Assembly (NCBI GenBank): GCA_965223335.1
Contig: OZ244991.1
Span: 1,641,856-1,705,855, forward strand
Length of the DNA: 64,000 nucleotides
Direction: 5' to 3'
Source of the DNA: Thermodesulfobacteriota bacterium
GTDB taxonomy: Bacteria > Desulfobacterota_D > UBA1144 > Nemesobacterales > UBA2774
Part shown: piece after piece, positions 1-64,000 of the stretch
How positions within the stretch are numbered: position 1 is the first letter of the stretch
How the letters are laid out: the number at the start of each line of letters is the position of its first letter
Made by a program: the position numbers and the translations under genes
The notes under the pieces: generated by a model
What the model was told of the DNA's origin: nothing
The model's database searches: none
Seen by the model: the letters and a program-made list of their open reading frames with translations, nothing else

Positions 1-867
1 GCCAAGAACATGGTTGGGCGTACCCCCGGGTCAATCAAAGCTATCCGTCCGCTTAAAGACGGTGTAATCGCTGACTTTGATGTCGCCCAAAAGATGCTTG
101 AGTACTTTATAAGAAAAACCCATAATAACCGTAAGAGCTTTGTGAGACCCAGGATCATCGTGTCTGTACCAATAGGGATTACAGAGGTTGAAAAGAGGGC
201 CGTGAAAGAGTCTGCAGAGGCTGCTGGAGCTCGCGAGGTCTACCTGATAGAGGAAACAATGTCTGCCGCGATCGGAGCGGGAATGCCCGTGACAGAGCCC
301 GCTGGGAATATGGTAGTCGATATCGGCGGGGGCACCACAGGTGTGGCAGTGATCTCGCTTGCGGGCATAGTCGTGAGCAAGTCCATCAAGGTCGGGGGCG
401 ACAAGATGGACGAGTCGATCCTCCAGTATGTTAAACGCAACTACAATATGCTTATCGGTGAGAGGACTGCGGAAGAGGTTAAACAGAAGCTGGGTAAAGC
501 GCTTGGTAACGGTGACATGGGTTCGATGAGTGTTAAGGGCCGAGACCTTAGAGCCGGTATACCAAAGACCATAGAGATTACATCCGAAGAGGTAAAAGAA
601 GCACTGTCCGAGCCTATAGCCGCAATTGTTGAGGCTATCAAACAGACGTTGGAACGCACACCACCCGAGCTAGCTGCCGACATTGTCGATAGCGGTATCG
701 TGTTGACAGGCGGAGGTGCGCTGTTGGGTAACCTAGACGAGTTGATCAAAGACGAGACCGGTCTGCCTACTGGCAAGGCCGAGGACCCGTTGACCTGTGT
801 GGTGCTTGGGTCCGGGAAAGCCCTAGATGAGCTTGATTTGCTAAGAGAGGTCAGTATGGAGTATTGA
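1..867 (+). CDS. mreB: Rod shape-determining protein MreB, 5'-truncated by the window edge; the reading frame is open from nt 1
   Basis: Actin-like ATPase sequence (NMVGRTPG, DIGGGTT, LTGGGALL). The frame continues upstream of the first Met at nt 10. Confidence 0.9.
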   Translation, partial: AKNMVGRTPGSIKAIRPLKDGVIADFDVAQKMLEYFIRKTHNNRKSFVRPRIIVSVPIGITEVEKRAVKESAEAAGAREVYLIEETMSAAIGAGMPVTEPAGNMVVDIGGGTTGVAVISLAGIVVSKSIKVGGDKMDESILQYVKRNYNMLIGERTAEEVKQKLGKALGNGDMGSMSVKGRDLRAGIPKTIEITSEEVKEALSEPIAAIVEAIKQTLERTPPELAADIVDSGIVLTGGGALLGNLDELIKDETGLPTGKAEDPLTCVVLGSGKALDELDLLREVSMEY

Positions 868-916
868 TTCCATACGCTCCAAAGGTATAAGCGATATATA
901 AGTCAATTGATACGAA

Positions 917-1744
917 ATGAGGTTTTTAATCCGCCACCCCATTATAGTTGTTTTGATACTCTTTCTGTTCGGGGTACAGCTTTCCTCTCAAGACTATAAC
1001 GATACAAGCAAAGACAGTTTTTTCTCGGGCATTGTGCTTCGGGTTACTTACTACCCTCAAAAATTCGTCAACTACACAACTGACAAGGTAGTCACTACAT
1101 GGCAAAACTACATGGAAATCGTCGATGTGAACAAAGAGAATGCAAAACTTAAAGAAGAGATCCGCATCTTAAAACAGCAAAATTTCGCACTCAAAGAGGT
1201 CGAGAGACAAAACGTAAGGCTTACCAAGCTGCTCGAGCTCACCGAAGCCACACCCTATCCCGTAGTGTCCGCAAACGTAATCGCCGGCAGCCCATCGGCC
1301 ATCAGGTCAGAGGTGATTATTATTGACAAGGGCTCGTCGGACGGGCTTAGGACGGGCATGCCAGTCGCATCCCTGGGGGGTGTGGTCGGACGTGTATTTA
1401 TGGTTGGCAAGTCAAGCTCCGAGGTTATTCTAATCACCGATCCCCTAAGCGCTGTAGACGCCTATGTGCACAGAACCCGTGCCAGGGGCATAGTGAAGGG
1501 CAACGGAAATCAGTGTGTGATGGAGTATGTAGAGAAGATGTCCGATGTGAGTAAGGGGGATAAGATTATATCCTCTGGCAAAGACGGGTTTTTCCCCAAA
1601 GGAGTCCTCATAGGTACAGTTCATGAGATCAATGCCGATGGAGGGTTTGTAAACGCTTCGGTGGTACCGCACATGGATCTGAACTCTCTCGAAGAGGTGG
1701 TTATCATACTCAAAACCGTGGATAATATCGTGTTAAATGAATAA
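917..1744 (+). CDS. mreC: Rod shape-determining protein MreC
   Basis: N-terminal TM helix, a coiled-coil segment (ENAKLKEEIRILKQQNFALKE) and the C-terminal MreC beta-domain (IDKGSSDGL..GMPV). It lies immediately downstream of mreB. Confidence 0.85.
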   Translation: MRFLIRHPIIVVLILFLFGVQLSSQDYNDTSKDSFFSGIVLRVTYYPQKFVNYTTDKVVTTWQNYMEIVDVNKENAKLKEEIRILKQQNFALKEVERQNVRLTKLLELTEATPYPVVSANVIAGSPSAIRSEVIIIDKGSSDGLRTGMPVASLGGVVGRVFMVGKSSSEVILITDPLSAVDAYVHRTRARGIVKGNGNQCVMEYVEKMSDVSKGDKIISSGKDGFFPKGVLIGTVHEINADGGFVNASVVPHMDLNSLEEVVIILKTVDNIVLNE

Positions 1745-2225
1745 CTCGTCTTCCTTAGTATTATATGTTCTCCTATCCATACTATTTATAGCTCTTCAGA
1801 CCACACTAATATCGCCCAGGTATTTCGGCTACGCTTACCCCGATCTAAACCTCATACTTATTGTTTACCTTGCAATATATTCCGAGGCGCGGGGCACAGC
1901 CCTAATAGCTTTGGGCAACGGGTTTATGATGGATGTGCTCACCGGCAATATGCTCGGTGCCTTCACGTTCTCAAGGTTTAGCGCCTATGTGCTGCTAAAA
2001 AGCATCTCACATCATGTATACATGAAGAGGGCCAGTGCCAAGGGTGCCGCTTTATTTCTAAGTACTATCTTTTCTGAGCTATTTATTTGGGCTATACTGG
2101 CAATTAAGCAACGAAACCTAAACGTGGAGATGGATGGTATTATTATCCAGGCGGTTGTAAACACATTAATTGGGCTGCCCATATTTTGGGCTATAAACAA
2201 AGTAGATGCAAGATTACAGAAGTAG
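1737..2225 (+). CDS. mreD: Rod shape-determining protein MreD (polytopic membrane protein)
   Basis: A 162-aa hydrophobic protein with multiple TM helices between mreC and mrdA. Its start overlaps the mreC stop by 8 nt. Confidence 0.7.
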   Translation: MNNSSSLVLYVLLSILFIALQTTLISPRYFGYAYPDLNLILIVYLAIYSEARGTALIALGNGFMMDVLTGNMLGAFTFSRFSAYVLLKSISHHVYMKRASAKGAALFLSTIFSELFIWAILAIKQRNLNVEMDGIIIQAVVNTLIGLPIFWAINKVDARLQK

Positions 2226-4017
2226 ACTAGTAATTGCGACTATCGTATTGATTCAGGCGTTTTTGATACTGGGGGGAAGGCTTTGGTACCTCCAGATATT
2301 TAAGGGCGCTGAATACGAGAAATTCTCCAGAGACAACAGGATCAGTATAGAGAGGGTCCCGGCACCTAGGGGAAGGATCTTGGACAGAGAGGGTAGGGAG
2401 CTTGTTGTGAACCGCTCTTCGTTCGATGTGTATGTACTGCCCAAGGAGGTAAGTGATCCGGATCAGGTAGCTGCCTCACTGGCACCTGTGCTCAATGTCG
2501 AACCCAAGACGATTAAGAAACAGATTTTGGATGCCGGGAAAAAAGACAGGTTCCAAACCCACCGCATAGCACAGGACATTAACCGTGACCAGCTTGCGTA
2601 TATCGAGGCCCGCAAGAGCTCATTAAAAGGTGTACAGATCCTTGTAAACAGCATCAGACAGTACCCCTACGGTAACCTGGGAGCTCAGATCATAGGCTAT
2701 CTGGGCAAGGTGAGCCCACAAGACCTGCGCGCAAACCCGGGGATGTCGGGCTCGGATTTCGTCGGCAAGAGCGGGGTGGAAAAAGGGTGGGAGACCTACT
2801 TGCGAGGGGACGACGGCTACATACAATCGGTAACCGACGCTCTGGGCAGAGAGGTGGAATCCGCACTATTTCAAAAGGACCTTATTAAGAAAAACAGTCT
2901 ACCTGGCAACGATGTGGTGCTCACGATTGATATAAATTTACAGAGGGCCGCAGAAGAGGCCCTGGGTACCCAAAACGGCTCTATCGTGGTGGTAAACGTA
3001 AATAACGGCAACGTGCTGGCACTGGCCAGCAAGCCCACATTTACACCCGAGGAATTTATAAACGGCATCAAAAAAGAGAAGTGGGATAAATTATTGAAAG
3101 ATAAATCCTACCCGCTGGTTAACCGGAGCACACAGGGGCTCTATGCCCCGGGCTCGGTGTTCAAAATAGTGCCAGCGGCCGCTGCATTAAAAGAAGAGCT
3201 TGTTACCACAGATACCTATATCCACTGCCCGGGATATCATAAGGTGGCTGAACATACGTTTAGGTGTTGGAAACGAAGTGGGCACGGCTGGATGAACCTC
3301 CACGACGCCATGGTCGAGTCATGCGACGTCTATTTTTACAAAGTAGCCGAGAAGCTTGGTATAGACCGACTCCACCGCTATATGAAAGGGTTTGGGTTCG
3401 GGGAGTACACGGGCATAGGCATAGAAGAGAGAAAGGGCTTAGCGCCCAGTAGAGAGTGGAAGAAGCAAAAGCTCAACAAACCCTGGTACAAGGGCGAGAC
3501 AGTCGTAAGTTCAATAGGTCAGGGCTATGTAAATGTTACCCCGCTTCAGGTTACGATGATGACCGCGGCAGTTGCAAACGGCGGGGTGCTTCTAAAGCCC
3601 TCGATCGTAAAAAGGGTCGTGGATTACAAGAGTGAAAACAAGGTCGAATACAGTGCCAAGGCCAATAAATACATCCCCGTAGGTAGTGAAATAACCCAGA
3701 CATTAAGGGATGCTCTAACGGGTGCGGTGAATGATCCGGGAGCTACAGGACGGAGGGCTTGGCTTCCTCATGTAAAAGTAGCGGGCAAGACCGGGACGGC
3801 CCAGGTCATCTCGTTAGATACAAAAAGCAATGTAAACAGACACAGGGATCACGCATGGTTTACATCATATGCACCTGCCCAGGAGCCCGATATCGCTGTT
3901 ACGGTAATAGTTGAGAACGGGGGCAAGGGTGGGGAGGTAGCGGCACCCATTGCAAGGGATATTATTAAGTTTTATATGAAACTAAAGCGAGAGGGCTACT
4001 TCGATGATAATGTTTGA
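2206..4017 (+). CDS. mrdA: Penicillin-binding protein 2 (peptidoglycan D,D-transpeptidase)
   Basis: PBP dimerisation plus transpeptidase domains with the SVFK (SxxK), SxN-like and KTGTA motifs. It overlaps the mreD end by 20 nt. Confidence 0.9.
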   Translation: MQDYRSRLVIATIVLIQAFLILGGRLWYLQIFKGAEYEKFSRDNRISIERVPAPRGRILDREGRELVVNRSSFDVYVLPKEVSDPDQVAASLAPVLNVEPKTIKKQILDAGKKDRFQTHRIAQDINRDQLAYIEARKSSLKGVQILVNSIRQYPYGNLGAQIIGYLGKVSPQDLRANPGMSGSDFVGKSGVEKGWETYLRGDDGYIQSVTDALGREVESALFQKDLIKKNSLPGNDVVLTIDINLQRAAEEALGTQNGSIVVVNVNNGNVLALASKPTFTPEEFINGIKKEKWDKLLKDKSYPLVNRSTQGLYAPGSVFKIVPAAAALKEELVTTDTYIHCPGYHKVAEHTFRCWKRSGHGWMNLHDAMVESCDVYFYKVAEKLGIDRLHRYMKGFGFGEYTGIGIEERKGLAPSREWKKQKLNKPWYKGETVVSSIGQGYVNVTPLQVTMMTAAVANGGVLLKPSIVKRVVDYKSENKVEYSAKANKYIPVGSEITQTLRDALTGAVNDPGATGRRAWLPHVKVAGKTGTAQVISLDTKSNVNRHRDHAWFTSYAPAQEPDIAVTVIVENGGKGGEVAAPIARDIIKFYMKLKREGYFDDNV

Positions 4018-5128
4018 CCGCAGGTTGCTAAGCAACTACGGCTGGTCACTCTTATTGATGATTTTATTGTTTGCTGGCGTGTCTCTGATAAACCTCTACA
4101 GCGCCTCATTCCAAACAGGCCTCGGTGTGTTTAAAAAGCAGTTGATATGGGTCGGTATAGGTGTAGTCGGTATGATTTTTGTGTCGTTCCTTAACTATAG
4201 GATGTTTGAACGCTACGCGCTGTATATATATGGTATATCCATTCTATCGCTTGTATTGGTGCTATTGCTCGGCAAACAGGTCGCAGGGGCAAAAAGCTGG
4301 TTACAGATCGGGGCATTTGCAACTGTGCAGCCGTCTGAGTTTGCAAAGCTGGCTGTGATAATAGTCATGGCCCGTCTCTACGACAGGGACTATCAAAACG
4401 ATGCCTACGGGATTTTGGATTTGATAAAACCTCTCGGATTTGTACTGCTGCCTCTAGTGCTTGTCATGCTGCAGCCCGATTTGGGGACAGCACTTGTATT
4501 GGTGCTTATTGCTGCTAGCATGCTTGTGTTTATGGGTATTAAGAGGACCACGTTGGCAATAGTTTTGGTCTGCGTAGTCAGTCTCTCATTCCCGACTTGG
4601 CAGTACTTCCTCAAGGATTATCAGAAGGACAGGATTAAAACGTTCTTAGACCCCTCGCGCGACCCCCTGGATGCGGGCTACAACGCTATACAGTCACAGA
4701 TAGCTGTGGGCTCTGGGAAGTTTGCCGGCAAAGGGTTTACAAAAGGCTCACAGACCCAGCTCCGCTTTATACCGGCCCAGCAGACCGACTTCGTGTTCTC
4801 TGTGTTTGCCGAGGAGTGGGGTTTTATGGGTGGGATATTCGTACTCCTATTGTATTTCATCATAATCCTCTGGATACTCGATGCGGCTAGCAGGGCAAAG
4901 GATAAGTTCGGGATGCTCGTCTGTTTCGGTGTGGCCTCGATGTTCTTTTGGCATATGGTCATAAACATCGGTATGGTGATCGGGCTCCTGCCGGTCACAG
5001 GGGTCCCGCTATTGATCATGAGCTATGGAGGCTCGTCCGCACTCACTGCCATGCTAGGCATTGGACTCGTGTTGGCTGTAAAAGCAAGAAAATCGCCAAT
5101 GTCAGCAAACCTGATCGAACTCAAGTAA
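4004..5128 (+). CDS. rodA: Peptidoglycan glycosyltransferase RodA (SEDS family)
   Basis: FtsW/RodA/SpoVE-type 10-TM protein in the canonical position after PBP2. It overlaps the mrdA stop by 14 nt. Confidence 0.9.
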   Translation: MIMFDRRLLSNYGWSLLLMILLFAGVSLINLYSASFQTGLGVFKKQLIWVGIGVVGMIFVSFLNYRMFERYALYIYGISILSLVLVLLLGKQVAGAKSWLQIGAFATVQPSEFAKLAVIIVMARLYDRDYQNDAYGILDLIKPLGFVLLPLVLVMLQPDLGTALVLVLIAASMLVFMGIKRTTLAIVLVCVVSLSFPTWQYFLKDYQKDRIKTFLDPSRDPLDAGYNAIQSQIAVGSGKFAGKGFTKGSQTQLRFIPAQQTDFVFSVFAEEWGFMGGIFVLLLYFIIILWILDAASRAKDKFGMLVCFGVASMFFWHMVINIGMVIGLLPVTGVPLLIMSYGGSSALTAMLGIGLVLAVKARKSPMSANLIELK

Positions 5129-6101
5129 CTCTACGTTTATTAAGTTGCGAGATATCGGGTATACCCCCCAGACTCTCTGCGGTCTCGATTGCGCGCATTA
5201 TAGAGTGCTCTATCAGCTCCGCGGCCACAACCCCCACAGCGTTTGCGTCCGAGGGCTCCTCCCCGCATGATATTGCAAACACCACGTCCCCGTCTGCCAC
5301 TGTGTGAACTGGCGAGACCACCCTTGCCATCCCGGTCTGTCCGATCCCTGCAATCCTCATAAGCTCGTTTTTAGAGAACTCTGCATTGGTAGCTATAACG
5401 GCAAGTGTAGTGTTGATCGGGTCGTCTGCCCTTTGGGTTATCCCCTGTTTAATCAGGTTAACGGTGCCCGGGAAATCCACGCCGTCGGGTGAGTTCCTAA
5501 CACCTGCGATAACCTCGCCTGTGTTGTTAGAGATAACATCCCCAAACGCATTTACAACCACAAACACCCCCACATAAACGTCAGAGTCGTTGATTCTATG
5601 GCTCATGGTCCCCACGCCTGATTTCGTAGCATGACTGATTCCAAGCAACTTGCCCACGGTTGCACCTGTACCCACACCCACACTGCCCTCGGCTACAGCT
5701 TGAGACGACGCATTCACACAAGCGCTATAGCCCATATCTGCATCGGGCCTGACCGAGCCGTCCCCTATGCCCAAGTCAAATATCACCGCGGTGGGCACAG
5801 ATGGTACTACTTGGCCATAGCCGACATCGAGTCCGATCTTTTTTTCTTCGAGGTATCGCACAACCCCGCTCGATGCATCGAGCCCAAAAGCACTACCGCC
5901 CGTAAGCAGTATTGCATTTATTCTTCCATAGGTGTTGTGTTGCAGGAGCGAGTCGATCTGTCGGGTGCTGGTACCCCCACCCCTTAGGTCTGCTGCCCCT
6001 GTTGCAGGGGTCTCAGAGATTATTACTGTGCATCCGGTGACCGAATCCGGATCACTGGCGTGTCCGACTCTGATTCCAGGCACATCGGTGATAGAACCCA
6101 T
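5121..6101 (-). CDS. P1-family (DmpA/L-aminopeptidase, S58) peptidase
   Basis: Gly/Ser/Thr-rich Ntn-hydrolase-like sequence typical of DmpA/ArgJ-fold peptidases (GIRVGHASD..GCTVII). It is convergent with rodA and the two overlap by 8 nt. Confidence 0.7.
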   Translation of the reverse strand: MGSITDVPGIRVGHASDPDSVTGCTVIISETPATGAADLRGGGTSTRQIDSLLQHNTYGRINAILLTGGSAFGLDASSGVVRYLEEKKIGLDVGYGQVVPSVPTAVIFDLGIGDGSVRPDADMGYSACVNASSQAVAEGSVGVGTGATVGKLLGISHATKSGVGTMSHRINDSDVYVGVFVVVNAFGDVISNNTGEVIAGVRNSPDGVDFPGTVNLIKQGITQRADDPINTTLAVIATNAEFSKNELMRIAGIGQTGMARVVSPVHTVADGDVVFAISCGEEPSDANAVGVVAAELIEHSIMRAIETAESLGGIPDISQLNKRRVT

Positions 6102-6171
6102 ACCTAAATTCTAATTTATTCGGAGCATTTGCCAAATTCCCCCCGCCATTATACTAAGTGTATAAGCACTC

Positions 6172-6199
6172 TTGACACATAGACTCAATCGGCTAAAAT
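6172..6199 (+). promoter_or_regulatory. Candidate sigma-70 promoter for the sco-cox operon: TTGACA-N16-TAAAAT
   Basis: Near-consensus -35 and -10 hexamers with a 16-nt spacer in the AT-rich 267-nt intergenic region, about 170 nt upstream of the sco start. Confidence 0.4.
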
Positions 6200-6368
6200 C
6201 ATGCACGTTTTGTTGATATCCGAGTAAATAGAATGTATCTACCCATAAAAAGGTTAATTAATTTAAACTTTTTCAATCCCTGATTATATGAGAGTAGAGA
6301 CCCGGGTTACATGAGCATTGATATCAAAATATTGTTTGTTTAATTGAATTAAGTTTTGCTAGGGTATT

Positions 6369-7211
6369 ATGGTGACTACAGGTCAAATGAAATCCGATAT
6401 TCTCATAATTAATACGCTGCTCTTTGCAGTTGTAGCACTTTTTTTAACTACGCAATTTTCCCTTGCAATTACCGATGCCAGGAAAGTAAAGAATGTGGGG
6501 ATTAATGAAAATCTGGGTCAGATTGTTCCGTCCGATATAGAGTTATTAGACGGGGATAACACGAGAGTACAGTTGGGAGACTATCTTGGGGACAAACCCC
6601 TGGTGCTTAACCTTGCTTACTATAACTGCCCGAGGATTTGCTCGTTGGGTACCGACGGTTTGGCCGAGGTTGTGAACTCAACACCTACTTTAAGCGCTGG
6701 AGAGGATTATAATCTGCTCACGGTAAGCTTTGACCCCGAGGACACCCCCCAGGATGCGAAATCCAGGGCATCTAAATATAAATTGAGTGAAGATGATATG
6801 GACTGGAGTTTTTTAGTCGGCAACAGTGCCGAGATTAAGAGACTCACATCTGCGCTTGGGTTTAACTACATGAAGGACGGAGAGGAATTTGCACACCCCT
6901 CCGCTATTTTTGTGCTCACACCAGACGGCGAAATATCACGTTATCTATATGGTATTGAGTACAGCCCAACCGATTTCAAGCTCGCTTTGGTCGAGGCCTC
7001 CGAGGGTGAGATAGGCCCGTCCAAGATAATGAACCAGGTGCTTTTGTTTTGCTACGGATTTGACCCTATAGGCAAGCGGTATGCATTAAAAGCCCTAAAT
7101 GTAGTGAAAGCAGCGGGTGTCGTTACACTTATAAGTCTAGGCGGATTTTTAACGTTTTTTTGGAGACGAGAAAAGAACGATTCTGATAGTTACGGAGGTT
7201 CTAAGGACTGA
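6369..7211 (+). CDS. SCO1/SenC family copper chaperone (thioredoxin fold)
   Basis: N-terminal TM anchor, a CPRIC (CxxxC) copper-binding motif and a downstream conserved His. It is the first gene of the oxidase operon. The start may instead be the Met at 6387. Confidence 0.8.
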   Translation: MVTTGQMKSDILIINTLLFAVVALFLTTQFSLAITDARKVKNVGINENLGQIVPSDIELLDGDNTRVQLGDYLGDKPLVLNLAYYNCPRICSLGTDGLAEVVNSTPTLSAGEDYNLLTVSFDPEDTPQDAKSRASKYKLSEDDMDWSFLVGNSAEIKRLTSALGFNYMKDGEEFAHPSAIFVLTPDGEISRYLYGIEYSPTDFKLALVEASEGEIGPSKIMNQVLLFCYGFDPIGKRYALKALNVVKAAGVVTLISLGGFLTFFWRREKNDSDSYGGSKD

Positions 7212-8152
7212 TGACCTGGATTCCTGAAGTTGCATCTAATCTTGCAGGCAAAGTAGACGGAGTGCTTATGTTTATCACGGCACTTACCCTCGTGTTTTTT
7301 GTTCTTATATCGGTTCTCCTGGTCTATTTTGCAGTAAAGTACAGAAGAAGAAGCGATAATGACGAGACCCCTTATATTACAGGCAACGAGACTCTCGAAA
7401 TCATATGGACACTTGTTCCCACAGTTTTACTGATCTGTATTTTTATCTATGCGTTTGTTGTCTATAAAGATATGCGGACTGTCCCTGCAGATGCAGTAGA
7501 GGTAACCGTTACAGGAAAGCAGTGGTTATGGGAGTTTGAGTACTACAACGGCAAAAAAGACATAAATAGACTTGTAGTCGAACAGAACCGGCCTGTTAGG
7601 ATGGTCATGAGGTCTGATGACGTGCTACACAGCTTCTATGTGCCCGGGTTTAGGGTAAAGCAGGATCTGCTGCCCGGCCGCTACACTCAGCTTTGGTTTA
7701 CACCCACAAAGGTGGGTACGTTCAAACTGTTCTGTGCCGAGTACTGTGGTACTGCACACTCAAACATGCTGGCCGAGGTGGTTGTTATGAGCCCCGAGGC
7801 CTATGATATTTGGGAAAAAGGCGTAGGTGTCGACGACGACGAGGCTGTGGCAGATGCTAAGCCCACTGCAGAGCTGGGCGAGAAGGTATACACACAAAAG
7901 GGTTGTAATGCGTGCCACAGCATTGACGGCAGTGTGGTAATAGGGCCTAGTTTCAAGGGGCTTATAGGTAGGTCCACAACACTTGATGATGGCACTACTA
8001 TTACAGCGGATGAAAACTATATAATGCAGTCGATAATCGAGCCCCAGTCACAGATAGTAGAGGGTTTTCAGCCCATTATGCCGGCGTTTAAAGGCAACAT
8101 TACAGATAAAGAAGTAGATGCATTAATAGCTTATATAAAAACACTAAAGTAA
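7211..8152 (+). CDS. coxB: Cytochrome c oxidase subunit II with a fused C-terminal cytochrome c domain (caa3-type)
   Basis: Two N-terminal TM helices, the CuA site (H..CAEYCG..H..M) and a C-terminal CNACH heme-c binding motif. Its ATG overlaps the sco stop (TGATG). Confidence 0.9.
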   Translation: MTWIPEVASNLAGKVDGVLMFITALTLVFFVLISVLLVYFAVKYRRRSDNDETPYITGNETLEIIWTLVPTVLLICIFIYAFVVYKDMRTVPADAVEVTVTGKQWLWEFEYYNGKKDINRLVVEQNRPVRMVMRSDDVLHSFYVPGFRVKQDLLPGRYTQLWFTPTKVGTFKLFCAEYCGTAHSNMLAEVVVMSPEAYDIWEKGVGVDDDEAVADAKPTAELGEKVYTQKGCNACHSIDGSVVIGPSFKGLIGRSTTLDDGTTITADENYIMQSIIEPQSQIVEGFQPIMPAFKGNITDKEVDALIAYIKTLK

Positions 8153-8180
8153 CGATTGATAGTTAAGGAGGGGTTTGTTC

Positions 8181-9794
8181 ATGGCAAATCATACGGTTGC
8201 CGAACCTGTTTATGTTCCGTTTCTTGAGAAAAAGGGGATAGCCTCTTGGATCTTATCCACTGATCATAAGCGTATCGGGATCATGTATCTGGTCTCGATC
8301 ATATTGTTCTTTATTGTCGGTGGAGCGTTGGCCATGCTCATGAGGTACGAGCTCCTTACCCCTGCCCAGGACCTTGTTAGTGAGCACACATACAATGTTC
8401 TATTTACATTGCATGGATCAATAATGGTCTTTTTCTTTATCATCCCGGGTCTTGCGGCCAGTTTCGGCAATTTTTTAATACCCCTTATGATAGGTGCGCC
8501 CGATGTGGCGTTCCCTAAGTTGAATTTGGGGAGTTATTGGATCTATTTGTTGGGTGCTGTGATTGTTCTCATAGCATTGTTAAGCCCTGCAGATACAGGT
8601 TGGACGTTTTACACCCCTTATAGCGCGCAGACCGATACCGACGTTGTGTTGATTACATTCGGGGTCTTTGTGCTAGGGTTTTCATCGATTCTGACCGGAC
8701 TTAATTTTATCGTTACAATACACAAGATGCGTGCGCCGGGGATGACTTGGCACAGGTTGCCACTGTTTATCTGGGCCTCTTACGCCACGGCTATATTACA
8801 GCTCTTAGCGACCCCAGTTGTGGGTATAACACTCTTGTTGCTCATAACCGAGAGGACGCTCGGAGTAGGGTTTTTCGACCCGGCAAAGGGCGGGGACCCG
8901 GTACTGTTCCAAAACTTTTTCTGGTTCTATTCTCACCCCGCCGTTTACATCATGATTATCCCGGCAATGGGCGTGATTTCCGAGATAATACCTGTGTTTG
9001 CACGTAAGCCCATTTTCGGCTATAAAGCGATTGCTTATTCCAGTTTAGGGATCGCGTTCATAAGCTTTTTGGTATGGGCACACCACATGTTTACAGCGGG
9101 AATTTCCGAGCTTGCGGCCACAATATTTTCGTTCCTCACGTTCCTGGTTGCTATACCTACCGCGATCAAGGTGTTTAACTGGATAGCGACTCTGTATAAG
9201 GGCTCTATTGAGCTTCACTCCGCTATGCTCTATTCGCTGGGTTTTCTATTCTTGTTCACCATTGGTGGGCTTACCGGGCTCTTCCTGGGTGCTTTAGCCT
9301 CCGATATACACCTTCACGACACATACTTTATTGTTGCTCATATGCATTACGTTATGGTCGGCGGCACTGTAATGGGATTCATTGGGGCGCTTCATTTCTG
9401 GTACCCAAAATGGTTTGGCAAGATGTTCAACGAATCGGTTGCCAAGGTTGCCTGGTTTCTCATCTTCGTTGGTTTTAACGTTACATTTTTCCCGCAGTTC
9501 TTCCTAGGGATTCAGGGTATGCCCAGGCGCTATGCGACCTACCCCGAGGAGTTCGAGTCATTGATGGCGCTTTCCACATACGGTTCGTGGATCCTAAGCA
9601 TTGGGTTTATATTGATGTTGTGGAACCTGGTTTCCGGCTTGTTCAGTGGAGAAAAAGCACCGGATAATCCATACAAATCGCTGTCTTTAGAGTGGCAGGT
9701 ACCCTCACCCCCGCCGCACGAGAATTTTGACGAGATACCAAAGGTGACGGACTGGACTTACGGATACGGAAAAAAGAGCGGGTCGGAGGCTTAA
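8181..9794 (+). CDS. coxA: Cytochrome c oxidase subunit I
   Basis: 12-TM heme-copper oxidase core with the conserved His ligands. The start is taken at the ATG 9 nt after an AAGGAGG RBS; the track's TTG at 8175 sits too close to the RBS. Confidence 0.9.
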
Positions 9795-10400
9795 ATGTCA
9801 CACGCAGATACAGAACACGCACACGTACATCAAATGGACCCGGCAGTTGAGTACAGCTCATCAAAGCTAGGAATGTGGCTATTCCTGGGTACAGAGGTTC
9901 TTTTATTCGGGGGGCTCTTTGCGGCCTATGCGATTTTTAGGGCACGTTACCCCGAGGTGTTCATCGAGGACCACAAGGAACTAAATCGTATAATGGGAGC
10001 TGTGAACACATGCGTACTTATATTCAGTAGTTTGACAATGGCTATGGGTGTGTCTGCGATTAAAAAGGGCAAACAAAAAGCGGCTGCATTATTTCTGCTG
10101 ATCACAATAATATGTGGGCTTGGTTTCGGTGTGGTTAAGTATTTTGAGTACGGGGCAAAGTTTGCACACCATATCTACCCGGACACAAGTATTTTCTTTT
10201 CTCTATACTTTCTAATGACTGGGCTTCACATGCTCCACGTCTTTGTCGGTATAGCGATACTTGTGGTACTTTTAGTATTAACGGTTAAGGGGAAATTCAG
10301 CTCCTCGTATAACACGCCTATTGAGGTCGGGGGTTTGTATTGGCACCTTGTAGATTTAATATGGATTTATTTATTTCCGCTATTGTATTTGATCGGTTGA
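9795..10400 (+). CDS. coxC: Cytochrome c oxidase subunit III
   Basis: A 201-aa polytopic membrane protein with the conserved subunit III C-terminus, adjacent to subunit I. Confidence 0.85.
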   Translation: MSHADTEHAHVHQMDPAVEYSSSKLGMWLFLGTEVLLFGGLFAAYAIFRARYPEVFIEDHKELNRIMGAVNTCVLIFSSLTMAMGVSAIKKGKQKAAALFLLITIICGLGFGVVKYFEYGAKFAHHIYPDTSIFFSLYFLMTGLHMLHVFVGIAILVVLLVLTVKGKFSSSYNTPIEVGGLYWHLVDLIWIYLFPLLYLIG

Positions 10401-10416
10401 ACGGAGGTATTATCAA

Positions 10417-10725
10417 ATGACAACAGATGCTCATGCACATGAAGAACATGTAACTGGGTACACGACTTATGTAATTGTGTGGATTATACTCATGGTACTC
10501 ACGTTTATTACGGTTTACGTGTCGTATATAGATTTCGGCATGTTAAACGTAGTGATTGCAATGGTTGTTGCGTCTATAAAAGCATCGATTGTCGCTCTTT
10601 ATTTTATGCATCTTAAGTTCGAGGACTCGATTACATGGGTGTTCGCACTTTTCCCCCTCACTCTGCTCGCTCTACTTATAGGGATGACTATACTCGACAC
10701 TTTCACAAGGGTAGTTGTTCCCTAA
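10417..10725 (+). CDS. Cytochrome c oxidase subunit IV (small bacterial caa3/aa3 subunit)
   Basis: A 102-aa three-TM protein following subunit III. Its size and position fit the prokaryotic CoxD/CtaF subunit. Confidence 0.7.
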   Translation: MTTDAHAHEEHVTGYTTYVIVWIILMVLTFITVYVSYIDFGMLNVVIAMVVASIKASIVALYFMHLKFEDSITWVFALFPLTLLALLIGMTILDTFTRVVVP

Positions 10726-10734
10726 GAATTCTCT

Positions 10735-11589
10735 ATGGTAGGCAAGATAGCTGTCTCACTTTTAGTACTCCTTTTGATCTGGGGTAACCTTGTGGCAGGT
10801 CTTAAGTACGGGCTTGCCTGTCCCGATTGGCCCCTTTGTCATGGCAAGGTGCTCCCACCGTTGCGCTGGGATATTTACATGGAGTTTATGCACCGTGTAA
10901 TAGGTGGCGTCACATCTATTTTTTTAGTCATACTTGCCTACAAGCGGCTTCGGGCCTACAAGGGTGGGGCTAAATCGATACCGGTCATCATGGTCCTGCT
11001 GCTTCTGCTGCAAATATTTGTGGGGGGATTTGTTGTGTTATTGGGGCTCCCTGTGGATTTGACCACGTTTCATTTTGCAAATGCCATAATCATATTTGTA
11101 CTCACACTGTATATGGTGTATTTCGACGGTGTTAGCTGGACCCCTGTCTTCAGTGCTGCGGGGGTTTCGGCTGTGTTTTTCTTTTTGAGTCTGCTTGTAG
11201 TGGTTCAGTTGGTCCTGGGTGCATATGTAAGGCATTCCGAGGCCGGGCTTGCATGCCCCGATTTCCCGACCTGTTTAGGGTTCTGGGTGCCGCCCAATCT
11301 AGCGGGCATAGTGCTCAATCATTTTGCCCACCGCACGCTCGCATATATAATCACATTGTGTGTGCTGGGTCTCGTAGCAGCCTCTTTGTCTTACCAATCG
11401 TTAGCTGCTTACCGCAACCGTATATACATTGTACTCGGACTCATTTTGGTACAGATACTTTTGGGTGTAGCAGTCGTGCATACGAAACTCTATTTCGCAG
11501 TGACTGCAGTACACCTTGCGGTAGCACTTTTAATCCTGGGAGTACTCTTAGACACCTGGTTTCGGGTCATTGCAAAAAGTAGTGTATAA
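10735..11589 (+). CDS. ctaA: Heme A synthase (CtaA/COX15)
   Basis: 8-TM protein with paired Cys loops (CPDWPLC, CPDFPTC) and conserved His residues, as expected for CtaA. Confidence 0.85.
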   Translation: MVGKIAVSLLVLLLIWGNLVAGLKYGLACPDWPLCHGKVLPPLRWDIYMEFMHRVIGGVTSIFLVILAYKRLRAYKGGAKSIPVIMVLLLLLQIFVGGFVVLLGLPVDLTTFHFANAIIIFVLTLYMVYFDGVSWTPVFSAAGVSAVFFFLSLLVVVQLVLGAYVRHSEAGLACPDFPTCLGFWVPPNLAGIVLNHFAHRTLAYIITLCVLGLVAASLSYQSLAAYRNRIYIVLGLILVQILLGVAVVHTKLYFAVTAVHLAVALLILGVLLDTWFRVIAKSSV

Positions 11590-11626
11590 TCTCAATTAAT
11601 TATCCGGGCCCGGGGATCTGTCAGTC

Positions 11627-12538
11627 ATGGAACACGTAGAAAGAGCACCTTCTAAAATAGTAGTATCCACTATACTGCTTTCTAAACCGGGCATAATTCT
11701 TAGCGTAGCCTTTACCGGATTTGCGGGGATGGTCGTTGCCTACGGGGGAGTGCCGTCGGTGGGCAGTATTGCGCTTGTTATAGTTTCACTGCTACTAAGC
11801 GCGGCCGGGTCGGCGATCCTTAACAACGTACTAGACGAGCAGATCGACCAATCAATGGAACGTCTCAACAAGCGTGTAGAGGCGCTTCACGCCGTGGGCA
11901 ATAAAACCGCCGTAATAATTGCAAGCGTTTTTATAGCTATCTCGCTCTTTATAGCCTACTTCTATATCAATCTCGTCTTTACCGTTTTAACAGTTGCCGC
12001 GATTGTAAGCTATACGTTTCTATACACCCTCTATCTCAAACGCAGCTCCCCCTATGGGACTATCCTGGGCGGGCTACCGGGAGCACTGCCGGTTTTGATA
12101 GGCTATTCAGCGGTAAGCCCTGCTATCCGCCTAGATGGGGTCATATTGTTTATATTTATGATGCTGTGGCAACCCCCTCATTTTTGGGCACTGGCCCAGA
12201 AGTACAGGCTCGATTACAAAAAGGCCGGGATCCCTGTAATGCCGGTTGTATTCGGTGCTGAATACACCAACATCATGATCCTGCTCTATTCGCTTGCACT
12301 ACTGCCGCTCACACTCTGTCTTTCATTTCTTGACTACTGCTCAAACTACTTTGCTGTAGTAGCTATAGCACTCGGTTTTTATTTCGAGTTTGTGATAATA
12401 AGGAGCGCCATTACAAACTCAGGTTATGGTAAGGCCTTCGGGGTCTCTATCATATACATGCTCGGTATCATGATGGCGTTGATACTCGATATGATTCTAA
12501 ATCCTAACAATGCCGTCGTAATTGCAATACTCTCATAG
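11627..12538 (+). CDS. ctaB: Protoheme IX farnesyltransferase (heme O synthase)
   Basis: UbiA-family prenyltransferase membrane protein with the NxxxDxxxD-type motif (NNVLDEQID). It is the last gene of the oxidase cluster. Confidence 0.85.
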   Translation: MEHVERAPSKIVVSTILLSKPGIILSVAFTGFAGMVVAYGGVPSVGSIALVIVSLLLSAAGSAILNNVLDEQIDQSMERLNKRVEALHAVGNKTAVIIASVFIAISLFIAYFYINLVFTVLTVAAIVSYTFLYTLYLKRSSPYGTILGGLPGALPVLIGYSAVSPAIRLDGVILFIFMMLWQPPHFWALAQKYRLDYKKAGIPVMPVVFGAEYTNIMILLYSLALLPLTLCLSFLDYCSNYFAVVAIALGFYFEFVIIRSAITNSGYGKAFGVSIIYMLGIMMALILDMILNPNNAVVIAILS

Positions 12539-12544
12539 TGCCCA

Positions 12545-14356
12545 CTATATCTTCGGCAGTAACTCTTTTAAGTGTTCATGAGGTGTTCTCAGCGTGTGTA
12601 TGGCATCCACCCAGAACTGGGGAGAGTTCAGGTCTGCGCCTATGGTTTTCGATGCTACATTATCAGCTGTGTCAGAGCCAGTGTTTCGCAAAAACTCTTC
12701 GTATTTCTCAATAAACGCAGGCCCCTCTCGTTTAAACATTGCAAATAACCCGCGGCTTAGCAGGTACCCGAATGTGTAGGGGAAGTTGTAAAAAGTCACG
12801 CCGGTTATATAGAAATGCAGTTTCGAGGCCCAGAAATATGGATCTTCTCCGTCCTGCTCCAATATATCCCCAAAGATTTTCTGCTGTGTTTCGCACATAA
12901 GCTCTTTTATGCGGCTTACACTCACCTCGCCCGCCCCGCGTTCCTCGTAAAAACTCTTCTCGAACTCAAACCTAACAGGTATATCCATCAGATAAATGGC
13001 ACCGTGGTTTATCTCCATATCTAGCATCTCTGCCTTTTGCCTGTCACTAATCTCGGGGCTGCTGATGATACCCTCTGCAAGTATCATCTCGCCGAATGTA
13101 GATGCAGATTCAGCAAGTGTCATCGGGTAGAGGTGTGCGTAGGGCCTTATATCGCGCATAACATAGCTGTGGAATGCGTGGCCCGCCTCATGAGCAAGTG
13201 TGAGTACATCCCCAATGGTCTCGTTATATGTCATAAATATCCGCGATTCCTTCGTAAGCAGTGAGCCTGTGCAAAACCCCCCGGGGCGCTTTCCCTGCCG
13301 GGGCTCCCAGTCTATCCAGTTCTTTTCATACATGTTGTTTACGAATACACCTAGCTCGGGGTACGATTTTGAAAACGCCTCGCTCACAAGGCCTTTCCCT
13401 TTTTCCCAATCCAGCTTCTCATCTTGGGGCAGATCGAGGGGTGCCCCCAGGTCGTACCAAGCAATACTTTCTCTATTCATGGTCCGGGCCTTGTATCTGA
13501 GTATCTCTTTTGGGACCTCTATCTCGGAATATATGGCCTCAAACATAGCATCCAGAGTCTTACGGCTGATAGCGGATTGAAATAGTGCTACATCCAGGAA
13601 ATGGTCAATACCCCGATAGCGGTTTAGCGTTAGCCTAGTACCCGCAATTGCATTTAGAGCCGCTGCAGCGGTGTCTTCAATACCGGCCCACGCAGCGTTA
13701 CCCCCGTCAAACGCAGCTTTTCTTGTTGCACGGTCGGGCTTTTCCATAAGCGACCGCCTTTTAGATATTGGGATAATCTCTTTGGTCCCGTCAGGGTATT
13801 TCATCTCGAACTCAAGCTTGCTCGACACCGTATCGTAGAGCCGCCCCCATGCCTCGATACCGTTTACAGCCAGATCTGCGGTAAGCACCTCTTTTTCTGC
13901 ATCCATCTTCTTCTGCGCGTCTTCCCTGAGCCGCTCTATATAGTATTTTGCACCATTTAAGCCCTTGCTTTTCACAAAACTATCTATTGTTTCGTCTGTT
14001 GCGTCCTTAAGTGCTCTAATAAGCTCTATTCTGAGCTTAGAGAACTCAGCCCCCATAAGTGACATATCTGCCTCTTCCCTTAGAAAGTCTTCGTTAAGGC
14101 CGTCGGCCGATGCCAGGCAGCCCACATAAGAGCTCAGATGAGAGTACCGCGTGAGTATATCTTCGCACGAGATAAACACCCCTTCCCATTGCTTTAAGTT
14201 CCCTTCGTTCAATATATCCAGCGTGCAAGCGCTTTTGAGTGTAGAGTCTATATCGCTTCTAAGTACAGTTTTAAATTCCTCCATCTCATTCCCCCTAAAC
14301 ACAGGGAAATAGCTTGTTAGATCCCAATTCATTTTCTCGGTTGCTTTGTCCGGCAT
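12545..14356 (-). CDS. pepF: Oligoendopeptidase F (M3B family zinc metallopeptidase)
   Basis: A 603-aa protein with an HEAGHAFH zinc-binding motif and M3-family architecture. There is no signal peptide. Confidence 0.85.
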   Translation of the reverse strand: MPDKATEKMNWDLTSYFPVFRGNEMEEFKTVLRSDIDSTLKSACTLDILNEGNLKQWEGVFISCEDILTRYSHLSSYVGCLASADGLNEDFLREEADMSLMGAEFSKLRIELIRALKDATDETIDSFVKSKGLNGAKYYIERLREDAQKKMDAEKEVLTADLAVNGIEAWGRLYDTVSSKLEFEMKYPDGTKEIIPISKRRSLMEKPDRATRKAAFDGGNAAWAGIEDTAAAALNAIAGTRLTLNRYRGIDHFLDVALFQSAISRKTLDAMFEAIYSEIEVPKEILRYKARTMNRESIAWYDLGAPLDLPQDEKLDWEKGKGLVSEAFSKSYPELGVFVNNMYEKNWIDWEPRQGKRPGGFCTGSLLTKESRIFMTYNETIGDVLTLAHEAGHAFHSYVMRDIRPYAHLYPMTLAESASTFGEMILAEGIISSPEISDRQKAEMLDMEINHGAIYLMDIPVRFEFEKSFYEERGAGEVSVSRIKELMCETQQKIFGDILEQDGEDPYFWASKLHFYITGVTFYNFPYTFGYLLSRGLFAMFKREGPAFIEKYEEFLRNTGSDTADNVASKTIGADLNSPQFWVDAIHTLRTPHEHLKELLPKI

Positions 14357-14491
14357 CTGTGCTCCTCTTTTTTGTTAGGATTTGTTGGGAATAATGTACC
14401 CTGTGATTAAAGGGTGTTAAATCTCGGATTTGGCTTGTGGATGGATGTGTTAGAAGAGAAACTTTTCCTTCAAACGGTTATCTAATTATAT

Positions 14492-15436
14492 ATGACACAC
14501 TCAACTGCGGGTTCGTTTTTCATCGCTATATTGTATTATGTGCTTATTCTCCCTCAACTGTCGCAGGCCCTCGAAGCTTATAACGGGTTTGATGTCGAAA
14601 ACAGCATTGTACCTAAAAATGAGATATTTTCCGGCGGCCCTCCCAAAGACGGCATCCCTGCTATTTTAAAACCCAAGTTCGAGTCCCCTAAAGATTCGGG
14701 GTGGCTAAAGGACGATGACCTTGTGACAGGGGTCTCTATAAACGGTGAAACACGGGCGTACCCCTTGCGTATCCTGGTTTGGCACGAAGCGGTTAACGAC
14801 ACTGTAGGAGCGCAGCCGATATTGGTCTCTTACTGTCCTCTATGCGGGTCTACTTTAGTGTTCAGCAGGAACATTGATGACGACACCTTTAGTTTCGGGA
14901 TTTCCGGACTCTTGTACCAGTCCGATGTACTCTTCTACGACCACAAGACCGAAAGCCTCTGGTCTCAACTCGAGATGAAGTCCATTGCCGGAAAGATGGT
15001 AGGCACCCGACTCGAGGTGCTGCCCTCTACACTATCTACATGGAGGGAATGGAAAAAAGCACACCCCGACACGCTGGTTCTCAGCAGAGATACAGGGTAC
15101 TCAAGGGATTACAGCACCATGCCCTATGCGGGTTATGAACAATCCACCGCCACTATGTTCCCCGTTAACCACAGCAGCAATAGATACCATCCCAAGGAAA
15201 AGGTTTTAGTGGTGCTTGTGGACGGTGATGCCAAGGCCTATCCCTTTAGTGAACTAAAGAATGCAGAGGCCCCACTCAGTGATAAGATTGGGAATACAGA
15301 TGTAAAAATTCTGTTTGGTGATGGCGACTATGTGACCGCTACTGACAGTAACGGCAATCCCATAGAGTCGTTTGTGTCGTACTGGTTCGCTTGGTACACC
15401 TTCAGGCCCGAGACAGATGTGTACAAGGCCAAGTAA
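14492..15436 (+). CDS. DUF3179-family secreted protein (unknown function)
   Basis: Signal peptide followed by the GGPPKDGIPAI motif that I recognise from DUF3179 proteins. The assignment is from memory of the family signature. Confidence 0.5.
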   Translation: MTHSTAGSFFIAILYYVLILPQLSQALEAYNGFDVENSIVPKNEIFSGGPPKDGIPAILKPKFESPKDSGWLKDDDLVTGVSINGETRAYPLRILVWHEAVNDTVGAQPILVSYCPLCGSTLVFSRNIDDDTFSFGISGLLYQSDVLFYDHKTESLWSQLEMKSIAGKMVGTRLEVLPSTLSTWREWKKAHPDTLVLSRDTGYSRDYSTMPYAGYEQSTATMFPVNHSSNRYHPKEKVLVVLVDGDAKAYPFSELKNAEAPLSDKIGNTDVKILFGDGDYVTATDSNGNPIESFVSYWFAWYTFRPETDVYKAK

Positions 15437-15540
15437 CTTAGCTCGTTACCTATAAATCCAACAAAAATCAGACAAGTGCGGTATAATTTTTCTACTCCGA
15501 GCGGTTAAAAATTCATACGATTAAACAAAGGGAACAAAAC

Positions 15541-15825
15541 ATGAACAATAAAAGTTATATGGCATTATTCATAAAAAATCTCTTTAGGAAAGATACTGTA
15601 GTGCGTGCGATCAAAGTGATGATGATCGTCGCCCCTATACTCATCCTGATCAACCATCACGACCACATTATTGCACGTGAGTTCTCACATAAATTCTATA
15701 TGAAGTCTTTGCTTACACTGTTTGTCCCATACTGCGTATCGGCTTATTCATCTGCCAGTGCATACACCGCAGATGAGATTGCCAAACTCAATAATCCGAG
15801 CTCTTCCCAGCCGGTAGGTGTGTAA
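15541..15825 (+). CDS. Small hypothetical membrane protein (94 aa)
   Basis: One hydrophobic segment (VMMIVAPILILI) followed by a HHDH stretch. I recognise no family. Coding status rests only on the ORF and the intergenic context. Confidence 0.35.
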   Translation: MNNKSYMALFIKNLFRKDTVVRAIKVMMIVAPILILINHHDHIIAREFSHKFYMKSLLTLFVPYCVSAYSSASAYTADEIAKLNNPSSSQPVGV

Positions 15826-15839
15826 AGATTTGGTGAGTA

Positions 15840-16793
15840 TCACGAGGAGGGATTATCTTTCTTTGTCTGCTCGTTTAAGTGCCAGTCATAGTGCAGATAA
15901 CCTAGTTTAAAATCGTTTTTCTCAAGAAATTGCACGTCGTATTCTGAAGAAATATTTGTTAGCACAAAACTAAGAACCGATTTATCCTTTAAGCTTCGGC
16001 CCGCGAACTGATCGGTCTCGCCATAAGTGGCAATAAAGTCTTCACCGAACCATTTGAAAATCTTAGACACTTTTACTTGTTTCGTTTTCGGATTCACATA
16101 AACTCCTTTCGATGGGTTATTAACGAAGTTTTTAGATGCGTCCACTAACTGGACTTCCAGCTTATCCCCTGTGTAGGCCTCGTCTCTTAGGTCTGGGCAC
16201 CCGATTGAGGCACAGTTGATGGCTGCGTGGATTCGCGGTTCATTGAACTTCTTTCTAAGTATCTCGTGCTCTATCTCCCCCAGCGTGACCATGTTGCCCA
16301 TTGCCCTGAACTGTAGCTTGTCCCATATGCCTCTTATCTGCCGGATGCTGTTTGAGGGGGCTGTGATCCCGAGTAACGTGAGGCTCCTTTTAATTGGATA
16401 ATTGTCTATGATCGCAGCCAGCGTAAATGCATTATATGCGTTTATCCAATAGGCAATTTGCTCGGATTCCGTCCATTTGTTGTAGTCATCGGGCGAGACC
16501 TCACCCAGCGTGCGCATATATGCCTGTAATTGTTCCCGTGATAGTTGTAGCCCACGATAATCGACCCTGCTCGCTTTAACAAATCGTTCCAATATAGAAT
16601 CGAATTGCTCGTGTGTCTGGTCAAATTCCTTAATATCACTGTTCTCCAATGCGTAGGATACAATTGTATAAGCATTGCTCTGGTGATTTTGAGATAATGA
16701 ATATGCGACTGCTAGCAGTGCAATGATTATTGCTACTGATATTTGGTAAGATATGTGATTCCAGAATTTCGCGATTCGTAGCAAGCGACCCAT
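15840..16793 (-). CDS. DUF547 domain protein (secreted or membrane-anchored)
   Basis: N-terminal TM/signal segment and the AYWINAYNAF motif characteristic of DUF547. Confidence 0.55.
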   Translation of the reverse strand: MGRLLRIAKFWNHISYQISVAIIIALLAVAYSLSQNHQSNAYTIVSYALENSDIKEFDQTHEQFDSILERFVKASRVDYRGLQLSREQLQAYMRTLGEVSPDDYNKWTESEQIAYWINAYNAFTLAAIIDNYPIKRSLTLLGITAPSNSIRQIRGIWDKLQFRAMGNMVTLGEIEHEILRKKFNEPRIHAAINCASIGCPDLRDEAYTGDKLEVQLVDASKNFVNNPSKGVYVNPKTKQVKVSKIFKWFGEDFIATYGETDQFAGRSLKDKSVLSFVLTNISSEYDVQFLEKNDFKLGYLHYDWHLNEQTKKDNPSS

Positions 16794-16854
16794 AATAACT
16801 GTTAGATGGACCCTATTTACTAAGGATTCAAATCTATATTCCTATACGAACCAT

Positions 16855-17337
16855 TTAGGGGTTCGGATTCGGTACAGTTATAGGTGGCTGAGTTGGAGGT
16901 GGCTGTGTAGGTATCGGCCGTGTGGGTGGTGGGCGTCTTGTCGGAGGCACGGGTGGATTAGTCGGTGGTAGAGGTGGGTTTGTAGGCGGTACGGGCGGGT
17001 TGGTGGGAGGATTGGGCGGATTCGTAGGGGGAGGTGCAGTTCGGAAATCATTTTGAGCATCCGGCGGTTCTTGATTGTACGGAGGCTCGGGGTCCGGGAC
17101 TCTTGGGATAGGTGCACGGAGCAGAATTTCCATAACATTTAGCAGATCAGGGTTATCGCGTACCGAATTTATCCTATCAATCGCACCCATATCGAGATCT
17201 ATCTGTTCGTCTGTGGTCCATGAGTTGTTTAAAGCTCCCGCTATCATATGCGGCGATGAAATAAGCAGCACTGCAATTATCATGAATAGCAACGATCTTA
17301 GCGGTTTTAATTTGTTCATTTTATTGAATACTTTCAT
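16855..17337 (-). CDS. Secreted proline-rich repeat protein (P-T-N-P-P-x-P-P tandem repeats)
   Basis: Signal peptide (LLFMIIAVLLISSPHMIAGA). The C-terminal half is almost pure PTNPPxPP/PTQPP repeats. The start is taken at the ATG at 17337; the track's first codon is GTG. The gene directly follows the TPR outer-membrane protein gene, with 1 nt between them. Confidence 0.6.
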   Translation of the reverse strand: MKVFNKMNKLKPLRSLLFMIIAVLLISSPHMIAGALNNSWTTDEQIDLDMGAIDRINSVRDNPDLLNVMEILLRAPIPRVPDPEPPYNQEPPDAQNDFRTAPPPTNPPNPPTNPPVPPTNPPLPPTNPPVPPTRRPPPTRPIPTQPPPTQPPITVPNPNP

Positions 17338-17344
17338 AACCACC

Positions 17345-18658
17345 TCAATAACTCAGGAATAATGACCATGTGATGATGTGACGGTCATATTCTAGCACTC
17401 TGTAAGTTGAGTCCTCGTTTGTAAAACTGTATGACATTGCCGCGTATATCGGTCCCGAGATATTACGTGTCAGCATCGCAAGGAAGTTGATCCTGTCGGT
17501 TTTCCTATCTCTTGGACCCTGGAAATCTGGGTATTTTTCTCTGCCGTACTCACCATTAATATCTGCTCTAATAGCCCAAAACAACGGTGCAGATATTCCG
17601 CCCCTTAACCTGTGGCCGTTAAAATTAAAGTTGAGTCCATCGGCGTTATTGTGCTGGAACTCGTACCCAAGCCACACATTTAGTGCACGCTCCATAAAAA
17701 AGAAGTACTGTAACAAACCAACACTGTTATTTACAGCATCACGTGACGAGATTGCGGGATCAAACCCCTCGTCCTCAAAATCATCATAGGCAAACCTGTA
17801 AAACGGTATTGTTAGGGTGTTGGGTGTGAACGCTGTATTTAGTGATGCGGTAATAGAGTGCGAGTTGCTAAACCTGTCATAATCGAGCAGTGCATAGTTA
17901 AAGTTATAGTTTAGTGTCGGGGAAAACGGTTTGCCGAATAGTGTGGTTGTGTAGTTAATGTATGGTGAAACGTTGAATGTAGATAGATTGAAATCTCTAA
18001 GTTCTCGTTTGGTATGTTGGCTCTGGTAGGTGTTGAAATTGGCACCCAGCACCCAATTCCCTAGGTTAGTGGTTCGTAACCCCAGGTTTAGGTACTCGGT
18101 GAACCTGAATGACTCGTCTTCGGTAAATGCCGCCCCACTGCCGTTTGGGTTTTCCGGCACATTGAAATCGAGTTGGGGTGCAATTTGTAGGAATACGTTA
18201 TAGAATCTGGGGCCACCGGGTCTCTCGAACTCGGTCTGCTGTTGTTCAATGGCCTCGACATACTTTCCTGCCCACTTCGCGTATAGAGATTCCGGGGCTA
18301 GCGTTTTTACCTTGTCAAAAAGCGCACGCGCCATATCGGTCTGGCTGATTTTGAAATATGTAGATGCCTTATAATAGATTATCGGTACGTTTTCGGGGTC
18401 TATCTTAAGCGCTTTATCATAAGTTTCGAGTGCCTTTTGATAGTTTTCCAGCCTGTGATAAGAAAGTCCGATATATCTTAATATTAGAGGGGCCTGGTCA
18501 GGGTATTGCTCAAGTAGAGTTGTGAATTCTGTTATCGCCTTATTATAATCACCGGATTTAAAGGCCTTCCCGGCTTCTGTATCTACTATATTAAGCTCTG
18601 CAAAAGCCGCGGGGGTAATCAGCGAGAGAATGAAAAATGTGTATATGAGTATCCGCAT
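17345..18658 (-). CDS. TPR-repeat outer-membrane beta-barrel protein
   Basis: Signal peptide MRILIYTFFILSLITPAAFA at an internal Met, so the track ORF is trimmed by 50 codons. Next come about 3 TPR motifs, then an aromatic- and Gly-rich region of alternating residues ending in ...WSLFLSY. A terminal aromatic residue is typical of outer-membrane barrels. Confidence 0.6.
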   Translation of the reverse strand: MRILIYTFFILSLITPAAFAELNIVDTEAGKAFKSGDYNKAITEFTTLLEQYPDQAPLILRYIGLSYHRLENYQKALETYDKALKIDPENVPIIYYKASTYFKISQTDMARALFDKVKTLAPESLYAKWAGKYVEAIEQQQTEFERPGGPRFYNVFLQIAPQLDFNVPENPNGSGAAFTEDESFRFTEYLNLGLRTTNLGNWVLGANFNTYQSQHTKRELRDFNLSTFNVSPYINYTTTLFGKPFSPTLNYNFNYALLDYDRFSNSHSITASLNTAFTPNTLTIPFYRFAYDDFEDEGFDPAISSRDAVNNSVGLLQYFFFMERALNVWLGYEFQHNNADGLNFNFNGHRLRGGISAPLFWAIRADINGEYGREKYPDFQGPRDRKTDRINFLAMLTRNISGPIYAAMSYSFTNEDSTYRVLEYDRHIITWSLFLSY

Positions 18659-18896
18659 ATCTTCATTTTTGATGTTACTTCCGAGGATTATATAATTTTT
18701 TGTGTCTGCTTGCAAATGGATATTAGAATTAATATCCTCTCTAATTAAGCAAGCAATATGTAGTATTAAGTTGCTGGAATATGGCTTGCATCGGATTGTT
18801 ATTTGCATAATTATCCGCCTGAGTAATGAGAAGAGGCTGTGTATATTTCCTCCTCAAAACTATTTCAAATAGTTAGTAGTTGTTAAGGGAGTAAAG

Positions 18897-18918
18897 GTTC
18901 ATTACAACTGTAATGAAC
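18897..18918. promoter_or_regulatory. Perfect palindrome GTTCATTACA-AC-TGTAATGAAC (operator-like)
   Basis: A 10-bp perfect inverted repeat with a 2-nt spacer, about 240 nt upstream of the TPR outer-membrane protein gene. Read in the gene's sense it supplies TGAACC-N15-ACTAC, which has the -35 but not the -10 of the island's ECF motif. Confidence 0.35.
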
Positions 18919-18971
18919 TCTGATTCTAGCGGGTTATATGTAGAAATGTGTGGAATAGTTAATTCCTATTG

Positions 18972-19787
18972 CTATGAAAAGGCCTGATTTAATCTCTCAA
19001 TTTGCTCATCGGACAGGTGCCAGCCCGAGCCCCCGCAATTCTCAACAGTGCGCTCAACGCTGTTGGATTTCGGTATGGATACTACATTTGGATGGGAATT
19101 GCACCAGTTTAGAGAGACCTGTGCCATAGTCCTGCCAGTCTCTTTTGCAATGTCCTCAAGCACCTGCATTTTGCTGCTTACCCTGATTCGTGGTTTCTTG
19201 CAAAGCCGCCCGTCATCAAGGGGGGTATACGCGAGGATTGTTATGTTGCTCTTCTCGCAAAATGGTATTAAGTCTGTTTCTATGCCGCGGCTGTTTAGGT
19301 TGTAGAGGACCTGATTTGAGACTATCGGATGGTGGTTAAGATAGTGCATAGCGTTTAATAGTTCGTCTGTGTCGAAATTGCTCACACCCAGATATTTAAC
19401 CAGGCCCCGGTCGGCCAGTTTCTCTAAAGCTCGCATCGTATCCTGCAGAGGGTAGGTGTAATTGGGCCAGTGGATCTGATAGAGATCAATATAATCAGTA
19501 CCTAGTCGATACAAGCTGTCCTCGCATGCTCTCAATACATCATCATGTGCAAGGTGTCTGCCTGAGACCTTCGTTGCTAAAAACACGTCATCACGAATAC
19601 CTTTAATTGCTTCTCCTACCACGTCTTCAGTGTGATAACCCTCGGCAGTGTCTATGAGACTTGCACCCAGTTTTATCCCCTCTCTTAGAGTCTCTGCACC
19701 ACCCCGGTACCTCCATGTGCCGAGCCCGATCTCAGGGATCATAATCCCGGTATTACTTAGTTCTTTATGGTTCATCTCTGTACTCAT
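18972..19787 (-). CDS. Aldo/keto reductase family oxidoreductase
   Basis: AKR fold signatures (GLGTW, IDTAEGY, LGVSNF). Confidence 0.8.
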   Translation of the reverse strand: MSTEMNHKELSNTGIMIPEIGLGTWRYRGGAETLREGIKLGASLIDTAEGYHTEDVVGEAIKGIRDDVFLATKVSGRHLAHDDVLRACEDSLYRLGTDYIDLYQIHWPNYTYPLQDTMRALEKLADRGLVKYLGVSNFDTDELLNAMHYLNHHPIVSNQVLYNLNSRGIETDLIPFCEKSNITILAYTPLDDGRLCKKPRIRVSSKMQVLEDIAKETGRTMAQVSLNWCNSHPNVVSIPKSNSVERTVENCGGSGWHLSDEQIERLNQAFS

Positions 19788-19868
19788 AATTATGATTCTT
19801 AAATATATGATAATAAATTCTTATAGGTTTGAATACAGAGGGAATGTAGTAGTCGCAAGATATATATT

Positions 19869-19903
19869 AAAAACGGGGCTGTCTGTGAATTTAGACAACC
19901 CCG
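19869..19903 (-). terminator. Rho-independent terminator after the choice-of-anchor-Q gene
   Basis: 11-bp stem CGGGGCTGTCT/AGACAACCCCG with one mismatch and an 8-nt loop, followed on the minus strand by a TTTTT run. It starts 13 nt after the stop codon. Confidence 0.6.
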
Positions 19904-19915
19904 TATAGTCTCATT

Positions 19916-21223
19916 TTATGCTTCAATTTCATTTCTCCTCATCAGTCTTCTAGTTAATATCAAAGCAGGAATTAGAAGATAGAGAGGAAAAGCTGTAGAG
20001 GTTGTATTGGTTGCCAGTGAACATCCACCGCCACTTTCGCTTACGGCACCAAATACGTGCTCAACGGCACCCATATCACAGATCGAAAACCCATTACCGT
20101 CCCCGTCCTGCGGCCTTGCGGTGCCTCTTTGGTCGGTCCCGTTACATTCTGCCGGGTTATCGGCGCTATCAATAGCAGGGCTCCCTTCCAGTATCCCGTG
20201 TGTCATAGTGGGGCCGCCGTTATCTGCAAGTATGCCGATCATTGGGTTTGTGTTGGGCATATCAGTCGGGTCTATGAGGTTGCATAAAGTTGTGGAAATA
20301 TTGTTTCCATCCGACTGGATAAATATTCCACCGCAATCACTTGTGATGTTATTGGCAATTATACTACCCCATACTGAAGTCATACTTCCAGCTGCCTGAT
20401 AGATACCTCCGGCTGAACCAGATACGGTTATGTTAGATGCAATCGTTGTAAACTTTATGTCGAGCTCGGAGTCGTTATAAATTCCACCACCTAGGTCGGT
20501 TGCAGCGTTATTGCTTATAGTGACGTTCCTAAGTGTTAGAGCCCCACGGTTGTAAATACCGCCTCCCCTCTCATCACCAGGGTCTCCGGCAGTAATATTG
20601 TTGTCGATCACTGATTCAACAATTGTCCCTTCGGCATCAGGGCCGATATATATGCCTGCGCCTCTGGGAGCCATATTGCCTGTAATTGCTACCGTCTCGA
20701 GTACCACAATTTCAGCTGCATTTCTTATGGCACCACCGGCATTTCCCGAGTTGGCATTCGTGATCGTTAGGTCATAGAACTCAACCGTAATTTGATTTAA
20801 ACCATCACCATCTAAAAGATGGAAGATCTGCTTGGAGCCGTTTCCGTCGATAATCGTGGACTTAGTGCCTGATCCTTGGATAATGAGGTCATCTCTTATA
20901 TCCAGATCACCAACTGCTGCGAAGTTGTCCCCGCCCTCTAGTGTAAGGACATACGTCCCAGCGGGTATTGCTATCGTATCCTGACCCGCAAGATCGTTTG
21001 TTTCCATCACCGCAGCACGAAGTGTGCAGTTCCCGGCCCCGTCGTCACAAAGTGTATCACCCGGTGTATCATCGGGTGTGTCAATGTTGCTGTTTACAAC
21101 AAACATCACAGCATGTGAATGAGTTGCTCCTATCATCACTGATAGAGCAAATACTAAAAGCAACATGCCTCGTGCTATGTGCGAAGCATCAAAATCTTTA
21201 ATGCTCTCGAATAAGTTAATCAT
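19916..21223 (-). CDS. Secreted right-handed beta-helix protein with a choice-of-anchor-Q-like domain and a C-terminal sorting/anchor-like tail
   Basis: Start at MINLFESIK, RBS AAGGAGG. The track's upstream Met would contain the promoter motif. The protein has a signal peptide and a Gly/Asn-rich region of NxTxxxN beta-helix-like repeats. Its C-terminal block (LADNGGPT..GSPAID..C..TDQRG..RPQDGDGNG..CDMGAVE) matches what I recall of the choice-of-anchor Q domain. The tail is GGGC, a hydrophobic helix, then RRLMRR. Confidence 0.6.
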   Translation of the reverse strand: MINLFESIKDFDASHIARGMLLLVFALSVMIGATHSHAVMFVVNSNIDTPDDTPGDTLCDDGAGNCTLRAAVMETNDLAGQDTIAIPAGTYVLTLEGGDNFAAVGDLDIRDDLIIQGSGTKSTIIDGNGSKQIFHLLDGDGLNQITVEFYDLTITNANSGNAGGAIRNAAEIVVLETVAITGNMAPRGAGIYIGPDAEGTIVESVIDNNITAGDPGDERGGGIYNRGALTLRNVTISNNAATDLGGGIYNDSELDIKFTTIASNITVSGSAGGIYQAAGSMTSVWGSIIANNITSDCGGIFIQSDGNNISTTLCNLIDPTDMPNTNPMIGILADNGGPTMTHGILEGSPAIDSADNPAECNGTDQRGTARPQDGDGNGFSICDMGAVEHVFGAVSESGGGCSLATNTTSTAFPLYLLIPALILTRRLMRRNEIEA

Positions 21224-21259
21224 GGTTAATTCCTCCTTTAAAGCAAGTTTGAATGGTGA

Positions 21260-21285
21260 GTAACAATATGCGAGGTAAAGGTTCA
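21260..21285 (-). promoter_or_regulatory. ECF-type promoter TTGAACC-N15-GTTACTCAC (gene sense) for the CoA-Q beta-helix gene
   Basis: One of five copies of the same motif with identical spacing. Its -10 lies 36 nt upstream of the ATG. Confidence 0.6.
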
Positions 21286-21307
21286 ATATGTAACATATAT
21301 AATATAT

Positions 21308-21342
21308 AAAAAGCCCCTGGAGCTTTCATACTCCAAGGGCTT
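21308..21342 (-). terminator. Rho-independent terminator after the Cys-rich exoprotein gene
   Basis: 12-bp stem AAGCCCCTGGAG/CTCCAAGGGCTT with one mismatch and an 8-nt loop, followed on the minus strand by TTTTTATATA. Confidence 0.6.
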
Positions 21343-21379
21343 CTCTGTAAAGTCGAGTCTAACTTAAGGACTGTATTAA

Positions 21380-22216
21380 TTATGTTTCAGGTTTGTAAGG
21401 TGGGTTGGTCAACACACATTTTACCTTTGTTGTGGGTTTAACCTTACCGCTGTACTGTTTCGTGTTGCTGGTGCCGTTATAAACACAACTCGCGTTGAAT
21501 CTAACCAAGTCTACAGTAGTCGGCTGAAGTTGTATTGTGGCTTCTTTCTTGTAATCGCCGTTTCCCTTAGTCAGTGCATCTTTACACTGTTTCTCCACAG
21601 TGTTTAAACTCCATGGTTTAATCATAACGTTTTTATTGATGTGATCTTCAGTGTAGTTGCCTGTCGGGAATACAGCCTTAGGACCATTGGCCGTAGAGAT
21701 CTCAAAGTGCTTAATGCTTTGGTTCTCACCACACTGGAGTTTAGCGTTCCACTTTGTCTTCTCTTTTAAGTTTTTAGAAGCAAGTTTCATCACTGTGTAC
21801 TCATGACCGTTATGAGACTCGGATTTGAGTTTCATAGGCACTGTGCCATGAAGACCGTTCATCTGATAGATTGATGCTCCGCCGTGGCTTGGGAACGGGT
21901 TGGATGTATACCCGCTCTGTGAACTCTGATGTTTAGGTTTAACCAAAACAGCTTTCTTGGCCACAGGCTTTGTGGATTTTCTGCTACTCTTGATACGCTT
22001 TGGTGTAGTAGAAGAATCGGAGTTGTCTACGCCGTTGGTTGTGTAACCATAGTGGTCGCAGCAGTTAACCCATTTCCCATCAACCTTACAGAGTGCCAGT
22101 ATATCGTAAGGGCAACTCGCAAAGCTGTTGTTTGTACCCAATCCTAAAAACATAAATACCGCTAATGCTACTACTGAAAATACTTTCATGCTTTCAAATC
22201 TACTTAGATTAATCAT
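21380..22216 (-). CDS. Secreted Cys- and Lys-rich hypothetical protein (278 aa)
   Basis: Start at MINLSRFESMK after an AAGGAGG RBS, followed by a signal peptide. The mature protein has about 10 Cys, many Lys and no recognisable domain. Confidence 0.55.
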   Translation of the reverse strand: MINLSRFESMKVFSVVALAVFMFLGLGTNNSFASCPYDILALCKVDGKWVNCCDHYGYTTNGVDNSDSSTTPKRIKSSRKSTKPVAKKAVLVKPKHQSSQSGYTSNPFPSHGGASIYQMNGLHGTVPMKLKSESHNGHEYTVMKLASKNLKEKTKWNAKLQCGENQSIKHFEISTANGPKAVFPTGNYTEDHINKNVMIKPWSLNTVEKQCKDALTKGNGDYKKEATIQLQPTTVDLVRFNASCVYNGTSNTKQYSGKVKPTTKVKCVLTNPPYKPET

Positions 22217-22252
22217 GGTTAATTCCTCCTTGAAATCGTATTTGTACAGTGT

Positions 22253-22278
22253 GTAACAACAAAGGCGTAGATGGTTCA
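22253..22278 (-). promoter_or_regulatory. ECF-type promoter TTGAACC-N15-GTTACACAC for the Cys-rich exoprotein gene
   Basis: Second copy of the motif. Its 5' UTR and first codons are nucleotide-level homologous to those of the CoA-Q gene. Confidence 0.6.
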
Positions 22279-22353
22279 AAAAAATGATGATTAACCTAGA
22301 TAGAGTTACATAAGACCTTGCTTTCAAGACTGTGCCATAGATCAATACAAGAA

Positions 22354-22386
22354 CCCCGGTCTAGATTGGGAGTTTCCAGACCGGGG
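22354..22386 (-). terminator. Terminator hairpin after the CARDB-like gene
   Basis: 9-bp GC-rich stem CCCCGGTCT/AGACCGGGG with a 15-nt loop, followed on the minus strand by TTCTTGTATTG. Confidence 0.45.
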
Positions 22387-22430
22387 CAGGTTGGGGTATA
22401 GGAGGTGTGTATGAGATGCACACATTATTT

Positions 22431-22991
22431 TCACTTGTTTTTGTTTGCTAATAGTGACTTTCTATTGTCGTTTGAATCACAATCACCCTTAACCTTTACT
22501 CGTAACGCGAATGGCACATTATTTAATTCATTGGATTCGACTACCTCTTGGTTACTGTCTAATTTGATAACTACCTTTTGCTTCCCTGTTTCCAATGCTA
22601 TCGTGTTGTGAGTATTTATAACTTCGTCTGTGTCCAGACCTGAATAAGATTCCACCCTAGACCACGAACCGACGTTTATTCTGTATTCAAAACTATCACT
22701 TGAAGACTCTCCACGATTACTAATTTGTATCTGATAAGGAAAGACACATCTTCCATTAACCGAGTGTATAGCATCTTCTGCTCTCAATTGAATTGAACTT
22801 CCCCACTCACCAACAGTGTCTGCTATTCTAATGGAGTCTGAGCTTGTTATATCTGGCAGTTCGCTATTAATGCTACTTACCTCGTAATATTCCAAATCAT
22901 CAGCGAGTGTTTTACTGCCCATGACTTGTAGAGAGACTATTATTAAGAGAACTGTTAAAAATGTAATGTTTTGAGTGCTTAACCTTTTCAT
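22431..22991 (-). CDS. Small secreted CARDB-like (cell-adhesion-related) domain protein
   Basis: Signal peptide. The C-terminal ...VVESNELNNV... resembles the ESNExNN signature that closes CARDB domains. 186 aa. Confidence 0.45.
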   Translation of the reverse strand: MKRLSTQNITFLTVLLIIVSLQVMGSKTLADDLEYYEVSSINSELPDITSSDSIRIADTVGEWGSSIQLRAEDAIHSVNGRCVFPYQIQISNRGESSSDSFEYRINVGSWSRVESYSGLDTDEVINTHNTIALETGKQKVVIKLDSNQEVVESNELNNVPFALRVKVKGDCDSNDNRKSLLANKNK

Positions 22992-23024
22992 TCCAAACTC
23001 CTTTCAATTGATTTTGTATAGTAA

Positions 23025-23050
23025 GTAACGCGGGAGGTGGAAAAGGTTCA
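23025..23050 (-). promoter_or_regulatory. ECF-type promoter TTGAACC-N15-GTTACTTAC for the CARDB-like gene
   Basis: Third copy of the motif. Its -10 lies about 30 nt upstream of the ATG at 22991. Confidence 0.6.
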
Positions 23051-23067
23051 AAATTTTTTTGAGCAGA

Positions 23068-23095
23068 GGGGGCTCTATGTAGTCATAGAGCCCCC
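23068..23095 (-). terminator. Strong hairpin immediately after the M6-like metalloprotease gene; putative terminator/insulator
   Basis: Perfect 12-bp stem GGGGGCTCTATG/CATAGAGCCCCC with a 4-nt loop, starting 11 nt after the stop. The trailing sequence is an A-run then a T-run on the coding strand rather than a clean U-tract, so intrinsic termination is uncertain. Confidence 0.4.
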
Positions 23096-23105
23096 TTGAA
23101 AAGAT

Positions 23106-26100
23106 CTAGTTGGTGTTATTTAGTGAGAATGTGGAGTTGGTCAAGAAATCTGTTTTGATCCCAAGCAGGTTATATCCGCTTGGATCACCATTTGACCACA
23201 GCAATAGAGGTTCGCTACCTAGTGGCAGTGGGTCGCCTATGCTTAGCGGGCAAGATAATGTGCCTGCATCAAGCAGATCCATTCCGCCTACTGCTTGACC
23301 GAACAGTGTTTGTTTGAACTCTGCATAGTCGTCCCCTGAATCGTTGCTGATGAAATCATAGATGTGAGCAAAGTCCGGTTGTATAAGTCTAACACCTACT
23401 CTTACGTAGTTGCTCGCATGCTTGTTCAACCATTCATGATTCGGTATGCAGACAGGGTTCTGTAGAGGTTTACAGTCTGGTGCTACAGCGCCGATAGCCG
23501 ATTTGCAGGCATCATTAGGTTCTATTACATGGTACACAGCCAAGCCCGAGTCGTTGATGTTATAGTCGTAGAGAGGTGTGTTGATCGAGTTTTCTTGGAT
23601 TCTGGTCTCGAGCAGCACATATTCCAGCCCGTCATCATACCTGCGTGGGAGTATGTAGACCTTCTCACTCTGCTTCACATCACTCAGATCGTATTTATCA
23701 TTTTCCTCGATGACATGAGGTGTGACCCATCCAAGGTGTAGCTTGTGGAACCCATGAAGGTGAGGTGTTGCAAGGTCCTTACCGGTTTTAAATGTCATAA
23801 GCGATATCATATGAGGTGCAGTGTTCATATATCTGTTCTGACAGGTCTCACCCGGTGCCAGGTCCTCTTCGTCCGGGCAATCACTCATAAAGCTAGGTAG
23901 CGCAGAAAACTGTACTCCGTCATGCAGTCCTTTGTATCTTCCATACGCGTCATCGAGGCCTAGCCAATGGTGTGCAAGTTCGTGTGCGGCAACCATCATA
24001 TTCTGGATCTTGTCCGACTGATCAAGAGGTTCGGCTTTAAATATTAGGTTTAGGTGAACTGTCTCTGTAATCCTCACACCGTCCACACTCAGTGTTTCAT
24101 TATCTTCGTCACAGAAAGGTGCAAAGCTTGTCTTAATTGACGAGCCGGCGTTCCCACTCCTTGGGATGGCAACAATAATTCCCAATTCATCTGGCGTGAT
24201 CATTTCATCTTTATTTCTGTCATAGGATTTGAAGTCAATCATACCTTCGGCAAATTTGAGCGCTTCAGCATGAAGGGCATCAGAGCCTGATCCATAGGTA
24301 GCACCGTTTTCACAGTCAAAGTTCTCACTATCGAGATAATAGTTTTTATCGTTTGTGATTTGACCTGCGTTTGCAGCTGTGAAAATCCCGAGTGTGCCGG
24401 CTTTGTTAACCTGGAACCTGCCGCCTGAGTTGAGCATAAAATAGTCTTTTACACTCTGGAACCCGCCGTGCAGGAAGTCATCAACATCCACAAAGAACAT
24501 GGTGTCTGCAGGTGAATCTTCGATCTGGGGATCGATTATGATGGTGAGGAGCTCGCGGGATCCATATATAGGTTCTATTATGGACTCGTATTTCTTAGAA
24601 GCTCTTCCCATATTAGGTCCTTCTGCCAGGTCCGGGCCTATGCGGAGTTTTTTCTCGACTACCAGGTTAGCATCGTTGATATAGCCAGCAGGTGGAGTTG
24701 TAACACCGGCTTGCGTTACTCGGTATGCAACTCCTACTTCATAACCGCCTGCTTTAGGTGATAGCTCCTTGATACCAAATGTGTAACTGCCGCCGCCAGC
24801 ATGATTTACCTGTGGTTTAGTGTCGCCAGGGTTTTGGAATGTCAGTGTCGGGTAGTGGATGATTACTTCTTGATCCATTAGCGGGAAGCCGTCCAATGTA
24901 GGCACTATGAATATAGTCCCCTCTCCTGCGAATGCTCCGCTTAGTGTTACTGCTATATCCGATACTTCATTCACTTCAACATGTGTCGACAGATTAGCAA
25001 CCGGTGTGGTATGGCTCTCTGTGGAGCTTGTAAGCTCGGTCTGCGATACAACATCAAAAAAGTTGTCTTTGGAATTGTTCTCTTCTGTTTGTACTAACAC
25101 AGTCCATGCAGAAATTGTTCCTTTTGCCACAACATCAGTCTCGCTGCCTCTCCACTCGAACTTTACGTTATGCATTCCCTCTGGGAGGTCTTCTGCATTA
25201 AATACCACGCTTCTTGCCTCGGTATGATAGAGTCTTCCCGCCAATGCAATCTCTTTGGGATAGACCTCTTCGGCACCGTTATCAATTATCGCGCGGAGCA
25301 TAATGAAATCACCCTGCTCCATGCTTATGACGGATGAGAATGTAATAGCGGTTTCCGAGCCTTTAGGTACGTAGAAATTTATGTCGGCATTAGGCACGGG
25401 CGTCCAGTTCTTGGTCCCGATCTTAAGCTGTTCGGGTTCACCGTCGCCAGTGATGCCTTTTCCGGTTTTAACCTTAATCGAAGCGTTTCTGATGTAGGAA
25501 CTGCCGTTTGTTACATGCTCTGTTGAGTACTGTACCTGTACCGTGTGTATGCCTCTGTCTACCTCTGTTAAAAAGGTGAATGATTGACTCGGGGCCACAA
25601 GTACCTGGTCCATCCCGCCAGTAAGTGTGATCGGACCTGGGAGTGCCTCAACACCGTCTACGAGTACCCTTATTTGCAGGGGTTCATCTGTGGTGTCCGA
25701 TACATATGACATTGCCGAGAATGTAATCGCAGCTACGGTGTTATTTTCATTTACTACAAATTTGCTTGCGGCTCTCGGTAGATCTATAAACCCGTCACTG
25801 CCCTTTGGGAGTTTAATGAATTGATCAACCATCACTGGGAATTCCGGTGTGCCGCCGTCAACACATATTGTTTCTTTCTCGCCAGCATACGAGTATTTCT
25901 TGGTTTTACAGCCGATATGAGTTTCCGACCTGATCTGCATGCTGTCAGGTTCATTGCCATCGAACTCATACGGATTAGGTAAGAATCCGCCCGGACCTGG
26001 GCGGTTTACGCTTGATGATTTTTTCTGAGCCTCTGCGCTCACTGAAAACATAAGTACAACTACTAGAAGCACAAGCAACTGTAATATTTGCCTGCTTGTT

Positions 26101-26138
26101 CCTTGTTTGGATTTATTGTTGAGTGTAAGTCTTAACAT
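23106..26138 (-). CDS. Large secreted zinc metalloprotease, M6 (InhA)-like, about 1010 aa
   Basis: Start at ATG 26138, 6 nt after AGGAGG. The track ORF begins at an upstream TTG. Signal peptide present. HELAHHWLGLDDAYG matches the M6-family HExxHxxGxxDxY zinc-site pattern. The protein has long beta-rich N- and C-terminal extensions. Confidence 0.6.
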   Translation of the reverse strand: MLRLTLNNKSKQGTSRQILQLLVLLVVVLMFSVSAEAQKKSSSVNRPGPGGFLPNPYEFDGNEPDSMQIRSETHIGCKTKKYSYAGEKETICVDGGTPEFPVMVDQFIKLPKGSDGFIDLPRAASKFVVNENNTVAAITFSAMSYVSDTTDEPLQIRVLVDGVEALPGPITLTGGMDQVLVAPSQSFTFLTEVDRGIHTVQVQYSTEHVTNGSSYIRNASIKVKTGKGITGDGEPEQLKIGTKNWTPVPNADINFYVPKGSETAITFSSVISMEQGDFIMLRAIIDNGAEEVYPKEIALAGRLYHTEARSVVFNAEDLPEGMHNVKFEWRGSETDVVAKGTISAWTVLVQTEENNSKDNFFDVVSQTELTSSTESHTTPVANLSTHVEVNEVSDIAVTLSGAFAGEGTIFIVPTLDGFPLMDQEVIIHYPTLTFQNPGDTKPQVNHAGGGSYTFGIKELSPKAGGYEVGVAYRVTQAGVTTPPAGYINDANLVVEKKLRIGPDLAEGPNMGRASKKYESIIEPIYGSRELLTIIIDPQIEDSPADTMFFVDVDDFLHGGFQSVKDYFMLNSGGRFQVNKAGTLGIFTAANAGQITNDKNYYLDSENFDCENGATYGSGSDALHAEALKFAEGMIDFKSYDRNKDEMITPDELGIIVAIPRSGNAGSSIKTSFAPFCDEDNETLSVDGVRITETVHLNLIFKAEPLDQSDKIQNMMVAAHELAHHWLGLDDAYGRYKGLHDGVQFSALPSFMSDCPDEEDLAPGETCQNRYMNTAPHMISLMTFKTGKDLATPHLHGFHKLHLGWVTPHVIEENDKYDLSDVKQSEKVYILPRRYDDGLEYVLLETRIQENSINTPLYDYNINDSGLAVYHVIEPNDACKSAIGAVAPDCKPLQNPVCIPNHEWLNKHASNYVRVGVRLIQPDFAHIYDFISNDSGDDYAEFKQTLFGQAVGGMDLLDAGTLSCPLSIGDPLPLGSEPLLLWSNGDPSGYNLLGIKTDFLTNSTFSLNNTN

Positions 26139-26171
26139 TTTATTCCTCCTCAATGTTTGTTTGATAGGTAA

Positions 26172-26197
26172 GTAACACGAGGAGGTAAAATGGTTCA
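26172..26197 (-). promoter_or_regulatory. ECF-type promoter CTGAACC-N15-GTTACTTAC for the M6-like metalloprotease gene
   Basis: Fourth copy of the motif, about 35 nt upstream of the ATG. Confidence 0.6.
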
Positions 26198-26298
26198 GAT
26201 TACTTAAAAACTTTTTGGTTGATACAATTAGCTTCTGCTACTGATTAGCGTAACAAGTTAAGATCATTGAATAAATACAGAGTGTGATAAAAGCAGGT

Positions 26299-28023
26299 TC
26301 AGTTGGCTCTGGCTTCTTCGGTGCCTTCATTTAATAAGTTCAATGCACCCAAAGCGTCTATTCTGCCTTTACCGTATTCGTTATCCTTTCCGGGTTTACC
26401 CAAGTCAAGCGCACTTTGCGTAAGGAGGTATTTAACCTCAGTCGAGGTGAGAGCCGGGTTTTGCTGCAGAAGTAGTGCAATAGCACCTGTGACGTGGGCT
26501 GCCGCCATAGAAGTGCCCGAGGTTAGATGCCACTTATTACCTGGTGCAGGGCAGTAGATCTCCACCCCAGGTGCCGAGAGATCTATGTATGATCCTCTGG
26601 TCGATGAACGGTATAGATTATCTTTGGCATCCGTCGCAGTCACAGCTATGACTTCTCCCAAAGCCGCCGGATACACAGTCTTACCATTCTTACCACCATT
26701 ACCCGCAGCGGCTACAACAATGACTCCTTTTTCTACCGCTTTCCTGATCATTTTAGCGATTAGATGATCTTTCGGGCCGCCAAGGCTGAGGTTTATAACC
26801 TGAGCACTGTTTAAGATCGAATAATCAATTGATTTTGCAAGTGAAGTACTGCTGCAAATTGTATTTTTAGCCTCTGTTGAGTCTGACCAGCATGCCCTCA
26901 CGGAAATGATATCAACATCGGGTGATATGCCGAGTGCACCTGTACCGTTGTTAGGAGTAGATGCAATAATCCCGGCGATTGATGTGCCGTGCAGTTCATC
27001 TGTAAAACTCCCGTTGCCTTTGTCCACAAAATCCCTTCTCAGTTTTACCGCATTACTGAGTGCACTGTGATTATAATCTACACCGGTATCAATGACGGCC
27101 ACTCTTACCCCGTTTCCTGTCGAAATTCTGTGAGCCTTATCGGCGTTGATCTTATTCACACCATACTGGATTGAACTGGTTGCGAGCCCTTCGTATAGAT
27201 ACACAGGCTGGGTCGCTAACACACGAGCATCATCAATAAGTGAGGTAATCACAACCGGGACTGTTCTAGAATCCGGGATGTTATATACGACTAGCACAGC
27301 ATTGATGCTGTTTAATCTATAAGCTTCCCTTAGAGTCAGCTCATTTTTACTTCCTATTTCAGTTGCTGTGCTCCGAGCATTCGGGCTGTCTTCTATAAGT
27401 ATCAATACCTGATCGGGTATATAACCGTCCTTTGCTATTCCGGACAAAGTTTCGGGGGTCGGATCCTTAAACACGGGGGCGGTGAGTTGTTCCTGCTCTA
27501 TAACAGGCTCAATCAAAGTTGGGTCGTCCGGCAATTGAGTAGGTGATGTAAACTGGGGATCAGGGACTACGGGATTAATCCCCGAGGTCGGGTCGGGGTC
27601 AGAAGACCCAGGTTGATTACTCGGGGTTTCAGGCTCAGGTACCGGGGGTAGGGGGTTTGTGGGTTGAGTGGTGTCAGGATTCCTGGGAGGCTTCGGGTTG
27701 TCAGGTCTCGGGGGCTTAGGTTCATTCGGAGGAAGCACAATATCTTGGCTCGGAAGATTCGGTATTGTCGGTGGTTTGTTCGGGGGTTGAGGATATGTAG
27801 GCCCCGAATTGCTAGGGTTTCGGTTAGGATTAGGTTTCGGCGGTGTAGGCAGGTCATCACCCACATTAGGACTATAGCTGCTAGGGTATCGTGGTATTGG
27901 CTTTGATGAGTTGGACTGAGCAACCACAATAGCCTCTGCAGTTAAATTCAAGGCGAGCGCATTTGAATAACCGCTCAGAGCTATTAAAAGTGCTGCCGTT
28001 ACAGTTGCTGTGATAGCTCTCAT
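26299..28023 (-). CDS. Secreted S8 subtilisin-like serine protease with a roughly 120-aa proline-rich N-terminal region
   Basis: Signal peptide, catalytic triad motifs VAVIDTGVD (Asp), HGTSIAGII (His) and GTSMAAAHVTG (Ser), and a PxxP-rich low-complexity N-terminal region. It sits 35 nt downstream of the anti-sigma gene with no promoter motif between them. Confidence 0.85.
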   Translation of the reverse strand: MRAITATVTAALLIALSGYSNALALNLTAEAIVVAQSNSSKPIPRYPSSYSPNVGDDLPTPPKPNPNRNPSNSGPTYPQPPNKPPTIPNLPSQDIVLPPNEPKPPRPDNPKPPRNPDTTQPTNPLPPVPEPETPSNQPGSSDPDPTSGINPVVPDPQFTSPTQLPDDPTLIEPVIEQEQLTAPVFKDPTPETLSGIAKDGYIPDQVLILIEDSPNARSTATEIGSKNELTLREAYRLNSINAVLVVYNIPDSRTVPVVITSLIDDARVLATQPVYLYEGLATSSIQYGVNKINADKAHRISTGNGVRVAVIDTGVDYNHSALSNAVKLRRDFVDKGNGSFTDELHGTSIAGIIASTPNNGTGALGISPDVDIISVRACWSDSTEAKNTICSSTSLAKSIDYSILNSAQVINLSLGGPKDHLIAKMIRKAVEKGVIVVAAAGNGGKNGKTVYPAALGEVIAVTATDAKDNLYRSSTRGSYIDLSAPGVEIYCPAPGNKWHLTSGTSMAAAHVTGAIALLLQQNPALTSTEVKYLLTQSALDLGKPGKDNEYGKGRIDALGALNLLNEGTEEARAN

Positions 28024-28058
28024 GTCTCTTCTCCCTCGTTTTATACTATAACCTATAT

Positions 28059-28751
28059 TTAATAGCCCTCAGTGGCTGATTTAATTATTTCGGTATTCGC
28101 ACTAAGTTCTTGAATGGTATCGGCTGCTTGCTCGTCAGGTTCTAGCTCTATTACATATAAACCACCCGCTTTCGGTCCATCCACAATTTTTCCCCTGATT
28201 TCCTCAAGCACCTCTCCTATAGCTTCTATGCTAGCGTCTTCTTGAAACACAACCAACAACTTTGGCCCGGCAGTTTGCACTAGCTCTGTATCTCCGCTTA
28301 AGACCTTGTAATCATTGGTCTCCTCGGGTGTGCCGAAGTAAAGTTTGCCTGCAAGCAGAGCGATCAACCCAAACTGCACAAGCAGTATGGCCATGGCCCC
28401 TGCGGGTATTGCGGTGGGTAATGATATAGCCGGCATCAAGTTTTTTATACTTGACCAAATGGTTTCGGTTTCTTCATCTCTGGCGTAGCTGACATCGGTG
28501 TCTGTTTCTTCGATCCTCTGCATAATGCTTTCTTCCATATTCTCGAACTCGGCAGATATCTCTTTATCCACAAGCTCATTGGTTTCCATAACTGCTTCCC
28601 TTATAACCTCGAGTCCTATGATCTCAGAGCTGCACTCTTCGCATTCGTGGATGTGCTCTGTAACAAGTGCTTTTTCTTCTGTGTCCAATGTACCGTTTAG
28701 GTACCATGGCAAAAGCAGGCTGATCTCTTCATGTGTAGTATTGTTGGTCAT
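28059..28751 (-). CDS. Anti-sigma factor, ZAS-type (zf-HC2, HxxxCxxC), single-pass membrane protein
   Basis: EHIHECEEC motif near the N-terminus, one TM helix (AGAMAILLVQFGLIALLAGKL) and a C-terminal extracytoplasmic domain. Its ATG overlaps the sigma-factor stop (ATGA). Confidence 0.7.
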   Translation of the reverse strand: MTNNTTHEEISLLLPWYLNGTLDTEEKALVTEHIHECEECSSEIIGLEVIREAVMETNELVDKEISAEFENMEESIMQRIEETDTDVSYARDEETETIWSSIKNLMPAISLPTAIPAGAMAILLVQFGLIALLAGKLYFGTPEETNDYKVLSGDTELVQTAGPKLLVVFQEDASIEAIGEVLEEIRGKIVDGPKAGGLYVIELEPDEQAADTIQELSANTEIIKSATEGY

Positions 28752-29338
28752 TGCAGTGTCTCCTCTGTGGTTATTCCCAATCCTGTAAGTTTTTCTTTCA
28801 ATTTTTCTTTTGCGTAATACATTCGGGTCTTCACAGTGTTTACAGGGCAGTCCATTATCTCGGCAATTTCAGGGTATGATAGCCCCTCATAGAATGTAAG
28901 CTCGAGTACCGTCCTGTGTTCGGGGGAAAGTTGTTCCAGAGCTATTTTCATGCGCTCTGCTCTATCTTTTTTCTCCACGATTTCCTCCACGTTATCTTCC
29001 GACGCAGGGATCCGTGAAAACTCCTCGGGGTCCATTGCAGTCGGCGATTTTTTTCTCAGTTCGTTCATTGTTTTGTTGTGTGCTATACCGAAAATCCATG
29101 TAAGCACCTTTGATTTCCCTTTAAAGTTTTTGGCACTGTTCCAGACCTCAAACATTACATCGTTTGTGATCTCTTCGGTCATTTTGTTGTCTTTTGTTGT
29201 CTTATAAACAAACGAAAAGACCTGCCGAACGTATTTTTGATAAAGGGTTTTAAACGCCTCTTTATTGCCGTTTGCGATTTCCTCTATCAGTTCCAAATCC
29301 GAAGGTTCCAAAACCCTCTCCATTATCTCTGGCCTCAC
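28748..29338 (-). CDS. ECF (group 4) sigma-70 family RNA polymerase sigma factor
   Basis: A 196-aa protein with sigma region 2 (FKTLYQKYVRQVFSFVYK..) and region 4 (LEQLSPEHRTVLELTFYEGLSYPEIAEIM). It is translationally coupled to the anti-sigma gene. Confidence 0.85.
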   Translation of the reverse strand: MRPEIMERVLEPSDLELIEEIANGNKEAFKTLYQKYVRQVFSFVYKTTKDNKMTEEITNDVMFEVWNSAKNFKGKSKVLTWIFGIAHNKTMNELRKKSPTAMDPEEFSRIPASEDNVEEIVEKKDRAERMKIALEQLSPEHRTVLELTFYEGLSYPEIAEIMDCPVNTVKTRMYYAKEKLKEKLTGLGITTEETLQ

Positions 29339-29359
29339 AAATGTATTTTCAAACTGTTA

Positions 29360-29385
29360 GTAACACCGAGTACACAGATGGTTCA
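29360..29385 (-). promoter_or_regulatory. Autoregulatory ECF-type promoter TTGAACC-N15-GTTACTAAC upstream of the ECF sigma gene
   Basis: Fifth copy of the motif, 21 nt upstream of the sigma ATG. An extra TTCGAAC half-site lies just upstream of the -35. Confidence 0.6.
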
Positions 29386-29500
29386 AACGCTTTGTTCGAA
29401 CAAAATTTATTAAACAATACTAAAATAAAAACAGTTGAATAACCAGTGGTATCAAGACACTTTGTAATAGGGTGGTTCCTGTGTATAATCCCTTGTTATC

Positions 29501-30793
29501 ATGCAAATAATTAAGCTCAGTAGAGCGGGTCTTGAAAAACAGCTCGGTAATCTGAGGAGTGGGGTGTCGGTATCCGACCCGGTTCTTGAGACCGCGACAC
29601 GCAAAATAGTCGATGGTGTAAGAAAATCGGGGGATAAAGCGCTATTTAGCTATACGAAAAAGTTCGATAGGTTTGCTGTCACCAAAAAGACTGTCCGGGT
29701 CTCTAAAAGAGAGATAGACAAGGCTTTAAACGATATACCGTCAAGACTCAGGTCCGATCTCAGGCTTGCTGCAAAGAGGATAAGGGTATTTCACAAAGAG
29801 AAACTGCCCAAGGCTAATCTTTTTAAAGATAATCTGGGCAACGAACTAGGTTGGCTCATCCGCCCCATTGAAAAAGTGGGGATATATGTGCCGGGGGGCA
29901 AGGCCGCATACCCCTCCACTGTGCTCATGACTGCTATTCCTGCAAAGGTAGCTGGGGTAAAGGAAATAGTTCTTGTAACACCATGTCCCAAAGGGGAAGT
30001 TAACCCAGCAGTGCTTGCCGCAGCCTCTATTGCAGGAGTGGACAGCATATATAAAGTAGGCGGCGCTCAGGCAGTAGCGGCACTCGCGTACGGTGCTGAG
30101 TCCGTGCCCAAGGTAGATAAGATAGTCGGACCGGGAAACATATATGTAGCAATTGCAAAAAAACTTGTGTTCGGCGAAGTCGATATAGATATGGTTGCGG
30201 GCCCGAGCGAGGTTTTGGTAGTAGCTGACGGCAGTGTGCCCCCAAGCTGGGTGGCTGCGGATCTGTTGGCACAGGCCGAGCATGACGAGATGGCAGTTCC
30301 CTCGCTGGTAACTACGTCCCAAAAATATGCAAAAGAGGTCAAAGCCCAGGTTATATCACAGCTGGAGCAACTTAGCCGCAATAAGATTGCGAGTGCATCG
30401 GTAAGGGATCATGGCAAGGCATTTGTGGTGGGGTCTATCGAGCTTGCATGCGAGGTGGCCAACTACATTGCCCCCGAGCACCTGGAGCTGTGTGTGAAGA
30501 ACCCAAAAACTATTTTAAAGAAAATAAAACATGCGGGTGCCATATTTCTGGGTTCTATGTCAACCGAGGCCTTTGGCGATTATATTGCCGGACCAAGCCA
30601 TGTGCTTCCTACTGGGGGCGCAGCGCGTTTTTCTTCTCCTCTAGGTGTGTATGATTTCCTGCGTATGCCAAGTGTGATATCTATTTCGCCTGCAGGTTTC
30701 AAGAGGCTAGGGAAATCCGTCATGAACCTTGCCTATAGTGAGGAACTCGAGGCCCATGCGCTTTCAGTGGGTGTTAGGCTAGAACAGAAATAG
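29501..30793 (+). CDS. hisD: Histidinol dehydrogenase
   Basis: Full-length HisD-like sequence of 430 aa with the conserved His/Glu/Asp zinc and NAD sites. Confidence 0.9.
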   Translation: MQIIKLSRAGLEKQLGNLRSGVSVSDPVLETATRKIVDGVRKSGDKALFSYTKKFDRFAVTKKTVRVSKREIDKALNDIPSRLRSDLRLAAKRIRVFHKEKLPKANLFKDNLGNELGWLIRPIEKVGIYVPGGKAAYPSTVLMTAIPAKVAGVKEIVLVTPCPKGEVNPAVLAAASIAGVDSIYKVGGAQAVAALAYGAESVPKVDKIVGPGNIYVAIAKKLVFGEVDIDMVAGPSEVLVVADGSVPPSWVAADLLAQAEHDEMAVPSLVTTSQKYAKEVKAQVISQLEQLSRNKIASASVRDHGKAFVVGSIELACEVANYIAPEHLELCVKNPKTILKKIKHAGAIFLGSMSTEAFGDYIAGPSHVLPTGGAARFSSPLGVYDFLRMPSVISISPAGFKRLGKSVMNLAYSEELEAHALSVGVRLEQK

Positions 30794-30805
30794 CGAGCCG
30801 GACTG

Positions 30806-31912
30806 ATGAACGCATCCAAGCCAGAAAACAATCGAAATACCGAATCACTAGAGACTCTGCTGGATAGGGTAAAAAAAGAGGTGCGCGAGCTAAGTGCTTA
30901 CAATGTACCCCACATCGACTGCAGTGTTAAGCTCGACGGGAACGAGAGCCCCTATGGGATGCCCAAAGAGATTGTTGAGAAAGTGGATGCTCTGCTCTCT
31001 CAAATAGAAATAAACAGGTATCCCGATGCTAACTGCACTCAGTTAAAAGAAAAATTATCTAGACTCGTAAACTTTCCTACTGATGGAATCATCTTTGGGA
31101 ATGGGTCCGATGAGCTGATAGGGATGTTAATTACAACGTTCTGCGGCAGATCCGGGATTGTGACTATCCCCACACCGACTTTCTCAATGTATAGCCTTAC
31201 CTCAAAAGCGCTCGGAATGAAAACCTCGGAGATCCCTCTTGATGACAAGTTTGATCTCGATCTTGCTGCGATGCTCGAAGATATTCAAACAAACGACCCG
31301 GATTTAATATTCCTAGCAAGCCCCAATAACCCAAGCGGCAACATTTTTTCGGCGGAAAAGATTCTAGAAATCATAAAGGCTTCGGGGGGGATAGTGGTTG
31401 TAGACGAGGCTTATGCAGAGTTTGCAGGGCAAGACTTTTTATCCAGAGTCCGGGAGCATGATAACCTCATTGTGCTAAGGACGTTCTCAAAAGTAGGTTA
31501 TGCTGGGATTCGTCTCGGGATGCTCTTTGCCAATGAAATCCTAGTCCATGAGATTAACAAAGTGCGCTACCCCTACAACATCAATTCGCTCAGCCAAGCC
31601 GTGGGTGCTGCAGTATTCGAGAACTACAGCTATTTGTCTGATGTAATTGAATGCATAGTAGAGGAGAAGCAACGGGTTTTTGAATCGCTCAGAGCCATGG
31701 ATGGTATAACAGCTTATAGGAGCGACGCCAACTTTATTATGTTTAAGGTAGGTGATGCCGATAAGCTCTGGTCCGACCTTGTAGAGAGCGATGTATTGAT
31801 ACGAAATTTCAATAAGCCCGGGCGGTTAAGTAACTGTATGCGGGTTACTATCGGGACGAAAGAGGAAAACGATAAGTTTTTAGAAGCCATAGGGAGATCT
31901 CTTCCTTCGTAA
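30806..31912 (+). CDS. hisC: Histidinol-phosphate aminotransferase (class II PLP enzyme)
   Basis: PLP-dependent aminotransferase fold with the KVGYAG lysine region. It is adjacent to hisD. Confidence 0.85.
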   Translation: MNASKPENNRNTESLETLLDRVKKEVRELSAYNVPHIDCSVKLDGNESPYGMPKEIVEKVDALLSQIEINRYPDANCTQLKEKLSRLVNFPTDGIIFGNGSDELIGMLITTFCGRSGIVTIPTPTFSMYSLTSKALGMKTSEIPLDDKFDLDLAAMLEDIQTNDPDLIFLASPNNPSGNIFSAEKILEIIKASGGIVVVDEAYAEFAGQDFLSRVREHDNLIVLRTFSKVGYAGIRLGMLFANEILVHEINKVRYPYNINSLSQAVGAAVFENYSYLSDVIECIVEEKQRVFESLRAMDGITAYRSDANFIMFKVGDADKLWSDLVESDVLIRNFNKPGRLSNCMRVTIGTKEENDKFLEAIGRSLPS

Positions 31913-33451
31913 TAAACGTAGAGCTACATATCCCACCCAAATCAATAGACAGAGCATCGGGAATAGATACCCTATTCGAGTATAAAGGGTCTTGTTGCCA
32001 TTCATTAGAGCTACTTCACCCACAAGATTGGTCCGAGTGAATATATCCGTTTTTTCGACTACCCGACCCAATGGGTCAATTATGGCGCTAATGCCTGTAT
32101 TAGTGGAGCGTATAAGGTAGCGTCTGTTCTCTATCGCACGCGGTATCGAGATCAATAGATGCTGGTAAGGGGCTATAGTTTTTCCGAACCAGGCATCGTT
32201 TGTAATGTTTACAATTAAATTAGCATCTTGATCCACAAACATTCTGCTATACGACGGTATTATATCCTCGTAGCATATGATGGGTGCTATCCTGAGGCCC
32301 AGTTCCTCTATCACAAACTGATTTAGCTCGCTGCCGGGTGTAAAATCCCCCGATGCGGGGCTTATCTTCTTTAATGATGGGACATATTTGGTGAAGGGCA
32401 GATATTCACCGAACAGTAGGAGCTCTATTTTATGGTACCGTCCCATTATCTCGCCGTATGAATCGGTTAAAAAGGCTGTGTTATATTTTGTCAGGTTCTC
32501 GTCAATGTATTCCGAAGTGTTGTCCTCGGGGGGCGTGTACGACATCCCTCCCACGATGAAATACTTCCCCTCTATGTCGGGTACGGCAATCTCTTCCCTT
32601 ATGCTCAGGTAGTTGGCATAAGTCGGGAACCAGGCTTGAAGAGCCGTCTCGGGCCAGATTATAAGTTCCACATCCTCCATCTCCCGAGACATCTGTTTGT
32701 GTCTTGCGGTGACTATGCTTTCATCGCTCTCGGTCTTCTCAAGGAAATCAAAGTTAGCCTGCACCAAACCCACTTTAACTTTATCGGCTTGTGCAATCTG
32801 TGCCGAGACCTGTCCGATCCTTATGTAACCGTATGCAAGAACAGAAATTATTAAAACGATACAGGTGGCGATCTCGTACACAGGCATATGCGTTCGATCT
32901 CTAAAGGCCAAAAACATCCTTAAAACCGCCACGTTTACTAACACAATAACAAATGTGAGTCCATATACTCCCAGTAGGTCAAAAACCTGTACCAACTGCA
33001 GGTAAACGGCCTGGGAATTTGCGAGAGTGTAGGGGAAGAGAAAGGGGAAAAGATACTCGATTGATGTCCAAATCGCGGCGATCAAAATTGCAGTTAATAG
33101 TCCCAATCGGTTGTGGAGGTGTAATCTGGCACTGGCCAGTGAAAAAAGTGCCACTGCTAACCCGCCGTAGATACTCAAAAACACAATGAATATAAAGCTC
33201 ACCACCAACGGGAACCCGCCGAATCTGGTTAATGTGCCGATCAGCCAATATGTCCCTATCATGTTGGATACTGCACCTGCTATAAGGCCCAGTTTGAACG
33301 CGTCCCTCCCCGATTTATTGATGAGCGCATATAAAAGGGGAACGAGCAGTACCCAGGCCAATATGCTCATGTACGGGATCATAAAAGTGACCGGATATAA
33401 CACACCCGTGATTATAGAGAGGATAATGTCTGTTCGAGTGATCCTATTCAT
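31880..33451 (-). CDS. lnt: Apolipoprotein N-acyltransferase
   Basis: N-terminal polytopic membrane domain plus a C-terminal nitrilase/CN-hydrolase domain (E..K..C triad region), 523 aa. The 3' ends of lnt and hisC overlap by 33 nt. Confidence 0.85.
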   Translation of the reverse strand: MNRITRTDIILSIITGVLYPVTFMIPYMSILAWVLLVPLLYALINKSGRDAFKLGLIAGAVSNMIGTYWLIGTLTRFGGFPLVVSFIFIVFLSIYGGLAVALFSLASARLHLHNRLGLLTAILIAAIWTSIEYLFPFLFPYTLANSQAVYLQLVQVFDLLGVYGLTFVIVLVNVAVLRMFLAFRDRTHMPVYEIATCIVLIISVLAYGYIRIGQVSAQIAQADKVKVGLVQANFDFLEKTESDESIVTARHKQMSREMEDVELIIWPETALQAWFPTYANYLSIREEIAVPDIEGKYFIVGGMSYTPPEDNTSEYIDENLTKYNTAFLTDSYGEIMGRYHKIELLLFGEYLPFTKYVPSLKKISPASGDFTPGSELNQFVIEELGLRIAPIICYEDIIPSYSRMFVDQDANLIVNITNDAWFGKTIAPYQHLLISIPRAIENRRYLIRSTNTGISAIIDPLGRVVEKTDIFTRTNLVGEVALMNGNKTLYTRIGYLFPMLCLLIWVGYVALRLLRRKRSPYGF

Positions 33452-33562
33452 TGGAGACTAAATGTACCTCTGCCTAACTGCGATTAAAAGGTTAGGATTT
33501 GAAGTATAGTTAGTAAGAATTGATATTGATCTGGAGTAATTATTCTAGATACCGCTATTTAT

Positions 33563-34339
33563 TTAAGCTTTTTTGACCTCGGAAGAGGGCTTTGCTTCGG
33601 GGCGTAATGTGTAGAGTTTTATTACCCCGACTGCGATAATGGTGATTGCCATCAGCTGTGCAATAGAGAGGTTTGGTATGGGGCTTGGTGTAGTGTTTCT
33701 GACAAATTCGATTACAAAACGCTCTAACCCTGCCAGAACTAGATACAGTGAGAAAAGCCATCCGGTCGGTTTATCCATTTTGCGCAGTTTCCATATAAGT
33801 ACGAATACTGCAAACATAATTAAAATTTCATAAATTTGAGTTGGGTGTACTGTGTCGGTGGTGGGGGGAAGTCCCCTAGGGAAGGCCACAGCCCAAGGTA
33901 GGTCCGACGGTATACCGTAGTCATCGCCCACCAGAAAACAGCCCATCCGCCCTATCACATAACCCATGGCCAATGACGGTGTAGCGGTGTCGCCTATCTT
34001 CCAGAAATTGAGTTTATACCGCCGTCCCAGCAACCACACCAAGAGTATCGCACCTATGAAACCTCCGTAAAACGTGAGCCCGCCACGAGATAACAGGTGT
34101 GTTGCAGGGTGTCTTAGTATTTCTCCGATCGGCACGTTCTCAAAAAGGTAGAGCAGCTTGGCCCCTACGATCCCACCCACCATGGCCGCCAAAAATAGGT
34201 TGCCTATCTGTGTCTCGTCGATCCCTTTGCGCTTTGCTTCCTTTGTGATAAGCCAGTAACCGACCACAAAGCTCAGCGCCACCATCACACCAAACGATGA
34301 TATGCTGAAGTTGCCTAATTTGATGAGTTCCGGATACAT
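33563..34339 (-). CDS. lgt: Prolipoprotein diacylglyceryl transferase
   Basis: Lgt signature (GRMGCFLVGDDYG) and a 7-TM topology. Confidence 0.9.
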   Translation of the reverse strand: MYPELIKLGNFSISSFGVMVALSFVVGYWLITKEAKRKGIDETQIGNLFLAAMVGGIVGAKLLYLFENVPIGEILRHPATHLLSRGGLTFYGGFIGAILLVWLLGRRYKLNFWKIGDTATPSLAMGYVIGRMGCFLVGDDYGIPSDLPWAVAFPRGLPPTTDTVHPTQIYEILIMFAVFVLIWKLRKMDKPTGWLFSLYLVLAGLERFVIEFVRNTTPSPIPNLSIAQLMAITIIAVGVIKLYTLRPEAKPSSEVKKA

Positions 34340-34483
34340 CTAGATGTCCTTCGATCCGCTCGATTCTATGTTTTCGAGCTCCGACTTAGCTGATTCGCCA
34401 GAGGCAATTATAAAATATAGAAGGGTAAATACCACAGCCAAACACACTATCTGTATGATAAACATTACCGTGTAGTCGTCCAT
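34340..34483 (-). CDS. Putative 47-aa single-TM membrane peptide directly abutting lgt
   Basis: ORF MDDYTVMFIIQIVCLAVVFTLLYFIIASGESAKSELENIESSGSKDI. Its TAG stop is immediately followed by the lgt ATG (TAGATG). It is below the track's 60-aa cut-off and I translated it by hand. Confidence 0.3.
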   Translation of the reverse strand: MDDYTVMFIIQIVCLAVVFTLLYFIIASGESAKSELENIESSGSKDI

Positions 34484-34578
34484 TTAACTCTCGTCCGTAA
34501 ATTGCAGGTAAATTATCACGGCTACCCGCATTCAAGCAAATAGCCGTGAGTTTGATATTAAGTTTGTCTATTTAACAG

Positions 34579-35673
34579 TTATGACCCATCCGCAGCGCTT
34601 AGCTTGTTATCTATAGCAGCTTTCAGTTTAGCAACGTCTGCACCCGGGACCATCAAGCCATTAACGATGAATGTAGGTGTTGAGCGTACACCCACTGTCT
34701 GGGCTTCCTGCATCTCTTTGTCTACCCTTGCAGCTACCTCTTCCGATTCCAGACAGGTGTTGAATGCCTGCTCGTCAAGCCCAAGGTCTTTGGCAAATGC
34801 CTTAAACTGCTCAGTAGCCGTTTCTTCTTTAATCGTGCCCTGGTTCTCGAACACTACGTCGTGGAACGCCCAGAATTGGTCGTTGCCCTGTTGATAGGCG
34901 CATAGTGATGCAATTGAAGCTCCCTTTGCCCATTTGTGTATAGTCAATGGCAATTGTTTGAACACTACCTTCACCTTGCCGTCATACTCTTTTAGGATCT
35001 CGGGCAGGATCTCTTTTCCCTTCTTGCAGAATGGGCACTGGAAATCGGAATATTCCACTATGGTTACCACTGCGTCGTCTGCACCTTTAACCGGGATATC
35101 CTCTAGCGAGATCTTTTCCATTACCTCTTTGTGTGGGTCAATGGTGGTGTCTATTACCTGGCCACCAGGGATGATATGTTTCCCATCGGCGCTCACAATC
35201 ACAGGAAAGGTTTGGCTCATGTAGTTTAGCGTGCCCTGCTTGAGCCCACTTACCTCTGCGTCCTCGAGATCACTCAATTTCGAGACTTTACCAAATATGA
35301 CATATTTGCCGTCGTCGCTTACTAGTAGTGGAACCAGTGACGGGCCCCTTTGAGTGTTTACGGTCAAATTTACTGATTTAAAACCCTGGATCGGGCTAGC
35401 ATAGTAGCCGTCGGCTGTTATGTTGGTGTCGGGTGGCATGTTGGCCCCGAACTGTTTTTTAATAAAACCGATTAAGTTGGTTTCCTCTTCTTTGGAAATA
35501 TCGCCGGTTTTTTCCTGTGCTTGTTCACCCGCAGATGTATCGGTGTTCTTTGCACTCTGCTCCGCAGTGTCACCCTTCGCTGTGTTTTCTGTGCCCGAGT
35601 TGTCCTCTGCGGACTTACACGCAAATGAAACACAGGTAAGCACAATCAAAACACCTGTTAAAATCTTCTTCAT
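34579..35673 (-). CDS. DsbA-family thiol:disulfide oxidoreductase lipoprotein with a long N-terminal extension
   Basis: Lipoprotein signal (LTCVSFAC), a disordered acidic linker, then a thioredoxin/DsbA domain with a CPFC active site. Confidence 0.75.
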   Translation of the reverse strand: MKKILTGVLIVLTCVSFACKSAEDNSGTENTAKGDTAEQSAKNTDTSAGEQAQEKTGDISKEEETNLIGFIKKQFGANMPPDTNITADGYYASPIQGFKSVNLTVNTQRGPSLVPLLVSDDGKYVIFGKVSKLSDLEDAEVSGLKQGTLNYMSQTFPVIVSADGKHIIPGGQVIDTTIDPHKEVMEKISLEDIPVKGADDAVVTIVEYSDFQCPFCKKGKEILPEILKEYDGKVKVVFKQLPLTIHKWAKGASIASLCAYQQGNDQFWAFHDVVFENQGTIKEETATEQFKAFAKDLGLDEQAFNTCLESEEVAARVDKEMQEAQTVGVRSTPTFIVNGLMVPGADVAKLKAAIDNKLSAADGS

Positions 35674-35855
35674 AGCAACTCCTCCTCAAATTAATTAAGT
35701 TTATTGTTATATTTATTTTCTATAGGGAATATTGGGAGCTTCTCAAGTTTTTGGGCAAGACCGTTTTGGCTTCTCTCTATTGATTTATAAAACTATACCT
35801 GACAACTGATAGAACTTGCAGTGTTCTTTAAAAATAGGTAAATTCATAGTCCTAA

Positions 35856-36458
35856 ATGTTAACCACTCCTGTGTTGGTTCTCAACCGTTATTTCGTTCCT
35901 ATCACAATTACTAGTGTTAAAAGGGCTTTTGTAATGCTTTACTGCGGTGTTGCAAAGGCTGTGGGTGACGATTACGAGACATTCGATTTCGAATCCTGGT
36001 CCGAGATCTCAACCTTGCTCGACCAAGAGCACGACGTCATAAAAACGGTTAGCACGATCATTAAAACCCCCCGGGTCATTATGTTGGTCAGGTACGAAGG
36101 GTTTATCAGGAAAGAGGCTAAATTTAATCGGATCAATATTTTTAGAAGGGATGGGGGGGCGTGTCAGTACTGCCACAAGAAGTACTCGAGGGCAGAGCTC
36201 ACGATCGATCATGTTGTGCCCAGGTCACAGGGTGGCAAGAGTGTGTGGGATAATGTTGTGTGCTGCTGTGTGAAATGTAACAGGAAAAAGGGCGGGCGTA
36301 CCCCCGTGCAGGCGGGGATGGCGCTTAAAACCAAGCCCAAAAAACCGCTTTGGGATCCATTCTCAAATATCTACATCAAGGCTGTTAGGTATAAAGAATG
36401 GGAACCGTTTTTAAGTTTTGTCGATATCTCTTACTGGAACGTCGAGCTCGAGCAATAG
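35856..36458 (+). CDS. HNH endonuclease domain protein
   Basis: C-terminal HNH motif with paired Cys (CQYCHKK...DHVVPRSQGG...CVKCNRKKG). 200 aa. Confidence 0.75.
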   Translation: MLTTPVLVLNRYFVPITITSVKRAFVMLYCGVAKAVGDDYETFDFESWSEISTLLDQEHDVIKTVSTIIKTPRVIMLVRYEGFIRKEAKFNRINIFRRDGGACQYCHKKYSRAELTIDHVVPRSQGGKSVWDNVVCCCVKCNRKKGGRTPVQAGMALKTKPKKPLWDPFSNIYIKAVRYKEWEPFLSFVDISYWNVELEQ

Positions 36459-36566
36459 CTCGCGAGGTGTTTTATAAATTTATCTGTTGGATTTAAGAGA
36501 CTCATTCGATAGATTAATATATTATCCGTTTTCATCCTAACTAAGTTGAGTATCTGGAGGACATAA

Positions 36567-37829
36567 ATGTTAAAAAGGATTTTTATAATATTTTCATTTG
36601 CTCTTCTATCATTTTCATTAAGTTCAGGGGCACAGATTGTTTTACCCCCTGTTTCAGGCCCGATAATAGAAAAACTGCCCATAGTCGTAACCAATCTGAC
36701 CAGTGTTGGGGCAGCTGACCAAAAGGCAGACGAGTTCATAGATGTGTTTGTGAACGATCTGCGCAACGCTGCATTGTTCGAAGTAAGCACAGGCAATATC
36801 TCGGGCACGGGCAGCGATAACATTAATTTCCAGAGTTTATCGACCAGCGGGGCCGAGTACCTTGTGACCGGGCAGTACCAATCCACAGGAAGCAGGATCA
36901 AATTTGCCGTAAGACTCTTTGATGTCAAAGATGGCAAACCGATCCTGGGCCGCTCCTACGAGGCCAGCTCGGGCAGGGTGCGCGAGGCCGCCCACAGGTT
37001 TGCCAACCAGGTGATGAAGGAACTAACAGGCATTGACGGCTTCTTCACATCCAAGATCGCTTTTGTACTCGGCAGCAAAAGAAACAGGAATCTATTTTTG
37101 ATGGATTACGACGGATTCAACATACGACAGCTCACCAAACACAGCTCCTTAATGATGTCGCCTCACTGTTCTCCCAACGGTCAAATGATTGTGTTTAACT
37201 CAGATAAGGTTTGGGATCAGGACCTCTACCTTATTACGCTTGGAGGGAAGGTCACCGAAAAAAGGCTCACCCGTGCATTTAAGCTCGAACAGAGCCCCGA
37301 GTGGTCCCCAAGCGGCGGTCAAATTGCTTTTAGCGCAAACGGCGATATATATGTAGCCAGTGCCAGCGGTAAGGGTGCCAGGAACCTAACCAGGTCCCGC
37401 TCCATCGATGTGTCTCCCACATGGTCTCCCGACGGCAGCAAAATAGCGTTTGTATCGGACCGCTCCGGATCGCCTCAAATATACGTTATGAGTTTGGGCG
37501 GCGGCGGTGCAAAGCGGATCACCTCTGGAGGGTACAGCACCGACCCCTCGTGGTCACCCAGCAGCGAGGTAAACAGGATCGCATTCGTTAAGGTCGAGGG
37601 CAGTGGAGCCAACATATATACGGTCGACCCCTTTGGCGGTAGCGAGCAGAGGCTTACATCGGGGGCAGGCAGAAACGAAAACCCATCGTGGTCTCCCGAC
37701 GGGCACTACATTGCGTTTAGCTCGACCCGTGACGCTGCAAAAAACATCTACCTGATGTATCTAAACGGCGAGAATCAGAAGCGGCTTAGCAAAGGGGGCG
37801 GCAAATCGTTCCCAACGTGGTGTAAGTAA
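36567..37829 (+). CDS. tolB: TolB-family periplasmic protein (TolB N-domain plus WD40-like/PD40 beta-propeller)
   Basis: Signal peptide, TolB-type N-terminal domain and repeated PD40 units (WSPDG..IAF). It is not embedded in a tol-pal cluster in this window, so it could be a paralogue. Confidence 0.7.
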   Translation: MLKRIFIIFSFALLSFSLSSGAQIVLPPVSGPIIEKLPIVVTNLTSVGAADQKADEFIDVFVNDLRNAALFEVSTGNISGTGSDNINFQSLSTSGAEYLVTGQYQSTGSRIKFAVRLFDVKDGKPILGRSYEASSGRVREAAHRFANQVMKELTGIDGFFTSKIAFVLGSKRNRNLFLMDYDGFNIRQLTKHSSLMMSPHCSPNGQMIVFNSDKVWDQDLYLITLGGKVTEKRLTRAFKLEQSPEWSPSGGQIAFSANGDIYVASASGKGARNLTRSRSIDVSPTWSPDGSKIAFVSDRSGSPQIYVMSLGGGGAKRITSGGYSTDPSWSPSSEVNRIAFVKVEGSGANIYTVDPFGGSEQRLTSGAGRNENPSWSPDGHYIAFSSTRDAAKNIYLMYLNGENQKRLSKGGGKSFPTWCK

Positions 37830-37886
37830 TATACGCAAGACAATCGGCAATCGGCCATTCCTACAAAAAGTAAATAGGAGGGTAGA

Positions 37887-38423
37887 GTGAGGCTCTTTGT
37901 AGCAGCCGAGCTTAGTGGAGCGGTACGTAAATCTATCGCCGATTATATCCACGATATAAGTCCCCTATGGGAGGGGGTGAGATGGGAGCGGGAACACAAG
38001 CTCCATATAACACTCAAGTTTTTAGGCAATGTCGAGCACTCCGTTGCAAAATCAGCCAGTGCTATAGTGGGGAATATTACAAAAGAGCACAGCGTGATGA
38101 ATATGAGAAGCACGGGGCTTGGAGGGTTTCCAAATCTAAAACGGCCGCGTGTGCTCTACATAGGACTGTCAGAGAATCAGCATTTAGCCAAACTCCATAG
38201 TGATCTGGAAAACGGGTTAGAGCAAGCGGGTTTCGAAAAAGAAAAACGCATATTCACACCCCACGTAACTATAGGAAGGGTGAAAAATAGAGCCCTTATT
38301 AAAGGCGATATAATAACTATGGATGAGGTCGAATTCGATATTACAAATATAGCAGTTGTCGAGAGCAAGCTTTCAAACAGCGGCTCCGAATATACAAATT
38401 TAGCGCAATTTAATTTGGAATAG
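37887..38423 (+). CDS. thpR: RNA 2',3'-cyclic phosphodiesterase (2'-5' RNA ligase, LigT/ThpR; 2H family)
   Basis: Two HxT/S motifs (HITLKF and HVTIGR) at the expected spacing for a 2H phosphoesterase. Confidence 0.8.
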   Translation: MRLFVAAELSGAVRKSIADYIHDISPLWEGVRWEREHKLHITLKFLGNVEHSVAKSASAIVGNITKEHSVMNMRSTGLGGFPNLKRPRVLYIGLSENQHLAKLHSDLENGLEQAGFEKEKRIFTPHVTIGRVKNRALIKGDIITMDEVEFDITNIAVVESKLSNSGSEYTNLAQFNLE

Positions 38424-38485
38424 TTGTAAAACCGAATACCTCCGTTAATCCGTATACTATATAAACACTCAGTCGAGGTAATAAT

Positions 38486-39037
38486 ATGAAAACATCCACT
38501 AAATTGGCTTTAGCCGTACTGACGATACTGGTCCTGGGCTATGTTTATACTGCTTTTATAACCCCTGTGTCTGCGGATTCCGATCCCCCCAGTTATTCAA
38601 AACACCTTGATAGTATCGATTACGATAGCGAAGACTGGAGGTCCAAGGACAGTACATACTGGAAAAAGGTGCTCACAAAAAAACAGTACGAGGTCTGCAG
38701 GCAGGGCGGCACAGAGTACCCGTTCACTGGTTACTACAATAAATTTTATGAAGATGGTGTATATAGATGCTCAAGCTGTGGAAATGAGCTATTTTCGTCC
38801 GATACAAAGTTCGATTCACGGACCGGGTGGCCGAGCTTTTGGGATCAAATCAGCCCCGAAGCCATAGAGCTTAAGACCGACACGTCTCATGGTATGGTTC
38901 GTACAGAGATTGTGTGCGGCAGGTGCGGTGCACACCTAGGCCACGTGTTTGAGGACGGCCCCAAACCCACAGGCAAGAGGTACTGTGTTAACTCGGTTTG
39001 CCTTCTACACACCGAACCCGTCAGTGCAAAAAAGTAA
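38486..39037 (+). CDS. msrB: Peptide-methionine (R)-S-oxide reductase MsrB with an N-terminal signal/anchor
   Basis: SelR domain with two CxxC pairs (CSSCGNELF and CGRCGAHLGHVFEDG). The N-terminal hydrophobic segment suggests a periplasmic location. Confidence 0.85.
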   Translation: MKTSTKLALAVLTILVLGYVYTAFITPVSADSDPPSYSKHLDSIDYDSEDWRSKDSTYWKKVLTKKQYEVCRQGGTEYPFTGYYNKFYEDGVYRCSSCGNELFSSDTKFDSRTGWPSFWDQISPEAIELKTDTSHGMVRTEIVCGRCGAHLGHVFEDGPKPTGKRYCVNSVCLLHTEPVSAKK

Positions 39038-39308
39038 TATTAACCAATCATTTTCGGGCATCTCCATATCTCTTTAAACTTTGATCTGGATAAAATAATC
39101 TTTTAGACTCGTGGCTATGGGTCATAGTACTGTCATATTGTTATTATTTATACGCCTTATTGGAATCCAAAGAGGAATGAAATCATCTATAGCTTAAGAG
39201 TGAGGGTTGAGAATTCTGAGTTTTGCTAAATTGTGCGCAACGTATTAATAAGTACAATTGGATTCTGTGAGATACGGTTAACAAAATCTTGAGAGAGGGT
39301 AATAAATT

Positions 39309-39953
39309 ATGCTAAAGATATATGGGTCCCCGGTTTCACCCCCTACAAATAAGGTAAGGTTTGTGTCTAATGCACTCGGGCTCGAGCATGAGTTTGTCCG
39401 GGTCAATCTCGCCCAGGGCGAACATAAGACCGAAGATTTCCTTGCACTCAACCCTGTCGGTAAAGTACCTGTTATACAGGATGACGATGTTGTGCTCTTT
39501 GAGAGCAATGCCATTACTAAATACCTGGCACAAAAAACAGGTTCGTCACTTTACCCCACAGACATGGTCCAGAGGGCCCATGTAGATAAGTGGATTGATT
39601 ATTCATCTCTACATATAGGGAGCTGTGTAAACAGTCTTTTTTTCAATAGAGTGTTAGCCCCGTTTTTTCAGGTAGAACCCGATCAAAGAGCGCTCGAGGA
39701 AAACCAGGGATTCCTGGAACGTTTTCTACCTGTAGTAGAGGGCCAATTATCGAATAACAGTTTTTTATGTGGCGACAATATGACTCTCGCGGATTATAAC
39801 CTCTTTGCTATTTTGGATGTAGCAGAGGTTTCTGGACTCGATTTATCGCCCTATCCCAAGCTCGTAGCCTGGCGTAACGGTCTGCAAACAAAAGAGTTTT
39901 ACACTAAATGTCATGAGAACTATGCCCAGGCATTAAAGGCGGTAACAGGATAA
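39309..39953 (+). CDS. Glutathione S-transferase
   Basis: N-terminal thioredoxin-like GST domain (SPPTNKVRF.., PVGKVPVI, ESNAI) and a C-terminal alpha-helical domain. Confidence 0.8.
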   Translation: MLKIYGSPVSPPTNKVRFVSNALGLEHEFVRVNLAQGEHKTEDFLALNPVGKVPVIQDDDVVLFESNAITKYLAQKTGSSLYPTDMVQRAHVDKWIDYSSLHIGSCVNSLFFNRVLAPFFQVEPDQRALEENQGFLERFLPVVEGQLSNNSFLCGDNMTLADYNLFAILDVAEVSGLDLSPYPKLVAWRNGLQTKEFYTKCHENYAQALKAVTG

Positions 39954-39993
39954 TAAAAATATAATATAAATTCTGTTTGAGTTACGGGAACAA

Positions 39994-40698
39994 ATGAGCG
40001 AAGAACTTAATTTCCAGGGTTTTAACAAAAACACATTCAAATTCTTTAAACAGCTTTCTAAGCAGAACACTAAAGACTGGTTCGATGAACACAGGGCCGA
40101 TTACGAGAATAATGTACTCATACCCGCAATGGGGTTTGTCAGCGATATGGGTGCCAAGTTAAGATCCATTACCCCTGATGTAACAGCCATCCCTAAGATC
40201 GATAAATCCATTTTCAGGCTACGCAGAGACACACGGTTTAGCAGCGATAAAACCCCATACAAAACCCACATGGGTATATTCTTTTGGGAGGGTTCGGGCA
40301 AAAAACTCGAGAACCCCGGATACTACGTCCAGCTTAATGGCCGATCCATATTCATAGGCGTCGGGATGCATATGTTCCCCACACACCTGCTCAGAGTCTA
40401 TAGAGATGCTATTGCCGATCCTAAACTCCGAAAGAAGATCGTAAAAGTTATTAAGGGAATAGAGAAAAACGATGCCTACAAAATAAGCGGCAGTCATTAC
40501 AAGCGTGTCCCCAAGGGCTATGACCCCAATACTCCCAATGCGGAGCTCTTTCTGCATAACGGGCTTGCTGCATTTGGGGAATATAAAATCCCTGATTCCG
40601 CGTATTCCTCCGAGTTCATTGATTACTGTTTCGATCATTTCAAGGCGATGGCAGGCATACACAAGTGGTTACATACCATATTCTACAATAGCGATTAA
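39994..40698 (+). CDS. DUF2461 (TIGR02453-like) family protein
   Basis: Size and the N-terminal NTKDWFDEHRADYE motif match my memory of this conserved hypothetical family. Confidence 0.45.
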   Translation: MSEELNFQGFNKNTFKFFKQLSKQNTKDWFDEHRADYENNVLIPAMGFVSDMGAKLRSITPDVTAIPKIDKSIFRLRRDTRFSSDKTPYKTHMGIFFWEGSGKKLENPGYYVQLNGRSIFIGVGMHMFPTHLLRVYRDAIADPKLRKKIVKVIKGIEKNDAYKISGSHYKRVPKGYDPNTPNAELFLHNGLAAFGEYKIPDSAYSSEFIDYCFDHFKAMAGIHKWLHTIFYNSD

Positions 40699-40719
40699 CA
40701 AAGGAGGATTTAATACAAA

Positions 40720-41307
40720 ATGTCAGAGTCTAACGATCAGAGAGAACGACAATATAACGTAGCCGACATTTTCATCGACCGCTGGTCACCCAGAGCCATG
40801 TCGGGTGAGTCTATTACAGACCGGGAACTGATGACTCTATTTGAAGCGGCCAGATGGGCCCCGTCGGCCTTTAATAACCAGCCGTGGCGGTTTTTATACA
40901 CCAAAAGAGATAGTGATAGCTGGGAAACATTTTTTAACCTACTCGCCGAGGGTAATCGGACCTGGGTAAAAAACGCAGCGGTCCTAATGGTTGTTATATC
41001 CAAAAAGACATCCGAGTATAACAATAAACCCGTGAGGACTCACGCATTCGACACCGGTTCTGCATGGGTGAGTCTGGCACTGCAGGGATCAATAAGTGGT
41101 TTGGTTGTCCATGGTATGGCGGGGTTTGATTACGATAAAGCCAAAGAAGATCTGGGGATCCCTGATGACTATAACGTAGAGGCTATGGTGGCGGTGGGGA
41201 GGCCCGGCGATAAAAATGAGCTGCCCGAAAAACTGCGCAATATCGAAAAACCTTCGGGGCGTAAAGAGATAAAAGAGATTGCATTCGAGGACAAATTCCA
41301 AGGCTAA
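40720..41307 (+). CDS. Nitroreductase family protein
   Basis: FMN-dependent nitroreductase fold (RWSPRAM, AARWAPSAFNNQPWRF). Confidence 0.8.
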   Translation: MSESNDQRERQYNVADIFIDRWSPRAMSGESITDRELMTLFEAARWAPSAFNNQPWRFLYTKRDSDSWETFFNLLAEGNRTWVKNAAVLMVVISKKTSEYNNKPVRTHAFDTGSAWVSLALQGSISGLVVHGMAGFDYDKAKEDLGIPDDYNVEAMVAVGRPGDKNELPEKLRNIEKPSGRKEIKEIAFEDKFQG

Positions 41308-41408
41308 TAGAGGTTATGAAGTAGTAACAAACTAATTCCGGTTATGCATTTCGACTAAATCCTCTATACTATTAATCAACTACATACTTAGATGAGGGGG
41401 ATACGTAA

Positions 41409-42344
41409 ATGAGTACCAATGAGAGTGGTAAGCACAGTGAAGAACTATTTCCCCCGCTCCCCATCGAGGAGTGGGAAGATACAAAGAACACACTGCACCT
41501 TTTTATGCAGATAGTAGGCAAGATACGCCTTAAATCTTTTCCCAAGATGAACCATTGGTGGCATGTAACTCTATATGTTGCCCCGCGCGGCCTTACCACG
41601 AGGTCCATACCCTACGACGGTATGATTTTCGAGATCGCGTTTGATTTCATAGATCACAAGCTTGTGATTGTTACCAGTCAAGGAGCGACGCGTTTCATCC
41701 CGCTTAACGGGCTTAATGTGGCCGAGTTTTACAAGAGTTTAATGTCCGAGTTAGCTGACCTGGGTATTGATGTGGATATTGTTGCCGAGCCCTACGATGT
41801 GCCGTTTAGTTCCGAGCCCTTTGCAACCGACACTACGCACGGTACTTACGATGAACAGTTTGTTAATAGGTACTGGCATATACTATTGAATGTCGATAAT
41901 GTGTTCGAGAGGTTCAGGGCCAGGTTTATAGGAAAGAGCACCCCTGTACACCTGTATTGGCACCACGCCGATCTGGCAGTTACCCGGTTCTCCGGCAAGG
42001 AAGCACCGTATCAGAACGAAAATGCAACCAATGCCGATAAAGAGGCATACTCGCACGAGGTAATAAGCTTTGGGTTCTGGGCAGGGGACGAGAACGTACG
42101 TGCACCGGCCTTTTATTCCTATACTTATCCCGAGCCCGAGGGACTTACCACAGAGGAGCTTCTGCCCAAAGAGGCCTTTTGGAACACCGACTCGGGCAGT
42201 GCGATGGCGGTGTTAATGTACGATGACCTCCGCAAGTCCGACTCCCCCGAGGATACGCTGCTAGAGTTCTTGGAGAGCAGTTACAACGCAGGTGCAAAGA
42301 AGGCAAATTGGGATATTGAAGCACTCAGCTTAAAAGGTAGTTAG
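41409..42344 (+). CDS. Conserved hypothetical protein (311 aa, no signal peptide)
   Basis: An ORF with an ordered, non-repetitive sequence. I recall similar proteins from several bacteria but cannot name the family with confidence. Confidence 0.4.
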   Translation: MSTNESGKHSEELFPPLPIEEWEDTKNTLHLFMQIVGKIRLKSFPKMNHWWHVTLYVAPRGLTTRSIPYDGMIFEIAFDFIDHKLVIVTSQGATRFIPLNGLNVAEFYKSLMSELADLGIDVDIVAEPYDVPFSSEPFATDTTHGTYDEQFVNRYWHILLNVDNVFERFRARFIGKSTPVHLYWHHADLAVTRFSGKEAPYQNENATNADKEAYSHEVISFGFWAGDENVRAPAFYSYTYPEPEGLTTEELLPKEAFWNTDSGSAMAVLMYDDLRKSDSPEDTLLEFLESSYNAGAKKANWDIEALSLKGS

Positions 42345-42457
42345 AGAGAGGGAATATTAAAAAGAGCCCAGTATATTCAAGCTATTACGACTTGATCAAA
42401 AACCCAGAGTCCAAAGCGGCACGGTAACCATCTATTTGAGAGATAGGAGTATATCAA

Positions 42458-43123
42458 ATGATCGACCTATACACATCGTCAACCCCAAACGGCAGGAAGA
42501 TCTCGATCATGCTCGAGGAGATCGAGATACCATACACTGTGCACCATGTGAGCCTAAGCAAGTTCGAGCAAAAGGAGCCTTGGTTCCTCGAGATCAACCC
42601 AAACGGCCGTATCCCTGCTATCGTAGACAGGGACAACGACGACTTTGCTGTATTCGAGTCCGGGGCCATACTGATCTATCTGGCCGAGAAAACCGGAAAG
42701 CTCCTACCGCAAGATGTGAAAGGCAGGTCTACTGTTATACAGTGGCTCATGTTCCAAATGGCCGGCATAGGCCCTATGCAGGGGCAGTCCAACGTTTTCT
42801 ACAGGTATGCCCCGGAGAAGATCGAGTACGCGATTAACCGCTACCACAGGGAGACCAAGAGGTTGTATACAGTGTTAGAGAAGAGGCTTACGGACAATGA
42901 ATATTTGGGGGGATCCGAATATTCAATTGCCGATATTGCAACGTATCCCTGGATAGCGCTCCACAAGTGGGCGGGCATTGAGATTGATGACCTGCCGAAC
43001 CTGCGCGAGTGGATGAAGGTAGTACGCCGCCGCCCCGCAGTGAGACGCGGGATGGATATACCGAAATCCAGGAAAAAGAGTCTTAAAGAAGCAGAGGAGA
43101 GGGGATCAAAACTGTTGGTATGA
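42458..43123 (+). CDS. Glutathione S-transferase, Nu-class (YfcG/YghU-like disulfide-bond reductase)
   Basis: [34 protein letters not shown] is typical of the YfcG-like GST N-terminus. Confidence 0.8.
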
Positions 43124-43202
43124 TTTAGGGCGGTGCCCTGGTGCAGCGGTCCTATAACTCATCGGTTAAGATTATACGAGCTTATAACGGAGGTGCGTTA
43201 GA

Positions 43203-43964
43203 ATGAGACTAGAGGGTAAAACTGCAATAGTTACTGGCGGTAGCGAGGGGATCGGGAGGGCTACAGCACATATTTTATGCAAGGAAGGTGCTAACGTCGG
43301 CATAATGGCCAGAACCGAGTCCAATCTTGAAAGTGTGGTGGCCGAGGCCGAGGGGCCGGGTGAATTAGTGGCCTATCAGGGCGATGTGTCGGTGGAAGAG
43401 GACATAAAGAGGGTGGTCGAAGATTTTCACTCGCGCTTCGGGCGCATTGATATTCTATTTAATAATGCGGGGATACTCGAGGGCGGTACAGTCGTCACTA
43501 CAACCAGCGAGGTGTGGGACCGCACAATCGATATCAACGTCAAAGGTGTGTTTTTGATGAGCAAATATGTGGTACCGATAATGGCAGAGAACGGAGGGGG
43601 CTCGATCATAAACAACTCCTCAGTGCTCGGCATGGTAGGCATGGAAAACTGTGTCGCATACAATGCGTCTAAAGGAGCTGTGAGACAGATCACTAGGAGC
43701 ATGGCGCTTGACCATTCCAAGCAGAATATACGCGTTAATTCAGTTTGTCCGGGCTACATTAAAACCAAGATGGATGTCGAGTTCATGGGCAACCCGCCCG
43801 ATGCCGAGGAGCAGCTCGACAAGATAGCAGCCGATATGATCCCGCTTGTACGGCGTGCCGAGCCTGAAGAGGTAGGATACGCAGTTTTGTATCTGGCTAG
43901 CGACGATGCCAGGTATGTAACGGGGTCCGACCTGGTCATAGACGGCGGTTGGACGACCTATTAA
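43203..43964 (+). CDS. SDR family NAD(P)-dependent oxidoreductase
   Basis: TGGSEGIGRA Rossmann motif, an NNAG motif and the YNASKGA catalytic Tyr/Lys. Confidence 0.85.
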   Translation: MRLEGKTAIVTGGSEGIGRATAHILCKEGANVGIMARTESNLESVVAEAEGPGELVAYQGDVSVEEDIKRVVEDFHSRFGRIDILFNNAGILEGGTVVTTTSEVWDRTIDINVKGVFLMSKYVVPIMAENGGGSIINNSSVLGMVGMENCVAYNASKGAVRQITRSMALDHSKQNIRVNSVCPGYIKTKMDVEFMGNPPDAEEQLDKIAADMIPLVRRAEPEEVGYAVLYLASDDARYVTGSDLVIDGGWTTY

Positions 43965-44048
43965 ATAGCAGCATCACTTGGGGCACAGGGGTAAAAAGAT
44001 TGCTAAACACAAATACAACTCTTAAGTGGTTTATTACCAAACAGTCAT

Positions 44049-45059
44049 ATGGATCCGATTAGCCAGGGTGTTCTGGGTGCATCACTCCCCCAAAGCGTCT
44101 CCAACCGAAAAGAGATACGAATCGCGGGTGTGGTAGGGTTTTTATCTGCCTTACTGGCCGACCTGGATATCCTGATTCGTTCGTCCACCGACCCTCTGCT
44201 TGTGATCGACTATCACAGGCACTTTACCCATGCTCTTGCGTTCATACCAATTGGGGGACTAATCGCAGCCTCAGTGCTTTGGGTGTTTCTGAGAAAGCGG
44301 ATGGGCTTTTTGCGCATCTATATCTATGCGACCCTCGGTTACGCAACAGCCGGGCTTCTGGATGCCTGCACGAACTATGGCACAAGGGTGTTTTGGCCAT
44401 TTTCCGATGAGAGAGTTGCTTGGAATATAATCTCTATTATCGACCCTATTTTTACTATCACACTATTGGTAATTGTGGTCATTGCATTCATCAGAAAATC
44501 TACAAATATTGCACGTGTGGGAGTATTATTTGCTGTGCTTTATCTCTTGCTCGGCTATGCGCAGCGCGAACGGGCCACAAGTGTGGCTGTTGATCTTGCC
44601 GGGGAGCGGGGACACCGGATAGAGCGGATCTTAGTGCACCCTTCGCTCGGCAATTTGGTGCTCTGGCGTTCGGTATACGAATCCGATGGGCGGTTGTATG
44701 CAGATGCAGTGTGGGTAGGGCCCTTCTCAGATCCCGTTGTCTATGAGGGCGACTCACTTGAGCTCTTTGACCCCGACACAGACTACCCGGGAGCCGACAA
44801 GGACAGCGTGCTTTATAATGACGTGCTTCGGTTTCAGAAGTTTACAGGCGGTTATCTTTCATACCATCCAGACTATCCGAATATTGTAGGCGACATGCGG
44901 TACTCGATCATCCCAAACGGGATTATTCCGCTCTGGGGTATAACTCTGGATACCGAGAACGAGAGTAAACATATTGAGATGCTAAATACCAGGGGTGAGG
45001 TAACGGACGAGAAATGGAACATATTTTTCTCAATGCTCCGTGGGCAGTCTATCGACTGA
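44049..45059 (+). CDS. Membrane-bound metal-dependent hydrolase (DUF457/YdjM-like)
   Basis: An N-terminal polytopic region with conserved His (HRHFTHAL) typical of DUF457, plus a soluble C-terminal extension. Confidence 0.55.
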   Translation: MDPISQGVLGASLPQSVSNRKEIRIAGVVGFLSALLADLDILIRSSTDPLLVIDYHRHFTHALAFIPIGGLIAASVLWVFLRKRMGFLRIYIYATLGYATAGLLDACTNYGTRVFWPFSDERVAWNIISIIDPIFTITLLVIVVIAFIRKSTNIARVGVLFAVLYLLLGYAQRERATSVAVDLAGERGHRIERILVHPSLGNLVLWRSVYESDGRLYADAVWVGPFSDPVVYEGDSLELFDPDTDYPGADKDSVLYNDVLRFQKFTGGYLSYHPDYPNIVGDMRYSIIPNGIIPLWGITLDTENESKHIEMLNTRGEVTDEKWNIFFSMLRGQSID

Positions 45060-45207
45060 GTTGTTTTCTAGCCGGTATGCCTTGATTGCTTGTGATAAAT
45101 TGTATTAACATATTCCTGGTCTGAATTTATTTGTTCTCTTTGGCGAAGCATTTTGAGTAAATGTGGCTGCAATGATTATATATAACTAAATTTCAGGGGA
45201 GGGCACC

Positions 45208-45954
45208 ATGCAATTAAACGAGCTTCAGGAAAAGATGTGCGAGGAGAGCAGGTGGGATTTCACCGACCTAAAGGCGCTATTTCTTAACTGTACTCTCAAA
45301 AAGTCACCTGCTTTATCCCACACCGAGGGTTTAATAAGTATTTCTATAGCTATAATGGAGAAAAACGGCATCTCAGTAGAGCTGCTTAGGCCTGTGGATT
45401 ACGATATTGCTACGGGTGTGTATCCCGATATGACCGAGCACGGCTGGGATAAAGACGACTGGCCCGGGATTTACGAGAAGGTTAAGGAGGCAGAGATAAT
45501 AGTGATCGGGTCCCCTATCTGGCTCGGTGAGAAATCCTCGGTCTGCACACAGGTTATAGAGAGACTCTACTCTACTTCGGGCGATCTAAACCCCCAGGGT
45601 CAGTATGCCTATTACGGGCGAGTTGGCGGGTGCCTCATAACCGGGAACGAAGACGGGGCCAAACACTGCTCAATGAACATATTGTATTCGCTACAGCATA
45701 TAGGATATGTGATCCCTCCTCAGGCCGATGCCGGGTGGCTGGGCGAGGCCGGCCCGGGCCCCTCATACCTGGACCCAGGCTCCGGGGGCCCTGAAAATGA
45801 CTTCACCAATCGTAACACCACTTTTATGACGTGGAACCTCATGCACATGGCCAGGATGATCAAAGACGCAGGTGGGATACCCGCACACGGCAACCAGCGC
45901 TCGGAATGGGACGCGGGGTGCAGGTTTGATTATGAAAACCCCGAGCACAGGTAG
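45208..45954 (+). CDS. Flavodoxin-like fold NAD(P)H-dependent FMN reductase family protein
   Basis: The LNCTLKKSP..SHTEG and IVIGSPIWLG motifs resemble those of NADPH-dependent FMN reductases. The exact start is uncertain. Confidence 0.55.
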   Translation: MQLNELQEKMCEESRWDFTDLKALFLNCTLKKSPALSHTEGLISISIAIMEKNGISVELLRPVDYDIATGVYPDMTEHGWDKDDWPGIYEKVKEAEIIVIGSPIWLGEKSSVCTQVIERLYSTSGDLNPQGQYAYYGRVGGCLITGNEDGAKHCSMNILYSLQHIGYVIPPQADAGWLGEAGPGPSYLDPGSGGPENDFTNRNTTFMTWNLMHMARMIKDAGGIPAHGNQRSEWDAGCRFDYENPEHR

Positions 45955-46007
45955 TATTACTTGATAAATATGCGCATCAACAAAACATAGCACGGGGGGA
46001 GTCGGCT

Positions 46008-46502
46008 TTGCCCATATACGAGTTCTTCTGTAAAAAGTGCAACACGGTCTATAAGTTTTATTCAAGGACAGTAAATACCGAGACCATACCCAAGTGCCCA
46101 AAGTGCAAACGAGTAAAGCTCGAACGCATTTTTTCATCGTTTGCCACCTTAAGCGGTGCCAAAGAAGGGGGTGAAGCTGAGACCCCCGATATTGACGAAT
46201 CCAAGCTCGAAAAAGCAATGTCTATGCTCGAGCGAGAAGTCGACAGAGTGGATGAAGACGACCCCAAACAGACTGCCGAGCTCATGAGAAAACTCACCGA
46301 TGCAACGGGTATGTCCATGGGCCCCGGCATGGAGGAAGCTCTAAGCAGGCTAGAGAGCGGCGAGGACCCTGAGACGATAGAACAGGAGATGGGGGATCTA
46401 CTTGAGGACGAATCCATGCTCTTTGCAAAGAAAAAGAAAAAAGGCGCCAAACACAAGCCAACCTACCCAAAAACAGACGACACACTTTATGAACTGGACT
46501 AA
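46008..46502 (+). CDS. FmdB-family zinc-ribbon protein with an acidic C-terminal tail
   Basis: MPIYEFFCKKC...CPKCK: the CxxC-N-CPxC zinc ribbon of the FmdB family. Confidence 0.7.
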   Translation: MPIYEFFCKKCNTVYKFYSRTVNTETIPKCPKCKRVKLERIFSSFATLSGAKEGGEAETPDIDESKLEKAMSMLEREVDRVDEDDPKQTAELMRKLTDATGMSMGPGMEEALSRLESGEDPETIEQEMGDLLEDESMLFAKKKKKGAKHKPTYPKTDDTLYELD

Positions 46503-46582
46503 CTCTGGGGTATAAAGGCTATAAAAAAAGGGGACATACTCATATAAATATGTCCCCCGTTATGAAATTGGATTTAAAACAA

Positions 46583-47383
46583 TTAATTGCTTTCAGACTT
46601 GAAAATCTCTTTTAGAAATTCCTCCATGGATTTCCACGAGCTCTCATCCGCGTCTTTATCGTATACAAGGGGAATCTCGAATTTTTTAGCGTACTCGTCT
46701 GCTGCAGGGTTGGTAAAGCTATGCCCCACCCCCGGATACACGATCAGTGCATAGTCCACGTCTGCACCGTTCATCTCTTTTCTAAACTCAGCTAACTGCT
46801 CGGGAGTAGTAAATTTGTCGTCTTTACCATGGAGCACCAACACCTTTGCCTTGACACTACCAGGCTCGGGTGTGTGCATGGAAGCAAGGCTCCCGTGAAA
46901 ACTGACCACACCGTCCAGGTCCGTACCCTTTCTGGCCATATGCAGTACCACCCCGCCACCAAAACAGTACCCGATAGCTGCAATCTGATCGGGGTTTACT
47001 GTGGGCTCTGCTTTTAAAAAGTCCATGGCCGCATTAAATCTTTTCTCACCCACGTCCATATTGTTTAGAACTTCCATCATGAATTTGTTGGCGTCGTCGG
47101 GGTGATCTGCCTGTTTGCCGTCCCCGTACATATCTACAGCCAGTGCTGTGTAACCCATCTCCGCCAGCATGTCTGCGCGTTTTCTGGCGTAATCGTTATG
47201 TCCCCACCATTCGTGCACCACTAGCACTCCGGGGCGTTTACCCTCGATGCTGTTGTCGTAGGCCAGATAACCCTTTAGTGTTGTGCCGCTCTCGGTGTAC
47301 TCCACGTCCTTGCCCACTACCTCTGCGTATGATAGTTGGCTTAGAGCAAAAACGGTTAATAAAAGAAGTCCAAAGAATTTCAT
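46583..47383 (-). CDS. Dienelactone hydrolase family protein (secreted alpha/beta hydrolase)
   Basis: Signal peptide, a GYCFGG nucleophile elbow and DLH-like topology. Confidence 0.8.
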   Translation of the reverse strand: MKFFGLLLLTVFALSQLSYAEVVGKDVEYTESGTTLKGYLAYDNSIEGKRPGVLVVHEWWGHNDYARKRADMLAEMGYTALAVDMYGDGKQADHPDDANKFMMEVLNNMDVGEKRFNAAMDFLKAEPTVNPDQIAAIGYCFGGGVVLHMARKGTDLDGVVSFHGSLASMHTPEPGSVKAKVLVLHGKDDKFTTPEQLAEFRKEMNGADVDYALIVYPGVGHSFTNPAADEYAKKFEIPLVYDKDADESSWKSMEEFLKEIFKSESN

Positions 47384-47503
47384 TTATATTCCTCCCTTTT
47401 GTGTTTGTTTTAGTATCATTCATTGATAAATGATAGACTAGTTGTTGTCAAGACATAGTTCATGGTTAGCTATATAGATTTCAAGTTACATTCTTAGACA
47501 CAT

Positions 47504-49027
47504 ATGAATGCAAAATTAATACTCACTCTATTTGCCATGGGGCTGGGCGTGTTGGTCCTGGCAGTGGATATCACAGCCATTAATCTTGCCATCCCGGGCA
47601 TTGAAAAAGGGTTTAAGACCTCAATCGAGACCGTCCAGTGGGTTATAAACGGCTATGGGCTATCCTTCGGGGTCCTCATGGTCACGTGCGGGAGGCTTGC
47701 CGATATATACGGCCGCACAAAGATGTTCTATATAGGGCTGGTGGTGTTTGGGTTGGCATCATTTTTGGGAGCTATAGCTACGGATGTAGGCATGCTTATA
47801 GCCGCTCGCTTTGTTCAAGGTTTCGGTGGGGCACTACTCTGGCCCGCAATACTGGGCATAGTGTTTTCCTCTGTTTCTGACAGTCAAAAGGGTATCGCGA
47901 TTGGATTGATCATGGGAGCAGCGGGATTCGGTAACGCCGCGGGCCCGGTCCTAAGCGGGTTTATTACCGAGACCTGGTCGTGGCGCTGGGTGTTGATGAT
48001 GAATATCCCGCTAGTGCTGATTGCTGGGACAATCAGCTATTTTGTGGTTGAGAAACAGTCGGGGGAGAGTGGTGAAAAGGGCGTAGATTCCCTGGGCATC
48101 CTAACGTTATCTGTGTCCATAATAGCTCTATTATATGCGCTTAATGTGGCTCCCACATGGGGCTGGGTATCCTACGGTATCTTCGGGTTACTGCTCTTAT
48201 CCATAGCAATGTTCTATTTGTTTATTAGGGTTGAAAAGGTCGCAAGACTGGCACTTATTCCCGATGACGTGCTTCGCAACTCCACATTCATGATGGCTGG
48301 GCTCATTATGTTGCTTGCTATCCCCTCATTTTTTTGTGTGATGTTATATGTGCCGCAGTACTTCGAGAAGTTCATGGACTACACTCCCGTATTAGCCGGG
48401 GCCTCTTTAGTCCCTATGCTGCTTAGCTTCGGGTTGGTCTCGCCTATATCCGGCACCATATTTAACCGCCTTGGCCCAAAATACTCTATCTTAACAGGCT
48501 TATTGCTGATAACACTCGGGATACTGGCATTGATAATCCTCGGTTTCGATAAGGACTACTATGGGTTTATACCCGGGATGGTATTGATGGGTATGGGCAT
48601 AGGGTTTTCCATCCCTTCTGTGACGACCTCGGGCGTGGGATTTGTAAGTGATTCCAGGGCGAGCTTAGCAAGCGGGATACTGTATATGTTTCAGCTTGTG
48701 GGTGCCGCTTTGGGGCTTGCCATTGCCACTACGATATTCACAACTAGAGTAAAAGACGATTTACTGGACAAGTTAAAAAATCTGGGTCTCGACCTCACAA
48801 CTGTAGAACACACCGATATTGAGGGGTTTGTCATCGGCAGCGGCAGTAAAAGCAACCTTACAACCGAGTTGGGAATCGATACGTTTAACACCCTCATACC
48901 TCCCCTGCACAGCTCCTATGTGTCGGGCATCAAAACGGCGCTTGTATTCACAGTGGTTTTAGCCGCCCTAGGTGCTGTTGTTGCACTGGTCTATATACCT
49001 AAACAACTAAATGCTTCTTCGGACTAA
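47504..49027 (+). CDS. MFS transporter, DHA2-like 14-TM drug:H+ antiporter family
   Basis: 14 predicted TM segments and the MFS signature GRLADIYGRTKM. Confidence 0.8.
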   Translation: MNAKLILTLFAMGLGVLVLAVDITAINLAIPGIEKGFKTSIETVQWVINGYGLSFGVLMVTCGRLADIYGRTKMFYIGLVVFGLASFLGAIATDVGMLIAARFVQGFGGALLWPAILGIVFSSVSDSQKGIAIGLIMGAAGFGNAAGPVLSGFITETWSWRWVLMMNIPLVLIAGTISYFVVEKQSGESGEKGVDSLGILTLSVSIIALLYALNVAPTWGWVSYGIFGLLLLSIAMFYLFIRVEKVARLALIPDDVLRNSTFMMAGLIMLLAIPSFFCVMLYVPQYFEKFMDYTPVLAGASLVPMLLSFGLVSPISGTIFNRLGPKYSILTGLLLITLGILALIILGFDKDYYGFIPGMVLMGMGIGFSIPSVTTSGVGFVSDSRASLASGILYMFQLVGAALGLAIATTIFTTRVKDDLLDKLKNLGLDLTTVEHTDIEGFVIGSGSKSNLTTELGIDTFNTLIPPLHSSYVSGIKTALVFTVVLAALGAVVALVYIPKQLNASSD

Positions 49028-49201
49028 TCATCTTAATTTATGCATGCTCGTGACCCGGTTTTTTAATCACGTGCACAGAAATTTATGATTGTTATGGTGC
49101 CTCTCATTAGTTACCCTATAACTATAGCACACCACTCACACAACCGGATTATTCGATAGCCTAATTTTGTCAAACTCAATCTTTTCAGACCGGTATATGA
49201 A

Positions 49202-52200
49202 TTGGTTAGAATAAAAAAATACACAAGACTCATATTAATCTCTCTCGGGATTATTTTCCTATTAGTCTCTGCACTTTTGATTGTGGGGGTAAACCTCGTT
49301 AACCGCGACCTTATGAAGGATCAGATCCTATCTGTAACCTCAGTGAAGATCGGGGGCGAGGTCAAGTACAAAGACGCTCACATAACTCTCTTTCACAGGC
49401 CCCATCTTGTGCTTGAGGGCGGGCATGTCAATATTCCGGGCAAGTTAGATGCGGACTTTGACACACTCGATATTTATCCGGCTATTTTGCCTCTATTCCT
49501 CGGTAATATAGAGGTCTCGGAACTCCGAGTAATCAGACCGAATATAGTGCTGAGCTCTGCTAAAAAGAGCGATACCGAGAAACAAAAAGCAAAGCAAGAC
49601 AAGGAGCCGATCTTATCCCGGGTAAGAAGTAAAATCAAGAATATTTTTGAGTTTGTTAAGCATGATACAGGCGACCTCAACATACAAATCGTAGATGGTG
49701 AGTTTGAATTGGTTAGGTCTGGGAATGACCTCTTAAAAATCACACAGATAAACGCATTATTCAGCAAGCCGCAAGAAAAAATACAATACAAAATTACCGC
49801 AACATCAGACGAATGGGATAGGATCAGTGCCCAGGGGTGGTTATCTCCCGACGACTTCGAAAGCACCGGAAAGATTGACGTTACGGGTCTTAAAGTGGGA
49901 CCAATAACACCTGGTACTAAAGAGATATCTACTTCTATTGCGATAGAAGATGCCGATCTATCCATTACCTACGACACCGGGGGATTAAACAATCTCGATG
50001 TTTATATGAAAACGGATATACCCAAAATTCTCTTAGATAACGGCGAGAATTCTAAACAGATAGAAAACATAGACCTTGCATCGCGGCTTAGTGCCGACGA
50101 CAATGAGATTAAGGTCGAGGTTTTGAATGGCAACTTCACCACCCCCCCACTCTCTGTGAACGGAAGTTATAGGATTGATAATAACACACAGTCCCACGAG
50201 CTTACATTAAGTGGTCAGAATATTGACGCCAAGTCGGCCAGGGATATCGCACTTTTTGTGGCCGGTCAAAATAGGATAGTAAAAATTATTTTTGAGATTG
50301 TGCGCGGGGGCACTGTCCCCGACATCAAACTCACCGGCAACGCCGGTTCATTCAAACAGATATGGAAGAAAGGCAACTTTGAGCTCAAGGGCAGCATGAT
50401 AAATGGCGAGGTCTTTATTCCCAAGGCCGAGTATGATCTAACCGATGCAAAGGGTGAGGTGGTAATCGGCGATGGGCTGCTAAAGGGCAGTAATATGAGT
50501 GCCAAGATGGGCAACTCGATAGGTACCGAGGGCAGTTTAACGCTCGGACTCGAGGGTCCGATAGGTCCGCTTTTGCTCGATGTGTTGGTTGATGCCGATG
50601 TAAGCGATATCCCGCCGGTGTTAAAACAGTTTATATCCGACCGCATATTCCAAGGCGAGATCGACAGATTACAGGCCGTAAGCGGCAGGGCCAAGGGCAA
50701 ACTAATTCTCGGCGAGCAAAAAAAGTCTCCTAAGCCCAAGATCGACGTAACAGACCTAACCATTAACGCAGACTACGGACGCGTCCCGTACAAGCTCGAG
50801 ATAGACGGGGGCAGATTTCAGTACGAAAACAAGTTCATAAAGGTAAGCGATATCAATCTTACAACTACAAATTTTTCCACTAAAGGCATTAATGGTTCAT
50901 TTTCATGGCAGGAGAATAATATCCTCAACCTTAACTCAAGTGCCGTTAATTTTGAACTGCACGATATGTTCAAGTGGTTAAGGTCTTTCGATCTCTTGGG
51001 GTCTCATCTGGAAAAAGTTGCGGATCTAAAGGGCTCTGCACTGCTGGATTCGCTTGCCTTTAAGGGTGATGTGATGGTGCCCTCGACATGGCGGATAGAG
51101 AGCGTGGGCTCTATAAACAATGCTGTCATAAAACTTCCGGGGCTTGACGGCGATATTACGGTGCCCAGTAATCAATTTGTGGTAACTCCCGAGAAGATAT
51201 CGTTTAATGACAGCCAGATACAGGTTGATACCAACAGCATTAATCTTGGAGCCAATATAAATAACTATGTCACCCACGGGTTCTCAGTGGATGTGAAGTT
51301 CAATGGCGGGTTAGATGCACCTATTAGCAACGAACTTATCACTTATTTTAATATCCCCGACCTTGTATCGGTTACCGGCCCTCTGTCCATATCCGATTCG
51401 AGCCTTGTGTACAAAAAATACAAGGATAATAACTCCCTATTAAACGGAGCGGCGATCAAGGGGACTAGAACTACGGATCTAAGGAGTTTGAAACTCGATA
51501 TTACGCTTGATGCAGATTCCTTAGAGTGGAAAAAGGACAAGACATACTCTGAAAATACCGAGGCTAAAACGGATAACACTAAAGAGGCTCGGCCTAGTGC
51601 TGACCCAGATGCCCGCAAAACACTTTTATTCGGCGATGTTAAGGTCAAGTCCAAGAATTTTGCATACGGACAGTTCGATTGGACCTCTGTGGACGGTGTA
51701 ATTGATTTGGATGGCAGAGATGTTAACGTCAATATATCTAGTGCCAATTTGTGCGGGATAGACACACCCGGGGTTTTCGAGGTTTCTCCGCCCAAACTCA
51801 AACTCGATCTAACCCCCAAGTCCACCGACACCGACTTAAGCACCACTATCGAATGCCTTCTTAAGAAAGGCAAGATTCTCACAGGAGACTTCAAGTTCGA
51901 TGGCGATCTATTGTCCGACACCGATCAGGGTGCGGTGTTTGAGGGGTTAAACGGAAACCTGGATTTCATATCCCATAACGGTCATGTATCCAATTACGGG
52001 ACCGTGGCTAAATTTTTCTCGATACTGAATCTGGGCGATGTCATCAGGGGGGAGCTCCCCGATTTTAGCAAAAAGGGTTTCCCCTACGAGATGATGAAAG
52101 CCAAGGGAGAGATCACAGACGGTATATTGGAGTTAAAAGAGGCTGTGATGGACGGAAGGGCGCTAAAGGTTGTGTGTGAGGGCACGGTTGACCTGGTCCA

Positions 52201-52468
52201 AAAGCAACTAGACCTCCAGGTGCTTGTAATCCCTGTGTTTTCGGTCGATGCGGTCATAGAAAAGATACCTCTGGTTAAATCCGTGCTGGGCAAGGATATG
52301 GTGTCGATACCCGTTAGAGTAAGTGGAGACATATCTAATCCCGAGATTAAACAGCTCTCCGTGTCTGCCATCAGCACCGGTATTCTCGCGATTATTAAAG
52401 AGACGCTTAATATCCCCGTTTCTTTAGTTAAGCCGCTTCCTAAACACGATGATGCAAAGGACGATTAA
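49202..52468 (+). CDS. AsmA/YhdP-family large envelope protein (1088 aa)
   Basis: N-terminal TM anchor followed by a very long beta-rich periplasmic region. Size and composition fit AsmA-like outer-membrane biogenesis or lipid-transport proteins. Confidence 0.55.
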   Translation: MVRIKKYTRLILISLGIIFLLVSALLIVGVNLVNRDLMKDQILSVTSVKIGGEVKYKDAHITLFHRPHLVLEGGHVNIPGKLDADFDTLDIYPAILPLFLGNIEVSELRVIRPNIVLSSAKKSDTEKQKAKQDKEPILSRVRSKIKNIFEFVKHDTGDLNIQIVDGEFELVRSGNDLLKITQINALFSKPQEKIQYKITATSDEWDRISAQGWLSPDDFESTGKIDVTGLKVGPITPGTKEISTSIAIEDADLSITYDTGGLNNLDVYMKTDIPKILLDNGENSKQIENIDLASRLSADDNEIKVEVLNGNFTTPPLSVNGSYRIDNNTQSHELTLSGQNIDAKSARDIALFVAGQNRIVKIIFEIVRGGTVPDIKLTGNAGSFKQIWKKGNFELKGSMINGEVFIPKAEYDLTDAKGEVVIGDGLLKGSNMSAKMGNSIGTEGSLTLGLEGPIGPLLLDVLVDADVSDIPPVLKQFISDRIFQGEIDRLQAVSGRAKGKLILGEQKKSPKPKIDVTDLTINADYGRVPYKLEIDGGRFQYENKFIKVSDINLTTTNFSTKGINGSFSWQENNILNLNSSAVNFELHDMFKWLRSFDLLGSHLEKVADLKGSALLDSLAFKGDVMVPSTWRIESVGSINNAVIKLPGLDGDITVPSNQFVVTPEKISFNDSQIQVDTNSINLGANINNYVTHGFSVDVKFNGGLDAPISNELITYFNIPDLVSVTGPLSISDSSLVYKKYKDNNSLLNGAAIKGTRTTDLRSLKLDITLDADSLEWKKDKTYSENTEAKTDNTKEARPSADPDARKTLLFGDVKVKSKNFAYGQFDWTSVDGVIDLDGRDVNVNISSANLCGIDTPGVFEVSPPKLKLDLTPKSTDTDLSTTIECLLKKGKILTGDFKFDGDLLSDTDQGAVFEGLNGNLDFISHNGHVSNYGTVAKFFSILNLGDVIRGELPDFSKKGFPYEMMKAKGEITDGILELKEAVMDGRALKVVCEGTVDLVQKQLDLQVLVIPVFSVDAVIEKIPLVKSVLGKDMVSIPVRVSGDISNPEIKQLSVSAISTGILAIIKETLNIPVSLVKPLPKHDDAKDD

Positions 52469-52496
52469 AGACGGTGCAGTGCTTAAGTTACATGGG

Positions 52497-52922
52497 TTAT
52501 TTTTGCTTTAAAATATCCCTAATCTCTTCTAGCAATAGCTCTTCATTTGTGGGTTCTGGAGCGGGTTCCTCTTCCTTTTTTTCCTGACTAAGCCTGTTTA
52601 TGTTCTTAATGATAAAAAACACTGCGAGTGCCACTAAGATAAAGATTATTATTGTGTTAATGAACGTGCCGTAATTGATGGTGATTGCACCGGCTTTGGT
52701 TGCCTCGGCCAAGGTCGCATACGGCCCCGCCGGTGTACCGTCTTTTAGCACCGTAAAGAGGTCTGCGAAATCTACATCACCGATAAGTATGCCGATAGGG
52801 GGCATAATGATGTCGTTAACAAAGGAGTGCACAATGGTACCGAATGCGGCACCGATAACGATCCCGACCGCCATGTCCACTACATTGCCCCGCAGTGCAA
52901 ATTCTTTGAACTCTTTTAGCAT
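52497..52922 (-). CDS. mscL: Large-conductance mechanosensitive channel
   Basis: [28 protein letters not shown] is the canonical MscL N-terminus. 141 aa. Confidence 0.9.
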
Positions 52923-53040
52923 ATTTTCACCTCGTAATAATTTAGGTTGGTACGATTATCTCATAAAGACAATTTATTTTCAAATACTGCTAACCACTAT
53001 ATATTTATCGATATTTTGTTGAATCAAGGAGGGCTCGGGC

Positions 53041-53316
53041 ATGGGTAAGGCAACTGTGAACATAGAGTACTGTACAAAATGCAGGTGGTTGATCAGGGCT
53101 ACGTGGATTGCCCAGGAACTGCTTACTACATTTGAAGACGAGATAGGAGAGTTGGCGCTAGTCCCAGGCACGGGGGGAGTGTTTGAGGTCAAGATAAACG
53201 AACAAATCTTATGGTCCCGTGCAGATCAAAACGGGTTCCCCGATATCGCCCAGCTAAAGAGACTGGTTAGGGATGTTATAGCCCCTGATAAGTCCCTTGG
53301 TCATACCGACCTCTAA
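53041..53316 (+). CDS. SelT/SelW/Rdx-family protein (Cys-containing homologue)
   Basis: CTKC redox motif at the N-terminus of a 91-aa protein. The motif is TGT-ACA-AAA-TGC, so there is no in-frame TGA and it is not a selenoprotein. Confidence 0.65.
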   Translation: MGKATVNIEYCTKCRWLIRATWIAQELLTTFEDEIGELALVPGTGGVFEVKINEQILWSRADQNGFPDIAQLKRLVRDVIAPDKSLGHTDL

Positions 53317-53373
53317 ACAGTGTGTATAATTTATTTTACGATGACTATATCGCTAGCAAATGGGGAAGTTTAA

Positions 53374-54078
53374 ATGACGGTATATTTGCTTACTGATAGT
53401 CTCGATTTCCCCCAACCCGAACTCGCAGAGGAAAACGGGCTTTTGGCTCTAGGTGGTGACCTCGGCACCGAGAGGTTACTGCTGGCATATAAAAGCGGCA
53501 TATTCCCCTGGTACTCAGAGGGCCAGCCTATTCTCTGGTTCTCGCCCGATCCTAGGTTTATTTTACTGCCTAACGAATTACACATAAGCTCAAAAGTTAA
53601 AAAGTTAATCAACTCCGGTGTGTTCGAGGTAAGGTTCGATACCCGCTTCACCGAGGTGATACACAAATGCTCCGAGGTGCCTAGAGCCGGGCAAGAGGGC
53701 ACATGGATCACGAGTGACATGATCAACGCCTATGTTGAACTGCATAACAAAGGCTATGCTCATTCGGTTGAGACTTATCTCGACGGCAATTTAGTAGGTG
53801 GGTTGTACGGGGTTTCACTGGGCAGAGCGTTTTTTGGCGAGTCAATGTTCCACACTGCAAGCAACGCCTCGAAAGTGGCTTTGTACTATCTTGTGTGCAG
53901 ACTTATCGATTGGGACTTCATGTTTATCGACTCGCAGGTGCCCAATGCGCATATGAAGAGCCTGGGGGCAAAAGAGATTCCGCGCACCCAATTTCTTCGT
54001 TTGCTTGCCCGTGCTTTAGAGTCCGAGAGCGTTGTCGGCAACTGGGGTAAGGATAAGCCCATTTGCAGTGAACTCTGA
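53374..54078 (+). CDS. aat: Leucyl/phenylalanyl-tRNA--protein transferase
   Basis: Aat-family sequence (GIFPWY..PILWFSPDPR...GESMFH). Confidence 0.85.
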   Translation: MTVYLLTDSLDFPQPELAEENGLLALGGDLGTERLLLAYKSGIFPWYSEGQPILWFSPDPRFILLPNELHISSKVKKLINSGVFEVRFDTRFTEVIHKCSEVPRAGQEGTWITSDMINAYVELHNKGYAHSVETYLDGNLVGGLYGVSLGRAFFGESMFHTASNASKVALYYLVCRLIDWDFMFIDSQVPNAHMKSLGAKEIPRTQFLRLLARALESESVVGNWGKDKPICSEL

Positions 54079-54229
54079 GTTGTTAAGCTTCATATAACCT
54101 AGGCGCACTATAATTGAAAATTAAAGAGCTACATGTATAATCCTTCCTTCGCATTATCAGGCGTTTTGTCTCGATAATTGCAATAAACCACGAGAGTTTG
54201 AACTAGCAAACAATCATAGGAGACGATTA

Positions 54230-54688
54230 ATGAGTGATTGGAAAGTTGTAAATCACGGCCATCCCGATATAGAGCCGTCTAAATCGAAAAGGGCCATCTT
54301 TATAGGCAGATACCAGCCCTATCACAAAGGCCACGTGAGCCTGGTTAGGCAGAAATTGGACAAGGGCGTGCCGTGTTTGATAATGGTGCGAGATATCCCA
54401 CCCGACCCCAAAAATCCGTTTACCACAGAACAGACCGTAAGCATGATCGAGAAATATCACGAGAGCAAGGGTGACGATGTAAAGGTAATGATCATCCCCG
54501 ACATCGAGTCGGTAAACTGGGGCAGAGGTGTTGGGTATGAGATGAACGAATTCGAACCCCCCGAGAACATAGGCTGGATCTCGGCTACCAAGATCAGGAC
54601 CTCCATCGGCGAAGGCAACGACGAGTGGAGAGAGCTTGTGGATAGCTCGATCCAGGACGATGTGGTCAAGTATCTGACAGAAGCCTAG
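54230..54688 (+). CDS. Cytidylyltransferase-like nucleotidyltransferase ((H/T)xGH family)
   Basis: IFIGRYQPYHKGH matches the (H/T)xGH nucleotidyltransferase motif. The fully overlapping minus-strand ORF has no motif and is treated as a shadow. Confidence 0.6.
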   Translation: MSDWKVVNHGHPDIEPSKSKRAIFIGRYQPYHKGHVSLVRQKLDKGVPCLIMVRDIPPDPKNPFTTEQTVSMIEKYHESKGDDVKVMIIPDIESVNWGRGVGYEMNEFEPPENIGWISATKIRTSIGEGNDEWRELVDSSIQDDVVKYLTEA

Positions 54689-54861
54689 GCGGTTAGTCGC
54701 CGGCAATTACTTTGTCTCGCGGTACTTAGCGATTGGGATGTTCTCCCCTACAACTCCTAGCATCTTAGAGCTATATTGACTGTATGACCTCAGAAGCTTG
54801 TTAAATATTGAACAATGTTTTAATATTGCGTTATAGTTGCATCTGTGTTTGCAGAGAACAG

Positions 54862-55182
54862 GCAATGTCATCGCAAGAGCAAAAACAGTTCGGTTCGTTT
54901 GCTGAGTTCTACGAGTTTTATCTAGAGGAACACAGCTACCCTGTAAATCGAAAGCTCCATTTTTTCGGCAGTCTCCTTGTGCTCTTGATCATTGCCTATG
55001 TGCTGGTCGAGCAAAAGTGGTATGCACTGCTCCTTGCCCCCGTGGTAGGGTACGGGTTTGCGTGGATAGGCCACTTCTTTGTTGAAAAGAACAAGCCTGC
55101 AACTTTCAAGTACCCACTTTACAGCCTCATGGGTGATTGGGTAATGTTCAAAGACATCATCACCGGTAAGGTGAAGTTCTAA
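54862..55182 (+). CDS. DUF962/Mpo1-like membrane protein
   Basis: FAEFYEFYLEEHSYPVNRKLHFFG matches the DUF962 signature. The start is taken at MSSQ, trimming 18 codons of the track ORF. Confidence 0.5.
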   Translation, partial: AMSSQEQKQFGSFAEFYEFYLEEHSYPVNRKLHFFGSLLVLLIIAYVLVEQKWYALLLAPVVGYGFAWIGHFFVEKNKPATFKYPLYSLMGDWVMFKDIITGKVKF

Positions 55183-55198
55183 AGGACCTTCTCGCAAT

Positions 55199-55945
55199 AT
55201 GCCAAAGCTATTGGTTTTCCAACATGTATCTCACGAGATATTGGGGACGCTAGACCCTTTGATCCGGGAATCCGGTTTTCGAATCAGGTATATAAACTTC
55301 GGCCGACACCCCGATGCGGACCCGAGCCTTGACGGTTATGACGGTTTGATAGTACTAGGCGGCCCGATGAACGTTGACGAGGTCCGCACCCATCCCCACC
55401 TGCACACCGAAGTGAAGCTCATCGACAGCGCCATTGACAAGGGAATCCCCGTGCTTGGGATATGCCTTGGCGGGCAGCTTGTGGCTAAGGCACTCGGTGC
55501 CAAGGTAAAGAAGAACCCCAAAAAAGAGATTGGATGGTACGATGTCTCACCCACACACAACGGCAAACGAGACCCCTTGATCGGGGGATTTAACAAGGTC
55601 GAGAAAATATTTCAGTGGCACGGCGATACATTCGACATACCCCGGGGTGCCACCCATCTCGCCACCTCCCCCCTATGTGAAAACCAGGCGTTTAGGTACC
55701 GCGACAATGTTTACGGGTTCCAGTTCCACCTCGAGGTCGATGAGAAGATGATAGCAAGGTGGCTCCGTGTATCCGCTAACAAAAAGGAGATAGAGGAAAC
55801 TAAGGGCGAGATCGACCCCGACCTCATCAAAAAAGATACCCCTCTTCATATCGAACGTTTAACCGATCTAAGCAACTCTACATTCGGCGAGTTTATAAAC
55901 CTGTTTGGCTTCGAGAAAAAGAAACAGAGTCTGCCCTCACGTTAA
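55199..55945 (+). CDS. Class I (type 1) glutamine amidotransferase domain protein
   Basis: GICLGGQL nucleophile elbow and a downstream His. 248 aa. Confidence 0.8.
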   Translation: MPKLLVFQHVSHEILGTLDPLIRESGFRIRYINFGRHPDADPSLDGYDGLIVLGGPMNVDEVRTHPHLHTEVKLIDSAIDKGIPVLGICLGGQLVAKALGAKVKKNPKKEIGWYDVSPTHNGKRDPLIGGFNKVEKIFQWHGDTFDIPRGATHLATSPLCENQAFRYRDNVYGFQFHLEVDEKMIARWLRVSANKKEIEETKGEIDPDLIKKDTPLHIERLTDLSNSTFGEFINLFGFEKKKQSLPSR

Positions 55946-55958
55946 CCCCTCGGCGGAC

Positions 55959-58391
55959 CTAAGAGTTTGAGTCCGTGGACTTCTTGTTGTTCTGTCTCCC
56001 AAACTTTCGGTAGTCTTCTGCAAACTCCCTTAGCCTTTTATCTACAAGGTAGTTTACAGTGCCCCGTTTGAACTTCCCTGTCGAGCCCCTTGCACCCGCT
56101 TCTTTCCCGGTTAATGTGTGGATTGCCTGGTCGATTGACTCCACCGGGTAAACATGGAATTCCCCTTGTTTCACCGCCTCTACAACTTCGGGTTTCAGCA
56201 TCAGGTTCTTTACGTTTTGGTGCGGGATCACCACTCCCTGCTCCCCGGTTATACCCTTGGCCTTACACACGTCATAGTAACCCTCGACCTTTTCGTTCAC
56301 GCCCCCAATAGGCTGGATCTGACCCTTCTGGTTTACCGATCCGGTTATGGCCAGGCTCTGCTTTATGGGTATACCTGAGAGGCTCGATATCAGCACCAAT
56401 AGCTCGGCGGCAGAGGCGCTGTCGCCGTCTATCATGTCGTAGCTCTGCTCAAACCCTATGCTGGCCGAGAGGCTAAGTGGTTTATTCTGTGCATAGGTTG
56501 TGCCGATGTAGCCACTCAGTATTAGCACTCCTTTGTCATGTATATTGCCGCTTAGTCTGGCCTTGCGCTCGATGTTCATCACACCCTCGGTCCCCATAAA
56601 AGTCTCGCAGGTAATGCGCGAGGGCCTCCCGAACGCGTGATCCCCGATGTTGTATACAGCCAGGCCGTTTATCTGCCCCACTACCATCCCGGTTGTGTCG
56701 ACCATGATCACACCCTTGGCGATCATCTCCTGTATCTTTTCCTGGATCATGCTCGAGCGATAGAGTTTCTCGTCGATTGCCTTTAAGACGTGCTCCCTTG
56801 ATATTGCGTCTTCATCCCCGTTTACTTTGGCCCAGTACCCCGCCTCTTTTATAATTTTCGTAATCCCACCGAACTGTACCGACAGTTTGGTCTGGTCGCC
56901 TGCGAGCCGGGTTGCGTGTTCTATGATGGCCTCTACACCACTACGATCAAATCTCTTGATATTGTCCCGCTCACATATGGATTTAATAAAGCACGAGTAT
57001 TGCTGCAAAGATGTTTCGTCTTGATCAACCACGGTATCGAAATCGGCCTTTACCTTAAAGAGCTTTCTAAAGTCGTCGTCGTAAGCGTAAAGCATATTAA
57101 ATATGTAGGAATTACCGGTGATTATAACTTTTAGGTCCAGTTTTATAGGCTCTGGGCGGATCCCTACCGTGCTTGAAAACCCATACTGCTGAGATACATC
57201 TTCAATCCTGAGCTCATCGTTCTCGAGTGCTTTTTTTAGCGAGTCCCAGACAAATGGGAACTTAAATATATCAAGTGCCTCTATTACCAGGTAGCCGCCG
57301 TTTGCTTTGGCGAGTGAGCCGCTACGTATCATGGTAAAATCTGTAACGAGTGCCCCAAACTTGGCCTCTCTTTCTATAGTCCCGAACAGATTGACGTAAG
57401 TCGGGTGGCTCTCGAATATTACAGGTGCACCCTCTGTCCGAGAATTGTCAATAAATACATTTACTTTATATTCTACGAACTGTGGGTCTTGCTTTGGTAT
57501 TTTGTAGGGGAACGGGGCCCCACCCGGGGGTGGTGTTTTGTCTGGCAGAAAATTATCTATATGCTCAAGTATATGCTTTTGAAGCATATCGAAATGATCT
57601 ATCACCTGCGGATATGTCTTATACGTTTCACGAAGTGTGTCGATCAGGTCCCTTACCGCAAACAATGCGACCCTTTTTTCCAGTTCCTTAACCTTGTCCA
57701 TCGCTTGCTTTTCGAGCGCGCGGACCTCTTTTAAGACCGCAGCGACTTCGTTGTCCAGTTCTTCTTTGCTTTGTTTTATTTTTTCTTTGATCTCTTCGGT
57801 AAGGCTGTTGTAGTTCTCTTGTGTAACGGGTTTCCCGCCGATAAGCGGTATAGTGATAATGCCTGTGGGCGAGAACTGAATCTGAATTTCCTTTGCTGCA
57901 GCTTTTGACTGCAGCTCTTCGAATAATCTAGTTTTCTCTCTCTGGAAATCGTTCATATAGTTCTGTTTCTGGTCTTCAACGTCGGTCCTTTCGAAAGCTG
58001 TGGGTATAGTGGTCTGTAGAATTTGGAGGAACTCTTCCATATCAGTTTGGAAGTCTTTACCTTTACCCGTGGGCAGCTCTATTGCTCTCGGCTCGTTGGG
58101 TTCTGCAAAGTTATATACAAAACACCAATCCGAGGGCGTTGGTTTATCTTTTGCGACCGTGCTCAAGATGTATTCGATTGCGGTGGTTTTACCGACCCCT
58201 GTGGGCCCTGCGATATAGATGTTGTAGCCCCCAAAATCCATACCCAGACCAAAGTTTATGGCTTCAACCGCTCGTTTTTGTCCTATGAATTCCCTACACG
58301 AGACAAGATCGTCGGTTGTTTTAAATCCCAACTTAGAAAGATCGCATTTTTTATATACCTGTGTGTGTTTAAGTTCGTTTACTTTTCTCAT
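55959..58391 (-). CDS. Lon-related ATP-dependent protease (N-terminal AAA+ ATPase, C-terminal S16 peptidase domain)
   Basis: Walker A motif GPTGVGKTT and a C-terminal Lon proteolytic-domain sequence (DGDSASAAELLVLISSLSGIPIKQSLAITGSVNQKGQIQPIGG) with a Ser-Lys dyad. 810 aa. Confidence 0.75.
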   Translation of the reverse strand: MRKVNELKHTQVYKKCDLSKLGFKTTDDLVSCREFIGQKRAVEAINFGLGMDFGGYNIYIAGPTGVGKTTAIEYILSTVAKDKPTPSDWCFVYNFAEPNEPRAIELPTGKGKDFQTDMEEFLQILQTTIPTAFERTDVEDQKQNYMNDFQREKTRLFEELQSKAAAKEIQIQFSPTGIITIPLIGGKPVTQENYNSLTEEIKEKIKQSKEELDNEVAAVLKEVRALEKQAMDKVKELEKRVALFAVRDLIDTLRETYKTYPQVIDHFDMLQKHILEHIDNFLPDKTPPPGGAPFPYKIPKQDPQFVEYKVNVFIDNSRTEGAPVIFESHPTYVNLFGTIEREAKFGALVTDFTMIRSGSLAKANGGYLVIEALDIFKFPFVWDSLKKALENDELRIEDVSQQYGFSSTVGIRPEPIKLDLKVIITGNSYIFNMLYAYDDDFRKLFKVKADFDTVVDQDETSLQQYSCFIKSICERDNIKRFDRSGVEAIIEHATRLAGDQTKLSVQFGGITKIIKEAGYWAKVNGDEDAISREHVLKAIDEKLYRSSMIQEKIQEMIAKGVIMVDTTGMVVGQINGLAVYNIGDHAFGRPSRITCETFMGTEGVMNIERKARLSGNIHDKGVLILSGYIGTTYAQNKPLSLSASIGFEQSYDMIDGDSASAAELLVLISSLSGIPIKQSLAITGSVNQKGQIQPIGGVNEKVEGYYDVCKAKGITGEQGVVIPHQNVKNLMLKPEVVEAVKQGEFHVYPVESIDQAIHTLTGKEAGARGSTGKFKRGTVNYLVDKRLREFAEDYRKFGRQNNKKSTDSNS

Positions 58392-58571
58392 TTACGCCTC
58401 ACAGTATCTGTATTATTGATGGATGTCTATATAGGTTACCTGGTTTTTAAATTTCAGAGTAGCAGCGTTTTATTGTTCCATTAAAGAGCTATATAACACA
58501 GAGATCGGGACTGTGTCCATTTGTGAAAACGCCTTGCGAGAAGCTCAATATATTGTAAATTTAATTAACTT

Positions 58572-58649
58572 CGGGGTGTAGCTCAGATTGGCTAGAGCGT
58601 TGCGTTCGGGACGCAGAGGCCGCCGGTTCAAGTCCGGCCACCCCGACCA
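58572..58649 (+). tRNA. tRNA-Pro (anticodon CGG)
   Basis: Cloverleaf folded by hand: acceptor CGGGGTG/CACCCCG, D-arm GCTC/GAGC, anticodon stem TTGCG/CGCAG with loop TTCGGGA, T-arm GCCGG-TTCAAGT-CCGGC, discriminator A and an encoded CCA. Confidence 0.85.
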
Positions 58650-58773
58650 TTCAATTAAAAGACCGCCTATTTTATTCACTGCTTTATTAAATACCCCAAA
58701 AATCCAGGTGACATTTATTCACTTATTATTTACTCTTAATAATTAGATGTAACTAAGTGGTGGGGAGGGGTAA

Positions 58774-59601
58774 ATGAAGAATCGGTTGATTGGTGTTGGA
58801 TTGGTTTTACTCTCTTTAACAGTTTTTTCCCTATTTTTTAAACTTACATACTTACATGCCGAGCCTAGTGCGGATGTTCAAAAACAAGCAGGTCCGTCTA
58901 CGGTTGCGGCAATAGATCCTGAGGCCGATGAGTTGCTCCGTGCGATGAGTGCCACACTCGAGGCGGCAAAGACATTCTCCGTAAAGACTCATGTGAATTT
59001 CGACGATGTCCTTAAATCGGGGCAAAAGATACAGTACGGCGGAGACATCGAGATAAAACTCAAGCGGCCCAACAAGATTGTCGGGTACTTCGACGGCGAC
59101 CTGGTAGAGAGGAGTGTATGGCTCGATAATGGGACCCTCACGATCTTGAACATGGATAAAGATTTCTACGGCGAGCTCAAAGTCCCACCGACTATAGACG
59201 AGACTGTGGACTTTATGTTGGACAACTACGATTTTACACTGCCTCTGGCCGACATCGTTTACAGCAGTCCATACAAATCGGTTAGCGCAGACATACAAAC
59301 CGGGGTTGTTGTAGGTGTGGGCAGGGTAGAGGGCAAAGACTGTGTCCACCTAGCCTTCACTCAGGAGTTTATAGACTGGCAGATCTGGATCGATGAGAGC
59401 AACCGGCACCTGCCCTGTAAGCTAGTAATCAATTACAAAACTCAAGAGGGCGAGCCCCAGTACAGTGCCGAGTTCTCGGACTGGAAGCTCGACCAGAAGA
59501 TGAGCGATAAAGAGTTTAAGCCAAATATTCCGAAAGAGGCGCTAAAGATTGAGTTCATTAAGATGGATAGTGCAGGGGAGAGTGAAAATGATAAAAAATA
59601 G
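58774..59601 (+). CDS. LolA-like periplasmic protein (DUF2092-like)
   Basis: Signal peptide and a beta-rich sequence of about 250 aa resembling LolA/DUF2092 outer-membrane lipoprotein-sorting-like proteins. Assignment is by resemblance only. Confidence 0.45.
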   Translation: MKNRLIGVGLVLLSLTVFSLFFKLTYLHAEPSADVQKQAGPSTVAAIDPEADELLRAMSATLEAAKTFSVKTHVNFDDVLKSGQKIQYGGDIEIKLKRPNKIVGYFDGDLVERSVWLDNGTLTILNMDKDFYGELKVPPTIDETVDFMLDNYDFTLPLADIVYSSPYKSVSADIQTGVVVGVGRVEGKDCVHLAFTQEFIDWQIWIDESNRHLPCKLVINYKTQEGEPQYSAEFSDWKLDQKMSDKEFKPNIPKEALKIEFIKMDSAGESENDKK

Positions 59602-60604
59602 TAATAAAAAACGTTTGTTTATCCTCGCATTCTTAATCCTATCGGCAGGAGTGTTCCTTGCTGTAGATACTTTTGCCCGCGGCAGAGGTGGCAGAGGCGG
59701 TGGAAGGGGTGGAGGCCGTAGTATGAGCCACCACCATGGGGGCGGTTCGCATTACAGGGGTGCAGCGTCGGGTAACCATGGCTACGGGAGCATCAGGGGT
59801 TCTGGCAGAGCTCATCAGTCTCACCAGCGCAACCGCGCTCAAACCGGCACAATGAATCGGGGCAACAGAGTAAACACTGTCCAGAGTCGCGATCGAAGCA
59901 ATGTCGGAACACAAAGAGGTAATGCAGGAAACAGGCAAAACCGCGATATACAGAACCGTAACCCCGAAAACCGTCCCGGCGACAGACAACCGGACCGCGA
60001 CGCTATATCCGATCGCCAGGGCCAACGCCAAGATGCCCGTTACGACCGCCAGGGCCAGCGCCAAGACGCTGCACAGGATATGCAACGCAGGCGTATCAAC
60101 CATTGGGACAATTATCACTACAACCGTTACTACGGCGGCTACTATAATTCGTGGTACGGATACTATTCCGGGTGGGGTGCATTCGCTGCGGGGCTTTTTA
60201 TAGGGGCAGCAATTGCCAGTATCCCCTCCAATTCCTCAACGGTCTATGTGGAGGGCGACACATTCTATTATTCTGACGGTGTCTACTATGTAGAGGACCA
60301 ATCCCAGTATGTGGTCGTGCCCCCACCTGTAGGTGCTGTTGTGGTGTCTCTCCCGGCTTCGTGTGAATCTATAAGTGCCGATGGAGGCCAGTTTTACAAC
60401 TGTGGCGGGGCTTATTACCAGCAGGTTAGCAAGGGCTATAAAGTTGTAGACCCCCCGATTGGTGCAGTTGTGACGACACTTCCCGACGGGGCTCAAAAAA
60501 CCGATGTCGGGGGCAACACCTATTTCCTTTTTGCAGGCGCGTATTATCAGCCGTTTAATAGCGGCAACTCTGTAATCTACAAAATCGTGCCCGCACCTGC
60601 ATAA
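59588..60604 (+). CDS. R/G/Q/N-rich low-complexity protein with one TM segment and a duplicated C-terminal Y..VV.PP.GAVV..LP...GAYYQ repeat domain
   Basis: Start at MIKNSNKK, overlapping the upstream stop by 14 nt. Signal/TM segment, then about 170 aa of RGG/DRQGQRQDA low complexity, a Tyr-rich patch, a TM-like segment (GAFAAGLFIGAAIASI) and two clear tandem repeats. Confidence 0.5.
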   Translation: MIKNSNKKRLFILAFLILSAGVFLAVDTFARGRGGRGGGRGGGRSMSHHHGGGSHYRGAASGNHGYGSIRGSGRAHQSHQRNRAQTGTMNRGNRVNTVQSRDRSNVGTQRGNAGNRQNRDIQNRNPENRPGDRQPDRDAISDRQGQRQDARYDRQGQRQDAAQDMQRRRINHWDNYHYNRYYGGYYNSWYGYYSGWGAFAAGLFIGAAIASIPSNSSTVYVEGDTFYYSDGVYYVEDQSQYVVVPPPVGAVVVSLPASCESISADGGQFYNCGGAYYQQVSKGYKVVDPPIGAVVTTLPDGAQKTDVGGNTYFLFAGAYYQPFNSGNSVIYKIVPAPA

Positions 60605-60671
60605 AATAAGTATTAATTAGAATTTGAGCTTAGGGGATTCTTTAAGTTGGTATAACCCAAATTCAGACCAT

Positions 60672-60700
60672 AAAAAAGGGGAGCAAAAGCTCCCCTTTGT
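60672..60700. terminator. Bidirectional rho-independent terminator
   Basis: AAAAAA-GGGGAGC-AAAA-GCTCCCC-TTTG: a 7-bp GC stem flanked by an A-run and a T-run. It serves the convergent genes at 59588..60604 (+) and 60739..60975 (-). Confidence 0.7.
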
Positions 60701-60738
60701 AGTAAGTATTAAATCAGTTTTAAAATTTTGATGCAGTA

Positions 60739-60975
60739 TTATTGTGCTGCATCGTCCTCCATCTCACCGCCTGGCATTTCATCTTCGGCTGTGTCCGCAT
60801 CAGCAGTATTCTCTTCGACAGCTTCTTCTTCATCACCCGCAGCTTCATTTTCCATCTCACTTCCGGGCTCGGCCTGTTCCTCAGCTTGGACCGTAGCGGT
60901 TCCAAACACATAAGCACTACCAAATGCTAAACCTACTGCCAACATCAATACAAAAAGAAAATTTACAATCCTCAT
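60739..60975 (-). CDS. Small secreted highly acidic protein (78 aa)
   Basis: Signal peptide MRIVNFLFVLMLAVGLAFGSA, then a mature part that is about 50% Asp/Glu plus Ala. Confidence 0.45.
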   Translation of the reverse strand: MRIVNFLFVLMLAVGLAFGSAYVFGTATVQAEEQAEPGSEMENEAAGDEEEAVEENTADADTAEDEMPGGEMEDDAAQ

Positions 60976-61208
60976 GATATCAACTCTCCCTTCTTAATGT
61001 ATTTGACTGTACTTAGATAAAGCCAGTCAGGATATATTAAAATGCAATCTGAAGACCATATATGCTATGTTGCAAATAATGATGTAATTAAAGCATGTTA
61101 CGTTGCTACGTACAAATATTTAAGACATTTTTACTGTAATACTGTGTTAAACAACACATTTACAATTGTGTGATTTCACCCAATTGGTCCGTGTAAATGC
61201 AGGTCGGG

Positions 61209-62342
61209 TTACATGCGAAAGTGCTTCAACGCCACCCTCATTTTCGATACCGAGAGTCTACGGAGTGCCTTTTTCTCAATCTGGCGTATTCTCTCTCTGG
61301 TCAGGTTGTATCTCTTTCCGATGTCGTCCAGGGTCTCGATCTGTATGCCGTCTAATCCAAACCTCAAGCGCAGTATCTCCTCTTCCTTGGCACTAAGGAG
61401 CGATAGCGAGCTCCTAATACTGTCTCGCAACTCTTCGTCCAAAGTCATCTGATCGGGTTTAATGGCTTTTTCGTCTGCAATATGGTCATAGAAACTGGAT
61501 TTATCCTCGTCAATTGGAGTGTCGAGGCTAAGGGGACTGTGGGTAAGGTTGAGTATTCTGTTTACGTATTTTAGTGGCACACCCGAGTGCTCCGAGATCT
61601 CTTCGGGACTCGGTTTTTTGTGAGTTCTGTTCGTCAGTATTGCATTTGATTTATACACTCGGCTCGTTACTTCCAATAGGTATACCGGGACCCTAAGCGC
61701 CCCTTTTTGAACCAGTATGGCACGGGTGATCGACTGGTATATCCACCACGAGGCATAGGTCGAGAACCGATAGCCTTTTTTGTAGTCGTACCTCTCGATG
61801 GACTTCATAAGTCCTATATTGCCCTCTTGAATGAGGTCCAGGAAATGCAGCCCCTGATTCACATATCGCTTGGCAATGCTTATGACCAGTCTAAGGTTGG
61901 CCCTGGCAAATCTCTTTTTCAGCTCATTTGCTTTTTCGGTGTGCGCCCTGTGTTTTGCTTCGAGCTTAAGAAGTATCATCTGTTTTTTTGGGCTCAGCTT
62001 CCGCTTGCTCTGCTTTAGCTCATCTATCTTTTGCTCGATGAGTGCGGCGCGGTCGGTACACTTACTAATTTTTGCGGGTATCTCGATCTCTTGGCGTAGT
62101 GTGAGTAACGGTTCTTTGGAAATATCGTTAAAATACGAGTTTATGATTCGGTACTGTTCGTCCGAGGTCGAAAGCCTGTCCTCTGATTCGCGATCTGAAG
62201 ACCCGTTATTGTTTCCATTTTGACCTAGCGCATTTTGCTCAGCTTTGTCTTCTTCAAAATCACTTAACTCGGGTGCTTTATTATATACATCCAGGATATC
62301 GCTAGAGCCGTTCGTAGTAACTTCGGTTTGATCCATCTTCAT
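61209..62342 (-). CDS. Sigma-70 family RNA polymerase sigma factor, group 1/2-like (regions 1.2, 2, 3, 4)
   Basis: ANLRLVISIAKRY (region 2.1/2.2), IQEGNIGLMKSIERYD..YRFSTYASWWI (2.3/2.4) and a region 4.2 HTH (ETLDDIGKRYNLTRERIRQIEKKALRRL). 377 aa with an acidic N-terminus. Confidence 0.8.
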   Translation of the reverse strand: MKMDQTEVTTNGSSDILDVYNKAPELSDFEEDKAEQNALGQNGNNNGSSDRESEDRLSTSDEQYRIINSYFNDISKEPLLTLRQEIEIPAKISKCTDRAALIEQKIDELKQSKRKLSPKKQMILLKLEAKHRAHTEKANELKKRFARANLRLVISIAKRYVNQGLHFLDLIQEGNIGLMKSIERYDYKKGYRFSTYASWWIYQSITRAILVQKGALRVPVYLLEVTSRVYKSNAILTNRTHKKPSPEEISEHSGVPLKYVNRILNLTHSPLSLDTPIDEDKSSFYDHIADEKAIKPDQMTLDEELRDSIRSSLSLLSAKEEEILRLRFGLDGIQIETLDDIGKRYNLTRERIRQIEKKALRRLSVSKMRVALKHFRM

Positions 62343-62693
62343 AATTCATCCTCCAATATTAAGTTACTATTTGATATACTCGTCGATCTAAAATCCAAGA
62401 GCACTGTGCTGACTAACTCTTATCTATGGATATATATGGGCAACGTTTATGCCATTTAGAGCATAAAAATTATTTCCAATAAATTCAGTGCATTGCATCC
62501 ACATGGTGCTAAATTCATTAAATTTAGAGGTTTTTATGTGCGATATCACACTAGTAAGATGTGTTATATCGGCTAATTTATCTTGTGTATTCGAGTATTA
62601 TTTGAATCGAGACTGTAAATCTTTAATCTAAAAGCAACCTAGAGGCGTAGTGAGCTTGATATTTGCACTAATCAGCCTGTAAACTCAATCACA

Positions 62694-64000
62694 ATGGGAG
62701 AAGAACTACTTCAAATCCTCGATGCGCTTGAAAAACCAATGGTTTTTGCGAGCAAGAACAACTACTCCAACATCGATAAAGTCAAGAACCTGGACCACCT
62801 AGTATCGGACCTGGTCATTAAAGCTCTGTCACTTATAACCTCCAATGACATTGGCCCGCTGCTTAGGTCTCTTCAAACCTCGTTCCAAGGCTATAACGAC
62901 CTCGATTCGGAACAAAAAGAGGCTCGGTTAAAACAGGCGCTATCTGTTTTAGACAGCATCAGGGTCGAATTGCACTCAGACAACAAAACAGCCAACACGG
63001 ATCATGACAATGTTAAGGGTGTAAAAGCCGAACACGAAGCTACAGATGAGCGGAATAAAGCTCAGAAGAAGCCCGCCGTGGAGTCGGACGACCCCTCAAC
63101 CCTATCTATACAGTACATAAAAGGGGTCGGGCCCAAGATCTCTTCATTACTGGCCAAGCGCGGGATTGAGACGGTTGAGGACGCCCTCTTTTACTTTCCT
63201 AGGGCATATGACGACCGCAGGGATATTAAAAAAATCTCAGAACTCCGTCCCGATACCAGGGCGACTGTCATGGGCGAGATAAAACTGTCGAGCCGTGTGA
63301 AACTCAAAACTCGCTCGATCTATAAAGTCGTGATTTCGGATGGCACAGGCATATTGTCGCTTGTATGGTTTAAGTTCAACGACAAGTACATGAGGGCGAC
63401 TTTCTCTAAGGGGCAAGAGATCATACTAAATGGCGATGTAGCTCTGGGATATCGTGGCGAGCTCCAGATAATCCACCCCAAGCCCGAGGACATTGAGATA
63501 TTCGATAAGGGCGATATTAATTTCGACGATCAGCTAAACTGCAACCGCATTGTGCCGATCTACCCTCTTACCGAGGGGATTAAGCAGAGGCGCATGCGAA
63601 CTATAATAAAGACCGTTTTGGATACATATGCCGGTGCACTTGCGGAGTTCATGCCGGGGGATATCATAGACAAACGCTCTCTTACAAGCTTAAACAATGC
63701 TGTTTCATTCGTGCATTTTCCACCCGACGATTCCAGTGTAGTAGACCTTTCAGATGCCGGTTCCGTTTATGATTCCCCACCTCACAAAACACTTTGTTTC
63801 AACGAGCTTTTTTTAATTGAAGTAGGGCTTGCATTAAAAAAAAGGGATGTAACCAATATGCCGGGTATAGCCATGACGCCCACAGGGCAGTTGACCGAGA
63901 GGCTCTTGGAAACCCTTCCGTTTGAACTCACCCCGGCCCAATCCAGAGTTATTGCGGAGATCAAGGAAGATATCGAGTTCGATCGACCTATGAACCGTCT
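62694..64000 (+). CDS. recG: ATP-dependent DNA helicase RecG, 3'-truncated by the window edge
   Basis: I translated this open frame by hand from the ATG at 62694 to the window end. It is absent from the track because it has no stop. It shows the RecG N-terminal wedge domain (IQYIKGVGPK..LFYFPRAYDDR) and the start of the helicase domain (FELTPAQ). Confidence 0.8.
   Translation, partial: MGEELLQILDALEKPMVFASKNNYSNIDKVKNLDHLVSDLVIKALSLITSNDIGPLLRSLQTSFQGYNDLDSEQKEARLKQALSVLDSIRVELHSDNKTANTDHDNVKGVKAEHEATDERNKAQKKPAVESDDPSTLSIQYIKGVGPKISSLLAKRGIETVEDALFYFPRAYDDRRDIKKISELRPDTRATVMGEIKLSSRVKLKTRSIYKVVISDGTGILSLVWFKFNDKYMRATFSKGQEIILNGDVALGYRGELQIIHPKPEDIEIFDKGDINFDDQLNCNRIVPIYPLTEGIKQRRMRTIIKTVLDTYAGALAEFMPGDIIDKRSLTSLNNAVSFVHFPPDDSSVVDLSDAGSVYDSPPHKTLCFNELFLIEVGLALKKRDVTNMPGIAMTPTGQLTERLLETLPFELTPAQSRVIAEIKEDIEFDRPMNR

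Follow-up and report, generated by a model that had tools for sequence, protein, structure and literature searches.

Among the closest described systems are RseA-DegS-RseP of E. coli (sigma-E), MucA-AlgW-MucP of P. aeruginosa (AlgU), and RsiW-PrsW-RasP of B. subtilis (sigma-W). In these systems, the ECF sigma gene is autoregulated and overlaps that of a single-pass anti-sigma factor. The anti-sigma factor has an N-terminal cytoplasmic anti-sigma domain, and a periplasmic site-1 cut followed by a site-2 cut is expected. A protease gene, mucD, is likewise part of the algU operon. RsiW of B. subtilis is a membrane-bound, zinc-motif anti-sigma factor that is degraded through regulated proteolysis. 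Most ECF sigma systems are without a known input signal, and for most membrane anti-sigma factors it is also not known which protease cuts at site 1 or what the ectodomain does.

The locus described here shares this layout and is contained in a 64-kb window (the whole stretch of DNA that was analysed). Genes for an ECF sigma factor, a single-pass anti-sigma factor, and a secreted S8 subtilase form a real operon that recurs in many bacterial phyla. A search of the literature found no published description of this sigma/anti-sigma/protease module. The features of the locus are listed in Table 1.

Table 1. Features of the sigma/anti-sigma/protease locus and its predicted regulon, in window positions.
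Feature	Position	Strand	Basis or remark
ECF-type motif P1 (TGAACCATCTGTGTACTCGGTGTTAC)	29360-29385	minus	Upstream of sigma gene
ECF sigma factor gene, 191 aa	28748-29323	minus	Sigma70_r2, r4_2, Sigma70_ECF; TIGR02937
Single-pass anti-sigma factor gene, 230 aa	28059-28751	minus	zf-HC2; 10-homologue alignment; one hydrophobic span
Cytoplasmic anti-sigma domain, aa 8-40, H33xxxC37xxC40	28632-28730	minus	zf-HC2 match
Transmembrane helix, about aa 114-137	28341-28412	minus	Mean Kyte-Doolittle hydropathy 2.25 over 19 aa
Extracytoplasmic C-terminal domain, aa 161-230	28062-28271	minus	PF22148; I9-like beta-alpha-beta-beta-alpha-beta fold
Junction, anti-sigma gene to S8 gene, 35 nt	28024-28058	minus	Ribosome-binding site; no promoter motif or stable hairpin
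Secreted S8 subtilase zymogen gene, 574 aa	26299-28023	minus	Peptidase_S8 E 8e-52
ECF-type motif P2	26172-26197	minus	Upstream of M6-like metalloprotease gene
Secreted M6-like (HELAH) metalloprotease, 1010 aa	23106-26138	minus	TIGR03296 E 5e-22, under cutoff; predicted regulon member
13-bp hairpin after M6-like gene	23068-23095	minus	−25.5 kcal/mol; probable transcript end
ECF-type motif P3	23025-23050	minus	Motif scan
Secreted CARDB-domain protein, 186 aa	22431-22991	minus	CARDB E 4.5e-6; predicted regulon member
ECF-type motif P4, 1 mismatch	22253-22278	minus	Motif scan
Secreted protein outside known families, 278 aa	21380-22216	minus	Predicted regulon member
ECF-type motif P5, 1 mismatch	21260-21285	minus	Motif scan
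Choice-of-anchor-Q protein, GlyGly-CTERM-like tail, 435 aa	19916-21223	minus	NF041518 E 4.9e-20; predicted regulon member

The TGA that ends the sigma gene and the ATG that opens the anti-sigma gene are joined in the tetranucleotide ATGA (28748-28751). The anti-sigma gene closes with TAA (28059-28061) and is separated from the S8 ATG (28021-28023) by 35 nucleotides, which contain the ribosome-binding site GAGGGAG. A sigma-70-like promoter and a terminator-like site were searched for on the minus strand of this junction and neither was found; it folds at only −6.0 kcal/mol. The overlap, the spacing, and the lack of a promoter motif or hairpin at the junction are thus as the earlier note had described them, and its proposal of one operon is borne out by the short gaps. 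The strand had not been given there; all three genes are on the minus strand.

The gene arrangement is far beyond chance, and the same order is found in every related locus with enough flank. Sigma, anti-sigma, and S8 genes follow in that order in all five metagenomic relatives that could be assessed on this basis, and one locus (L003) keeps the three-gene core alone. The end of the anti-sigma gene and the beginning of the protease gene share 4 nucleotides in about 17 related loci, and the median gap is 3.5 nucleotides. No copy of the ECF promoter motif precedes the subtilase gene in the window, and the interval from anti-sigma to S8 gene is free of it in every related locus examined.

The sigma factor is an ECF (group 4) sigma-70 protein of about 190 aa with sigma-2 and sigma-4 domains only. 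Pfam matches are Sigma70_r2 (9.9e-13), r4_2 (7.7e-16), and Sigma70_ECF (3.2e-10), and the TIGR02937 score is 112.7 bits against a cutoff of 42.9. The gene had been drawn from GTG 29338. The ATG at 29323 is the likelier start because it yields the 191-aa protein exactly as called in public collections, which leaves the GTG as an in-frame upstream alternative.

The ECF-type motif TGAACC-N13-GYGTTAC has five matches in the window, where 0.18 are expected. All five copies are on the minus strand and upstream of genes, namely sigma, the M6-like metalloprotease, and three secreted proteins. The 26-nucleotide P1 motif is conserved upstream of sigma in all six related loci with upstream flank (L001-L003, L005-L007), and in related loci the fixed-length motif also stands ahead of several neighbouring genes. 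The copy upstream of sigma has a putative −35 element that contains AAC and a putative −10 element of CGT/GTT type, as in autoregulatory ECF promoters. Its position upstream of the sigma gene implies autoregulation. The M6-like gene follows the S8 gene in L001, L002, and L004, and a partial ORF occupies that position in L007.

The anti-sigma factor has one hydrophobic span, with which a helix at aa 117-138 in the predicted structure agrees. The C-terminal domain at aa 161-230 lies beyond this span, and the extracytoplasmic domain recognised earlier is supported. Its sole consistent Pfam match is PF22148 (fervidolysin N-terminal pro-domain; Fervidolysin_NPro-like). The isolated domain from the window scores 23.8 bits (GA 21) and the whole anti-sigma 21.2 bits; such per-domain scores, near the gathering threshold, are marginal per copy. 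PF22148 is matched at E≤1 in six of ten close homologues, and a family member with two domain copies (P0033) reaches 45.7 bits.

AF2 models of the ectodomain have pLDDT of about 82-90 and a beta-alpha-beta-beta-alpha-beta topology. Among Foldseek PDB matches, those of lowest rmsd (2.3-2.7 A; prob 0.99-1.00; TM 0.58-0.70) are the pro-domains of subtilisin BPN'/E and Tk-subtilisin, the I9 inhibitor POIA1, and furin/PC1 pro-domains. Superposed pro-domain entries are 3cnq_P, 1scj_B, 2z58_B, 1spb_P, and 1itp (E 0.03-0.15). Foldseek E-values are weak overall (0.01-0.15), and RRM, ACT, and EF-1 beta ferredoxin-like folds are interleaved among the pro-domain matches. As modelled, the ectodomain has the subtilase pro-domain (I9-like) fold, with marginal likeness in sequence.

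The ectodomain family comprises 1599 cluster representatives at 50% identity, and the domain is nearly always C-terminal in proteins of 190-260 aa. In 111 of 111 family members it ends 0-8 residues from the protein C-terminus. This leaves its C-terminus free, as in a pro-domain after release or in an I9 inhibitor.

The partner subtilase has an intact D/H/S catalytic triad, with VIDTG, HGTS, and SGTSMA in the translation and a PF00082 score of 176.7 bits. Its signal peptide is followed by a proline-rich region (about 160 aa), a pro-domain of its own at about aa 203-285, and the catalytic domain at aa 293-574. Wherever the N-terminal region of a partner subtilase is complete, a segment with the beta-alpha-beta-beta-alpha-beta pattern precedes the catalytic domain. 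These pro-domains match PF22148 weakly in four of six cases (best E 0.026), and hhalign aligns them with the ectodomain in register, as a weak match (E 0.0028, probability 2-11%). Identity with a T7SS mycosin was considered and rejected, as the TIGR03921 score of 224.5 bits (2e-66) is below the cutoff of 278.75. Neither a C-terminal TM segment in the subtilase nor ESX genes nearby were found.

The ectodomain was located in 40 species-level genomes, 38 of them evaluable, and a secreted protease gene adjoins it in 38 of 38. The protease is an S8 subtilase in 28 (26 downstream and two upstream of sigma) and a caspase-like C14 protease, downstream, in the other 10. In a comparison set of 34 loci sharing only the N-terminal anti-sigma domain, an S8 gene is nearby in seven. 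Adjacency of ectodomain and secreted protease is thus obligate. Across at least seven phyla the protease is the one invariant neighbour while other regulon genes vary, and it is still linked where gene order has changed (L013 and L018). The swap from S8 to C14 has taken place in two unrelated lineages, and the partner is still a signal-peptide-bearing protease. This retention suggests that proteolytic activity is the conserved requirement.

The ectodomain is pro-domain-like and is always encoded next to a secreted protease, so that the protease probably belongs to the switch itself and is not its product alone. It had been suggested earlier that the subtilase could act on the ectodomain as a site-1-like protease. 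The pro-domain likeness and the constant adjacency strengthen that idea. The analysis establishes the operon, the conservation of the promoter motif, the family and fold of the ectodomain, and the constant protease neighbour, and from these we infer the physical interaction, the cleavage itself, the direction of its effect, and the involvement of RseP. The reading that we favour, tentatively and with somewhat less than even confidence, is an autoregulated ECF sigma/anti-sigma/protease module in which the mature subtilase clips the pro-domain-like ectodomain and sigma is released. At rest, sigma would be kept at the inner membrane by the single-pass anti-sigma factor with its periplasmic I9-fold domain. 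The subtilase, made from the same transcript and translationally coupled in many relatives, would be exported as a zymogen with its own pro-domain. Once matured, it would treat the ectodomain like its own pro-domain and clip or degrade it (site 1). The truncated anti-sigma factor would then pass to the site-2 protease RseP and to cytoplasmic proteases, which would set sigma free. Free sigma would act at TGAACC-N13-GYGTTAC promoters on its own operon (positive feedback) and on the neighbouring secreted regulon, with the M6-like metalloprotease, the CARDB protein, the protein outside known families, and the choice-of-anchor-Q protein as predicted output.

A wider form of this reading is held with slightly more reserve, again at less than even confidence. 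It describes a large, phylum-spanning family of ECF anti-sigma factors whose I9-like ectodomain may offer a co-translated zymogen protease a docking site or a pseudo-substrate. Maturation of the zymogen would be the signal for regulated intramembrane proteolysis, as a bacterial counterpart of S1P/S2P, and S8 would have been exchanged for C14 at least twice with the sensor kept. Pro-domain likeness cannot explain recognition in the C14 lineages, whose partners are without I9-type pro-domains. Positive feedback with a protease made in step with its substrate also needs an extra gate, putatively zymogen activation. A gene for an M50-like site-2 protease was not found within the window.

An unlikely explanation, the best placed of the others, is that the subtilase is output only. 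It would be the first gene of the regulon and one of several secreted proteases that serve nutrient acquisition or surface remodelling; the ectodomain would sense another signal and a general protease of DegS or Prc type would make the site-1 cut. The predicted regulon does consist of secreted hydrolases and surface proteins, and genes conserved beside ECF sigma genes often belong to the targets and not to the regulators (PMC7826278). Likeness between ferredoxin-like folds of 70 aa can also be convergent, and the Foldseek E-values are weak. The constancy of the protease where other regulon genes vary, the survival of the linkage through changed order and swapped class, and the frequent translational coupling of protease to anti-sigma argue against output alone. 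The pro-domain-like assignment of the sensor domain would, moreover, be a coincidence.

It is improbable that the ectodomain is instead an inhibitor and tether, which binds the mature subtilase in the manner of I9 and keeps it at the inner membrane in an inactive form. The bound protease would shield the anti-sigma factor from general periplasmic proteases, and its departure through export or substrate engagement would lead to degradation of the anti-sigma factor and release of sigma. The result would be a homeostatic protease supply and not positive feedback. Free-standing I9 proteins such as POIA1 are tight subtilase inhibitors and are among the closest-superposing structures, the C-terminus of the ectodomain is free, and translational coupling of anti-sigma and protease fits a stoichiometric binding pair. 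Shielding of an anti-sigma factor from proteolysis by a partner has a precedent in TonB-dependent transducers (PMC11637429). Against such binding, 10 of 38 loci have a C14 partner, and I9-type docking at the active site is not known for C14. Across 84 family sequences the Gly-Pro turn is the sole invariant feature, and no conserved tail of a kind that would fit an active site is evident at the C-terminus. In the model the last strand extends as far as the C-terminus and leaves little tail.

The cytoplasmic domain is that of a class I anti-sigma factor (ASD/zf-HC2), at the N-terminus and encoded next to sigma; zf-HC2 (PF13490) matches at E 1.2e-7, with 32.1 bits against 22.2. The HxxxCxxC motif noted earlier is present as H33, C37, and C40, with H7 as a plausible fourth ligand of the zinc, as in ChrR. 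Assignment of the protein to the redox- or thiol-sensing ZAS (RsrA) type was not supported, since the protein is membrane-anchored, the motif is missing in three of 10 close homologues and 56 of 111 ectodomain-family members with all else kept, and the RsrA model TIGR03988 gives 16.1 bits against a cutoff of 62.5. Because about half of the ectodomain family is without HxxxCxxC, redox sensing by the anti-sigma factor is unlikely. That the motif and its zf-HC2 match mark an RsrA-style release of sigma on thiol oxidation, with the subtilase incidental, is very hard to credit given these losses, the membrane anchor and conserved ectodomain, and a translation with no cysteine upstream of the motif. 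The arrangement had been called uncommon for ZAS systems, on the view that these are usually cytoplasmic and lack a TM helix. Anti-sigma factors with one TM segment are in fact the norm, found in 82 ECF groups versus 10 whose anti-sigma factors are soluble (PMC7826278). What is unusual is the sensor domain, with its pro-domain likeness, and the obligate protease partner, both missed by the earlier note.

The module is one candidate for a signal, a site-1 protease, and an ectodomain role together, because the partner protease is in the operon, the ectodomain fold is known for subtilase binding, and a predicted regulon with a clear motif is nearby. The family includes cultivable Pseudomonas/Aquipseudomonas and Sedimenticola strains, so genetics is possible. 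If confirmed, the ectodomain would be a new class of anti-sigma sensor domain, and the module a self-contained, protease-gated switch reusable as an orthogonal part in synthetic biology. It would also give a handle on secreted-protease control in poorly known lineages such as Thermodesulfobacteriota-/Dadabacteria-like bacteria and Nitrospirota.

Several known systems share single aspects of the module. In the SpoIVB/CtpB-SpoIVFA-SpoIVFB-pro-sigma-K pathway of B. subtilis, a dedicated secreted serine protease crosses a membrane compartment and sets off an S2P-family protease, and sigma becomes active. This pathway differs in sigma class, protease family (S55/S41), and targets, and is without a pro-domain mimic. 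PepSY domains derive from the pro-peptide of M4 proteases, are found in non-protease envelope proteins, and are proposed to be local protease regulators. They too are a protease pro-peptide module reused in envelope proteins, but of another fold family and protease class and without a sigma/anti-sigma context.

RsgI resembles the module in that the site-1 step is built into the system and not left to a general stress protease. Its periplasmic domain is a larger alpha/beta/alpha sandwich of seven helices and five strands that self-cleaves at Asn-Pro (PMC10328401), whereas the domain here is about 70 aa, has the invariant Gly-Pro turn, and has no Asn/Asp-Pro requirement. In ECF54 of Actinobacteria, the ECF sigma gene is also linked to a subtilase or caspase-family protease, and genes for subtilase, carboxypeptidase, and CHAT (caspase-like) proteins are conserved in the neighbourhood (PMC8999054). 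ECF54 is without an anti-sigma factor, and degradation of sigma itself is the role proposed for its proteases, in contrast to the canonical anti-sigma factor and secreted proteases here.

SREBP and ATF6, cut by S1P/SKI-1 and then S2P, offer an analogy of a membrane-tethered transcription regulator that undergoes a subtilase cut on the luminal side, which would here be the periplasmic side, and then an intramembrane cut; S1P is a zymogen gated through pro-domains (PMC11231238). It is an analogy only, as the putative substrate ectodomain here is itself pro-domain-like and shares a transcript with the protease. The ectodomain is like the subtilisin BPN'/E pro-peptide and the free-standing inhibitors POIA1, yeast PBI2, and plant SPI-1 in its size (about 70 aa), topology, and free C-terminus. 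Unlike those pro-domains and I9 inhibitors, it is fused through a TM helix to an anti-sigma domain, its sequence likeness is marginal, and some of its partners are C14 proteases. The RseA, MucA, and RsiW systems share the overall design, and RsiW also the HxxxCxxC motif. Their site-1 proteases (S1 family, PrsW) have no obligatory place in the operon and their ectodomains are not pro-domain-like, whereas here a zymogen protease, S8 or C14, which would make the cut, is encoded beside the anti-sigma gene in 38 of 38 genomes.

The sigma, anti-sigma, and subtilase genes were proposed in the earlier note to form one operon, and the layout of the region agrees. In the ORF listing, read on the minus strand, the TGA of the sigma gene and the ATG of the anti-sigma gene share the sequence ATGA at 28748-28751, the overlap that had been reported. 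The junction between the anti-sigma and subtilase genes was described as free of promoters and hairpins. A consensus scan of its coding strand found no sigma-70-type promoter and no terminator-like site, and the junction RNA has a folding energy of just −6.0 kcal/mol. The ATG at 29323 appears better placed as the sigma start, since the resulting protein of 191 aa matches the publicly called one exactly and the sigma factors of relatives are 191-193 aa in length. The membrane topology suggested for the anti-sigma factor was borne out by a single hydrophobic span at approximately residues 114-137. As the sigma-binding N-terminal domain is necessarily cytoplasmic, the final ~90 residues are extracytoplasmic.

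Features of the operon and its surroundings (window coordinates)
Feature	Position	Strand	Remarks
ECF sigma gene	28748-29323	-	motif-preceded (motif scan)
Anti-sigma gene	28059-28751	-	230 aa; zf-HC2 domain E 1.2e-7
Anti-sigma/subtilase junction	28024-28058	-	35 nt; GAGGGAG ribosome-binding site inside
S8 subtilase gene	26299-28023	-	Peptidase_S8 E 8e-52
M6-like HELAH metalloprotease gene	23106-26138	-	1010 aa; motif-preceded; TIGR03296 E 5e-22, under cutoff
CARDB protein gene		-	motif-preceded (motif scan)
Secreted protein gene		-	278 aa, family unassigned; motif-preceded (motif scan)
Choice-of-anchor-Q protein gene	19916-21223	-	435 aa; motif-preceded (motif scan)
Genes past the regulon: TPR protein (487 aa), proline-rich protein (162 aa), aldo/keto reductase	16855-18808, 18972-19787	-	

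The operon is autoregulated, and its conserved promoter is shared with a neighboring regulon of secreted proteins. Reading of the upstream regions identified the same 26-nucleotide element before the sigma gene and also before the next large gene and its successor. With up to one mismatch, TGAACC-N13-GYGTTAC is present at five sites in the 64-kb window, where 0.18 would be expected, and none of 100 shuffles gave as many. The five lie exclusively on the minus strand between 21260 and 29385, each ~35-40 nucleotides 5' of a start codon. Judged by its sequence, the motif looks like an ECF promoter, having AAC in the −35 element, GTT in the −10, and constant spacing. In the six related loci with upstream flank, the sequence TGAACCTTT...GTTAC-T(A/T)AC is kept 5' of sigma, and the same motif also precedes many neighboring genes there. 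In every locus compared, the interval between the anti-sigma and subtilase genes is free of the motif, so the subtilase relies on the sigma promoter; the metalloprotease is served by a separate copy. The metalloprotease probably starts at the ATG at 26138, as the TTG chosen by the ORF caller (26153) lies inside the ribosome-binding site. The gene is followed by a 13-bp hairpin (−25.5 kcal/mol).

The locus L003 (ERZ25072999 contig), the most divergent of the close-relative loci, retains only the three-gene core. It carries ~10 motif copies on both strands before different genes, and the HemolysinCabind genes downstream of its core have no motif match. Because the motif-bearing genes differ while the core is intact, the regulon has turned over and the core has stayed.

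The 435-aa protein contains a choice-of-anchor-Q domain, with weak CSLREA and rhombotarget-A matches. Its terminus, SGGGCSLATN...LLIPALILTRRLMRR, resembles a GlyGly-CTERM sorting signal, which would imply a genomic rhombosortase and surface anchoring of this regulon member. The TPR protein closes the cluster in the related loci L001 and L002 as well. In the window, the aldo/keto reductase gene separates the TPR and proline-rich genes from the regulon, and the TPR gene has no promoter motif before it.

Nine close relatives of the anti-sigma factor (36-43% identity) were found among 5.8 billion clustered proteins. The order sigma, anti-sigma, S8 is present in five of the five close-relative loci with sufficient flank. 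A scan of one genome per species yielded 74 loci sharing at least the N-terminal anti-sigma pattern; they were recruited by peptide patterns from the query, which biases them as a sample of relatives. All ORFs of these loci were searched with HMMs built for the C-terminal domain and the subtilase catalytic domain, and further proteases were then sought where S8 was lacking. The C-terminal domain is present in 40 loci, two of which were left out as not evaluable (contig end ≤800 nucleotides from the anti-sigma stop). A protease gene adjoins in all 38 that remain: S8 directly downstream in 26, S8 directly upstream of sigma on the same strand in two, and a caspase-like protease directly downstream in ten (Peptidase_C14 E 1e-27 to 1e-35). 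The domain is absent from 34 loci, seven of which have S8 nearby. The anti-sigma stop and the protease start are separated by a median of 3.5 nucleotides, with a 4-nucleotide overlap in ~17 loci, which points to translational coupling of the two genes.

Domain carriers belong to Thermodesulfobacteriota, Dadabacteria, Methylomirabilota, Nitrospirota, Alpha-, Beta-, and Gammaproteobacteria, and one Firmicutes-labelled MAG. Named proteobacterial carriers are Pseudomonas/Aquipseudomonas, Sedimenticola, and Sphingomonas. The module is directly testable in cultivable carriers, among them Aquipseudomonas alcaligenes RU36E (L054), Pseudomonas sp. PDM15 (L026), and Sedimenticola selenatireducens (L046). 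One Myxococcota locus has an adjacent S8 gene, with a domain score under threshold.

The partner protease begins with a signal peptide or lipobox wherever checked (the window protein, S8 partners with complete N-termini, and representatives of both C14 lineages). The C14 partners fall into two unrelated lineages. Seven, in Nitrospirota, are represented by a 759-aa C14 protein with a C-terminal DUF4384; three, in proteobacterial MAGs, are ~290 aa in length. The secreted C14 loci are L019, L021, L024, L025, L033, L037, and L060 (Nitrospirota), and L065, L069, and L082. Wherever the N-terminal region of a partner subtilase is complete, it includes a pro-domain of the enzyme's own, which matches PF22148 weakly. 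In the window subtilase, a proline-rich stretch (residues ~38-200) lies between the signal peptide and this pro-domain. A similar stretch of 100-190 aa is found in the partner subtilases of L001-L012, L027, L040, L044, L052, L068, L077, and L081; those of L017, L022, L031, and L045 have a lipobox cysteine instead. With either layout, autoprocessing would leave the pro-domain, and not the catalytic domain, tethered, an unusual arrangement for an S8 zymogen.

The anti-sigma ectodomain (residues 161-230) resembles a subtilase pro-domain. PF22148, the N-terminal pro-domain of the subtilase fervidolysin, is the sole Pfam match besides zf-HC2, at 21.2 bits for the whole protein (GA 21) and 23.8 bits (E 5.8e-5) for the isolated ectodomain. 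Six of the ten close homologues match it and no second family recurs; distant family members match as well. The AF2 model has a beta-alpha-beta-beta-alpha-beta fold, with pLDDT ~82 in the full-length model, and 83.5 overall and ~90 across the fold in a domain-only model (84 sequences). In a Foldseek search of the PDB, pro-domains were among the top-ranked matches and gave the tightest superposition (probability 0.99-1.00, TM 0.58-0.70, rmsd 2.3-2.7 Å, 67-72 of ~71 residues). They include the pro-domains of subtilisin BPN'/E, Tk-subtilisin, and furin/PC1, and the free-standing I9 inhibitor POIA1, subtilisin-bound in 1v5i. The E-values, at 0.01-0.15, are weak, and ferredoxin-like folds of other kinds are interleaved with worse rmsd, so the fold evidence is supportive and not decisive. 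PDB sequences yielded no relative when searched with a profile of the whole anti-sigma factor. An SEA-like or RsgI-like autoproteolytic domain was rejected: neither structure is among the best 50 Foldseek matches, and the RsgI domain differs from this ectodomain in its larger fold and Asn-Pro cleavage (PMC10328401).

BLASTP gave no alignment between the ectodomain and the pro-region of its own subtilase. With small profiles, hhalign of ectodomain against partner pro-domains returned a probability of 2.4%; with 84 ectodomains against 29 pro-domains, the two aligned in register (E 0.0028, probability 11%). A recent duplication of the partner's pro-domain was rejected on these results, and kinship is possible but at most distant. 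The ectodomain was also rejected as a missing chaperone of the subtilase, as partners with complete N-termini retain their own pro-domain. Given this retention and the weak in-register match, the ectodomain is an additional copy of the fold with distant kinship to the partner's own.

Among 1.84 billion representatives, profile searching placed 1599 proteins in the ectodomain family (E ≤ 0.001). Nearly all of the best 150 are 190-260 aa in length with the domain at the extreme C-terminus, and the domain ends 0-8 residues from the stop in 111 of 111 members. A Gly-Pro in the beta2-beta3 turn is the sole invariant feature; in the C14-partnered lineages it is always preceded by Asp. Variant architectures are a tandem pair on one anti-sigma factor (P0033, 45.7 bits to PF22148), at least four copies in 809 aa without an anti-sigma domain (P0068), two copies following a Gly-rich region (P0116), and a TM helix with the domain alone in ~110 aa (P0017). 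In a mirror-tree comparison of 15 loci, the ectodomain correlates with the subtilase at r 0.93 (partial r 0.52 with sigma controlled, p ~0.001) and the N-terminal domain at 0.75 (partial 0.40), although the ectodomain also tracks sigma better and the N-terminal measure is probably just noisier, so the comparison is given no weight here.

A single-pass anti-sigma factor with an ectodomain of pro-domain fold and a free C-terminus is paired with an obligate secreted zymogen protease, often by translational coupling. A mature subtilase has its own pro-domain as its first physiological substrate, which makes an ectodomain of this kind plausible as a target for docking and cleavage. We tentatively favor, at close to an even chance, a mechanism in which the protease cuts the ectodomain and sigma is released. 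The partner protease would act on the ectodomain, whose removal would be the site-1 event licensing the site-2 protease RseP. Released sigma would then amplify the operon and regulon, and zymogen activation would be the gated step.

The subtilase could instead be a mere regulon target, as conserved neighbors of ECF sigma genes can be (PMC7826278). This is unlikely, as it leaves the invariant protease partner, its coupling to the anti-sigma factor, and the nature of the sensor domain without explanation. Somewhat more doubtful still is that the ectodomain binds and tethers the subtilase as an I9-type inhibitor. S8 is replaced by C14 in two lineages, which argues that proteolysis and not I9-type inhibition is the conserved requirement, and cleavage is ranked higher for this reason.

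The window anti-sigma factor contains the zinc motif H33-x3-C37-x2-C40, and its H7 presumably sits at the fourth-ligand position of ChrR. Three of ten close homologues have the HxxxCxxC motif replaced and 56 of 111 family members lack it, yet the TM helix, ectodomain, and protease partner are all kept in these proteins. Against the RsrA model, the window protein reaches 16 bits (cutoff 62.5), and it has no cysteine upstream of the motif. A structural role for the zinc site, where present, is the economical reading. These results speak against the redox/thiol-sensing ZAS type named in the earlier note, and redox sensing as the mechanism is very improbable. The TM helix, which had been considered uncommon, is normal for anti-sigma factors, with one helix in 82 ECF groups and soluble proteins in ten (PMC7826278). 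What stands of that interpretation is the single operon and a possible site-1 role for the protease.

In the literature searched, no paper describes a pro-domain-like sensor on an anti-sigma factor or its obligate pairing with an S8 or C14 protease; the group of this sigma factor may already be listed with a protease neighbor in the supplementary group descriptions of the ECF classification. The module can be likened to the RseA/DegS/RseP and RsiW/PrsW/RasP cascades, but here the operon itself encodes the candidate site-1 enzyme, and the ectodomain resembles the natural ligand of this enzyme. The SpoIVB-triggered pro-sigma-K pathway and PepSY pro-peptide modules are among the nearest conceptual parallels. 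The eukaryotic S1P (a subtilase)/S2P pathway is another (PMC11231238). ECF54 likewise has subtilase and CHAT neighbors, but lacks an anti-sigma factor (PMC8999054). The observation of the operon is confirmed.
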